This document shows positions 1 through 32,000 of a stretch of DNA of 32,000 nucleotides, one piece after another (position 1 is the stretch's first letter; the number at the start of each line of letters is the position of its first letter). The notes below the pieces were generated by a model. It saw nothing but the letters and a program-made list of their open reading frames with translations. It was not told where the DNA came from and did not search any database. The DNA is from Candidatus Saccharimonadota bacterium (GTDB lineage Archaea; Micrarchaeota; Micrarchaeia; Micrarchaeales; Micrarchaeaceae): positions 480,001 through 512,000 of the forward strand of contig OY970071.1 of the NCBI GenBank assembly GCA_963705375.1, in the 5' to 3' direction. The position numbers and the translations under genes are program-made.

Positions 1-608
1 AATTCTGCCAGGTTGTCTGCCAGCGTCGGGTTGTTGCGCTGGTCGTTCACTATCCTGACGTTCTCTTTGTTCTTGAGTTTGCTTATGAGCCATGATGCAA
101 AGTTGACCTTGTTCATGCCACCAACACCGTACAAGACAGAGGTTCTTGCCACTAGGTAGTTCATATCCAATGCCGCAAGCACGTATTCGGCAATAAGTTT
201 TGTCTTTGCATAATAATTCAAGGGGTGCGGCTTGTCCTTCTCTGTGTATCTGAGCTTTCTTCCGTCAAAGACATCATCTGTAGACAGGAATATGTATTTG
301 GACCCAAAGTTCTTGCATGCTTCTGCGACGTTTCTTGAGCCATTAACATTCACATCCCATGCCTCAGTTATGTGCGTCTCACAGTAATCCAGATTGTGCA
401 AGGCGTGCGTATCCACAACGCAATCAGGTTTTATCTTATCAATTAGCTTGAAAACACTCTCCCTGTTTGTCACGTCTAATTTGAACGCATTCTTGGCATC
501 CACTTCATGCAGATTGTAGGTCCCAAATACGTCGAACCTGTCCTTTGCTATGCTGCCCAGCCTGCTGCCGAGCAAACCACTACAACCAATTATCAGTAGC
601 CTCTCCAC
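1..608 (-). CDS. rmlD: dTDP-4-dehydrorhamnose reductase (RmlD family); the C-terminal part lies outside the window
   Basis: Hand translation of the minus strand from GTG at 608 gives VERLLIIGCSGLLGSRLG (Rossmann glycine motif), FLSTDDVFDG, NYYAKTKLIAE (YxxxK) and VNDQRNNPT. The frame stays open to position 1. It is absent from the ORF track because it runs off the edge. Confidence 0.75.
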   Translation of the reverse strand, partial: MERLLIIGCSGLLGSRLGSIAKDRFDVFGTYNLHEVDAKNAFKLDVTNRESVFKLIDKIKPDCVVDTHALHNLDYCETHITEAWDVNVNGSRNVAEACKNFGSKYIFLSTDDVFDGRKLRYTEKDKPHPLNYYAKTKLIAEYVLAALDMNYLVARTSVLYGVGGMNKVNFASWLISKLKNKENVRIVNDQRNNPTLADNLAE

Positions 609-668
609 GATAAGATATTAATAACATAATATATTTAAATGTTTATAAGATATTAATACTCGATCTAA
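609..668. promoter_or_regulatory. AT-rich divergent promoter between rmlD and rmlA containing a 14-bp direct repeat
   Basis: ATAAGATATTAATA occurs at 610-623 and 645-658. TATA-like TTTAAAT/TTTATAAG boxes lie about 27-30 nt from both start codons (608 minus, 669 plus), consistent with leaderless transcripts. Confidence 0.45.
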
Positions 669-1415
669 ATGTGGGGCATAATACTGGCAGGGGGCGAAGG
701 GACAAGGCTTAATCCAATTACAAGGGTCACAAACAAGCATCTTTTGCCAGTATACAATAAGCCCATGATCTACTACCCCTTAGAGTTTCTCATAAGCGTC
801 GGTATAAGAGACATAATACTCGTGACGGGAAAGGAGCATGCAGGCCGCTTTGCAGACCTGCTCGGCGATGGCAGCAGATTCAACGTAAACATCACATACA
901 AGGTACAGGAAGGGGCATTGGGCATAGCACACGCATTGGGACTAACAGAGAACGTGGTCAGAGGCGAACCGATAATAACAATGCTAGGCGATAATGTACT
1001 TGCAGCAAATAATGAAGAAATAAAAAGTATTAAGGAGCTGGTCACGAATTTCGGAAAAAAGGCCAGCGGCGCAGTGATATTCCTTAAAGAGGTTGAAGAC
1101 CCAGAGCGTTTTGGGGTTCCGGAGTTTGACGATAACAAGAGAATAAAGAGTATAGAGGAAAAACCAAAAGAGCCGAAGTCCAAATGTGCCGTTATTGGTT
1201 TGTATATGTATGATAAAACGGTCTTCGACAAGATAAGGACATTGAAGCCGTCTTGGCGCAACGAATTGGAGTTGACAGACGTGAACAACGCGTACATTGC
1301 AGAAAAAAAGCTTGAGTATCATGTTATAAAAGGGATGTGGACCGATGCAGGAACTTTTGAATCGCTGTTCAAGGCAACTTCAATAGCAAGGGAGTCGCAT
1401 ATTGGAAAACAGTGA
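669..1415 (+). CDS. rmlA: Glucose-1-phosphate thymidylyltransferase-like sugar nucleotidyltransferase (short archaeal form)
   Basis: N-terminal GIILAGGEGTRLNPIT..KHLLPV nucleotidyltransferase signature. 248 aa. Sits directly beside rmlC and rmlD. Confidence 0.8.
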   Translation: MWGIILAGGEGTRLNPITRVTNKHLLPVYNKPMIYYPLEFLISVGIRDIILVTGKEHAGRFADLLGDGSRFNVNITYKVQEGALGIAHALGLTENVVRGEPIITMLGDNVLAANNEEIKSIKELVTNFGKKASGAVIFLKEVEDPERFGVPEFDDNKRIKSIEEKPKEPKSKCAVIGLYMYDKTVFDKIRTLKPSWRNELELTDVNNAYIAEKKLEYHVIKGMWTDAGTFESLFKATSIARESHIGKQ

Positions 1416-1419
1416 TCCG

Positions 1420-1965
1420 ATGGCGTTCAGATTCAAGAGATTGAAAATTCCTGAGGTTGTCCTGATCGAATCGGATCTGTACACAGATAATAGGGGCGCA
1501 TTTACAGAAGTTTACAAAGCGTCAGAGTTCAAAAGTAACAAAATACCATGCAGATTTGTACAAAGCAGCTATTCCAAATCAAGGAAGAACGTACTGCGTG
1601 GTCTGCATTACCAGGCAGGACCAAAAGCGCAAGGCAAATTGGTAAAGGTCGTACACGGGCGCGTATTTGATGTTGCAGTAGATCTGAGGAAGAATTCGGA
1701 AAGTTTTGCGCGTTGGGTAAGCGTCGAACTATCTGAAGAAAATGGCAGAATGCTTTGGGTGCCCGAAGGGTTTGCGCACGGATTCCTTGCACTTGAAGAC
1801 AATACTAGCGTGCTGTATCAGTTCACAAGAGAATACTCGAAAGCACACGGCAGAGGCATAATATGGAAAGATCCGGTCATAAATATAGCGTGGCCTATAA
1901 GGAATCCCATACTTTCAGAAAACGATAAGGCGCTACCCGAATTGAGTTCTGTGGACAATCTGTGA
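1420..1965 (+). CDS. rmlC: dTDP-4-dehydrorhamnose 3,5-epimerase
   Basis: DNRGAFTEVY, RGLHYQ, KLVKVVHGRVFDVAVDLR and VPEGFAHGF cupin motifs typical of RmlC. The ATG at 1420 lies 4 nt after the rmlA stop. The track start at 1402 is a TTG inside rmlA. Confidence 0.85.
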   Translation: MAFRFKRLKIPEVVLIESDLYTDNRGAFTEVYKASEFKSNKIPCRFVQSSYSKSRKNVLRGLHYQAGPKAQGKLVKVVHGRVFDVAVDLRKNSESFARWVSVELSEENGRMLWVPEGFAHGFLALEDNTSVLYQFTREYSKAHGRGIIWKDPVINIAWPIRNPILSENDKALPELSSVDNL

Positions 1966-2182
1966 TACACTCCAAAATCTGACACTATCTTTCTGGCAGA
2001 CAGATTCTGCTCTGGCAACATGTGCTTCAGTTGCACCACAGAATATATAAATAATGACATAAGAATATTCAAGGTCAAGCACAGTCGGGCACGCTTACTT
2101 GATAAAGAGAGTATTGTGTCTGCTCGTGAGCTTGGCATGCTCTGATTGAAGGTGCACTTGCAAAGATTGTAGGTTTGATAAT

Positions 2183-2887
2183 ATGACCGTCAAAGACAAA
2201 GTAGGCAGATTCGTATACAACAAACTTAATGTAGGCAACCTGCTAGCCCCATATGCTGTACAAAAACTATCAGCAGGCAATGGGGCCAAGAGCATAGAGC
2301 AAGCTATGGATTTTGCATTCAACTTCAATTGCTTTGAAATAAGAATAGCTCCGCAGCAGGTAAGATCAGAGCTAGCAGGCCTGCTTGAGATTGTGAAAGA
2401 GCTAAAGCCAAAGACCATACTTGAGATAGGCTCTGCTAGCGGGGGCACATTATACCTATTCTCAAAGTTCGCAGCTGAAAAGGCCAAGATAATAAGCATA
2501 GATATGGGCCATCCGGCATGGCGTGAAAAGACATACAAGGCATCTGTTCTTCCAAGCCAAGAGCTTAACCTGCTTAAATTAGATTCACATGATGCAACAA
2601 CACTAGAGCGCGTCAAAGGCATCCTGGCAGGTTCATCTATAGATTTCCTGTTCATAGATGGAGATCATTCATATAAGGGAGTCCGGAGGGATTTTGAACT
2701 GTATTCCGAATTGGTAGCGAAGGATGGGCTTATCGCATTGCACGACATAGCCAGGCATCCTATCGAAACCGGCTGCGAAGTGGACAGATTCTGGAATGAG
2801 ATCAAGGACAAGTACAATAGCAAGGAATTGATTGAGAACCAAGATCAAAGATGGGGAGGCATAGGCGTTCTTAAGGTAACTAGGTAA
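2183..2887 (+). CDS. Class I SAM-dependent methyltransferase (CmcI/Methyltransf_24-like), probable sugar O-methyltransferase
   Basis: ILEIGSASGGT glycine-rich SAM loop and FLFIDGDHSYKGVRRDFELY motif. Glycan-cluster context. Confidence 0.6.
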   Translation: MTVKDKVGRFVYNKLNVGNLLAPYAVQKLSAGNGAKSIEQAMDFAFNFNCFEIRIAPQQVRSELAGLLEIVKELKPKTILEIGSASGGTLYLFSKFAAEKAKIISIDMGHPAWREKTYKASVLPSQELNLLKLDSHDATTLERVKGILAGSSIDFLFIDGDHSYKGVRRDFELYSELVAKDGLIALHDIARHPIETGCEVDRFWNEIKDKYNSKELIENQDQRWGGIGVLKVTR

Positions 2888-2941
2888 GAATTTGTCGTAA
2901 TCTACCTAGTGCCTTTGTAAGTTTGAATCTCGTCTAATTGC

Positions 2942-3889
2942 ATGGTAGAATTGATCAATATGAAGAGAGTCGTAATAATAATTCTGAATTATAACGGACT
3001 AGCTATAAAGTTCAAAGGGAGAGGCATTATACAACTGTGCTTGGAGCACCTGATGCGCACTAATTACGATAATTATAGGATAGTTGTCGAAGACGACCAT
3101 TCAACAGACAGATCTATCGAATATTTAAGGTCCAAGAATGTCGATCTGATAGCGCTGAAAAAGAATCTCTACCACATTTCAAGAGAGTGCAACATAGGCA
3201 TTATGCATTCGCTTAGAAAATATCATCCGGATTATATTGTTCTATTGAACGACGACATTATAATAAAAGATAGGAATTGGCTCACTAAACTGGTTAATGC
3301 TGCTGAAACGACTGGTGCAGGAGTTGTTGGTTGCAATCTTGTAGAGCCGACGAATGCAGAAGAACACGAACAACAGAACAGACCATACGATCACAGAACA
3401 GATGAAGTGGAGAGTGTGATCGGGGCGTGCATGCTGATCAGCAAAGAAGCGTTAAAAACAGTCGGAATGTTCGATGAAGAGTTTCTCTCTGGCGAAGAGG
3501 ATTTGGATTACTGTTTAAGGGTCAAGGCAGCAGGACTCAAGGTTATACGAAACAATCAAGTAAACCTGATACATCTGGAAGGCATATCGACTATAAAGCA
3601 AAAAGGCACACGGGTGGTGGAATGGCGGTTCTATGGTGACTCGATAAGTAAAATTCATTTTATTAAAAAGCATTATCAGACACCCGTACTCCGAAAGAAG
3701 ATTTCAACAATCCTAGACTATTTCGGTTCGTGCATAATACAGAGGTATGCGTTGGATAAGAAAAGAGGCCAGTTCGGGTTTGCATTAAAGAATCGGAAAC
3801 TCTGGAGATTGAAAGAGGCAACTCGCGTTTTACTGTACACACTTACGCACGAATCCATGCCAACTCAGAGAACCTTCATGAAGGCATAG
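2942..3889 (+). CDS. Glycosyltransferase family 2
   Basis: VVIIILNYNG start, EDDHSTD, LLNDDIII (DxD region) and GACMLISKEAL..GMFDEEF typical of GT2. An alternative ATG lies at 2960. Confidence 0.7.
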   Translation: MVELINMKRVVIIILNYNGLAIKFKGRGIIQLCLEHLMRTNYDNYRIVVEDDHSTDRSIEYLRSKNVDLIALKKNLYHISRECNIGIMHSLRKYHPDYIVLLNDDIIIKDRNWLTKLVNAAETTGAGVVGCNLVEPTNAEEHEQQNRPYDHRTDEVESVIGACMLISKEALKTVGMFDEEFLSGEEDLDYCLRVKAAGLKVIRNNQVNLIHLEGISTIKQKGTRVVEWRFYGDSISKIHFIKKHYQTPVLRKKISTILDYFGSCIIQRYALDKKRGQFGFALKNRKLWRLKEATRVLLYTLTHESMPTQRTFMKA

Positions 3890-4168
3890 AGGATAGATGA
3901 GAATACATGACGTTGCTTTTAGTAAAATCAAATAACCAGACTGCATCTGAGAAAAAAAGGATTTTCACGGGGGAGCCACGATGAAGGGCACGGCCACCAT
4001 AAAGCATACAGTTTTGATCATTGAGTGGAAATGCGGACTTTGGCCTCACTGCAGCATATATAAATAACAACGCTGGATATTTAATGTCGACCACAAGTAA
4101 GTTACGTGCTCAAGCAAAAAACATACGGAGTGGCTGCTTGTAAGATTGATGGACTCTGATAGAGGAGG

Positions 4169-5254
4169 ATGCGCTTGCAAAGATTATCCGTTCTGATATT
4201 CTCCAAAGATGATGTGGACAAGGCTACAGCCCTTATAAAAGACATATATTCGATCGCAGACCAGATTGTGGTGATAGATTCCAGCAGCAAGAGCAATCTC
4301 AAAAGGCTGGAAGCAATCAAAAAGAAGATGAGACTGAAGAAACTCGAGATATTTCACACAGTGGCACTGGGTTATGCGGATCCGCTCCGCATGTTTGGAT
4401 TGCATAAGTGCAGGTACGACTGGGTGCTCCACCTTGACACTGACGAGAGAGTGAACGAAGCGCTTAAGAATGATGTCAAAAGCGTGGTAGGCAGCACAGG
4501 GGCGCATGCATTCGCAATAAAACGGTATGAGGAAGCGCATCTGAACGGAGAGACGACCTCGTTCTTCACTTGGCAGATACGGCTCTACAACAGAAATTTC
4601 GTGAGATTCAAGGGCATAACCCATGAACAGCCGATCGTGGACGGCACAGTGGAGAGGCTAGATGATAAATACAAGATGCTGCACATCGCAGAGCTCCAGG
4701 GGAAGGCTTCGCACGAGTACACAAAGATGGAGATGTTCGAGCGCTTTTCATATGAGGCATTCAACGAAAGGATACTGGACTATGCTTTCAAGGCGATGAT
4801 GCCCGCCCAGAGGGACTTCAAAAAGACTGCTCTTGGAAAGGTAATATACGACGTGCTCCGCATTTATGAAGCACTGACGTTCAGGAAGGCAGATGAAGAG
4901 ATAAGCAACCTTGATTATTTTACATTGTATTCGTTGAGGGACTTGGCGTTCCAGATAAAGATGCGGCATTTTAAGGCGCACCAGATAGAAGAACGGCGTT
5001 GGGAAGGCATGGCCAGCATACTGCCGAACAGGATGACCTATATCAGTAGACTCAATAAATGGCGCAGCGCCAAGAACAGCAAGGCAATATTCGAGATTGC
5101 AAAGAACATAGAGAAAGATGGGATAATAAGATACCTGAGGCTTGATGATGACGATACAATCCGCGAGCTAAATGAAAAGTATGAAGGAAAGAAGCAGGGA
5201 GTCGACCTTTTGATCAAACTGCTAGAGGACAGATACTACGGCAGAGATTCGTAG
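4169..5254 (+). CDS. GT2-like glycosyltransferase with a helical C-terminal extension
   Basis: LSVLIFSKDD, VVIDSSS and HLDTDERV (DxD) in the first ~170 aa. GGAGG at 4164-4168 abuts the ATG at 4169, so the TTG at 4175 (6-nt spacer) is an alternative start. Confidence 0.55.
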   Translation: MRLQRLSVLIFSKDDVDKATALIKDIYSIADQIVVIDSSSKSNLKRLEAIKKKMRLKKLEIFHTVALGYADPLRMFGLHKCRYDWVLHLDTDERVNEALKNDVKSVVGSTGAHAFAIKRYEEAHLNGETTSFFTWQIRLYNRNFVRFKGITHEQPIVDGTVERLDDKYKMLHIAELQGKASHEYTKMEMFERFSYEAFNERILDYAFKAMMPAQRDFKKTALGKVIYDVLRIYEALTFRKADEEISNLDYFTLYSLRDLAFQIKMRHFKAHQIEERRWEGMASILPNRMTYISRLNKWRSAKNSKAIFEIAKNIEKDGIIRYLRLDDDDTIRELNEKYEGKKQGVDLLIKLLEDRYYGRDS

Positions 5255-5273
5255 TCTAGAAATCATGGTCTGT

Positions 5274-6878
5274 TCATTCTCTGCGTATGGCGTTGTTGAC
5301 CGAAATAATCTTTCTTTTTCGTCTCATCTTCTTGTAGAGCCGGAACATTAATTGCAGTAGACCTAAATCGTTCATTGCTTTAGCCAATGGACTAACGACG
5401 TTGAATCGCATATTGCAATTCCTGCAAGTCAAGAAAGCCCAATAGAAAGATCTGTTAACCATCAAGAAGCAATTCTTGTATAAAATTTCTTTGTTGCAGA
5501 ACGGACATTTAACATTCAGACTGTAGCCACGCCCTTCTTTTTTGACTGAATTTGGCACCACATACTTCTCGTATTTGGACATGTATTTTTGGATCAGCTT
5601 GTCTAATTTTTCTATCTCTTCATCAGTCATGGACTCGGTCATGTTGTAAGTTTCGTCAGTGGCCATATTTTCCTCTATGAACGTCAGCTTATCTTTGATG
5701 ACGCCCTTCTCTATGCTTCTCGTGTACATTTCGCTCTTAGGATACGGTTGTATGAAACCCAGATTCACCTGGCCCATAGAATTATCCTTCCAGTAGTTCA
5801 GTGTTTCCATGGCAGTATTCCAAGTTTCTGCAGTATCGCCAAAAATAAAATTGGCCTGGACACCCATTCTAGCATCTAACGTCATTTTGAAAGCTTCATT
5901 TATTTGTTGGGGGGTTATGGGTTTTTTCATGCTTTTTAAAACTTCCTGGCTATAGCTTTCGAACCCGTAACTTATTATTTCGCAGCCTGACGCTTTCATG
6001 GTATTCAATAATTCTTTGTCCATTGTTCTGACTGACATCTGGCAGGTCCATTTTAAGTCGTAAGGCTTTATTCTATTTGAGAATTCCACTATCCTTTCCC
6101 TTTTCAAAGAGAACAAATCGTCATAAATTACCAATGTGTTTATTTTGTACTTCTTTACTGCCAGGTCTATTTCTTCGAATACATTATCCAAACTTCTTTC
6201 TCTATACACGCTGCCAATAGAATGATAGCAGAAGGTGCATTGGAATGGGCAGGACCTGCTGGCCAATATCGGATAAACTCTTGGTTCGTCAAAATAATTA
6301 TTGTAGTACCAACGGTTTGTAAATTGATTTTCAACGAACTCTTTGAACCCTAGTCCCTCCATATCTGGGAAGGGGATCTCGTCTATATTCTTAATCAGCG
6401 CTCTCTGGTTTGTCATACCAGAAGCATGGATTATGCCGTCAACGCCCTCTATGGTTTTTTTACCTTCAACCGCACCTAACAGATCGATTATGGTTTTTTC
6501 ACCTTCGCCGATTACGCCATAATCTGGATTAAGCGACTTGAAAATAAGTTCTGGCTCGCTAGTTATCATTGCTCCGCCTAAGATAATTTTTGGATGGTGA
6601 TTGTGATGTTCGCCAGAAAGTCTTATTGTATTGAATATGTCGCGCACCATAGAGTATCCTATCCCTATGTGCCCCGTGGCCACAACATCATAGCCATGTG
6701 ATAGCTTGTCTGAAAGTATATCTGACACATTTCCTGCAGCATGATTCAGATTTAGACACTCCACCTCGTGCTCTTGCTTCATGACAGAGGATATGTAGCC
6801 CAAGCCCAATGGAAACAGGTAATTGTAGTCCGGTGTGGCGCTGTTGCTATATCTTGGAACTACCAATAATATCTTCAT
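5274..6878 (-). CDS. B12-binding-domain radical SAM enzyme (class B, methyltransferase-like) with a C-terminal CxxC...CxxC zinc ribbon
   Basis: N-terminal MKILLVVPRY...PLGLGYISSVMKQEHEVECLNLNH resembles a cobalamin-binding domain. SRSCPFQCTFCYH is the CX3CX2C radical SAM motif. The C-terminus has CPFCNKE...CRNCN followed by a basic tail. Confidence 0.8.
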   Translation of the reverse strand: MKILLVVPRYSNSATPDYNYLFPLGLGYISSVMKQEHEVECLNLNHAAGNVSDILSDKLSHGYDVVATGHIGIGYSMVRDIFNTIRLSGEHHNHHPKIILGGAMITSEPELIFKSLNPDYGVIGEGEKTIIDLLGAVEGKKTIEGVDGIIHASGMTNQRALIKNIDEIPFPDMEGLGFKEFVENQFTNRWYYNNYFDEPRVYPILASRSCPFQCTFCYHSIGSVYRERSLDNVFEEIDLAVKKYKINTLVIYDDLFSLKRERIVEFSNRIKPYDLKWTCQMSVRTMDKELLNTMKASGCEIISYGFESYSQEVLKSMKKPITPQQINEAFKMTLDARMGVQANFIFGDTAETWNTAMETLNYWKDNSMGQVNLGFIQPYPKSEMYTRSIEKGVIKDKLTFIEENMATDETYNMTESMTDEEIEKLDKLIQKYMSKYEKYVVPNSVKKEGRGYSLNVKCPFCNKEILYKNCFLMVNRSFYWAFLTCRNCNMRFNVVSPLAKAMNDLGLLQLMFRLYKKMRRKRKIISVNNAIRRE

Positions 6879-7093
6879 TTTAGACTCCCCAAACTATTGA
6901 TAAGACATGCACCATCATTTCCTTGTTTAAAAACGTTGTCTATGTCGAATGCGCACACCTTCAGCGCCTTGCCTGCAGATGATATTGATAATGGAAGCCC
7001 TACAGGATCAAACCGGCCTATAACACACAGATCATAATGCATCCGCACACCATTTTTCGCCTGACTTAGGAGCCAGAGGGCAACTTTAGGCAA
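6875..7093 (-). CDS. Small hypothetical ORF (72 codons from TTG, 56 from the ATG at 7042) coupled to the radical SAM gene
   Basis: Its TGA overlaps the radical SAM ATG (ATGA at 6875-6878). A TATA-like ATATATATAA at 7119-7128 is about 30 nt upstream of the TTG at 7093. There is no recognisable family, so it could also be a 5' leader. Confidence 0.3.
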   Translation of the reverse strand: MPKVALWLLSQAKNGVRMHYDLCVIGRFDPVGLPLSISSAGKALKVCAFDIDNVFKQGNDGACLINSLGSLK

Positions 7094-7247
7094 GCCACTA
7101 GTTGATAAGGTTCCTCAGATATATATAACTAATCTTCAAGGCGTACAAATTAGATTTCGGATATTCACACGTTCTCGACCGACAAACTTTATATACTCGA
7201 ACGCATGATGCATAAAAATAATAATGGCTTTATCCTTATGTTAAAGC
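7094..7247. promoter_or_regulatory. Divergent promoter region between the small-ORF/radical-SAM unit and rfbH
   Basis: ATATATATAA at 7119-7128 serves the minus unit. CATAAAAATAATAA at 7211-7224 is about 27-30 nt upstream of the rfbH ATG at 7248. Confidence 0.45.
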
Positions 7248-8576
7248 ATGATGCCGAACACCGCACAAGATGCTATCAGAGAAGAGATACTCAAAAAGGT
7301 GAAACAGTTCTCTGACCTCAGGACAGAGCAAGAGTTTGTTCCTGGCAAGACAAGGATACCTTACGCCGGCAGAGTCTACAATTACGAAGAGATGACGACG
7401 CTAGTGGATAGTGCGCTTGATTTCTGGCTCACTGCCGGAAAGTACGCTGAACGCTTTGAGAAGGAGTTTGCAGAATTCTTCGGCACAAAGTATTGCGCCC
7501 TTACAAACTCTGGCTCGTCCGCAAATCTGCTTGCGCTTTCTGCGCTTACAAGCAATGCACTCGGAAAAGACAAGCTTAGGCGCGGAGACAAAGTAATAAC
7601 CTGCGCCACAGGCTTCCCGACAACGCTCAACCCGATATACCAGAATGGCCTCATACCGATCTTCGTCGACGTAGAGATAGGCACGTACAACCCACTTCCG
7701 GCCGGAATAGAGGAAGCTGTGGAAAAAGGGGCCAGGGCAATAATGCTGGCGCACACACTTGGAAACCCCTTCGACCTTGACACTACAATGAAGGTCGCTA
7801 AAGAGCATGGGCTCTATGTCATAGAGGACTGTTGCGACGCGGCAGGTGCCAGGTGGGATGGAAAGCCTGTAGGGACTTTTGGAGATTTTGGAACTGTGAG
7901 CTTCTATCCTGCACACCAGATGACCATGGGAGAGGGAGGCGCAGTTATGACTTCCAATGCTATTTACAAGAAACTTGTTGAGTCTTTCCGCGACTGGGGA
8001 AGGGATTGCTACTGCCAAGCCGGCAAGGACAACACATGCGGAAAGAGGTTCGTACAGAAGATGGGAGAACTTCCGATGGGCTACGACCACAAATACACAT
8101 ATTCGAATATCGGGTACAACCTAAAGGCCACAGACATGCAAGCGGCCGTAGGGGTCGCCCAGCTCAAGAAGTTGCCGGAGTTCTTGAGAAAGAGAAGAGA
8201 GAACTTCCAGTTCCTCCTAGCCAACCTCAAGGAGCACGATGACAAGTTCATAATGCCTGAAAAGTACGCAAAGGCAGAAATCAGCCCGTTTGGATTTCCA
8301 CTATCAGTCAGAAAGGATGCCAACTTTACCAAGAATGATATCGTTGAACGATTGGAATCCAAAGGCATACAGACCAGGATGCTGTTCGGGGGCAACTTGG
8401 TAAGGCAGCCTGCCTATATAGGAATGGAACAGGAACGAGTAGGAAAACTTGAGAATTCAGACTTCGTAATGAACAACACCTTCTGGATAGGCGTTTATCC
8501 TGGACTTACCAAGCAGATGCTAGAGTATGTCATAAGTGTGTTCGAGGAGTTCGTAAAAGAAAAGGCAGGCAGGTAG
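7248..8576 (+). CDS. rfbH: CDP-6-deoxy-L-threo-D-glycero-4-hexulose 3-dehydrase (E1; RfbH/DdhC/AscC type), PMP- and [2Fe-2S]-dependent
   Basis: DegT-fold protein of 442 aa. I counted an exact C-X57-C-X1-C-X7-C pattern (EDCC...57 residues...CYCQAGKDNTC). SFYPAHQMTMGEGG carries His where aminotransferases have the PLP lysine. Confidence 0.8.
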   Translation: MMPNTAQDAIREEILKKVKQFSDLRTEQEFVPGKTRIPYAGRVYNYEEMTTLVDSALDFWLTAGKYAERFEKEFAEFFGTKYCALTNSGSSANLLALSALTSNALGKDKLRRGDKVITCATGFPTTLNPIYQNGLIPIFVDVEIGTYNPLPAGIEEAVEKGARAIMLAHTLGNPFDLDTTMKVAKEHGLYVIEDCCDAAGARWDGKPVGTFGDFGTVSFYPAHQMTMGEGGAVMTSNAIYKKLVESFRDWGRDCYCQAGKDNTCGKRFVQKMGELPMGYDHKYTYSNIGYNLKATDMQAAVGVAQLKKLPEFLRKRRENFQFLLANLKEHDDKFIMPEKYAKAEISPFGFPLSVRKDANFTKNDIVERLESKGIQTRMLFGGNLVRQPAYIGMEQERVGKLENSDFVMNNTFWIGVYPGLTKQMLEYVISVFEEFVKEKAGR

Positions 8577-8585
8577 CAAAAAGGC

Positions 8586-9569
8586 TCAGTGATCAAGCGT
8601 CAGGTCCCTTGTTTTATGTAACACCGGATATATCGCATATCTGATGAACGCATCCGGCAAAGCTAATGTGAAAAGCAGTGCCATCTTCGTAAGAGCACTT
8701 ATGCTGCTGTTGGACCTCACGTATGTCCTATAATTGCCCATTTCATTCGGGTTCTGGAGCATATTGATGCATGCTATGCCTATCAAGTTGATTGTTGGAA
8801 GAGCACCCACAGCCTTCAGGACCTTGTTAGGATAGTTGGGCTTTAGCTCTTCCAGTGCTGCCGGGAAAACAACAAGCCACGTCCTGAACGCAATAACCGG
8901 TATGGTGCACCGTGTATGGTATTTTATCAGCGGTTGTGCCAGCAGCTTGCCATTTTTCCCGACGATAGCCCTGAAGAAGAGCGTTGTGTGCAAGAATTCT
9001 TTCGGACCGAGATCCTCGCCCTCCATGTTGTTTAGCTCACTTCGCAGGTATCGCGTTCTTGTTATTATGCTACCCATGAACCCAGCATAGCCTGCTTTCT
9101 GTTTCAATAGCACTTTTGCATGATCCCCTTTCGAATAGAAGGCGTCTGTTCTTGCGTGGATCTTGGTGTTTTCGAATTTTCTTGAGAATGTGTCATCCCA
9201 TACTTCCACATCGATCTGTATGAAATCGCATTTCGAGTCCAGATTTTTGACTATAATATCAATGGCATGCTCCTTCACTATGTCGTCATCGCCAAATATC
9301 CATGCAAATTCGGTATCGCCCATGCCTAGCAGGTTTATCAGGTTAGATGCGTACGTATCACCTAGCTTAGTCTTGTTCCTCTTGTAGAAGATGTTGCGGT
9401 ATTCTTTTTTTAAAATCTTGACTGCTTTTTCCGTTTCGTCTGCTGCGCTGTTGTCAGAGACATATATTGGAAAACCGTATTTCTTTAATTGGGGTATGAA
9501 GTGCCTTATGCATTTTTCCAAGTCGTCCCTTCGGTTACGAGTTGGAATATAGATTCCGAGCTTATTCAT
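8586..9569 (-). CDS. Glycosyltransferase family 2, last gene of the CDP-sugar operon
   Basis: MNKLGIYIPTRNR, YVSDNSAADET and IFGDDDIV (DxD). I chose the ATG at 9569, which overlaps the rfbG stop by 8 nt. The track's longer N-terminus (to 9647) lies inside rfbG. Confidence 0.65.
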   Translation of the reverse strand: MNKLGIYIPTRNRRDDLEKCIRHFIPQLKKYGFPIYVSDNSAADETEKAVKILKKEYRNIFYKRNKTKLGDTYASNLINLLGMGDTEFAWIFGDDDIVKEHAIDIIVKNLDSKCDFIQIDVEVWDDTFSRKFENTKIHARTDAFYSKGDHAKVLLKQKAGYAGFMGSIITRTRYLRSELNNMEGEDLGPKEFLHTTLFFRAIVGKNGKLLAQPLIKYHTRCTIPVIAFRTWLVVFPAALEELKPNYPNKVLKAVGALPTINLIGIACINMLQNPNEMGNYRTYVRSNSSISALTKMALLFTLALPDAFIRYAIYPVLHKTRDLTLDH

Positions 9570-10614
9570 GCAATCGTTTTTTAAACTCGGAGAGTTGCGT
9601 CCGCGAGTAGGTGAAGGGCACTCTGTGATCCTTGTAGAAGTGCGCATACCATGAAGCAGTGCTTCTCACAGTGTCCTCAAAGCTGTTTATGGGTTTCCAT
9701 CCCAGTCCTTTCTTTGATTTATCAGAATTCAGCAGCAGGATCCTGTCTTCATGCCCTTTATGGCTTTTATGAATTTCGTATTTGATATTTAGGTACTTTG
9801 AAATTTCAGTTATTAGATCCAGGACTGTCTTCGCATAACTGGATGAGAAGTTCCATGCCCCAGAGTACTTGCCCGGGTCGGTATAGAGTTTCTCTCCGAG
9901 GGTAAGATAGCCGTTCAGGAAGTCCAGTACATAAGTCCAAGGCCGTATTGCACTTGGATTTCGTATCATTATCGTATCGTTAGCAGCATAAGAGCGCGCG
10001 AGATCAGGCATGAGCCTATGCTCGCCCCAGTCTCCGCCTCCGATAATGTTTCCGGCGCGCACTGTTGCAACTCCTGCATCTGACAAGAAGCTGTTCTTGT
10101 AGGATTTTGTTATCAGCTCTGAACAGGCCTTGCTAGAACTATAGGGATCGTATCCACCAAGCTTATCATCCTCTTTATACGCCACCCGTGTTCCTTTGTT
10201 TTCATAGACCTTATCAGTAGTCATGTTCAGTATAGCCTTTGTCTTGCCAGCCCTTCTTATCGCATCCAACAAATTAAGAGTGCCTATCGCATTTGTAATG
10301 TACGTATCGATGGGAGTGACATAGGAATCTAGAAGTATTGGACGGGCAGCCAAGTGAAATACCATCTCTGGTTCCTGCTTCTTTATCAACCCGAGCACTT
10401 GGTCTTTTTTCCGTATGTCGCCAGTTATATTGGTCACTTTGTCCTCAAGGCCTAGAAACTGATAGTGATAAGGATTGGAAGGTGGATTTGAAGAAAAACC
10501 AATTACATTGGCACCTAATTCGGTGAGCCACAGAGTGAGCCACGAGCCGATAAAGCCCGTATGGCCTGTGACTAGAACTTTTTTGTCCCTATAGAAATTA
10601 GAGAAGTTTGTCAT
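9562..10614 (-). CDS. rfbG: CDP-glucose 4,6-dehydratase
   Basis: FYRDKKVLVTGHTGFIGSWLTLWL Rossmann start, YSSSKACSE (YxxxK), and a 350-aa length typical of RfbG/DdhB. Confidence 0.85.
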   Translation of the reverse strand: MTNFSNFYRDKKVLVTGHTGFIGSWLTLWLTELGANVIGFSSNPPSNPYHYQFLGLEDKVTNITGDIRKKDQVLGLIKKQEPEMVFHLAARPILLDSYVTPIDTYITNAIGTLNLLDAIRRAGKTKAILNMTTDKVYENKGTRVAYKEDDKLGGYDPYSSSKACSELITKSYKNSFLSDAGVATVRAGNIIGGGDWGEHRLMPDLARSYAANDTIMIRNPSAIRPWTYVLDFLNGYLTLGEKLYTDPGKYSGAWNFSSSYAKTVLDLITEISKYLNIKYEIHKSHKGHEDRILLLNSDKSKKGLGWKPINSFEDTVRSTASWYAHFYKDHRVPFTYSRTQLSEFKKRLHE

Positions 10615-11538
10615 TTCATTACGCTCTTGATCCTGCTATAAATGTCTGAGGCACTTATGCCGTAGCTTTTGAATAAGTACTCTTTGGTACCGGCAACATG
10701 CGTAAACTCATCTGGTAACTTGAATGGTAGGAAGCTCTGCACTTCCTTTCCAGCCAGAGTGCTTGCAACTTTTTCGGCAAGAGCACCAGTATTGTCTTCT
10801 ATGGTCACGATAATCGCCTTACCCTTTGCCGAACCTATGACGGCACCATAATCAAAGGGTTTGAAAGTGTGTATTTCGAGCACCTCAGCAGTATCCTTTT
10901 CATCCTTGTTGAGCATACCCGCAACCTCAAGCGCCACCTTCGTAAGGATTCCGCTTGACACTATAAGTATCTTTTTGCCTGTTGTAAGCCTTAGCGCTTT
11001 TCCAATCTCTATCCTGAGGTCTTCGCTGTGCAATACAAGATCTTCGTTCTTTGAGAGCCGCATGTATACTGGACCTTTTATGCTGTCAATATTTTGCATG
11101 AATAGCCTGACTTCCTGCGGGTCGGAAGGGCTCAGAATTGTCAGATTTGGTAGGGCATCGGCCACTTTCAAGTCTTCTAACGGCTGGTGGGTCGCTCCTG
11201 CGTCGGCATACGCCAAGCCTGCACCAACTCCGACCATCCTTACGGGAAGATTGGGATAGCACAGGTCATCCCTCACCTGTTCGAACGTGCGGTATAGCAA
11301 AAACGGGATGATTGAATAAACGAATACCTTCTTGCCGAGACTGGCCATGCCTGCAGATACGCCAATCATGTTCTGTTCTGAGAGGCCCATGTTTCATGAA
11401 GCGCCTAGGGTAATCTTCGCGTATCTTTTCGAATGCCGAAAATCCAAGGTCGCCCGCCAACAAATAGGTAAGCTCTTTGCCTTCTTTCTTCTCCTTGCCC
11501 ATTATGTTTAACAATTCGTTCACAAATGCGCGTCTCAT
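10611..11538 (-). pseudogene. Transketolase C-terminal (pyrimidine-binding/C-terminal domain) subunit, interrupted by a 1-nt frameshift
   Basis: The N-terminal 48 codons (MRRAFVNELL...REDYPRRFM) are in one frame and MGLSEQNMIGVSAGMASLGK... (10611-11390) is in another. They rejoin as RRFMNMGLSEQNMIG if one T of the TTT run at 11392-11394 is removed. The 928-nt span equals 309 codons plus 1 nt. Confidence 0.75.
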
Positions 11539-12317
11539 GATATCTCCGATATGAAATCCTTTACATTGCCGCTGTTTGGAGATTTGTAGTGCCACTCCAG
11601 CTTGTCCTCCATTGACTTGACACCTTTCCCCAGAATTGTGTCTGCGATGATCAGCAAGGGTTTGGCTGAATTTGACTTCAGTGCTGCTGCGATCTCGTCG
11701 TAGTTGTGGCCGTCTATCTCCTTTACATCCCATCCTGCGCTGGAAAACTCTTTGTGGACTATTTCGGCAGTTAGCAGCGTTCTGTCGAGCCCCTGCCATT
11801 TATTGCTATCAACTATCACTACAAGATTGCTCAGGCCCGCCATGCTCGCGAAGTTCATGGCCTCAAAGACGCTGCCCTCCTGACATTCTCCATCACCCAT
11901 CAGCACATATATGGTGCCGTCCTTTCCGTCATGTTTGTTGACTAACGCCATACCTGCAGCAATAGGAAGCCCGTGACCCAGGGATCCTGTGGCGACCTCG
12001 ACGCCTTTCATTCCCTGAATGGGATGTTCGGCCAGCAGAGAGCCTTCCTTTCCTATAGAGCCATAAGTTTCGTCTGATATGATTCCTTTCTTGTGCAGCA
12101 CGGAATACAGAGCAACTGCAGCATGCCCTTTGCTTAGGATAAAATGATCGTTCCGCCCCAGAACCTTAAAATACAGCGTTATGAGAATATCCAGACAAGA
12201 AAAATCTGAGCCGATATGGGAGGTGTTAGCCGCGGCATGCGCGACTATAAGCTCCTTTCTAAGCTCATTAGCTATGGATCTTAAATCAGGCACATTCGTC
12301 ATCCCATTTTTATTCAT
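11535..12317 (-). CDS. Transketolase N-terminal (thiamine diphosphate-binding) subunit
   Basis: SHIGSDFSCLDIL, FILSKGHAAVALY, ATGSLGHGLPIAAGMA and LMGDGECQEGSVFEA (ThDP GDG motif). ATGA overlap with the C-subunit start at 11535-11538. Confidence 0.85.
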   Translation of the reverse strand: MNKNGMTNVPDLRSIANELRKELIVAHAAANTSHIGSDFSCLDILITLYFKVLGRNDHFILSKGHAAVALYSVLHKKGIISDETYGSIGKEGSLLAEHPIQGMKGVEVATGSLGHGLPIAAGMALVNKHDGKDGTIYVLMGDGECQEGSVFEAMNFASMAGLSNLVVIVDSNKWQGLDRTLLTAEIVHKEFSSAGWDVKEIDGHNYDEIAAALKSNSAKPLLIIADTILGKGVKSMEDKLEWHYKSPNSGNVKDFISEIS

Positions 12318-13203
12318 AAAATTTTATGTTCGTGGCCATCCACTTCTTTGTTTTTTTCAGGCCTTCGCTTAGCGAATACTCCGGTGTCCAGCCCAATTCT
12401 TTACGGATCTTGTGCGTATCCGCCTTCCATATCCTGTCTGGCTCCTTTTCCCTTATTTTAGAAGACCATTCCACTTTGGCTTTTACCATGTTTGCAACAT
12501 CGCCAACTCGTGACTGCCTACCAGAGCCCACATTGAAAATACTCCCGCTAGCTATATCTTTTGACTTCTTTATTATAAGTTCGTACGCTTTTGCCACATC
12601 CTCGATAAATACAAAATCTCTAACGTTGTTTTTGCTTGACAGCGTTGCAGTCGTGCCTTTAATTGCAGAATAGAGCAGACACGGCACCAGCCTGTGTTTT
12701 TCTTCAAAATAACCATAGACTGAGAACAACCTCAACGTGACTGCGTTTATTTTTCCTGCTTTGAGCAAGTCGGTTACAAGAGCTTTGGACATGGCATAAT
12801 CTGTGTACGGCTCCGGTATGTCGGTCTCTCTCATTGCACCGCTTTTTATGCCGTACTCTGAACTGCTTCCCGTGTTTATAAATAGAGGGACTCCATTGCA
12901 CGCATCTATGACATTCATAGAGCCGAGTATGTTCGTAGATATTATGGTGTCCGTGTTACGTTCGAAGGGGTAGCCACCGTAGACCGCACAGTGTATCAGA
13001 ACGTCCGGTTTTATCTTAGTTATCGTTTCTCTTACATTCGGACGGTTCTGCAAGTCAAAGAACACCGTATCTATGTCACCCAGTCTCCAATTGTTCTTAT
13101 TTCTAGATAGTGCAAACACTTCGTGATCATTTGCGAAGTGTCTTACAAGATTCGCACCCACAAATCCCGAAGCGCCAGTTATTGCTATTCTTAATCTTTC
13201 CAT
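12310..13203 (-). CDS. NAD(P)-dependent SDR (extended epimerase/reductase family), candidate CDP-4-keto-sugar reductase or epimerase
   Basis: IAITGASGFVGANLVRHF Rossmann motif and YAMSKAL (YxxxK). 297 aa. Overlaps rfbF by 13 nt and tkt-N by 8 nt. Confidence 0.7.
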   Translation of the reverse strand: MERLRIAITGASGFVGANLVRHFANDHEVFALSRNKNNWRLGDIDTVFFDLQNRPNVRETITKIKPDVLIHCAVYGGYPFERNTDTIISTNILGSMNVIDACNGVPLFINTGSSSEYGIKSGAMRETDIPEPYTDYAMSKALVTDLLKAGKINAVTLRLFSVYGYFEEKHRLVPCLLYSAIKGTTATLSSKNNVRDFVFIEDVAKAYELIIKKSKDIASGSIFNVGSGRQSRVGDVANMVKAKVEWSSKIREKEPDRIWKADTHKIRKELGWTPEYSLSEGLKKTKKWMATNIKFYE

Positions 13204-13964
13204 AATTTGACCTTATCGTCGTTGCTGTTCATTATGTCTTCGAGCTCTCTCTTGTCCCTGAGGGTGTCTACGCATTTCCAGAACCCTTCGTGCTTATAGG
13301 CATACAGTTCGCCTTCTTCGGCCAACTTCTGCAACGGATAAGTCTCAAAAGCAGTCTTATCATCTTTGATATAATCGAGCACACTTTTAGAGAGGACCAT
13401 GAAACCGCCATTTATGAATGGACTGTCATCTAGCCTCTTTTCCTGGAACGACAGCACCTTCCCGTCCTTTTCAAGGTTAACTATTCCGAATCTAGGCATC
13501 CGCACCGCAGTTATAGTGGCCTTCTTTCCATGAGATTTATGGAAATCGAGCAGTTTTTTTATGTCTATATCAGACACTCCGTCACCATAGGTGAGCATGA
13601 ACGTATCGCCGTCCAGGTGATTCGCAAGCCTCTTCATCCTACCGCCGGTGAGCGTGTCAAGACCTGTGTCTATGAGCGTGACGTTCCATTTTTCTCTTTT
13701 GTCCTTAATGATGTCCACGCCATGGTTAGCCATATTAACAGTAAAGTCGCTTGAGAAGCGGGACATGTGCGCAAAATATTCCTTGAGCAAATCCCCTTTA
13801 TAGCCGCACGCGACTACGAAATCGTTGAAGCCGTAGTTAGAGTAAGTCTTCATCACATACCATATCAACGGCTTACCTGCAATCTCTACCAACGGCTTTG
13901 GTATGGTAGAGGTCTCTTCGCTAAGTCTAGTACCGTATCCGCCAGCGAGTATTACGACTTTCAT
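13191..13964 (-). CDS. rfbF: Glucose-1-phosphate cytidylyltransferase
   Basis: MKVVILAGGYGTRLSEETSTIPKPLVEIAGKPLIWYVMK and LTYGDGVSDIDI. 257 aa, typical of RfbF/DdhA. Confidence 0.85.
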   Translation of the reverse strand: MKVVILAGGYGTRLSEETSTIPKPLVEIAGKPLIWYVMKTYSNYGFNDFVVACGYKGDLLKEYFAHMSRFSSDFTVNMANHGVDIIKDKREKWNVTLIDTGLDTLTGGRMKRLANHLDGDTFMLTYGDGVSDIDIKKLLDFHKSHGKKATITAVRMPRFGIVNLEKDGKVLSFQEKRLDDSPFINGGFMVLSKSVLDYIKDDKTAFETYPLQKLAEEGELYAYKHEGFWKCVDTLRDKRELEDIMNSNDDKVKLWKD

Positions 13965-14186
13965 TTTATCATCACAAACAAACCATGACAGATGTGCAAC
14001 TTTTTCATATTCAGGTCAGGCATACAAAAACCTAAATAATATAATATAGATGTAGCAACACTTTTATCCCTTGACTTTATGTCACTGTGACAGCGCATGT
14101 CAATTCACCCTCGATGTTCAACTGCGCTTCTTAAAAGCATTTCGCTCATGTTATTCGCTTAAAAGCGTTTCTAAGCAAGTATAAAC

Positions 14187-15794
14187 ATGGCGTTCTGGGG
14201 ATTATTGGTATCTCTAGTCGTAGACACAGCATACTCGTGGGAAAGACTGCTCATCGCGCTCGCCATCTCAATGGTGGCAGGCATGCTGCTCGGCATATTC
14301 GCAGGGATCTCGAGCAAGGCAGAGCGTATACTGATACCCCTTCTTGACGTATTCCAGACATTGCCAATACTGGCGTTCTTCCCGTTCGTGATATTCGTAA
14401 TAGTGGCATCAGTTCCCAACTTCACAGGCATAGACATAGCAGTAGTGTTCCTTATCATAACGAGCATGGTCTGGAACATAGCGTTTGGCGCATACGAAGC
14501 AGTTAAAGCGCTGCCGAACGTGGTCAACGAGCTCTCAAGGCTTTACCACATGAGCCTTTTTGAGAGGTTCATAAGAATATACATACCGGCGAGCATGCCG
14601 AAGGTCATCGACCAGTCAATGCTCTCATGGTCCATCGGCCTGTTCTACCTCGTGACAAGCGAGATATTCTCGACTGGAAACAAGATGTACGAGGTAAAGT
14701 ACGGAATAGGCGTGAAGCTGACAGCACTTGCGCTTGCAGGCAACCTAGCGCAATATGTATTAGGAATCGCTGTTTTCATCGTGTTCGTCATCCTGACGAG
14801 ATTATTGCTGTTCAGGCCATTGCGAAATTTCTTCAACAAGTTCAACGAGGAGCACGTGATAAAGGCAAGGAGAGCTCATGCGCAAAGGACTGAGAAAGAG
14901 ATCCACGCGATAAAATACAAGGTAAAGATGGCACCACCACAGATGCGCGTAAGGCCAGGGTACATACTATGGAAGAGCGGCACGAGCAGCAGAGCATTGC
15001 GTGCTCCGACACTGGAGGAGGAGCTTGCCAGGAAAAGCAAGAGGGCAAGGCGTGTCGGGCTAGAGATTTCCATTGCAGTGATAATCGTGACCCTCACCGT
15101 GCTGTCCGCGGTAGCTTTGATCAAGGGAATAGTGCACGACGAATACGTTGTGCTCGTTTCGCTCATTACGTCGTTCACAAGGGTTTGGTTCGTGTTTGCA
15201 GTTGCTTTAGCAGTTGCGATACCTCTTAGCGTGTATCTGCTGTTCATGTCAAAGCGCATCGAGCAGTACCTGCTCACATTCCAGATACTGGCATCGGTAC
15301 CCGCAACGATATTGCTGCCGTTGCTTGTAAGTGCACTTGCTCATTCGCCAGACCATGCAGAGCTTGTCGCATTCTCCATACTGTTCCTCAGCGGGATCTG
15401 GTATGTGCTGTTCGGCATATTCGCAGACAGGAGCTACATACAGCGCTGGCTGTTCGAGGTACGGAACCTCTTCCATGTGCGTGGCGTGAATGCATGGAAG
15501 AACATCTACATCAAGGCCATACTTCCAGGATTGATAACTGGAGGCATAACAGCGGTAGCGGCAGAATGGAACGCGTGCATCGTTGCAGAGTACTTCACCT
15601 CTTCGGCCGTGAGTGCAGGAACTGTGATAACTGCCGTGCACACGGGCATAGGCGTACTATTGGACACGTCCCTGCAGGCAGGCAACCTCACGATGATGGT
15701 GCTGGCGCTGATAAACCTTACAATCATGATACTCATACTGAACAAAGTAGTATGGCGTAGGCTGTACGATAGAATGGCGAAGAGCTACAAGTGA
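14187..15794 (+). CDS. ABC transporter permease, fusion of two NitT/TauT-type (SsuC-like) permease domains
   Basis: Two hydrophobic modules, each with an SsuC-like loop (...LSRLYHMSLFERFIRIYIPASMP... and ...NLFHVRGVNAWKNIYIKAILPGL...). They are joined by a Lys/Arg-rich ~80-aa linker. Confidence 0.7.
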   Translation: MAFWGLLVSLVVDTAYSWERLLIALAISMVAGMLLGIFAGISSKAERILIPLLDVFQTLPILAFFPFVIFVIVASVPNFTGIDIAVVFLIITSMVWNIAFGAYEAVKALPNVVNELSRLYHMSLFERFIRIYIPASMPKVIDQSMLSWSIGLFYLVTSEIFSTGNKMYEVKYGIGVKLTALALAGNLAQYVLGIAVFIVFVILTRLLLFRPLRNFFNKFNEEHVIKARRAHAQRTEKEIHAIKYKVKMAPPQMRVRPGYILWKSGTSSRALRAPTLEEELARKSKRARRVGLEISIAVIIVTLTVLSAVALIKGIVHDEYVVLVSLITSFTRVWFVFAVALAVAIPLSVYLLFMSKRIEQYLLTFQILASVPATILLPLLVSALAHSPDHAELVAFSILFLSGIWYVLFGIFADRSYIQRWLFEVRNLFHVRGVNAWKNIYIKAILPGLITGGITAVAAEWNACIVAEYFTSSAVSAGTVITAVHTGIGVLLDTSLQAGNLTMMVLALINLTIMILILNKVVWRRLYDRMAKSYK

Positions 15795-15798
15795 GTGA

Positions 15799-16539
15799 AT
15801 GGACATAATAACCGTCGATAAAGTGAAATACGCAATAAAGGAGTCGGTCATAATAGACAACGTGTCGTTCATAGGCAAGAAAGAGAAGTTCGTTTCTCTG
15901 ATAGGCCCGTCGGGTTGCGGAAAGAGCACGCTTCTCCGTATCATAGCGGGGCTCGTACCGTCAACACAAGGCAGGGTCCTCTTCAAGGGCAGGAAGATCA
16001 TAACTCCGATAAGGGAAGTATCGTTCGTCTTCCAGGATTTCGGACTTCTGCCCTGGCTAAGCAATGTCGAGAACGTGAAGCTAGGATTATCAATGGTGCA
16101 GATGAGTGACGTGGAAAAAACGCAGAGAGCGATGCGCCTGCTCAAGAATTTTGGGCTTGAGGGTTTTGAGAGCTCCTATCCAAACGTGCTTAGTGGAGGG
16201 ATGAAACAGAGGGTAGGAATTGCGCGGGCAATCGTATCCAACCCGACTGTGCTCCTTATGGACGAGCCTTTCAGTTCGCTCGATGAGTTGACAGCAAACG
16301 CACTGAGAGCAGAGGTCGTGCGCATGCTACTCGACAAGAAGATACCAGTGATATCGATAATAATGGTGACGCACAACATAGAGGAAGCTGTCGAGCTCTC
16401 CGATGATATCGTGGTACTCTCCAACAAGCCAACAAGGGTGAAGGAGATAATACACATCAACCTTCCAAGGCCGCGCGACAAGCGCAGCAAGAAATTCCTA
16501 GACACGGTTGATGAGATAGCCAAAGTGCTGAAGATATAG
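15799..16539 (+). CDS. ABC transporter ATP-binding protein (NitT/TauT family-like)
   Basis: Walker A GPSGCGKST, signature LSGGMKQRVGIARA and Walker B LLMDEPFSSLD. Starts 4 nt after the permease stop. Confidence 0.85.
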   Translation: MDIITVDKVKYAIKESVIIDNVSFIGKKEKFVSLIGPSGCGKSTLLRIIAGLVPSTQGRVLFKGRKIITPIREVSFVFQDFGLLPWLSNVENVKLGLSMVQMSDVEKTQRAMRLLKNFGLEGFESSYPNVLSGGMKQRVGIARAIVSNPTVLLMDEPFSSLDELTANALRAEVVRMLLDKKIPVISIIMVTHNIEEAVELSDDIVVLSNKPTRVKEIIHINLPRPRDKRSKKFLDTVDEIAKVLKI

Positions 16540-16551
16540 CAAGGAAGACAG

Positions 16552-17076
16552 TCACCACGGGACACTCTTGATTCCTAGCTTATATGCGCCTCTGTTAGTT
16601 AAAACGTGCAGAACACCGGTCAGCACAAAGAGAAACAGCAGGCCGTATGCGCCTGGCAAATACCCAAGCGGGGATGCCAACAGAAGCGCCGCAACAAAGA
16701 AGCCGTACTGGTCAAGAACAGGAAAGTGCTTGCCGGAAGACACGCCCACACGCCTTTTTATGAAGCTGCCTAGTATGTCCCCAATTAGCGCACCTATAGA
16801 CAGTAGAGAGACCATGGCAATAAGATGATAGAAAGAGATGGAAACAAGCATGTTGAAGAGGGGGTACTCTGCAGCACCCACAACAATGCCGCTAGCTATG
16901 CCCAGTGCGGTCCCGCGCATAGTCTTGTTATCGCCAAGAATTCGCTTGCCTTTTATCTTCATCTTGAAGTCAAGAGGCCTGCTACCTTTTCCAAACAACA
17001 CTGGAGAACCGTTTGCGACATATGCAGGCAGTATGTAGACTATCGGATACACGAACGCCGCGTAGAGTGCATGCAA
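16552..17076 (-). CDS. carS: CDP-archaeol synthase (DUF46/CarS family)
   Basis: LPAYVANGSPVLFG...PLDF...GDNKTMRGTALG motif string in a 174-aa polytopic membrane protein. Confidence 0.7.
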   Translation of the reverse strand: MHALYAAFVYPIVYILPAYVANGSPVLFGKGSRPLDFKMKIKGKRILGDNKTMRGTALGIASGIVVGAAEYPLFNMLVSISFYHLIAMVSLLSIGALIGDILGSFIKRRVGVSSGKHFPVLDQYGFFVAALLLASPLGYLPGAYGLLFLFVLTGVLHVLTNRGAYKLGIKSVPW

Positions 17077-17084
17077 GGCATCAC

Positions 17085-19748
17085 CTACAGGAGCATGCCC
17101 TCGGCTATGCGTTCGGAGCCTCCGCCCTTGAATTTCTTGCCTTCGCGCTTCGCATAGCCCATGACGAAATCAAGCGCACTAGAATCCGACCCTGTACCTG
17201 AAACGCAGACGATATCACCAACCTTGTTGTACAGCATCAGCAGGTTTCCAGGCTTGGCCTCGACGAACTGTGTCGCAATCTGGCGGAGAGTCTTCCTGCC
17301 GTGCTCCAGCTGCTTGACGGCAGTGCTGCCCTTTGATTCTGCAATAAGGTCGGACACTATGTATGCCATAAGTTCGCTGTCGCTCTTCTCGAGGCGCGCC
17401 TTGTAGTCCTGCAGCTCTTCGAGCCTTGCGCGCATGCCCTCGGTAAGCTTGTCCCGGTCAACGCCAGCCAGCGTTGCAAGGGAGTCTATGCTTCCGTCAA
17501 GCGCACCAATCCTGTTTATCGCAGCATTGCCGGCAACGAACTCTATCCTGTTGATGCCGTCGTGTATGTGCGAAGTTCCAATGATCCTTATCAGGCCTAT
17601 TCCGGACTCGCGGCCTGCGAGGTGAAGGCCTCCGCATGCTTCAGCATCTATCAGGTTTCCCTCAATGTCGTGCACCTCGACTATCCGCAGTCTGCTTGAG
17701 GGTGCGCCATGGCCTTGGTATATCGAGAAGCCGAACTTCTTCTCGGCATCTTTTCTGTCAAGCTCTTGCACGGACACGCGTATGCCATGGGTTATGTACG
17801 AATTGGCCTTGTCCTCTATCTCCTGCACCTGTTCGGCAGTCAGCTTGTCATAATGGGCTATGTCTATGTGCGCCTTTTCAACGGTTTTCTTGGCACCCTC
17901 CTGCCACGCGTGCTTCCCTAGAATGCTCCTGCACGCGGCGCTCACGAGGTGCGTGGCCGTATGGTGCGCCATAAGGCCTAGCCTGCGCTCCCTGTCGACC
18001 TTGCAATGCACTTTTGCATTCTTCTTGAACGTGGCGCGCTTGACGAGCTCGTGGACGATTATGCCGTTTGACGTCTGTACGTCAGCAACGCCTATGCCGT
18101 CTATCTCTCCGCGATCGGTCTCCTGGCCACCACCCTCAGGATAGAATGGAGTCCTGTCAAGCACGAGCAAGTTGCCAGTGCTGAGAAGCACCTTTGCATC
18201 GGCTTCGAAAGCGCCATCATAATAGAGCTTCTTTGTCTCAGGAAGGCCCTCCGTGCTTATGCCGAGCTCTCTCTGCTTCTTGCGCTCAGCAAAGTCGCTC
18301 TTCACCAGACGTGTGTAAGCCTCTTTCGGAACATCTATCGCAGCGTGCTTCTCCTTTGCCACGGACTCTATGAACTCAGGAGTTATGCCATTGCTCTCGT
18401 ATAGCGTGCGCATGCGCTCCGCTGTCAGCGGCTCTTTCTTCTCGAGCATCGTGCCGACGATCTTCGCTGCTGCGATCTTGGTGCTATCGTAGCGCGTACG
18501 TTCTATCTCGATGACCGATTTCGCAGTCTCCATGCAGTCGCGCAGGTTCGGATATATGTCGGACAGCGCGTCGGCATGGAGCTCCATTAGCTTCAGCAGG
18601 TCGATGTTTATGTCGTGTTCCTTTGAGAAGCCGAATATCCTACGTAGCAGTATGCGCAAGTTATAGCCGCCGCCCACGTTGCTTGGCAGCGCACCGTCGT
18701 TTATCGCGAAGAGCAGCGTGCGCGCGTGGTCCGCGATGGCGTATGAGGCCTGCATGGGCTTTATCACGTTGCGGTACTGGCTAGGGTCTATGTCTGCTTT
18801 CTGCAGTATGCGCAGTTCCGCAGATTCCCCATCAGTCGCTTCGGTGAGGTCGATGCTTCCGAACTCATTCGCGACTTTCGAATACAGCGAAGTGTCCGGC
18901 TTTATCCCTGCGCTCTTGTGTATGTAATCAAGCTGGCGCTTGAACACAGCATCGTACAGTGTCTGTGTGCCCGCCTTGAACCATATGTTGCGCTCGAATC
19001 CCCAGCCGACGTCGACCACCATGCCGTCGAGCTCCTTGATCTTGCCGTCTGTGTATTCGAACTGGGTGAAAACATTGTTGACGAGCTCAAGCCCGCCAGA
19101 GAACGCCTCTATGCTGGGGCCGAATTCTGAGAAATCGCCCATCGCCCAGACATCCTCTATGTATGTTATCGTCTCCTTCTTGATGCCCAGAAGCTCGGTG
19201 AGCAGACGGTAGTTGAGCTCTATAGTCCTGTCGCGCCAGTAGCCCTCTTTGGGATAGTTGAATGCAGTCTGGTTCGCCATCATGAACGCAGTCAGGTGCC
19301 TTCCGCTGACGCCCACGTTCGCGATGTCGTTGAAGCGCATGCACATCTGTGGTACAAGTAGAGGGTTAGCGGGGTACTCGAAGCTCATCTTGCCGTGCTC
19401 GATGCGCTGGAAATCCTGTATGCCTGCTATAGTATAATAGAGATCCTGTCGCCACCTGCTCACGACAGGATAGCTGTCCACTATCGCATGGCCTTCCTTC
19501 TTGAAGAACCTGGCGAAGCTGTGCCAGAACTCGGAGTAGTCGACGCTGCTAGGGTTTTTTCTTATGAAAGAGTATGGCTCATGGGATGAATCGCCGCACA
19601 GCTTCCTTGACGGGTCCGCGCTCCAGAAATACTTTCCGCACATCGAGCAGCTGCGCCTTTCGAAGCCCTGCTCCTTGAACACGCTAACCTCGTAATACTT
19701 GCGAGGCTCTTTCGAGAACTGTTTTCGTAACTCATCTTTGCTAGGCAT
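17085..19748 (-). CDS. alaS: Alanine--tRNA ligase, archaeal type
   Basis: ~887 aa with CSMCGKYFWS near the N-terminus, a HHTATHLV...H editing-domain motif and a C-terminal DHHA1-like region. I chose the ATG at 19748, which overlaps the upstream nuclease stop by 1 nt (TGATG). The track start at 19811 lies inside that gene. Confidence 0.9.
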   Translation of the reverse strand: MPSKDELRKQFSKEPRKYYEVSVFKEQGFERRSCSMCGKYFWSADPSRKLCGDSSHEPYSFIRKNPSSVDYSEFWHSFARFFKKEGHAIVDSYPVVSRWRQDLYYTIAGIQDFQRIEHGKMSFEYPANPLLVPQMCMRFNDIANVGVSGRHLTAFMMANQTAFNYPKEGYWRDRTIELNYRLLTELLGIKKETITYIEDVWAMGDFSEFGPSIEAFSGGLELVNNVFTQFEYTDGKIKELDGMVVDVGWGFERNIWFKAGTQTLYDAVFKRQLDYIHKSAGIKPDTSLYSKVANEFGSIDLTEATDGESAELRILQKADIDPSQYRNVIKPMQASYAIADHARTLLFAINDGALPSNVGGGYNLRILLRRIFGFSKEHDINIDLLKLMELHADALSDIYPNLRDCMETAKSVIEIERTRYDSTKIAAAKIVGTMLEKKEPLTAERMRTLYESNGITPEFIESVAKEKHAAIDVPKEAYTRLVKSDFAERKKQRELGISTEGLPETKKLYYDGAFEADAKVLLSTGNLLVLDRTPFYPEGGGQETDRGEIDGIGVADVQTSNGIIVHELVKRATFKKNAKVHCKVDRERRLGLMAHHTATHLVSAACRSILGKHAWQEGAKKTVEKAHIDIAHYDKLTAEQVQEIEDKANSYITHGIRVSVQELDRKDAEKKFGFSIYQGHGAPSSRLRIVEVHDIEGNLIDAEACGGLHLAGRESGIGLIRIIGTSHIHDGINRIEFVAGNAAINRIGALDGSIDSLATLAGVDRDKLTEGMRARLEELQDYKARLEKSDSELMAYIVSDLIAESKGSTAVKQLEHGRKTLRQIATQFVEAKPGNLLMLYNKVGDIVCVSGTGSDSSALDFVMGYAKREGKKFKGGGSERIAEGMLL

Positions 19749-20653
19749 CAAAGCACCTTTTGCGGAGACCAAACTTTGCATTCCTTCCCGAAGAACACGC
19801 AGTAGTTGCACTTCCAGCTCTCCTGCTGTGGAACAGGCAGCGATTCGCGCTCCCCGTTCCAGTACTTCAGAGAATACCGGACGATCTCCTGCACTTCTTC
19901 GTTGCTGTATTGGAAAGTATACAATTTAATTTCATTGCCCGTGAACTGGTCGATGTAGCGCAGCCGTAGCGTGTCGCTCAGGCGCAACGAGAGCATCGCC
20001 TTGAAATAGCTATCAGCGACAGCATCGACGCTCTGCTGCGCAGCGGATATATCAAGCGCACTCAACTGGTGCTTGAACTCGTCAGTGAGGCGCAACATTG
20101 AAATCCCATAGGCCTTCCTGAAATTGTCATTTGTGTAGCTTCCTGCGACAAGATCACCGAGAAGCAGCCGGTACAGGAGCACCTGTATCTTGTGCGTCAT
20201 CATCTGCGATTCGGAAGGTATCTTCGGACTTGCGCGCGTCTTGTCTTCTGAAATGACCGCTATGCCGTCCTTGAACTGCAGCTCGTCAATCTTGCCGACC
20301 AGCTTGTAGCCGGAGACAGAACCGTATACGCGCACCTCTCTTGTCTTGCCTTTCTTCTTGAGAGAGTCTATCGCAACACAGCTCTCGTACAGGTTCTTGT
20401 ACATCGCATCTGCATAGCTCTTGGGCTGCAGCATGACAGGGACGTTCGTTTCTTCCTCGAGCTCTTCGTGGATGAGCCTGCCGCCCTTTATCTCTGCCGT
20501 TATGCGTCGGCCGTACTTGTAGTTGAACTCCATCTGGCGCTCGCACCAGTACTGCGAGCATATGTCGGATATGCTTATGCTGCTTTTGTGCAGAGCGCTC
20601 AAAACACTCAGACGAACACCGAATAGTAATCTTAGTTCAGTCTTAAATACCAT
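19748..20653 (-). CDS. PD-(D/E)xK nuclease of the Cas4/Exo5 type with a 4-Cys Fe-S cluster signature
   Basis: N-terminal CSQYWCERQ, GRLIHEELE, GKIDEL...VISEDKTR (D...ExK), HKIQVLLY (QxxxY) and C-terminal CNYCVFFGKEC (CX2CX6C). Confidence 0.6.
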   Translation of the reverse strand: MVFKTELRLLFGVRLSVLSALHKSSISISDICSQYWCERQMEFNYKYGRRITAEIKGGRLIHEELEEETNVPVMLQPKSYADAMYKNLYESCVAIDSLKKKGKTREVRVYGSVSGYKLVGKIDELQFKDGIAVISEDKTRASPKIPSESQMMTHKIQVLLYRLLLGDLVAGSYTNDNFRKAYGISMLRLTDEFKHQLSALDISAAQQSVDAVADSYFKAMLSLRLSDTLRLRYIDQFTGNEIKLYTFQYSNEEVQEIVRYSLKYWNGERESLPVPQQESWKCNYCVFFGKECKVWSPQKVL

Positions 20654-20926
20654 GCAGCAAACGCTGCAGTAGAATCACAGAATATGAGGTTCACGGGTTA
20701 AGTTCGGGCGGGTCTTTTGATATGGTCAGCCCGCCTACCTATCTTCATAGCAATAGCTCAGCGATTACCTCAATCATCACGATGTTGCTTCGTTTTTATA
20801 AGTATAAATACTGTGCGATGCCAATCCACAGCGTGACCGCCTTTGCTCAGAATATTTATATGATGCGTCCGAAAGTATTACTGCGAAGACTATAGGACAA
20901 TATGCAAACATAGCAAAGGCATACAA

Positions 20927-22072
20927 ATGCAAGAATCAGCGTTTACCAAAAGTAAGAGCAGCAACAACAGAGAAAGATTCCTAATGCTCGGCATTGAAGC
21001 GCTGCAGAATAACTTTTTGCGCCTCAGGCACCCATACAAGCTCAGTTTTTCGGTAACATACAGGTGCCAATCGAGATGCAAGACGTGCAATATCTGGCGG
21101 ATGAAACCACAGAACGAGCTCAGCCTGGACGAGATACGCATGTTCGCAGAGAAGAACACGCACTTCAAGTGGGTGAGCATAACGGGCGGCGAACCATTCT
21201 TGAGGAGCGACATAGCGGAGATTGTCGGCATTTTTATGAAGAACTGGAGCAGCTTATATCTTGTGACGATACCCACCAACTCCCTCACTTCGAAAAACGT
21301 CATAGTCGACAAGGTGAAGCGCATGCTTGACATGAGAGTGCCAAAACTCTCGATAACGCTCAGCCTGGATGGCTACCGTGAGTTGCACGACCAGATACGC
21401 GGCGTGAACGGCGCATTTGACAAAGTGATAGCACTCGCAAAAGAATTCAAAGAACTGCAGAAAACGTACAAGAACTTGTTCTTTGTTTTCGGCTACACCA
21501 TAAGCAAATACAACATCGGCATGCTTGAGAGAACCTATGAGTGCCTAAGGGATGCGATGCCTGAAGTTACCCGCAACGACATACACATAAATGTTGCCCA
21601 GAATTCCGACATTTACTACAACAACTCTTCTCTAGATATCAAGGCAGACAGAGGTGCGATCGCCAATGAGCTGCGCGAGTTCATAAACAAAAGGAAACCG
21701 ACCTACGATGCAATATCAATCATAGAAGACATATTTCTCAAGAACCTAGTCAAGTATGTTGAAACGGGAAGAACACCTATGAGAAGCAGAAGCCTTGATG
21801 CGTCGCTTTTCATGGACAGCTACGGCACCGTATTTCCGTCGATAATGTGGGACGCGCGCATAGGCAGCATAAGAGAAGCAGGATATTCTCTAGAGCCCAT
21901 ATGGAAAAGCAGTGCGGCAGACCGCGCAAGGAAGAAGATACGAGAAGGGCTGGAGCCTAGCGCATGGACGGCGTGCGAGGCATATCAGGCAATAGTAGCA
22001 AACGCTCCGTGTTTTGCCAGCCTGCTGTTTCCTGCTGGCATAGCAAAAGAGACCAACAAGGCAGAGTTATGA
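20927..22072 (+). CDS. Radical SAM protein with a SPASM-like C-terminal region lacking the auxiliary-cluster cysteines
   Basis: FSVTYRCQSRCKTCNIW (CX3CX2C) and SITGGEPFL. The C-terminal FMDSYGTVFPSIMWDARIGSIREAGYSLEPIWKS resembles the SPASM hairpin with Ser in place of Cys. An alternative ATG lies at codon 20. Confidence 0.75.
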   Translation: MQESAFTKSKSSNNRERFLMLGIEALQNNFLRLRHPYKLSFSVTYRCQSRCKTCNIWRMKPQNELSLDEIRMFAEKNTHFKWVSITGGEPFLRSDIAEIVGIFMKNWSSLYLVTIPTNSLTSKNVIVDKVKRMLDMRVPKLSITLSLDGYRELHDQIRGVNGAFDKVIALAKEFKELQKTYKNLFFVFGYTISKYNIGMLERTYECLRDAMPEVTRNDIHINVAQNSDIYYNNSSLDIKADRGAIANELREFINKRKPTYDAISIIEDIFLKNLVKYVETGRTPMRSRSLDASLFMDSYGTVFPSIMWDARIGSIREAGYSLEPIWKSSAADRARKKIREGLEPSAWTACEAYQAIVANAPCFASLLFPAGIAKETNKAEL

Positions 22073-22776
22073 TGCAGTATAAAGACATAACCGTTGTGAT
22101 TCCGACAATAAACGAAGAAGGGTCTATCGGCACACTCATCAAACGCCTGCTCACGCTGTACAACGGAATACGCATCGCAGTCATTGATGACGGTTCGTCC
22201 GATGGCACGCTTCAGATCGCCAAGGCATTCTCCAGGAAAGAGGAAAACGTGCACGTTTACGACAGGAAGGCGCTGGGGCTCAAGAAGGGCCTCGAATACA
22301 GCATGATTGATGGTATGCGCTTTTCGAAGACAAGGTACGTTGTGTTCATTGACGGAGACCTGCAGCACCCTCCTGAAGGTATAAAGCGCATTGCAGCGGA
22401 ATTGTCGAAAGGCAGCAGCATAGCAATAGCAGTCAGGGCTTATGGATACAACACACTGCTGCACCGCACCATAATCTCGAGCGTCCTTTCGGCGATTGGC
22501 ATCATGGTTTTGCGCATGCAGGGCAGCGCCACGAGCAGGGACATATTCTCAGGCTATTTCGGAGTGGAGAAATCCTACGCAGAGAAAATACTCAAACACA
22601 ACAAGAAGAGGTTCGTAGGAGAGGGATACAAATTCCTCTTTGACCTTCTGAAGTGCATACCCACTGGCGAAACAACCATGGCAGAGATACCTTACAGGTT
22701 CAAGGAAAGGCAGTTTGGCTCATCCAAAGCAGCGGTCAGCCAAGGCATCGCACTGCTCAGATCCTATTTTACCTGA
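22069..22776 (+). CDS. GT2 polyprenyl-phosphate glycosyltransferase (Dpm1/GtrB-like), soluble catalytic domain only
   Basis: ITVVIPTINEEGSI, VIDDGSSDGT, FIDGDLQHPPE and a YRF.ER..G.SK tail. The ATG at 22069 forms an ATGA overlap with the radical SAM stop. The track's longer N-terminus lies inside that gene. Confidence 0.75.
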   Translation: MMQYKDITVVIPTINEEGSIGTLIKRLLTLYNGIRIAVIDDGSSDGTLQIAKAFSRKEENVHVYDRKALGLKKGLEYSMIDGMRFSKTRYVVFIDGDLQHPPEGIKRIAAELSKGSSIAIAVRAYGYNTLLHRTIISSVLSAIGIMVLRMQGSATSRDIFSGYFGVEKSYAEKILKHNKKRFVGEGYKFLFDLLKCIPTGETTMAEIPYRFKERQFGSSKAAVSQGIALLRSYFT

Positions 22777-22974
22777 TCCGCAATTGGCCTAAATTAAGAC
22801 TATAAGCGCCTTTTTCATCACTAGCGATTCTGCACTTTGCGAACATGAAAGGAAATATTCCGATGGCTTTCTTGGAACGGCGATAAGTATGAATGTCGAT
22901 GCTGTTGTGATAGCAAGACCTAGATAAAGGGGAATTGGCGTGTCTCGTTCATAGGCGTATGTCGCTTAAAAAAG

Positions 22975-23571
22975 TCATTTCTTGCGCTTGCGATGCACAA
23001 AGACCGTAAGAGCAGAAAGCACTATTATGACAAGCATGATGAGGGTCATTATTTCGACTGCGTTTGGAATCAGCGTGCCAAGGAAGAAGCCGAGGAGTGC
23101 CACGGAAGCGACCCATGTAAGGCCACCCAATACATTATAAGCCAGAAAGACATGGTATTTCATTTCCGCAGTCCCAGAAAGTGTAGGCGCAATGGTACGC
23201 ACGATGGGAATATATCTGGCAAAGAAGATCGTAACAGGGCCATACCTCTTGAAAAAGTCTTCAGTCTTGGCTAGGTTTTCTTTGTTAAGATAATAATCCA
23301 TGAAGTGCGGTTCTTTCTTAGTGAAAACAGGCTTGCCAAACTTCCTGCCGAGATAGTAGCCGAAAGAATCACCCAACACTGCAGCAAGGAAACATACCAG
23401 TATCACTTTAGGCATGTTTAGAATATTTTTTGAGGAGAGCAGCCCTGCGGTGAATAGGAACGTGTCGCCAGGGAGGAAGAAGCCCACCAATAGGCCTGTC
23501 TCTGAAAAAATCACTCCGAAAAGCGCAACATAGCCGAAGGATATCAGTATCTGTGATATGTCAACTAGCAT
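22975..23571 (-). CDS. DedA family membrane protein
   Basis: GLLVGFFLPGDTFLFTAGLL and RYIPIVRTIAPTLSG motifs. 198 aa, polytopic. Confidence 0.8.
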   Translation of the reverse strand: MLVDISQILISFGYVALFGVIFSETGLLVGFFLPGDTFLFTAGLLSSKNILNMPKVILVCFLAAVLGDSFGYYLGRKFGKPVFTKKEPHFMDYYLNKENLAKTEDFFKRYGPVTIFFARYIPIVRTIAPTLSGTAEMKYHVFLAYNVLGGLTWVASVALLGFFLGTLIPNAVEIMTLIMLVIIVLSALTVFVHRKRKK

Positions 23572-23674
23572 CAGTTTTCACCGGAATGTTAAAGTAGGAT
23601 ACAATAATTAATAAGATTAGGTATTTGAAGCGTGGTTGTTGTATAAAAGGTTTTGTTTCCGAACCTAATCAAGG

Positions 23675-24712
23675 TTGGATGTTGTGAAGCTCATAAGGTT
23701 TAATGAGGAGATCGGCACGCTCAAGGTCAGAGTCGACAATCTGGAGGACTTATGGGCGATGCAGCGCGTTGTGTTCGCAGGTGATGTCGTCAAAGCAGAG
23801 AGCGAGCGCAAGTTCAAACCAGAACAGGGATCCGAAGGAGAGTTCAAGACAGTGATGATAACGCTGCGCGTTGAGAAAACTGAACTAGACAAGAGCGCAG
23901 GCAGGCTGCGCATACTGGGTAAGATCCTGGATGGTAGGCCCATGGAGTATGTTAGGATAAACAGCTACCACACACTGAACATAGCACCAGACACCGAGCT
24001 GGAGATATTGAAGAACAAGTGGCACAGATACCTGATAGATGTGGTGAAGAGTGCCGTACAGGAATCTAAAAGGCCGCGCTTAGGCATAGTTGTGGTTGAT
24101 GACGAGAAGGCGCTGCCAGTATACCTGCTCGGCTATGGAATAGAGTTCAGGAAAGAGATATACAGCAACCTGAGCAAGCGCATGACACAGAAAGAATTCC
24201 GCGAGCAGGAGAAGAAGTATTTCGACGACATTCTTGCAACTGTCATGAGGATGAACGTCGATACTGTCGTGATAGCAGGACCTGGATTCACGAAGGACGA
24301 TATCAAAGCCTACGCAGAAGAATCAGACGTGCTCAAAAAAAGCCCCAAGAGCATCGTTTTCGGCAGTGCGAGCAATGCCGAGCGTTCTGGAATCTATGAG
24401 ATGATAAAGAGCGAGAGCATAGCAAAACTGATGCAAAAGGAGCGCATAAGCCGGGAGTTCGCGCTGATGGAACAGTTCCTTCAGGGGCTTGCGGCAGGAA
24501 CTTCGAAATACGGCATTGAGAATGTCGGCATTGCCATATACGATGGAACTGCAGGCATAGTGCTGGTGAACGACAGCATGCTGTGGGACAAAAGCGTGGA
24601 GGTGGTGCTGGAAAAGGCAGAGAAGTGCAGGATCACGATAGAGATATTCAACGCGGACGACGAGGCAGGCATGCAGCTCAACGGATTCAAAGGCATCGCG
24701 AGCATGCACTGA
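23675..24712 (+). CDS. pelA: Pelota (Dom34) ribosome-rescue / mRNA surveillance factor
   Basis: LKVRVDNLEDLWAMQRVVFAGDVV N-terminal domain, and a 345-aa length with an eRF1-like C-terminus. TTG start at 23675, with TATAAAA at 23642-23648 about 27 nt upstream (leaderless). Confidence 0.8.
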   Translation: MDVVKLIRFNEEIGTLKVRVDNLEDLWAMQRVVFAGDVVKAESERKFKPEQGSEGEFKTVMITLRVEKTELDKSAGRLRILGKILDGRPMEYVRINSYHTLNIAPDTELEILKNKWHRYLIDVVKSAVQESKRPRLGIVVVDDEKALPVYLLGYGIEFRKEIYSNLSKRMTQKEFREQEKKYFDDILATVMRMNVDTVVIAGPGFTKDDIKAYAEESDVLKKSPKSIVFGSASNAERSGIYEMIKSESIAKLMQKERISREFALMEQFLQGLAAGTSKYGIENVGIAIYDGTAGIVLVNDSMLWDKSVEVVLEKAEKCRITIEIFNADDEAGMQLNGFKGIASMH

Positions 24713-24935
24713 ATGCGCAGACAATTTTATGCGCATTTTTGAATGCGTATTCTTATACAAAAGCCTTAAATGGTTATCTGTATGTATATCTCTGTAATAT
24801 TGTTAAAGTGAATGTTGGTAGTAATGCAGACGCTACAAAGATTTACAGCAATCTTGCGCACATATACAGGTAGCGTCAGCTCCAATTGTTTTATACCAGC
24901 ATTTTGGGCTGCATAAAATTCTTCAGATTTTTGAG

Positions 24936-25304
24936 GTGTTTTATGTGGCTCACGCTAATACTAGAGTAAATGAAAACAAGCTCAGCAGGAGAGAGCAACT
25001 GCTAGTCCTGGAGATAGGCAGGGACAGGATAGACACTGCCTCGAGCTTTGTAGACTACATAAACGGAGCGTACGGATTCTCAAAGAGCTCGGCATGGTAC
25101 TGCCTCAACAAGCTCAAGGAGCAGGGCATCGTGGAGTTCGCGAACAGGGACGAGGTCGGCAAGCCCCTGCTGCTTACAAAAGAAGGAGCACAGGAGCTGT
25201 GCTGCATAGAGAAATCCAAGAACGAGCTGCTAAACCACTTCAGCAACGCAGCATACGCCGTGATCACACAGAGTAATCCCGCATTTAGCAGATGGCCTGG
25301 GTGA
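24936..25304 (+). CDS. Small winged-helix DNA-binding protein (MarR/TrmB-like)
   Basis: LSRREQLLVLEIG...SKSSAWYCLNKLKEQGIVEF...KPLLLTKEG fits an HTH plus wing. The start is uncertain. The GTG at 24945 is preceded by GAGGTG (24933-24938) with a 6-nt spacer. Confidence 0.45.
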   Translation: MFYVAHANTRVNENKLSRREQLLVLEIGRDRIDTASSFVDYINGAYGFSKSSAWYCLNKLKEQGIVEFANRDEVGKPLLLTKEGAQELCCIEKSKNELLNHFSNAAYAVITQSNPAFSRWPG

Positions 25305-25313
25305 GACGGGAGG

Positions 25314-25344
25314 GTGGTGCCGGCAAGGTGAGTGCCGGCACCAC
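25314..25344. terminator. Perfect 12-bp GC-rich hairpin between convergent genes
   Basis: GTGGTGCCGGCA (25314-25325), loop AGGTGAG, then TGCCGGCACCAC (25333-25344). It lies in the 45-bp gap between the wHTH stop and the MGMT-domain stop. Confidence 0.4.
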
Positions 25345-25349
25345 ACACT

Positions 25350-25667
25350 TCATATGACGCCATCAACTCTGTTACCGATTATACGCACTCCTTCGTTTTT
25401 TAGCAGTGCCCCTTTTCTTTTAGTTCCGAACCTGTAACGGCCAGCCTGCCCATCACTCCGGATCACCCTATGGCATGGCACAATAAGCGGCAGGGGATTT
25501 TTCTTTAGCGCGGTGCCCACAGCCCTGCAGGAATTAGGGCGACCTATCTGTTCGGCAATCTGTTTGTAGCTTCTTGTTTCGCCTTTAGGTATTGCGCACA
25601 CAGCAAGCAGTACCGTTCTATGGAACTCGCTTAGCTGGAATCTGCCAAGCTTGCGTTCTATATTCAT
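25350..25667 (-). CDS. MGMT-family (O6-alkylguanine DNA alkyltransferase C-terminal domain) protein, single domain
   Basis: IPKGETRSYKQIAEQIGRPNSCRAVGTALKKNPLPLIVPCHRVIRSDG contains the PCHRV active-site motif. Only 105 aa. Confidence 0.75.
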   Translation of the reverse strand: MNIERKLGRFQLSEFHRTVLLAVCAIPKGETRSYKQIAEQIGRPNSCRAVGTALKKNPLPLIVPCHRVIRSDGQAGRYRFGTKRKGALLKNEGVRIIGNRVDGVI

Positions 25668-25724
25668 GCGCGGACATTGCAGGCAAGCTTTTTAAATGCT
25701 ATAAGAGATAGCACCTCGATAGTT

Positions 25725-26642
25725 ATGCCTGCTAACAAGAAGCAGTATGTGTGGATGGACGGGAAGCTAACCGAAGAGAAGAATGTGAGGGTGCCGATAC
25801 TTACGCATTCTCTGCAATACGGCAGCGGGATTTTCGAGGGCATTCGTGCCTATGAAACAGAAAGAGGCGCAGCGATATTCAGGCTCTCAGATCATGTGAA
25901 AAGATTCCTGAAGACGGCAAAAGTGTACTCAATGGACGTGGGCTATACCGCAGACGAGATATCTGACGCGATAGTCTCGGTGGTGAAGAAGAATGAACTT
26001 ACGTCGTGCTACATACGGCCGTTCGCATTCTACAACGATGCAAGCATAGGAATAAGCCCGTTCGGAAAGAAGATAAGCATGTTCGTTGCAGCCCTGCCTT
26101 TCGGCGCTTATTACGGCAAAGGAGTCGAGACGGGCATAAGGTGCAAGGTCTCATCATGGCACAGAATAAATTCGCAGATACTGCCACCAGAGGCCAAAGC
26201 GAGCGGCAACTACATAAACTCGATACTCGCGACCGTCGAAGCGAAGCACTCCGGCTTTGAGGAAGCAATACTCATGTCATCGTCAGGATACATCGCAGAA
26301 GGCCCTGGCGAGAACATATTCCTTGTCGAAGACAACAAGCTGATAACCCCGCCAAAAGAAGCAGACATACTGCTCGGAATAACCAGAGACTCGATAATAA
26401 AGATTGCGGAAGTGATGGGCATACAGGTTGAAGAGAGAAATGTGCACAGAGAAGAGCTCTACACCTGCGACGAAGTGTTCTTCACAGGCACCGCGGCAGA
26501 AATAACGCCGGTCACGGACGTTGACGGCACAAAGGTCGGCAACGGCAAGGTCGGCATCGTAACACGTTCGCTTGCGAGCACCTATTCAGACATAGTCCAC
26601 GGCAAGAACAGCGACTTCGCGAACTGGCTCACGTTTGTGTGA
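25725..26642 (+). CDS. ilvE: Branched-chain amino acid aminotransferase
   Basis: GIFEGIRAY, EGPGENIFLV, LGITRDSIIKIA and DEVFFTGTAAEITPV. I preferred the ATG at 25725 over the TTG at 25677. Confidence 0.85.
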   Translation: MPANKKQYVWMDGKLTEEKNVRVPILTHSLQYGSGIFEGIRAYETERGAAIFRLSDHVKRFLKTAKVYSMDVGYTADEISDAIVSVVKKNELTSCYIRPFAFYNDASIGISPFGKKISMFVAALPFGAYYGKGVETGIRCKVSSWHRINSQILPPEAKASGNYINSILATVEAKHSGFEEAILMSSSGYIAEGPGENIFLVEDNKLITPPKEADILLGITRDSIIKIAEVMGIQVEERNVHREELYTCDEVFFTGTAAEITPVTDVDGTKVGNGKVGIVTRSLASTYSDIVHGKNSDFANWLTFV

Positions 26643-26721
26643 GCGACGCAAAATACATCAGAGTCCGGACGGTAGTCTGCAGGCAACACATCTTCAAACA
26701 GAACGCTGCCCGCCGCAAATG

Positions 26722-28407
26722 CTATCGCGAATGTGGCTTTGGAAATAGAGAGTATATCGTGAAATTTGCTGCTGTAGAATCAAATGTATCGTTTGTACCT
26801 TTGTCTGTGACTATTGCTTTGTACGAGAAGACGTTGCCGGTTGTGGGCGAGCTTACTGCGAGATTTTTTGAGAGCAAGATTCCTGTTTGCTGGCTTATAA
26901 TGGTGTTGACTACCGAGCTGCTTCCGCCAGTAACGTTGATAAAGTTGATAGTGAACGGGCCTATGCCTCCGCTGAGCTGTATGTTGAGAGTTTGAGTCTG
27001 CCCCGATACGATTTCCGGATCGCTGACCGAAAGCGTTGCCGTCGGAACCGCCCTAGCAGTGTACGTTGTTGATGTAGATTTTGTTAAGAAATCAATTGGT
27101 GCGTAATAAACAGCCGTGTTGTTCGCTTTTGAATTAGTTCCCCCAACACAATAGATGTCGTTGGCTGCCTCGAAACAGCCGGCATAAGCTGTGCCGAATG
27201 GGAACGTAGTTGTCTGAGTCCAGGATGCAAGACCTTGTGGAGTCATTTGCGAGAACAAAACAATACCTAGAGGCACTCCTGCCGTGTTATAGTCACCTAT
27301 AGCGAAACCGTAATCGGCAGTGGAGTTTGAGACGCGACCTGTGTGAGAAGCTTTGACAGGATAACTAGTGGTCTGTGTCCACTTTCCGATTCCAGACGAA
27401 GAAATCGGAGCGTAGTAAGAAACCTGCTGTTCTCCTTTATTGTTGATTCCTGTGGTGCAATATATGTTGTTATCGAACAGAAAACAATCAAAGCTTCTTA
27501 TCGGGAGAGGGTAGCTTGAGGTCTGTGTCCACTTTCCGATTCCAGACGAAGAAATCGGAGCGTAGTATGCTTTGTTTGTGGTGTTGTCGCCAGTGGTTAA
27601 TTTTCCACCCACACAGTAAATGTAGGTGCCGTTGACTATGCATTGCTGTTTGTAAATATTTATAGGGTATGCCGTCGTAGGCACCCACTTACCGATACCG
27701 TTAGCGGAAATGGGCGCATAGAATGCATCGGAAGTAACAAGGGTGTTTGCATGGTTTCCACCTATGCAAAAAATATATCCCGCATATATATTGCAGCTTG
27801 TACCTAAGGCATAAGCCTTGTATGTGTGCTTTGCGCTGACCGGATAGCTGGTGGCGTTTATCCAGTTTCCAACAATTCCAGAAGAAGAGAAACGTGCATA
27901 AAAGGTATTGTTTATAGTGTTTGCCGATTCTCCTACACAGTATACGTAACTGTTGTTCGGGGCACAACTGAGTGCACCTTGTCCGAACACGCCGTGACCT
28001 GGGGCATTTTCTGTCGCAACCCAATCACCTATGCCTAGCAGCTTGATTACCGTCACATTAACGGCAAATGTCCCTGTGCCCCATGAATGGCGCTGGTTGA
28101 ATGAAAATGTGTCGGACATTGAATTTACTGCCATGAGTGTGTTATTACTGACAATTCCAAGAGTATTTGATATTGAAAAGCGGTAAGAGAGTGGCGGCTT
28201 TCCTCCAAGCGCGTTTGCGGTCAGGACTTGAATTTGATCGTTGTCTATGATCACGCTATTGCTGACAGCGACATTAACAGATTGCAATTTGTTACATTGT
28301 GCAGTGCGCGTATCGGTCATTGAAGCATTGGCACCTACCGGTGCAGCCGCAAAGGCGGTTATTGATAGAAGTAGCAGTAGAAATGGCAGTAATGTGAGCC
28401 TAACCAT
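26722..28407 (-). CDS. Secreted surface protein with a signal peptide, an N-terminal PKD/Ig-like domain, a Kelch-like beta-propeller and a C-terminal PKD/Ig-like domain
   Basis: MVRLTLLPFLLLLLSITAFAAAPVGANA is a signal peptide. About six repeats of (F/Y)YAPIS..GIGKW..T..YP....C.....IYC.GG form the propeller. GGKPPLSY and GGIGPFTI are PKD-like motifs. I count 13 N-x-S/T sequons. Confidence 0.65.
   Translation of the reverse strand: MVRLTLLPFLLLLLSITAFAAAPVGANASMTDTRTAQCNKLQSVNVAVSNSVIIDNDQIQVLTANALGGKPPLSYRFSISNTLGIVSNNTLMAVNSMSDTFSFNQRHSWGTGTFAVNVTVIKLLGIGDWVATENAPGHGVFGQGALSCAPNNSYVYCVGESANTINNTFYARFSSSGIVGNWINATSYPVSAKHTYKAYALGTSCNIYAGYIFCIGGNHANTLVTSDAFYAPISANGIGKWVPTTAYPINIYKQQCIVNGTYIYCVGGKLTTGDNTTNKAYYAPISSSGIGKWTQTSSYPLPIRSFDCFLFDNNIYCTTGINNKGEQQVSYYAPISSSGIGKWTQTTSYPVKASHTGRVSNSTADYGFAIGDYNTAGVPLGIVLFSQMTPQGLASWTQTTTFPFGTAYAGCFEAANDIYCVGGTNSKANNTAVYYAPIDFLTKSTSTTYTARAVPTATLSVSDPEIVSGQTQTLNIQLSGGIGPFTINFINVTGGSSSVVNTIISQQTGILLSKNLAVSSPTTGNVFSYKAIVTDKGTNDTFDSTAANFTIYSLFPKPHSR
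27370..27567. repeat. Perfect 48-bp direct repeat, 150-bp period, inside the Kelch-repeat gene
   Basis: GGTCTGTGTCCACTTTCCGATTCCAGACGAAGAAATCGGAGCGTAGTA occurs at 27370-27417 and again at 27520-27567. It encodes YYAPISSSGIGKWTQT in two adjacent blades. Confidence 0.9.
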
Positions 28408-28413
28408 AGAGTA

Positions 28414-28779
28414 TCACAGCAGCTTGAGCGTCGAAGTGAACTGGTCTATTTCTGCGCTAGTCCACGGACCTACACCAAGCGCGGTGACGGTCCCGGGAGG
28501 AAGCGCGGTGAGACCCGCATCGGTCACAAGAGCGCATGGGACTTTCTTGTACTTGAACGCCTTGAACAGCTTCTCCAAATCGCTCAGATCGCGCACCTTC
28601 AGGACTATCTTCTTCTCGCCGGTGTCGAGCCATTGCTTTGCGATCGTTTTGTCTGCCTTCTCAGCCTCGAAGTAACTCATCAGGGAAGCATGAGCACCCT
28701 GGGCAACGGTCTTGCCAGTGCCCATGTCCAGATCGGCGCGGACTATAATCACTTGCTTTATCTCGTCCTTTGTCTGCAC
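28414..28779 (-). CDS. pth2: Peptidyl-tRNA hydrolase, archaeal Pth2 type
   Basis: KQVIIVRADLDMGTGKTVAQGAHAS and VTDAGLTALPPGTVTALGVGP. A GTG start at 28779 gives 121 aa and lies 27 nt downstream of a minus-strand TATAAAA (28803-28809). The track's TTG at 28869 would add 30 atypical residues. Confidence 0.75.
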   Translation of the reverse strand: MQTKDEIKQVIIVRADLDMGTGKTVAQGAHASLMSYFEAEKADKTIAKQWLDTGEKKIVLKVRDLSDLEKLFKAFKYKKVPCALVTDAGLTALPPGTVTALGVGPWTSAEIDQFTSTLKLL

Positions 28780-28916
28780 AATATAGGCATGGCAGTCTGT
28801 GTTTTTATAGAATGCGGTGATGATGGGCACGTTGATTTTCAACAGGCTTTTGCAGTATTCCCATAGCAAAAGGCTCTAATAATTCATATTCTATATTCAC
28901 GTGCAGAGGTGCTCGC

Positions 28917-30065
28917 TTGCTCGACAACAAATCCGCACTCTTCGTAAGCGGCCTGCTGAAGCAGTACTACGCGAGAGCGACAGGCATCGCTCCGAAGAAC
29001 ATAGCGAACAGGGAGTTTGGATTCGGCGATTTTGAGAAGAAGATAGCATTCAGGCATTATGCGTTTGGCAGTGAGAGCGATCTGAAGAGCTATCTGGTCA
29101 GGAACGCGCCACCCTATGTCTCTTATTCTGGCGCAGAATACCAGAAACCCGATGGCAGACCGATGGAGAGCAAGGGCCTGCTCGGCTCAGAGCTTGTATT
29201 CGACCTTGACTCCAGCGACATAAAGCTTGAGTGCAAGAAAGAGCACAACGATAATTGGATCTGCGAGAAGTGCCTTGAAGCGGTGAAAGGCCAGACCATC
29301 AAGCTCATAGAGGATTTCCTCGTACCCGATTTCGGATTCTCCGAGAAAGAGATGGAGATAAACTTCAGCGGGAACAGGGGCTACCACGTGCACATATCAA
29401 GCGACATGGTGTACGGTCTCGATTCTGATGAAAGGAAGGCGATAGCCAATTACATTGCAGGCAAAGGAATAGAGCTCAGCACATTCTTTCCGGCACTAGG
29501 CGTTCGCGGCGTGAGGCTTGACGGCCCGAAACCTACAGATGCCGGTTGGGGGGGCAAGCTGGCGAACGTGGTGATAGCCGCACTGAACAAAGGACCAGAT
29601 GCGCTGATCGGGTTAGGGATAGAAAAAAGATACGCTAACATGCTGTACAAGAACAGGGTCGAGGTCATACTCGGAATAACCACAGGCAACTGGGACAAGG
29701 TGCGCATACCTAACAAGGCGCAGTTCTGGAGCAACGTACTAGGAAGTATAGCCATAGCGCAGAGCAGTTCGATAGACAGGAACGTGACCAGCGACGTGCA
29801 CCATCTGATAAGGCTGCCCAGCACGATACACGGCGATACCGGACTTGTGGCAAAGAAGATAAGTTCGTTTAGCGCTCTTAACGGCTTTGACCCTATGAAA
29901 GAGGCAATAGTGTTCAGTGGCAGCACGGTAAGAGTTGCGACACAGAAAGTCCCAGCATTCTCAATGGGTGGAGCGCAGCTAGGGCCTTATGAAAATGAAA
30001 AACCAGAACTGCCGGCGTATGCCGCGGCGTACTTGATAATGAAGCGGCTTGCGACGCTGCTGTGA
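28917..30065 (+). CDS. priS: DNA primase small (catalytic) subunit PriS
   Basis: ELVFDLDSSD, FSGNRGYHVHI and LIRLPSTIHGDTG catalytic motifs. The TTG start is preceded by GAGGTG (28905-28910) with a 6-nt spacer. Confidence 0.8.
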   Translation: MLDNKSALFVSGLLKQYYARATGIAPKNIANREFGFGDFEKKIAFRHYAFGSESDLKSYLVRNAPPYVSYSGAEYQKPDGRPMESKGLLGSELVFDLDSSDIKLECKKEHNDNWICEKCLEAVKGQTIKLIEDFLVPDFGFSEKEMEINFSGNRGYHVHISSDMVYGLDSDERKAIANYIAGKGIELSTFFPALGVRGVRLDGPKPTDAGWGGKLANVVIAALNKGPDALIGLGIEKRYANMLYKNRVEVILGITTGNWDKVRIPNKAQFWSNVLGSIAIAQSSSIDRNVTSDVHHLIRLPSTIHGDTGLVAKKISSFSALNGFDPMKEAIVFSGSTVRVATQKVPAFSMGGAQLGPYENEKPELPAYAAAYLIMKRLATLL

Positions 30066-30072
30066 AAGGGAC
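30030..30072 (+). repeat. Copy A of the duplicated priS 3' terminus (the functional one)
   Basis: aag cgg ctt gcg acg ctg ctg tga (30042-30065) matches 30745-30768 at 22 of 24 nt. Confidence 0.85.
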
Positions 30073-30082
30073 ATACGACATT

Positions 30083-30115
30083 CCAGACAGCCAATCTGGT
30101 TTTCTTAGTTTTATT
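30083..30115. terminator. Hairpin plus T-rich tract between convergent priS and the 173-aa ORF
   Basis: CCAGA-cagccaa-TCTGG (30083-30099) followed by TTTTCTTAGTTTTATT. Confidence 0.4.
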
Positions 30116-30152
30116 ATGGAGTTCGTCCATTTTGGGGCGTTGTGGCACTATT

Positions 30153-30674
30153 CTACCCTCCCATAATATAGAATTCAGCCATACGAGCGCCAACTATCGT
30201 GAGCGTTGTCTCGGCAAACTCTTTGAACCGCCCATCCTTCTTGGCTTGCGTAATTTGTTCCTTAAACGCTTCATACCTTACTTTCACTGCATCTTCCACG
30301 TCTTTAGAAGTACCCAGACCTGCCCGAGTGGCAGCTTTGCACATATTATCGAGCGCCCTACCCATTTCCGCACGCATTTTGATATTCGGTGCATCAAGGA
30401 GCGTCAGCAGAATAGCTTCACCCCAATAATCATTTGCGACACCACGTAAAAGAATTTTTTTGGCGTCACCTTCAAATTTCGAACTAAGACCCATCATGTC
30501 GTCTGCAGCCGTCTTGAGCGCATCGGCAATGACATTGATGCGTTCTTCCAGCTTGAATGTTCCGAACGCAGCCACAGTAGCATCAGACATTGTGCTTGTG
30601 CTCTGTGCATTTCGGCCAGTGGAGGGATTCGTCTGACTCTCAGGCTCCGCAGCGACTGCAGATTTTGGATGCAT
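30153..30674 (-). CDS. Hypothetical protein, predicted all-helical with a low-complexity N-terminus; no family recognised
   Basis: Clean 173-codon ORF with an AT-rich putative promoter (AAGTAATAAAT, minus strand) about 30-40 nt upstream. An internal ATG (MSDATVAAF) is an alternative start. Confidence 0.4.
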   Translation of the reverse strand: MHPKSAVAAEPESQTNPSTGRNAQSTSTMSDATVAAFGTFKLEERINVIADALKTAADDMMGLSSKFEGDAKKILLRGVANDYWGEAILLTLLDAPNIKMRAEMGRALDNMCKAATRAGLGTSKDVEDAVKVRYEAFKEQITQAKKDGRFKEFAETTLTIVGARMAEFYIMGG

Positions 30675-30732
30675 ATGATCACATTAAGGTTTGTTGAGCA
30701 GAAGATTTATTACTTTCTAGCAGGAAAATATT

Positions 30733-30776
30733 TATCAGCTACTGAAGAGGCTTGCGACGCTGCTATGAAAAGAGAC
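30733..30776 (+). repeat. Copy B of the priS 3' terminus (untranslated relic), followed by a 12-bp palindrome
   Basis: tat cag cta ctg aag agg ctt gcg acg ctg cta tga reads YQLLKRLATLL-stop, against YLIMKRLATLL-stop at the real priS end. GTGAGGCCTCAC follows a few nt downstream. Confidence 0.8.
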
Positions 30777-30888
30777 GAGTGAGGCCTCACACATTTCAAA
30801 AGATTGCCGGCGAAACGCTCACTTTTCTGGGATCGACGTGCCAAAAGACAAGCTTTTTATTCTGCTGGTCTTCATACTATTGAGAATG

Positions 30889-32000
30889 CATGGGAGAAAG
30901 GATTCTTGTACTGGATGTCGATTCCGACAATGACCTCTATAAGAAGGCGAAAATAGCAGGCCCTGTGATCGGCAGAGGAGAGAACCTTAGGGCAGCTTCA
31001 AAGCTTGCGCTTGCTGACCCGCAAGACCCTGATGCTAACGCGATGTTCGAGGCCGTGCGCAAGTATGACGAGCTTAAGAAGAAAGGCTATTCTGTTTCAG
31101 TCGCAACAATAACCGGAGCAGAAAAGGAGGGCTATGTTGCGGACAGGGAGCTCTCAAGGCAGATAGATACGGTGATCGACAGGCTGAAGAGCGATGTCTG
31201 TGTGCTTGTGACGGACGGCACCAGCGACTCGAGAGTAGTGCCGCTGCTCAAGAACAGGATAAAGCTAAACAGCGTAGACCTGGTGCGCATGAAGCAGGCA
31301 GAGCAATTGGAGAACACATACTTCACCGTGCTTGAAAAACTCAAGGAGCCGCACTACGCGAGGATCGTGTTCGGCATACCTGCGATTCTCCTTTTGCTAT
31401 TCGCACTTAGCTATTACCTGAAACTAGGATGGGAGTTTCCAGTGGCGCTCATCGGCATATACTTGATATTCCAAGGCTTCGGCCTGATGGACGCGCTGTC
31501 TGAGTCGTTCAGAGGCCTCGGGTTCAGCGTGGAGAGGCTCAGCTTCGTGTTCTATGTCGGAGCGATGCTGTTCTTCGTTATCAGCCTTATTGTGGCTTAC
31601 GGGTCGTACGCCAATGCGGCAGCAACCACTACGAACGGGCTGGTCACCGGCGCAAGCTTTGTGGAAGGATTCCTGATACTGTTCCCTGTGAGCCTTGTGC
31701 TCTACCTTGTCGGCAGGGTCATAGACCTGCGCAACAAACGCATGCGATACAGAGCCATAACACAAGGAGCCTACATAGGCTACACGATAGTCGCTGTTGC
31801 GCTCATGGGCCTGGCATCAGCATGGATAGTCGGCCAGTTGTACTTCTGGGAATTCCTGCTCTTCGGAGCGGCAGGAATAGCGGCAGGCTACGGCGTCTCT
31901 GCTTTCAGCACGTTCCTGCGCGTGAGCGCACTGAGGAAAGCGAAGATGAAGGACAAAGCAGTCATCAACGAGATAGGCGCGCGCATAGGCAAGATAACGA
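30889..32000 (+). CDS. DUF373-family archaeal membrane protein, 3' end outside the window
   Basis: Hand translation from the ATG at 30889 gives MGERILVLDVDSDNDLYKKAKIAGPVIGRGENLRAASKLALADPQDPDANAMFEAV..., followed by several transmembrane segments. The frame stays open to the window end and the ORF is not in the track. Confidence 0.6.

Follow-up and report, generated by a model that had tools for sequence, protein, structure and literature searches.

One of the closest described routes to the one considered here is the yersiniose A pathway, in which YerE and YerF act on CDP-4-keto-3,6-dideoxyglucose (PMC12247030). Two-subunit ThDP enzymes of the PDH-E1-like type (alpha-KADH2; AviB1/B2 type, KbDH-alpha/beta) also place a C2 branch on deoxy-keto-sugars (PMC12247030), but their ThDP family is not that of the pair described below, whose TktN scores 104.6 bits against Pfam Transketolase_N and 42.9 bits against E1_dh; they use pyruvate and dTDP-sugars, and are found in actinomycete antibiotic clusters. 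For the hydroxyacetyl branch of miharamycin and amipurimycin, split-gene transketolases have in turn been put forward as candidates (Krug et al. 2024, from the summary in section 2.3 of PMC12247030), and the same section lists 13 further Streptomyces clusters with split transketolases. Going by that section, transketolase-type sugar branching is no new principle, and the claim of an undescribed third solution, made in the first-pass annotation of the present locus, was overstated.

Layout of the CDP-sugar operon

The locus lies in a 32,000-nucleotide stretch of DNA (the window) from a small Micrarchaeota archaeon. Its minus-strand genes follow one another in the order rfbF-SDR-tktN-tktC-rfbG-GT2 with successive overlaps of 13, 8, 4, 4 and 8 nt, both 4-nt junctions being ATGA (Table 1). 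Gene content, order, strand and junctions were confirmed as first annotated, from the coordinates and from family profile matches: RfbF scores 337 bits against the NCBIfam equivalog TIGR02623 (cutoff 300) and matches Pfam NTP_transferase, RfbG scores 402 bits against the equivalog TIGR02622 (cutoff 278), RfbH 671 bits against NF011936 (cutoff 423), and the glycosyltransferase, whose open reading frame has its first ATG at 9647, upstream of the start used here, matches Pfam Glycos_transf_2 at 7.9e-11. The SDR carries the motifs GASGFVG and Y136-AMS-K, matches Pfam Epimerase at 1.4e-41, and has NDP-sugar enzymes as its top PDB matches (2HUN; the Rmd reductase 2PK3). An E3 (RfbI/DdhD) reductase was not found within the window.

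Table 1. Genes of the cassette and the frameshift site, in window coordinates
Feature	Position	Strand	Description
rfbF	13191..13964	-	glucose-1-phosphate cytidylyltransferase, 257 aa; first cassette gene
SDR	12310..13203	-	extended SDR, NDP-sugar epimerase/dehydratase/reductase type, 297 aa
tktN	11535..12317	-	ThDP/PP-domain subunit, split transketolase-like; 260 aa, intact
tktC	10611..11538	-	Pyr and C-terminal domain subunit; broken by +1 insertion
frameshift site in tktC	11392..11394	-	AAA in ttcatgAAAcatggg, AA expected
rfbG	9562..10614	-	CDP-glucose 4,6-dehydratase, 350 aa; gives 4-keto-6-deoxy intermediate
GT2 glycosyltransferase	8586..9569	-	327 aa from ATG 9569; last archaeal cassette gene
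rfbH	7248..8576	+	E1-type PMP-dependent CDP-4-keto-6-deoxyglucose 3-dehydrase, 442 aa; convergent to operon

A separate transketolase clade and its neighbourhood

TktN matches Pfam Transketolase_N at 6.7e-30. Among solved structures, the best match of the pair is the housekeeping split transketolase of Carboxydothermus hydrogenoformans (E 8.8e-45 for TktN with PDB 6YAK; 1.1e-47 for the repaired 308-aa TktC with 6YAJ), with which it shares the two-subunit architecture, the ThDP/Mg motifs and the catalytic His; the TktN residues H34, K63/H65, H98, D142, N172 and H243 are all conserved. The window clade nevertheless departs from canonical split transketolases at Q115H and G244Y of TktN, residue 244 adjoining the catalytic H243, at H105G (human H416, E. 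coli H461) and D113A/L/Q (human D424, E. coli D469) of TktC and, further along the same subunit, at F76I, V110Y and Q118H (window numbering). H115 and Y244 of TktN, together with G105 and a residue other than Asp at position 113 of TktC, form the signature of what we call the HY clade. In a search among 5.8 billion proteins, 119 of the best 120 TktN homologues carry H115/Y244, and all 119 are members of this clade. A neighbour-joining tree of concatenated TktN and TktC (200 bootstraps) sets it apart with 100% bootstrap from two other clades, the split transketolases of canonical type ('QG/THDH') and an 'HH/S-L' group, placing the pair outside the housekeeping enzymes; branching within the HY clade is poorly resolved (16-36%). 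Judged by sequence comparison, the pair belongs to a distinct, widespread and uncharacterised split-transketolase clade (HY/G) and is not a housekeeping enzyme. In the same alignments, the His residues for ThDP binding and catalysis are retained in this clade and the canonical sugar-phosphate His and Asp are lost, a loss consistent with a bulkier, non-canonical acceptor.

The genomic context of canonical split transketolases is likewise unlike that of the window. All six archaeal neighbourhoods examined contain the cassette rfbF-SDR-tktN-tktC-rfbG(-GT2), with RfbF 64-73% identical across them, and in four loci (L002-L004 and L092) rfbG is followed by a GT2 gene whose product is 41-53% identical. 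In a sample of 80 bacterial loci (20 HY, 60 other split transketolases), 9/20 HY loci have RfbF and RfbG together within 10 kb, vs 0/60 of the others (Fisher p = 7e-7). Caldanaerobius fijiensis DSM 17918 is collinear (rfbF-SDR-tktN-tktC-rfbG-rfbH-GT2-GT4-Wzy), Clostridium sporogenes has the cassette genes within a flagellar glycosylation island, and the cassette is also present in Bradyrhizobium, Sphingobium and others. Recurrence of this cassette in many genomes makes a chance arrangement very unlikely, and the ThDP pair is a member of the sugar operon and not an accidental neighbour. The first-pass annotation had named clustering with housekeeping enzymes and a lack of conserved linkage as arguments against its proposal; since the pair clusters separately and its rfbF/rfbG linkage is conserved across Archaea and Bacteria, neither argument applies.

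It is therefore hard to see in the pair an ordinary pentose-phosphate or shikimate-supply transketolase brought into a sugar operon by chance, a reading we consider very improbable. It would account for the Pfam transketolase domains and the full set of cofactor-binding motifs, and a pentose-phosphate role is the usual interpretation of 'bacteria-derived transketolases' in DPANN archaea (PMC8407392). However, besides the separate clade, the missing H461 and D469 equivalents and the linkage counts given above, the two subunits reach 225.8 and 124.5 bits against the NCBIfam transketolase equivalog, below its cutoff of 488, and pentose-phosphate genes were not found nearby.

The tktC frameshift

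The first-pass annotation listed tktC as one gene, 11538-10611; its length of 928 nt, not a multiple of three, and nine in-frame stops show that it is not an open frame. After 48 codons in frame with the ATG at 11538, reading continues for 259 codons in another frame (ORF 11390-10611), and this latter part carries Pfam Transket_pyr and Transketolase_C. Intact homologues match the window in two frames by tblastn, with the switch at 11386-11393; once one A is taken out of ttcatgAAAcatggg, the reading frame runs through FMNMGLSEQNM and gives a protein of 308 aa, and the tktC genes of relatives are intact (303-308 aa).

The enzyme may thus be inactive in the source genome, the single-nucleotide insertion either disabling the branching step by recent decay or being a sequencing error. 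We hold the balance to be even on whether the frameshift is a real mutation, with the branching step, perhaps the whole cassette, being lost in this Micrarchaeota population, and not an extra A introduced by sequencing or assembly. The Logan assembly of ERR11594402 has the extra A as well (contig L001; identical frameshift, 100% identity over 17.2 kb), though this assembly may share source reads with that of the window and is no independent proof. The A run is only three long, tktC alone is broken out of about 25 window genes, and a sister genome (TktN 80% identical) has an intact 308-aa tktC, so that conserved recoding does not explain the frameshift. Against a mutation, the length of the source contig (1.2 Mb) gives a hint of long reads and their indel errors, and all flanking genes are intact with their overlaps preserved; decay, if any, would therefore be very recent.

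Candidate pathway and comparison with known systems

The E1 hallmarks of RfbH were confirmed (C196-x57-C254-x-C256-x7-C264, with His223 in YPAH replacing the Schiff-base Lys). As a conserved partner RfbH did not hold up: rfbH is absent within 10 kb in 4/6 archaeal neighbourhoods and missing from about half of the bacterial ones, so that it counts as an accessory module. CDP-4-keto-6-deoxyglucose is thus the more likely conserved acceptor, and 3-deoxygenation would be an additional step that some loci have.

We propose, at a probability of about 0.5, that a C-branched CDP-deoxyhexose is made via the split transketolase, reduced by the SDR and transferred by GT2 to a surface glycan of the archaeon, the genes forming a horizontally mobile cassette with rfbH as add-on. 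By family assignment, RfbF supplies CDP-glucose and RfbG CDP-4-keto-6-deoxyglucose, from which RfbH can strip the 3-OH. The heteromeric ThDP enzyme would then take up a two-carbon ketol unit as dihydroxyethyl-ThDP, from a ketose phosphate or hydroxypyruvate, and place it on the C4 ketone; in the resulting 4-C-hydroxyacetyl tertiary alcohol, the adjoining SDR would reduce the side-chain carbonyl to a 1,2-dihydroxyethyl branch before GT2 transfers the sugar. We know of no natural 4-C-(1,2-dihydroxyethyl)-6-deoxyhexose in glycans. Attachment of a two-carbon branch to a CDP-keto-sugar is the probable function of the HY clade; glycolaldehyde as donor and the part played by the SDR, as ketoreductase for the new branch carbonyl or as 4-ketoreductase, are inferred. 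In nearly all linked loci the gene adjoining tktN/tktC encodes an SDR; L026/L029 have a GNAT-DegT fusion there, and L008/L010 a DegT. The adjoining gene always encodes a carbonyl-processing enzyme, which fits a product with a new ketone.

Several points speak against this pathway, the tktC frameshift among them. The donor cannot be read from sequence, and the family also includes the pyruvate user DXS; in L026/L029 a 4-aminotransferase-like enzyme might draw on the C4 ketone as well, and the SDR might be no more than a 4-ketoreductase. The pair might act as DXS and YerE do, decarboxylating pyruvate and passing an acetyl equivalent to the C4 ketone, with the SDR giving a 1-hydroxyethyl branch and hence a yersiniose-type sugar or its 3-hydroxy analogue; the pair would then be a non-orthologous replacement of YerE and offer no route to a new sugar. 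DXS models do match (DXP_synthase_N at 4.3e-11; TIGR00204 at 3.6e-28 on the C part), DXS structures are among the PDB matches of both subunits, the canonical phosphate-binding His and Asp are lost, and 2-keto acids are the donors for every sugar-branching ThDP enzyme characterised so far (PMC12247030). Yet TktN scores 225.8 bits as a transketolase, far above 47.6 as DXS, the three His that hold the donor C1-OH in transketolases (window H34, H98 and H243; E. coli H26, H100 and H261) are invariant in all linked members, and a clade member paired with a transaldolase suggests ketol chemistry, so that we regard pyruvate use as unlikely.

That clade member, L093, bears differently on a further reading, in which the pair serves the same glycan pathway without branching the CDP-keto-sugar: it would assemble or modify a small substituent (a sugar phosphate or polyol), or cleave or rearrange the hexulose, the SDR being an ordinary 4-ketoreductase yielding a CDP-6-deoxy or 3,6-dideoxy hexose. 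L093 combines the HY transketolase with transaldolase/FSA, an aminotransferase, an NTP-transferase and CDP-alcohol phosphotransferases, has no 4,6-dehydratase, and may indicate that some HY members act on free sugar phosphates. The 4-ketoreductase Rmd is among the best PDB relatives of the SDR, and R2 and K/R163 (E. coli R358 and R520) are kept, leaving phosphate binding possible. We nevertheless find this reading unlikely: the archaeal cassettes and that of C. fijiensis have the tkt genes in translational coupling between rfbF/SDR and rfbG, the immediate relatives of the window pair are all rfbF/rfbG-linked, and RfbH-containing loci keep the transketolase although loss of the 3-OH to RfbH makes cleavage between C3 and C4 impossible.

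The miharamycin and amipurimycin clusters, compared by their description in PMC12247030 (section 2.3), also combine a split transketolase with sugar modification, a sugar ketone as proposed acceptor and a C2 ketol unit as proposed donor, none of them characterised in vitro. They are, however, actinomycete secondary-metabolite clusters for nucleoside-type high-carbon sugars formed after a dedicated oxidoreductase, whereas the window genes belong to a surface-glycan operon with a CDP-glucose 4,6-dehydratase, found across Archaea and many bacterial phyla. The yersiniose A pathway of Yersinia pseudotuberculosis (DdhA-D, YerE and YerF) likewise starts from CDP-glucose via RfbF/DdhA, RfbG/DdhB and RfbH/DdhC, its genes also lie in a surface-glycan cluster, and there too the C4 ketone of the CDP-keto-sugar is the proposed target of a ThDP enzyme, after which a reductase processes the acyl branch (PMC12247030). 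RfbH is optional in the present cassette, unlike in that pathway, and the E3 gene is absent from the window; YerE is a single chain of the acetolactate-synthase/decarboxylase type (TPP_enzyme_N/M/C) that uses pyruvate, in contrast to the two-subunit transketolase type found here.

The operon and its interrupted tktC

The ORF listing and domain scans agree exactly with the first-pass annotation on gene content, strand and junction overlaps, the successive junctions from rfbF through GT2 overlapping by 13, 8, 4, 4 and 8 nt, with ATGA at both 4-nt junctions. The GT2 reading frame has a further in-frame ATG upstream, at 9647 (9569-9647, minus strand), from which the overlap with rfbG would be 86 nt; homologues of 318-337 aa lend support to 9569 as the likely start.

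Features of the sugar cassette, its surroundings and related loci (window positions unless a numbered locus or contig is named)
Feature	Position	Strand	Basis or remark
rfbF	13964-13191	minus	TIGR02623 equivalog, 337 bits against a cutoff of 300
extended SDR	13203-12310	minus	ORF listing and domain scans
tktN	12317-11535	minus	ORF listing and domain scans
tktC	11538-10611	minus	ORF listing and domain scans; frame broken
rfbG	10614-9562	minus	TIGR02622 equivalog, 402 bits against a cutoff of 278
GT2 glycosyltransferase	9569-8586	minus	ORF listing and domain scans
rfbH	7248-8576	plus	NF011936, 671 bits against a cutoff of 423; converges on GT2, 9-nt gap
radical-SAM enzyme, B12-binding	5274-6878	minus	534 aa; adjoins rfbH
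glycan region upstream of rfbH	669-3889; 4169-5254	plus
GNAT-like/DegT fusion	L026 8142-9980; L029 8223-10004		about 600 aa; catalytic Lys present
transketolase with transaldolase/FSA and aminotransferase	L093 8001-11735
Clostridium sporogenes island	L090 5982-20301
ALS-like ThDP enzyme, aminotransferase, RfbH-like gene	P0002 14794-19266
GtrB/ArnC-like gene	L011 8003-8989
GtrB/ArnC-like gene	L013 11583-12704
GtrB/ArnC-like gene	L027 14838-15842
GtrB/ArnC-like gene	L062 12689-13627

The exception is tktC. Its 928 nt hold nine in-frame stops; 48 codons in frame with the ATG at 11538 are followed by 259 codons in another frame (ORF 11390-10611), and intact homologues align to it in two frames that switch at 11386-11393. 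Deletion of one A from ttcatgAAAcatggg brings back the conserved FMNMGLSEQNM and a 308-aa TktC, which places a +1 frameshift at 11392-11394. Elsewhere the gene is unbroken, at 303-319 aa, in the sister genome and all other relatives. Because the closest relative, whose TktN is 80% identical, has an intact 308-aa tktC, the position is not a conserved recoding site, and there is no slippery or stop-codon context; a programmed frameshift was accordingly rejected. The Logan assembly of run ERR11594402, 100% identical across 17.2 kb, also has the extra A, and may have been built from the same reads as the window. The extra A reflects either recent mutational inactivation of the gene or an error in sequencing, and the transketolase-like enzyme may be dead in this genome; an intact coding sequence for both subunits, as belongs to a canonical EC 2.2.1.1 enzyme, is what the window tktC lacks. 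Apart from this gene the original observation is real, and its interpretation is partly supported.

A separate clade of split transketolases

By domains and motifs, TktN and TktC are split-form members of the transketolase-like ThDP superfamily. TktN matches Pfam PF00456 (Transketolase_N, PP domain; 6.7e-30), and the 259-aa part of TktC matches PF02779 (2.3e-20) and PF02780 (3.5e-13), the Pyr and C-terminal domains. Carboxydothermus hydrogenoformans split transketolase gives the top PDB matches (6YAK/6YAJ, E = 8.8e-45 and 1.1e-47), human transketolase being also among the closest solved structures for the pair. A PDH-E1-like or ALS-like identity was ruled out by the Pfam scores; among YerE-type domains, TktN gives only a weak PF02775 match (1.4e-5), and TPP_enzyme_N and TPP_enzyme_M are absent. 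With residues mapped by alignment onto human transketolase, cofactor and catalytic positions are kept in TktN (H34, K63/H65, H98, D142 of G141-D142-G143, N172, H243) and TktC (E54, H117), and the GDG...N motif for ThDP/Mg2+, the activating Glu and the equivalents of E. coli H26/H66/H100/H261/H473 are invariant in the loci linked to rfb genes.

The pair is not a canonical transketolase, because it lacks the defining substrate-binding residues and falls below the curated cutoffs, scoring 225.8 bits (TktN) and 124.5 bits (TktC part) where the NF004559 transketolase equivalog requires 488. The pocket switches are Q115H and, beside the catalytic His, G244Y in TktN, and F76I (human F389), H105G, V110Y, D113A/L/Q and Q118H in TktC, where the window itself has G105 and A113. 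TktC positions 105 and 113 correspond to human H416 and D424 and to E. coli H461 and D469, which we take to be, respectively, the sugar-phosphate-binding His and the residue reading the acceptor C2-OH. Among the loci listed, rfb-linked members have Gly105 in 13/13 and Asp113 in 0/13; canonical split transketolases have His105 in 45/48 and Asp113 in 46/48. The E. coli R520 equivalent, K163, is Lys or Arg throughout the clade of the window. TktN H115/Y244 together with TktC G105/non-Asp113 offers a simple signature separating both kinds of transketolase, and we call its bearers, the window included, the HY clade. This clade is large, since 119 of the 120 best TktN homologues from a 5.8-billion-protein collection carry H115/Y244.

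For the neighbour-joining tree of concatenated TktN and TktC we aligned the window proteins with five archaeal loci, reached by a separate search for contigs encoding homologous proteins, and 80 bacterial split-transketolase loci (one genome per GTDB species among the matches listed, all bacterial and at most 46% identical). The loci listed form three groups: canonical QG/THDH enzymes, mostly from Clostridia and similar bacteria, HH/S-L and HY/G. Monophyly of the HY group, and of its archaeal sub-clade, has 100% support over 200 bootstraps, and branching order within the HY group is weak (16-36%). The expectation that the window pair would stand apart from housekeeping split transketolases is thereby borne out.

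The HH/S-L group is a second non-canonical clade, with TktN H115/H244 and TktC S105/L113, from Rhizobiales, actinomycetes and Prevotella (L016, L028, L031, L036, L039, L043-L045, L047, L058 and L085); rfbF/rfbG linkage is found at none of these loci among those listed. A plasmid search with TktN matched 828 records, of which the ones listed (H1-H25) are only about 40% identical Rhizobiales sequences and probably belong to this HH clade.

Linkage to CDP-sugar genes

The order rfbF-SDR-tktN-tktC-rfbG recurs in all six archaeal neighbourhoods read (the window, the sister-genome contig P0002, Micrarchaeota loci L002, L003/L004 and L005/L006, and the Thermoplasmata locus L092), with GT2 directly after rfbG in five and about 5 kb downstream in L005/L006. 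Among the 80 bacterial loci listed, RfbF and RfbG lie within 10 kb at 9 of 20 with the HY signature versus 0 of 60 others (Fisher p = 7e-7), so that the linkage noticed in the first pass is conserved across genomes; these nine loci belong to Omnitrophota, Babeliales, Actinobacteria, Anaerolineales, Bradyrhizobium diazoefficiens, Sphingobium agri and Lachnospiraceae. Gene order is collinear in Caldanaerobius fijiensis DSM 17918 (rfbF-SDR-tktN-tktC-rfbG-rfbH-GT2-GT4-Wzy), where RfbH is bona fide and the proteins are 42-56% identical to those of the window. Clostridium sporogenes (L090) has rfbF-rfbG-C-methyltransferase-SDR-tktN-tktC-methyltransferase adjoining rml genes and flagellin, and this locus is a flagellar glycosylation island. 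Other HY loci also lie amid nucleotide-sugar genes (DegT aminotransferases, SDRs, RmlA/C). The clade is not uniform, because at L093 a transaldolase/FSA and an aminotransferase come directly after the transketolase, with no 4,6-dehydratase; Wzy/Wzz, an NTP-transferase and two CDP-alcohol phosphotransferases are encoded at this locus as well, and its gene set suggests a different product, perhaps a sugar-phosphate or amino-polyol substituent.

Besides its rml genes and flagellin, the C. sporogenes island contains two TylC3-like C-methyltransferases (Methyltransf_13/14 domains), a gene set from which a heavily branched flagellin sugar would be predicted. A GtrB/ArnC-like polyprenyl-phosphate glycosyltransferase, recognised by eye from motifs and C-terminal hydrophobic helices, recurs beside bacterial cassettes and hints at loading of the product sugar onto a lipid carrier, for transfer outside the cytoplasm. 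The same six-gene cassette is seen in the Micrarchaeota-like L002 and L003-L006 and in the Thermoplasmata MAG L092, and its nearest bacterial relative has identical gene order. Thermoplasmata are known hosts of Micrarchaeota, and the distribution suggests that the cassette has passed between domains as well as between host and symbiont.

Among the other genes of the window are those for CDP-archaeol synthase, aRF1, PriS, PTH2 and AlaRS; the named AlaRS homologues (55-62% identity) are almost all from Candidatus Micrarchaeota or Micrarchaeia. The window proteins are encoded on a contig of 1,209,602 bp, and the source is accordingly a small-genome DPANN (Micrarchaeota) archaeon. Upstream of rfbH, the glycan region goes on to include rmlC, a further GT2, an rmlA-like nucleotidyltransferase gene and one resembling CmcI/rhamnosyl-O-methyltransferase; a 361-aa ORF in this stretch matches neither Pfam nor NCBIfam and by eye resembles a DxD glycosyltransferase. 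In NCBIfam the radical-SAM enzyme scores best against HpnJ and against P- or C-methyltransferase models, none of them reaching its cutoff; weakly similar genes lie near HY-clade transketolases at L014, L029 and L063, and the enzyme may C-methylate the same sugar.

The core of the CDP-3,6-dideoxyhexose pathway is present, glucose-1-phosphate cytidylyltransferase and CDP-glucose 4,6-dehydratase both scoring above their equivalog cutoffs. RfbH has C196-x57-C254-x-C256-x7-C264 and, in YPAH, His223 in place of the Schiff-base lysine; a C-x57-C-x-C-x7-C [2Fe-2S] motif with His for the PLP lysine is what we take to be the hallmark of E1 3-dehydrases. Pfam searches of the ORFs of the 32-kb window returned no dedicated E3 reductase (RfbI/DdhD/AscD; ferredoxin-NADP-reductase-like with [2Fe-2S]), which could be encoded elsewhere in the genome or be substituted by general reductases, and the window holds no second transketolase. 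RfbH occurs on the P0002 contig and at L007, L013, L026, L029 and L088; no RfbH lies within 10 kb at L002-L006, L011, L012, L023, L027, L062 and L090, or within the 7.6-kb contig of L092. Since RfbH accompanies the cassette at only about half of these loci, it is optional and lies outside the conserved core, and the 3,6-dideoxy ketone, which the first pass had made the acceptor, is not the conserved one. On the P0002 contig the transketolase cassette is accompanied, about 3-7 kb away, by genes for a 598-aa ALS-like ThDP enzyme (TPP_enzyme_N/M/C), an aminotransferase and an RfbH-like protein of 441 aa; a YerE-like candidate may coexist there with the transketolase-type one.

A proposed branching reaction, its rivals and known systems

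On family assignments, conversion of CDP-glucose to CDP-4-keto-6-deoxyglucose, here optionally continued to the 3,6-dideoxy ketone, is established. We propose that the ThDP carbanion of the transketolase-type enzyme would then attack the C4 ketone of the CDP-4-keto sugar, the sole electrophile in the CDP-keto-sugar intermediates, transferring a ketol (glycolaldehyde/hydroxyacetyl) unit ahead of reduction by the SDR; we put the probability of this reading at roughly 0.5. YerE provides precedent for ThDP carbanion attack on this C4 (PMC12247030). The neighbour of the transketolase is always a carbonyl-processing enzyme: an NDP-sugar-type SDR in most loci, the GNAT-like/DegT fusion between rfbH and tktN replacing the SDR at L026 and L029, and DegT directly downstream at L008/L010. 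Such alternation of reduction and transamination is as expected if the product bears a new side-chain ketone. Small or hydrophobic residues in place of the phosphate-binding His and the Asp would fit a wider acceptor channel for a CDP-hexulose, with R2 and K/R163, both retained, as possible contacts for the diphosphate.

The donor might instead be pyruvate, with an acetyl unit transferred, which we consider unlikely. Glycolaldehyde (hydroxyacetyl) seems mildly favoured, because the pair keeps the three His by which transketolases hold the donor C1-OH, and because a transaldolase accompanies one member of the clade; no donor-supplying gene adjoining the transketolase, such as one making hydroxypyruvate, is conserved among the loci examined. 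A different role within the same pathway seems to us slightly less probable again than acetyl transfer. To a housekeeping transketolase we would leave only a very slim chance, as the tree with its separate clade, the loss of substrate-binding residues, the NCBIfam cutoffs missed and the rfbF/rfbG linkage statistics together led us to reject it.

If ketol transfer is correct, the HY/G clade might, more tentatively, constitute a third, cross-domain and widespread ThDP solution for nucleotide-sugar C-branching, in which ketose phosphates of central metabolism, or hydroxypyruvate, donate a glycolaldehyde unit to CDP-4-keto-(3,)6-deoxyhexose. One would then expect 4-C-(1,2-dihydroxyethyl) or 4-C-(1-amino-2-hydroxyethyl) octoses, so far undetected, on the surface glycans of archaea (Micrarchaeota/Thermoplasmata), on O-antigen-like polymers of Firmicutes and on flagellin glycans of Clostridium. 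This would give the first widespread, experimentally tractable transketolase family accepting a nucleotide-sugar ketone, a reaction sought by ThDP enzymologists as a route to hydroxy-functionalised tertiary alcohols; to our knowledge, ketone-accepting transketolases acting on sugars have so far been only proposed, for two Streptomyces antibiotics. It would also add a new class of branched octoses to archaeal and bacterial surface glycans, including the flagellin islands of C. sporogenes, and 'transketolase' calls in DPANN and other small genomes might then mean glycan enzymes and not the pentose-phosphate pathway. As judged from the sequences, the clade is easily recognised and experimentally accessible, its enzyme specialised and its CDP-sugar linkage conserved; cultured candidates are C. 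fijiensis DSM 17918, C. sporogenes, B. diazoefficiens SZCCT0138 and S. agri MAH-33.

The pathway proposed here would work like that of yersiniose, but with a ThDP enzyme from another family; YerE-type enzymes are single chains with TPP_enzyme_N/M/C, and the window pair is a member neither of these nor of the PDH-E1-like family. DPANN transketolases have been interpreted as bacteria-derived pentose-phosphate enzymes (PMC8407392), a reading that is probably wrong for the HY clade. A full-text literature search brought up no account of transketolases in operons for CDP-sugars, O-antigen, S-layer or flagellin glycans, or of such enzymes in archaea. Of the first-pass annotation, the specialised transketolase with conserved CDP-sugar linkage stands, and the 3,6-dideoxy acceptor as the conserved one and the notion that the concept had no precedent do not: PMC12247030 (section 2.3) already has split-gene transketolases as proposals for miharamycin and amipurimycin and lists 13 more Streptomyces clusters. 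According to that paper, the proposed sugar-branching transketolases are all from Streptomycetes with none characterised, and ketol transfer to a keto-sugar is demonstrated for no transketolase. By their description, the miharamycin/amipurimycin systems place a split transketolase beside a ketone-forming sugar enzyme; here tktC overlaps rfbG by 4 nt, and the same adjacency or proximity is found in related loci.

Follow-up and report, generated by a model that had tools for sequence, protein, structure and literature searches.

The 3' end of the primase gene priS occurs twice in the 32-kb window (the whole stretch of DNA analyzed, 32,000 nucleotides, from a Micrarchaeota genome), and the two copies bracket a single gene (Table 1). 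The priS gene itself, for which 348 homologues were found at E<=1e-100 (mostly from Micrarchaeota), is full length and aligns end to end with relatives; the target open reading frame is preserved. Behind its stop codon lies a hairpin followed by a T-rich run, which is probably the priS terminator; three terminator-like sites were found in the region where 0.8 would be expected. An ORF of 173 codons (ORF173) follows on the opposite strand, reading away from the downstream DUF373 gene and converging on priS. Two TATA-like boxes (30704-30713 and 30725-30735), read from the sequence, suggest that the AT-rich region upstream of ORF173 represents its promoter. The hairpin, the opposite-strand ORF and the AT-rich stretch had all been described by the initial annotation and were all located. 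The second copy of the priS end comes next, and the spacer behind it leads to the DUF373 gene, the conserved right-hand neighbor of priS, which is 62-88% identical in relatives.

Table 1. Features of the priS-DUF373 locus (positions in the window).
Feature	Position	Strand	Evidence or remark
Intact priS, 382 aa, small (catalytic) subunit of DNA primase	28917..30065	+	Pfam PF01896 E=2e-19; NCBIfam PriS models
Repeat copy 1 (attL-like), last 9 priS codons and stop	30037..30067	+	weaker similarity 30029-30075
Hairpin CCAGA-N7-TCTGG (5 bp), then T-rich run	30083..30109	+	
ORF173, 173 codons, sole gene between the repeats	30153..30674	-	
AT-rich region upstream of ORF173	30675..30739	-	GC 0.42-0.46
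Repeat copy 2 (attR-like), non-coding priS-end copy	30740..30770	+	weaker similarity 30732-30779
Original priS-DUF373 spacer	30771..30889	+	length comparison with relatives
Archaeal BRE/TATA AAAGACAAGCTTTTTATTCT inside the spacer	30844-30863	+	conserved in all loci keeping DUF373
DUF373 membrane-protein gene, runs off the window	30890..32000	+	Pfam PF04123 E=9e-79

The two 24-nt copies that had been reported, AAGCGGCTTGCGACGCTGCTGTGA at 30042-30065 and AAGAGGCTTGCGACGCTGCTATGA at 30745-30768, are present as placed, and the second does read KRLATLL-stop. Ungapped extension lengthened the direct repeat to 31 nt, of which 28 are identical, at a spacing of 703 nt; the longest exact run shared by the copies is 17 nt. 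When a single 1-nt indel was allowed, similarity reached from a Tyr codon to about 10 nt beyond the stop (35 of 44 columns). Allowing up to three mismatches, the repeat pattern matched these two sites only in the whole 32-kb window and gave no match in 100 dinucleotide shuffles, and no other gene-end repeat of comparable kind was found elsewhere in the window. Window positions 28544-32000, with both copies, recur at 100% identity in an independent Logan assembly (L047, run ERR11594402), so the locus is not an artefact of one assembly. The window contains no tRNA or tmRNA and the region no Rfam match, so the site is not an att site of the tRNA type.

ORF173 returned only itself in 5.8e9 clusters and in a full phmmer search against 1.84e9 representatives. 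It matched no Pfam, PHROG, PADLOC or NCBIfam family, and profile comparison detected no relation to the cargo proteins of relatives. An AF2 model of moderate quality (7 helices, pLDDT 63.6, pTM 0.55) predicts an all-helical protein with about 28 disordered N-terminal residues, and Foldseek searches of PDB and BFVD with this model found nothing below E=0.39. The codon score is +0.07 in frame and -0.24 and -0.60 out of frame. The ORF looks coding, with foreign-like codon usage, and is presumably expressed. The cargo appears foreign because it is an ORFan and because its GC3 of 0.45 lies below that of the flanking priS (0.63) and DUF373 (0.66) genes.

We compared the priS-DUF373 interval across relatives, in which the order priS then DUF373 is kept and the gap varies from 99 nt to about 2050 nt. 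The initial annotation had proposed looking for an empty site in related priS loci, and one was found: in the distant lineage L008 (about 57% identity) 99 nt separate the two genes, and this is the only clean empty site. Gaps of 405 to about 2050 nt are present in L015, L010, L032, L007, the window, L019, L024, L018, L022 and L033. In L034 a minus-strand cargo lies 3' of priS on a contig that stops short of DUF373. Besides the empty L008, unrelated occupants are found in 11 lineages; no cargo family is related to another, and all lie on the minus strand except for one transporter gene in L022. AbiE is present on the opposite side of priS in L033. The gaps of L033 and of L032, the closest relative of the window (88.7% PriS identity), hold cargo without a second priS-end copy, so insertions here do not always leave the scar, or it decays. 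This, like the distance of the only clean empty site, counts against the insertion account. A search for further decayed copies, made with a position-weight matrix from six priS ends, recovered only the two clear second copies, those of the window and of L024. A look-alike at the copy-2 position in L018 is weak and below threshold and was treated as unproven.

The second of these copies belongs to a lineage represented by L024, L035 and L036 (four contigs from the three JGI samples 3300033402, 3300034091 and 3300033405) with 78% PriS identity to the window, in which the priS end was duplicated independently. Here copy 1 (AAAAGGCTTGCAACGCTGCTCTGA) is followed 776 nt downstream by copy 2 (AAGAGGCTTGCAATGCTGCTCTGG), the repeat is 24 nt long, and the copies bracket a vapB-vapC toxin-antitoxin pair (PF02697, PF01850) that is unrelated to ORF173. 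The spacing to the right-hand neighbor is alike: copy 2 lies 116 nt before DUF373 in L024 and 121 nt before the DUF373 ATG in the window, compared with the 99-nt spacer of the empty L008 site. The vapBC TATA/operator abuts copy 2, as does the AT-rich region in the window. L024 may hold a third, partial copy about 33 nt past the stop (GGGCTTGCAATG); it is below threshold and unproven. The claim that the priS terminus was the site of an insertion is supported by an insert-like segment (30076-30739), by one empty and several variably filled sites in relatives and by the second case in L024/L035/L036.

The vapBC unit, from promoter to stop, is also present in four other genomic contexts. Moreover, a 78-nt vapC relic abuts the priS stop of L018; of its 11 four-fold sites, 9 agree with L024, compared with 45% for the host gene (p=0.015). 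These data indicate that small cassettes move in these genomes. Around a vapBC homologue that sits at another locus in L045, a different 14-nt repeat derived from the target was found, an arrangement that agrees better with duplication of the target upon insertion than with a site carried by the element.

We also searched for machinery that might have moved such units. The earlier statement that no integrase lies between the copies held: ORF173, without any family match, is the only gene there. A Pfam scan of the 20 ORFs at 8.6-28.4 kb of the window detected no recombinase or transposase; these ORFs comprise chiefly housekeeping genes, along with a Kelch-repeat protein and two small ORFs that had no matches. 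Terminal inverted repeats pairing the junctions were found neither in the window nor in L024. When IMG/VR was scanned with a degenerate repeat pattern, five chance matches with unrelated flanks resulted, and no free element or attP was detected in these viral contigs. The 173-aa protein, for which a search of viral and element sequences had been suggested, had no PHROG match and no homologue among the cluster representatives; the vapC protein and the L033 cargo family had no relatives in the viral contigs of IMG/VR either. The lack of an integrase between the repeats or among the 20 scanned ORFs, and that of a free element or attP in viral contigs, both speak against the insertion account.

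We then asked what the differences between the copies tell about their history. The initial annotation had stated that the copies differ only at synonymous sites and had concluded that both evolved as coding sequence. The first part is correct for the two differences inside the 24-mer and does not extend to the third one in the 31-mer (A/C, 30039/30742), which would replace Met by Leu. The conclusion drawn from it did not stand. Two of two differences are synonymous by chance with P ~0.10, the extended repeat contains the non-synonymous difference, and the lineage-unique states sit in the working copy 1, whose changes selection filters anyway. In addition, the stop codon is gone and a missense change is present in the second copy of L024.

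The three differing sites also show a polarity. At 30039, 30045 and 30063, copy 1 carries states found in none of five relatives, and copy 2 carries at all three the undecayed states shared with relatives. The best match of copy 2 among relatives is the L033 priS end plus flank, and copy 2 scores 42.7 bits on the matrix from six priS ends, equal to genuine ends. If the duplication had taken place in situ, the chance of all three changes falling in the constrained copy would be about 0.014. This argument, which involves three sites only, favors copy 2 having come with the insert, and we infer that copy 2 rather than copy 1 was the arriving one. The unique changes of copy 1 roughly follow the gene-wide lineage-specific rate (7% per nt). 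Import of a long priS 3' piece found no support: a sliding-window comparison revealed no excess 3' divergence, and the last 36 nt of priS contain four lineage-unique sites where 2.5 are expected.

The copies also appear to be recent. Four-fold-site identity of priS is 36% between the window and L024 and 44.5% between the window and L032, and the priS-DUF373 spacers do not align between lineages; neutral DNA is saturated. Each downstream copy is nevertheless identical to its own priS end at 21-22 of 24 positions in the window and in L024, and the probability of at least 20 of 24 under neutrality is 3e-6 to 1e-4. Given the saturation of synonymous sites between lineages, the downstream copies are not old neutral relics and point to recent events at one site. 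Copies within a genome are only 1-2 nt more alike than pairs across genomes; we rejected this grouping as proof of independent duplication, the signal being real and amounting to 1-2 nt only. Nothing marked copy 2 as part of a functional RNA or regulatory element, a reading that had been raised at the outset: the 29800-31000 region gave no Rfam match at E<=1, and conservation of copy 2 is lacking, as it is absent from L032 and L033 and mutated in L024.

The locus thus combines a repeat, an insert-like segment, a recurrently used site and a second case around other cargo. With moderate confidence, we favor the view that a foreign insert of about 0.7 kb entered exactly at the end of priS, in a priS-DUF373 spacer that serves as a recurrent insertion hotspot in this Micrarchaeota clade, most likely through Campbell-type recombination. 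Incoming, probably circular DNA would have carried a priS-end-like sequence, and this sequence would have recombined with the chromosomal priS end in a Campbell-type event mediated by a site-specific recombinase encoded elsewhere or by host homologous recombination. Copy 1 would still complete priS, copy 2 would be left as a non-coding scar, and the old 121-nt spacer with the DUF373 promoter would end up behind copy 2. The cargo would consist of one ORFan gene with its own promoter.

Alternatively, the locus might be what is left of a full-size, integrase-encoding provirus or plasmid that entered the priS 3' end by tyrosine recombination and decayed to one gene and both att sites, the relic option of the initial annotation. 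We regard this as unlikely, although it deserves consideration as events of this type are documented in archaea and as the 31-44 nt repeat falls within the range of crenarchaeal att repeats, given as 29-69 bp (PMC6563490). An addictive vapBC in L024 is just what decay would spare, and the streamlined genomes of Micrarchaeota imply a deletion bias. However, the element would need to have been reduced to about 0.7 kb in each of two independent lineages without loss of either att copy or of a working promoter-gene unit. ORF173 fills 522 of the 664 nt and leaves no room for an integrase fragment, and the vapBC unit moves between loci without a nearby integrase.

An in-place duplication of the target site seems improbable to us. 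In this scenario the priS end would have suffered a staggered break, foreign DNA would have been joined and fill-in would have followed, so that both copies are chromosomal. Either a trans-acting transposase- or casposase-like enzyme or end-joining repair might have been responsible. The target-derived 14-nt repeat around the vapBC homologue in L045 agrees with such a process, as do a repeat length that varies by case (14, 24 and 31-44 nt) and the lack of an element-borne site copy in the viral contigs of IMG/VR. The absence of terminal inverted repeats does not, and 31-44 nt is far above the known duplications of IS elements and casposons (about 14-15 bp for the latter; PMC6563490). In-place duplication would also have to accommodate that the constrained copy holds all three changes and the neutral copy has none (P ~0.014, see above), and the use of the same site in the same register by two lineages demands site specificity.

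We assign a similarly low probability to a duplication of the priS end that is older than the clade, was kept by gene conversion from copy 1 or by selection on copy 2 as a regulatory site, and saw its cargo swapped between the copies. The matching distance of copy 2 to DUF373 in two lineages, the weak look-alike at that position in L018 and the fact that in each lineage copy 2 lies just upstream of the TATA box of the cargo would all be accounted for, and the within-genome advantage of 1-2 nt is compatible with gene conversion of an older duplication. Yet a conversion tract of 24-31 nt would be at the lower bound of what recombination can use. Copy 2 is missing in the sister lineage L032 and in L033, in L024 its lost stop and missense change show that it is not constrained as a unit, no Rfam match was obtained, and the unrelated promoters of ORF173 and vapBC would share no operator. 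Finally, chance similarity or an assembly chimera, for which nothing speaks but the shortness of the repeat, is very improbable given the empty shuffles (0/100), the identical second assembly, the analogous arrangement on four contigs from three samples of another lineage and a longest exact run of 17 nt, below what misleads usual assembly k-mers.

If recombination did deliver a foreign insert to priS, as we favor, the locus bears on gene acquisition in Micrarchaeota. These archaea are uncultivated and have genomes of about 1 Mb, and to our knowledge next to nothing has been learned of the ways in which they gain genes. Here, a gene gain is precisely bounded and has a legible junction scar, at a site repeatedly hit in related lineages. 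The unit of acquisition can be as small as one ORFan or one toxin-antitoxin pair, with no resident integrase, and the priS-DUF373 interval is a place to seek strain-level presence/absence and excision products in metagenomic reads. One may speculate further that Micrarchaeota possess an integrase-less, trans-mobilized cassette system in which promoter-plus-gene units of about 0.7 kb dock at the priS 3' end, a proposal we consider doubtful at present. The units (ORFans, vapBC and others) would dock in fixed orientation through a short priS-like site and would excise and re-insert between lineages, making them functional analogues of integron cassettes with a host gene end as docking site. If such a dedicated trans-acting mechanism exists, it would be a new route of archaeal cassette mobility; if not, the locus is a clean but ordinary integration scar.

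Several known systems share traits with this locus. Like integron cassettes, it holds a single-gene unit in fixed orientation at one repeatedly used docking site, and the enzyme is not part of the cassette. Unlike them, it has no attC-like palindrome, no IntI or attI was found among the ORFs scanned, the unit has its own promoter region, and the repeat copies the host gene end rather than a cassette-borne site. Flexible islets between core genes, known from bacterial comparative genomics, often hold toxin-antitoxin or defense genes. Conserved core flanks around lineage-specific small accessory genes (vapBC; AbiE across priS in L033) fit this picture. Such islets are usually put down to flank-mediated homologous recombination, and a duplicated gene end is rare in them, whereas an explicit junction scar is kept here in two lineages. 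Homology-facilitated illegitimate recombination and Campbell-type single crossovers have been described in naturally transformable bacteria. They likewise need no element-encoded enzyme, and short homology anchors the foreign DNA and can duplicate a segment. The homology at priS is only about 30-45 nt, in contrast to the described cases, and we know of no demonstration of such integration in Micrarchaeota.

Casposons, transposons with a Cas1 casposase, sit at the 3' end of aEF-2 or tRNA genes. Our locus resembles them in its site-specific insertion at the 3' terminus of a conserved informational gene and in direct repeats derived from the target, and differs from them by lacking terminal inverted repeats, a casposase, polB and a duplication of about 14-15 bp. 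In contrast to the fixed short duplications of casposons, IS elements and MITEs, the repeat measures 31-44 nt here and 24 nt in L024; no transposase was found among the ORFs scanned, and the window holds no further copy.

Archaeal integrated elements normally encode their own integrase and span kilobases. The available excerpts of PMC6563490 (Krupovic et al. 2019) class them as proviruses, casposons, IS-like transposons, integrative-conjugative elements as well as cryptic integrated ones, and describe insertion at the 3'-distal end of protein genes, accompanied by att repeats and reconstitution of the ORF. The locus shares with such 3'-end elements, among them the thaumarchaeal cryptic integrated elements, a direct repeat overlapping the host gene end, an intact host ORF, empty sites in relatives and unrelated occupants of the same gene (PMC6563490). 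It departs from the multi-gene elements described there in comprising 0.66 kb with one ORFan and no recombinase in a DPANN host, and priS is absent from the target genes given in that source. On our favored reading, the locus adds a case to the known integrations at 3' ends of protein genes, with a scar of known type around a unit that is unusual in being tiny and integrase-less.

The final seven codons and the stop of priS (AAGCGGCTTGCGACGCTGCTGTGA, 30042-30065; hereafter copy 1) occur a second time as AAGAGGCTTGCGACGCTGCTATGA at 30745-30768 (copy 2), ahead of the DUF373 gene. The ungapped repeat covers 31 nt at a spacing of 703 (30037-30067 vs 30740-30770, 28/31 identical) and, with one indel, spans from a Tyr codon to about 10 nt beyond the stop (35/44 columns). 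None of 100 shuffled sequences matched this pattern, so none is expected by chance, and no comparable repeat was found elsewhere within the window. An independent Logan assembly of the same genome (L047, run ERR11594402) is 100% identical to window 28544-32000, both copies included. The duplicated priS end is thus as the initial annotation described it. At the right edge of copy 2, and overlapping it, a 5-bp hairpin followed by TTTTCATAGC lies on the minus strand (30772-30788); it is terminator-like but has no minus-strand gene upstream and is probably a chance feature.

Features around the priS end, and the priS-DUF373 gap in the window and in related contigs (L-numbers)
Locus or feature	Position or gap	Strand	Content or context
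priS (PF01896)			PTH2 peptidyl-tRNA hydrolase gene upstream, DUF373 gene downstream
Hairpin and T-run	30083-30109		between repeat copies
ORF173, 173 codons	30153-30674	minus	between repeat copies
AT-rich stretch	30675-30739		between repeat copies
DUF373 membrane-protein gene	ATG at 30890		downstream of priS
L008	99 nt		no ORF, empty site
L015/L030	405 nt
L010	460 nt
L032	650 nt		120-aa protein
L007	741 nt		small family, L007/L019
Window	about 824 nt		ORF173
L019	884 nt		small family, L007/L019
L024	about 892 nt		vapBC
L018	1052 nt		156-aa and 68-aa proteins
L022	1906 nt		other small family; includes one transporter gene
L033	2053 nt		three paralogues
L034			secreted or membrane protein after priS; contig stops short of DUF373

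For ORF173, the sole gene between the copies, a search of 5.8 billion clusters and a phmmer run against all 1.84 billion representatives both retrieved the query alone, and no protein family matched it. It is probably a real gene, because the chance of 173 open codons is ~2.5e-4 for each frame start, the codon score is positive in its own frame only (within the range of some genuine window genes) and AF2 on the single sequence predicts a seven-helix protein (pLDDT 63.6, pTM 0.55); fold searches with this model gave nothing usable. Its GC3 of 0.45, well under that of the flanking priS (0.63) and DUF373 (0.66), is consistent with a foreign origin.

The source organism is a Micrarchaeota archaeon whose closest PriS relatives are encoded on Micrarchaeota MAG contigs (88.7% identity for L032, 83% for L018 and L033, 80% for L034, 78% for L024 with L035-L037, and 50-70% for the remainder). 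Three contigs (L002, L025, L026) and two proteins (P0114, P0120) with bacterial MAG labels (Acidiferrales, Saccharimonadales, Acidoferrum) also hold archaeal PriS, 55-64% identical to the window's; the contigs are probably mis-binned Micrarchaeota. Among all loci that keep DUF373 after priS the distance between the two varies, the content differs lineage by lineage, and the spacer genes are all on the minus strand, the sole exception being one transporter gene in L022. The BRE/TATA motif of DUF373, AAAGACAAGCTTTTTAT, is conserved at all these loci. The priS-DUF373 spacer is a hotspot: one relative is empty and the fills of the others differ. The outcome named in the initial annotation as fatal to its insertion reading, one shared arrangement in all relatives and no empty site, therefore does not apply, and that reading is supported in outline.

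The surroundings vary as well. The spacer between PTH2 and priS measures 47 nt in the window; an AbiEi/AbiEii toxin-antitoxin pair occupies it in L033 (2472-3929) and a nucleotidyltransferase gene in L035 (3248-3949), so that priS is flanked by two variable spots. A third may lie downstream of DUF373, where L047 (178-1366, just past window 32000) carries paralogous 169-aa and 171-aa ORFs on the opposite strand, neither with a Pfam match, and where L035 and L036 run straight into RNase P p29 and ribosomal protein genes. At 26722-28407 (minus strand) the window encodes a secreted protein of 561 aa with Kelch-like repeats (PF24681, weak match; 150-nt tandem repeats, internal repeats at 27355-27723), placed between a class IV aminotransferase gene and PTH2, which adjoin in L033 and L035; with a GC3 of 0.46, as low as that of ORF173, it resembles another lineage-specific insertion. 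Two further, short repeat pairs about 2015 nt apart (2034-2054/4047-4067 and 2148-2175/4165-4192) lie just ahead of ORFs 2183-2887 and 4169-5254 and at their 5' ends, which suggests paralogous promoters or N-termini.

A second scar, independent of that in the window, is present in the L024 lineage (L024, L035, L036). Here the priS end AAAAGGCTTGCAACGCTGCTCTGA reappears 776 nt downstream as AAGAGGCTTGCAATGCTGCTCTGG, the copies bracket a minus-strand vapB-vapC pair (PF02697, PF01850), and the second ends 116 nt ahead of the DUF373 ATG, vs 121 nt in the window. With a missense change and a lost stop, this downstream copy does not code. Scored with a matrix derived from six priS ends, copy 2 of the window reached 42.7 bits, equal to a real priS end, and that of L024 20.1 bits; no downstream copy was found in L032, L033, L018 or the contig-covered part of L034, and at the matching place L018 has no more than a weak look-alike. 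About 33 nt past the L024 priS stop, GGGCTTGCAATG (1506-1517) has the same T variant as the second copy in this lineage. It scores under the matrix threshold and could be what is left of an earlier event, a third copy now decayed.

At four-fold degenerate sites the priS of the window shares 36% of its bases with L024 and 44.5% with L032, its closest relative, so unconstrained DNA is saturated at these distances; the spacers themselves do not align between lineages. Yet the downstream copies match a priS end at 21-22 of 24 positions, where a neutral relic of the common ancestor would reach at least 20/24 with P = 3e-6 to 1e-4. They are thus much younger than the lineages, through separate recent events at one site, refreshing by gene conversion, or selection. 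The last is unlikely, since copy 2 is lost in L032 and L033, mutated in L024 and without an Rfam match.

We asked which copy is native. The two differ at three positions (30039/30742, 30045/30748, 30063/30766), at all of which the bases of copy 1 are present in 0/5 relatives; those of copy 2 do occur in relatives, the nearest match being the priS end and 3' flank of L033. Lineage-specific changes across priS amount to 7% per nt, so copy 1 resembles a native end evolving normally. Had copy 2 been made in place from copy 1, the unconstrained copy should show at least equal change, and the chance of all three changes hitting the constrained one is ~0.014. These three sites favour an att/Campbell picture, in which the incoming DNA brought copy 2 along with the insert as its own priS-like site. 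The same observation takes away the reasoning of the initial annotation that, with nothing but synonymous differences between them, both copies evolved as coding sequence: every change lies in the copy that codes, and for two changes out of two to be synonymous P is ~0.10 anyway.

Small units of this kind appear to move. Homologues of the L024 vapBC unit (68-76% identical) occur in four other genomic contexts, none with an integrase alongside, and DNA homology is limited to the stretch from the promoter/operator ATAAATATATATTGTCTATATATAGATA through the vapC stop. In L018 a 78-nt vapC pseudogene fragment (7150-7227, vs L024 1667-1744) is joined directly to the priS stop; 9/11 of its four-fold sites agree with L024, compared with 45% in the host gene (p=0.015). 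The deletion joint falls at the microhomology GCTGC-ATGA and coincides with a priS-end look-alike within vapC (GCTGCGATGA vs GCTGCTATGA), suggesting a microhomology-mediated deletion. Cassette-sized DNA thus entered the priS-DUF373 site, and was deleted from it, more than once.

As to mechanism, the absence of terminal inverted repeats argues against transposition, and so does the length of the repeat, since the duplications left by known transposons or casposons are far shorter. A Pfam scan of the 20 ORFs at window 8.6-28.4 kb, housekeeping for the most part, revealed no recombinase or transposase, and the window has no tRNA gene. Multi-gene archaeal integrated elements normally carry their own integrase, for which the insert has no room. 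With transposition disfavoured too, we lean, somewhat beyond even odds, towards incoming DNA with a priS-like site that would recombine at the priS end, the agent being either the host's homologous recombination or a trans-acting recombinase. A full-size element that has since decayed is unlikely. Less probable still is duplication of the target in place, against which the three differing sites speak. Its best support comes from L045, where one of the vapBC homologues mentioned above sits at a locus unrelated to priS. A 14-nt direct repeat, TAGCCACCCCC[T/A]GC (3222-3235 and 3928-3941), flanks the pair there, one copy 50 nt ahead of vapB and the other 22 nt past vapC; it differs from the priS-end repeat and may be a target duplication from cassette insertion. 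An old duplication whose copies were held alike through gene conversion, which would also account for their apparent youth, seems equally improbable, and an artefact or chance match can practically be dismissed given the shuffles and the second assembly. A dedicated trans-mobilised cassette system is conceivable but improbable.

The window locus adds a new case to a known kind of scar, that of integration at a protein gene's 3' end. Archaeal elements that integrate at the 3'-distal end of a protein gene and are bounded by att repeats are known (PMC6563490); they make up 14/68 thaumarchaeal elements, and for Crenarchaeota att sites of 29-69 bp are reported. The elements described there are multi-gene, whereas the window insert leaves no space for an integrase. 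What distinguishes the scar is its minimal size, the missing integrase and that, within a DPANN clade, the priS-DUF373 spacer has been used repeatedly.
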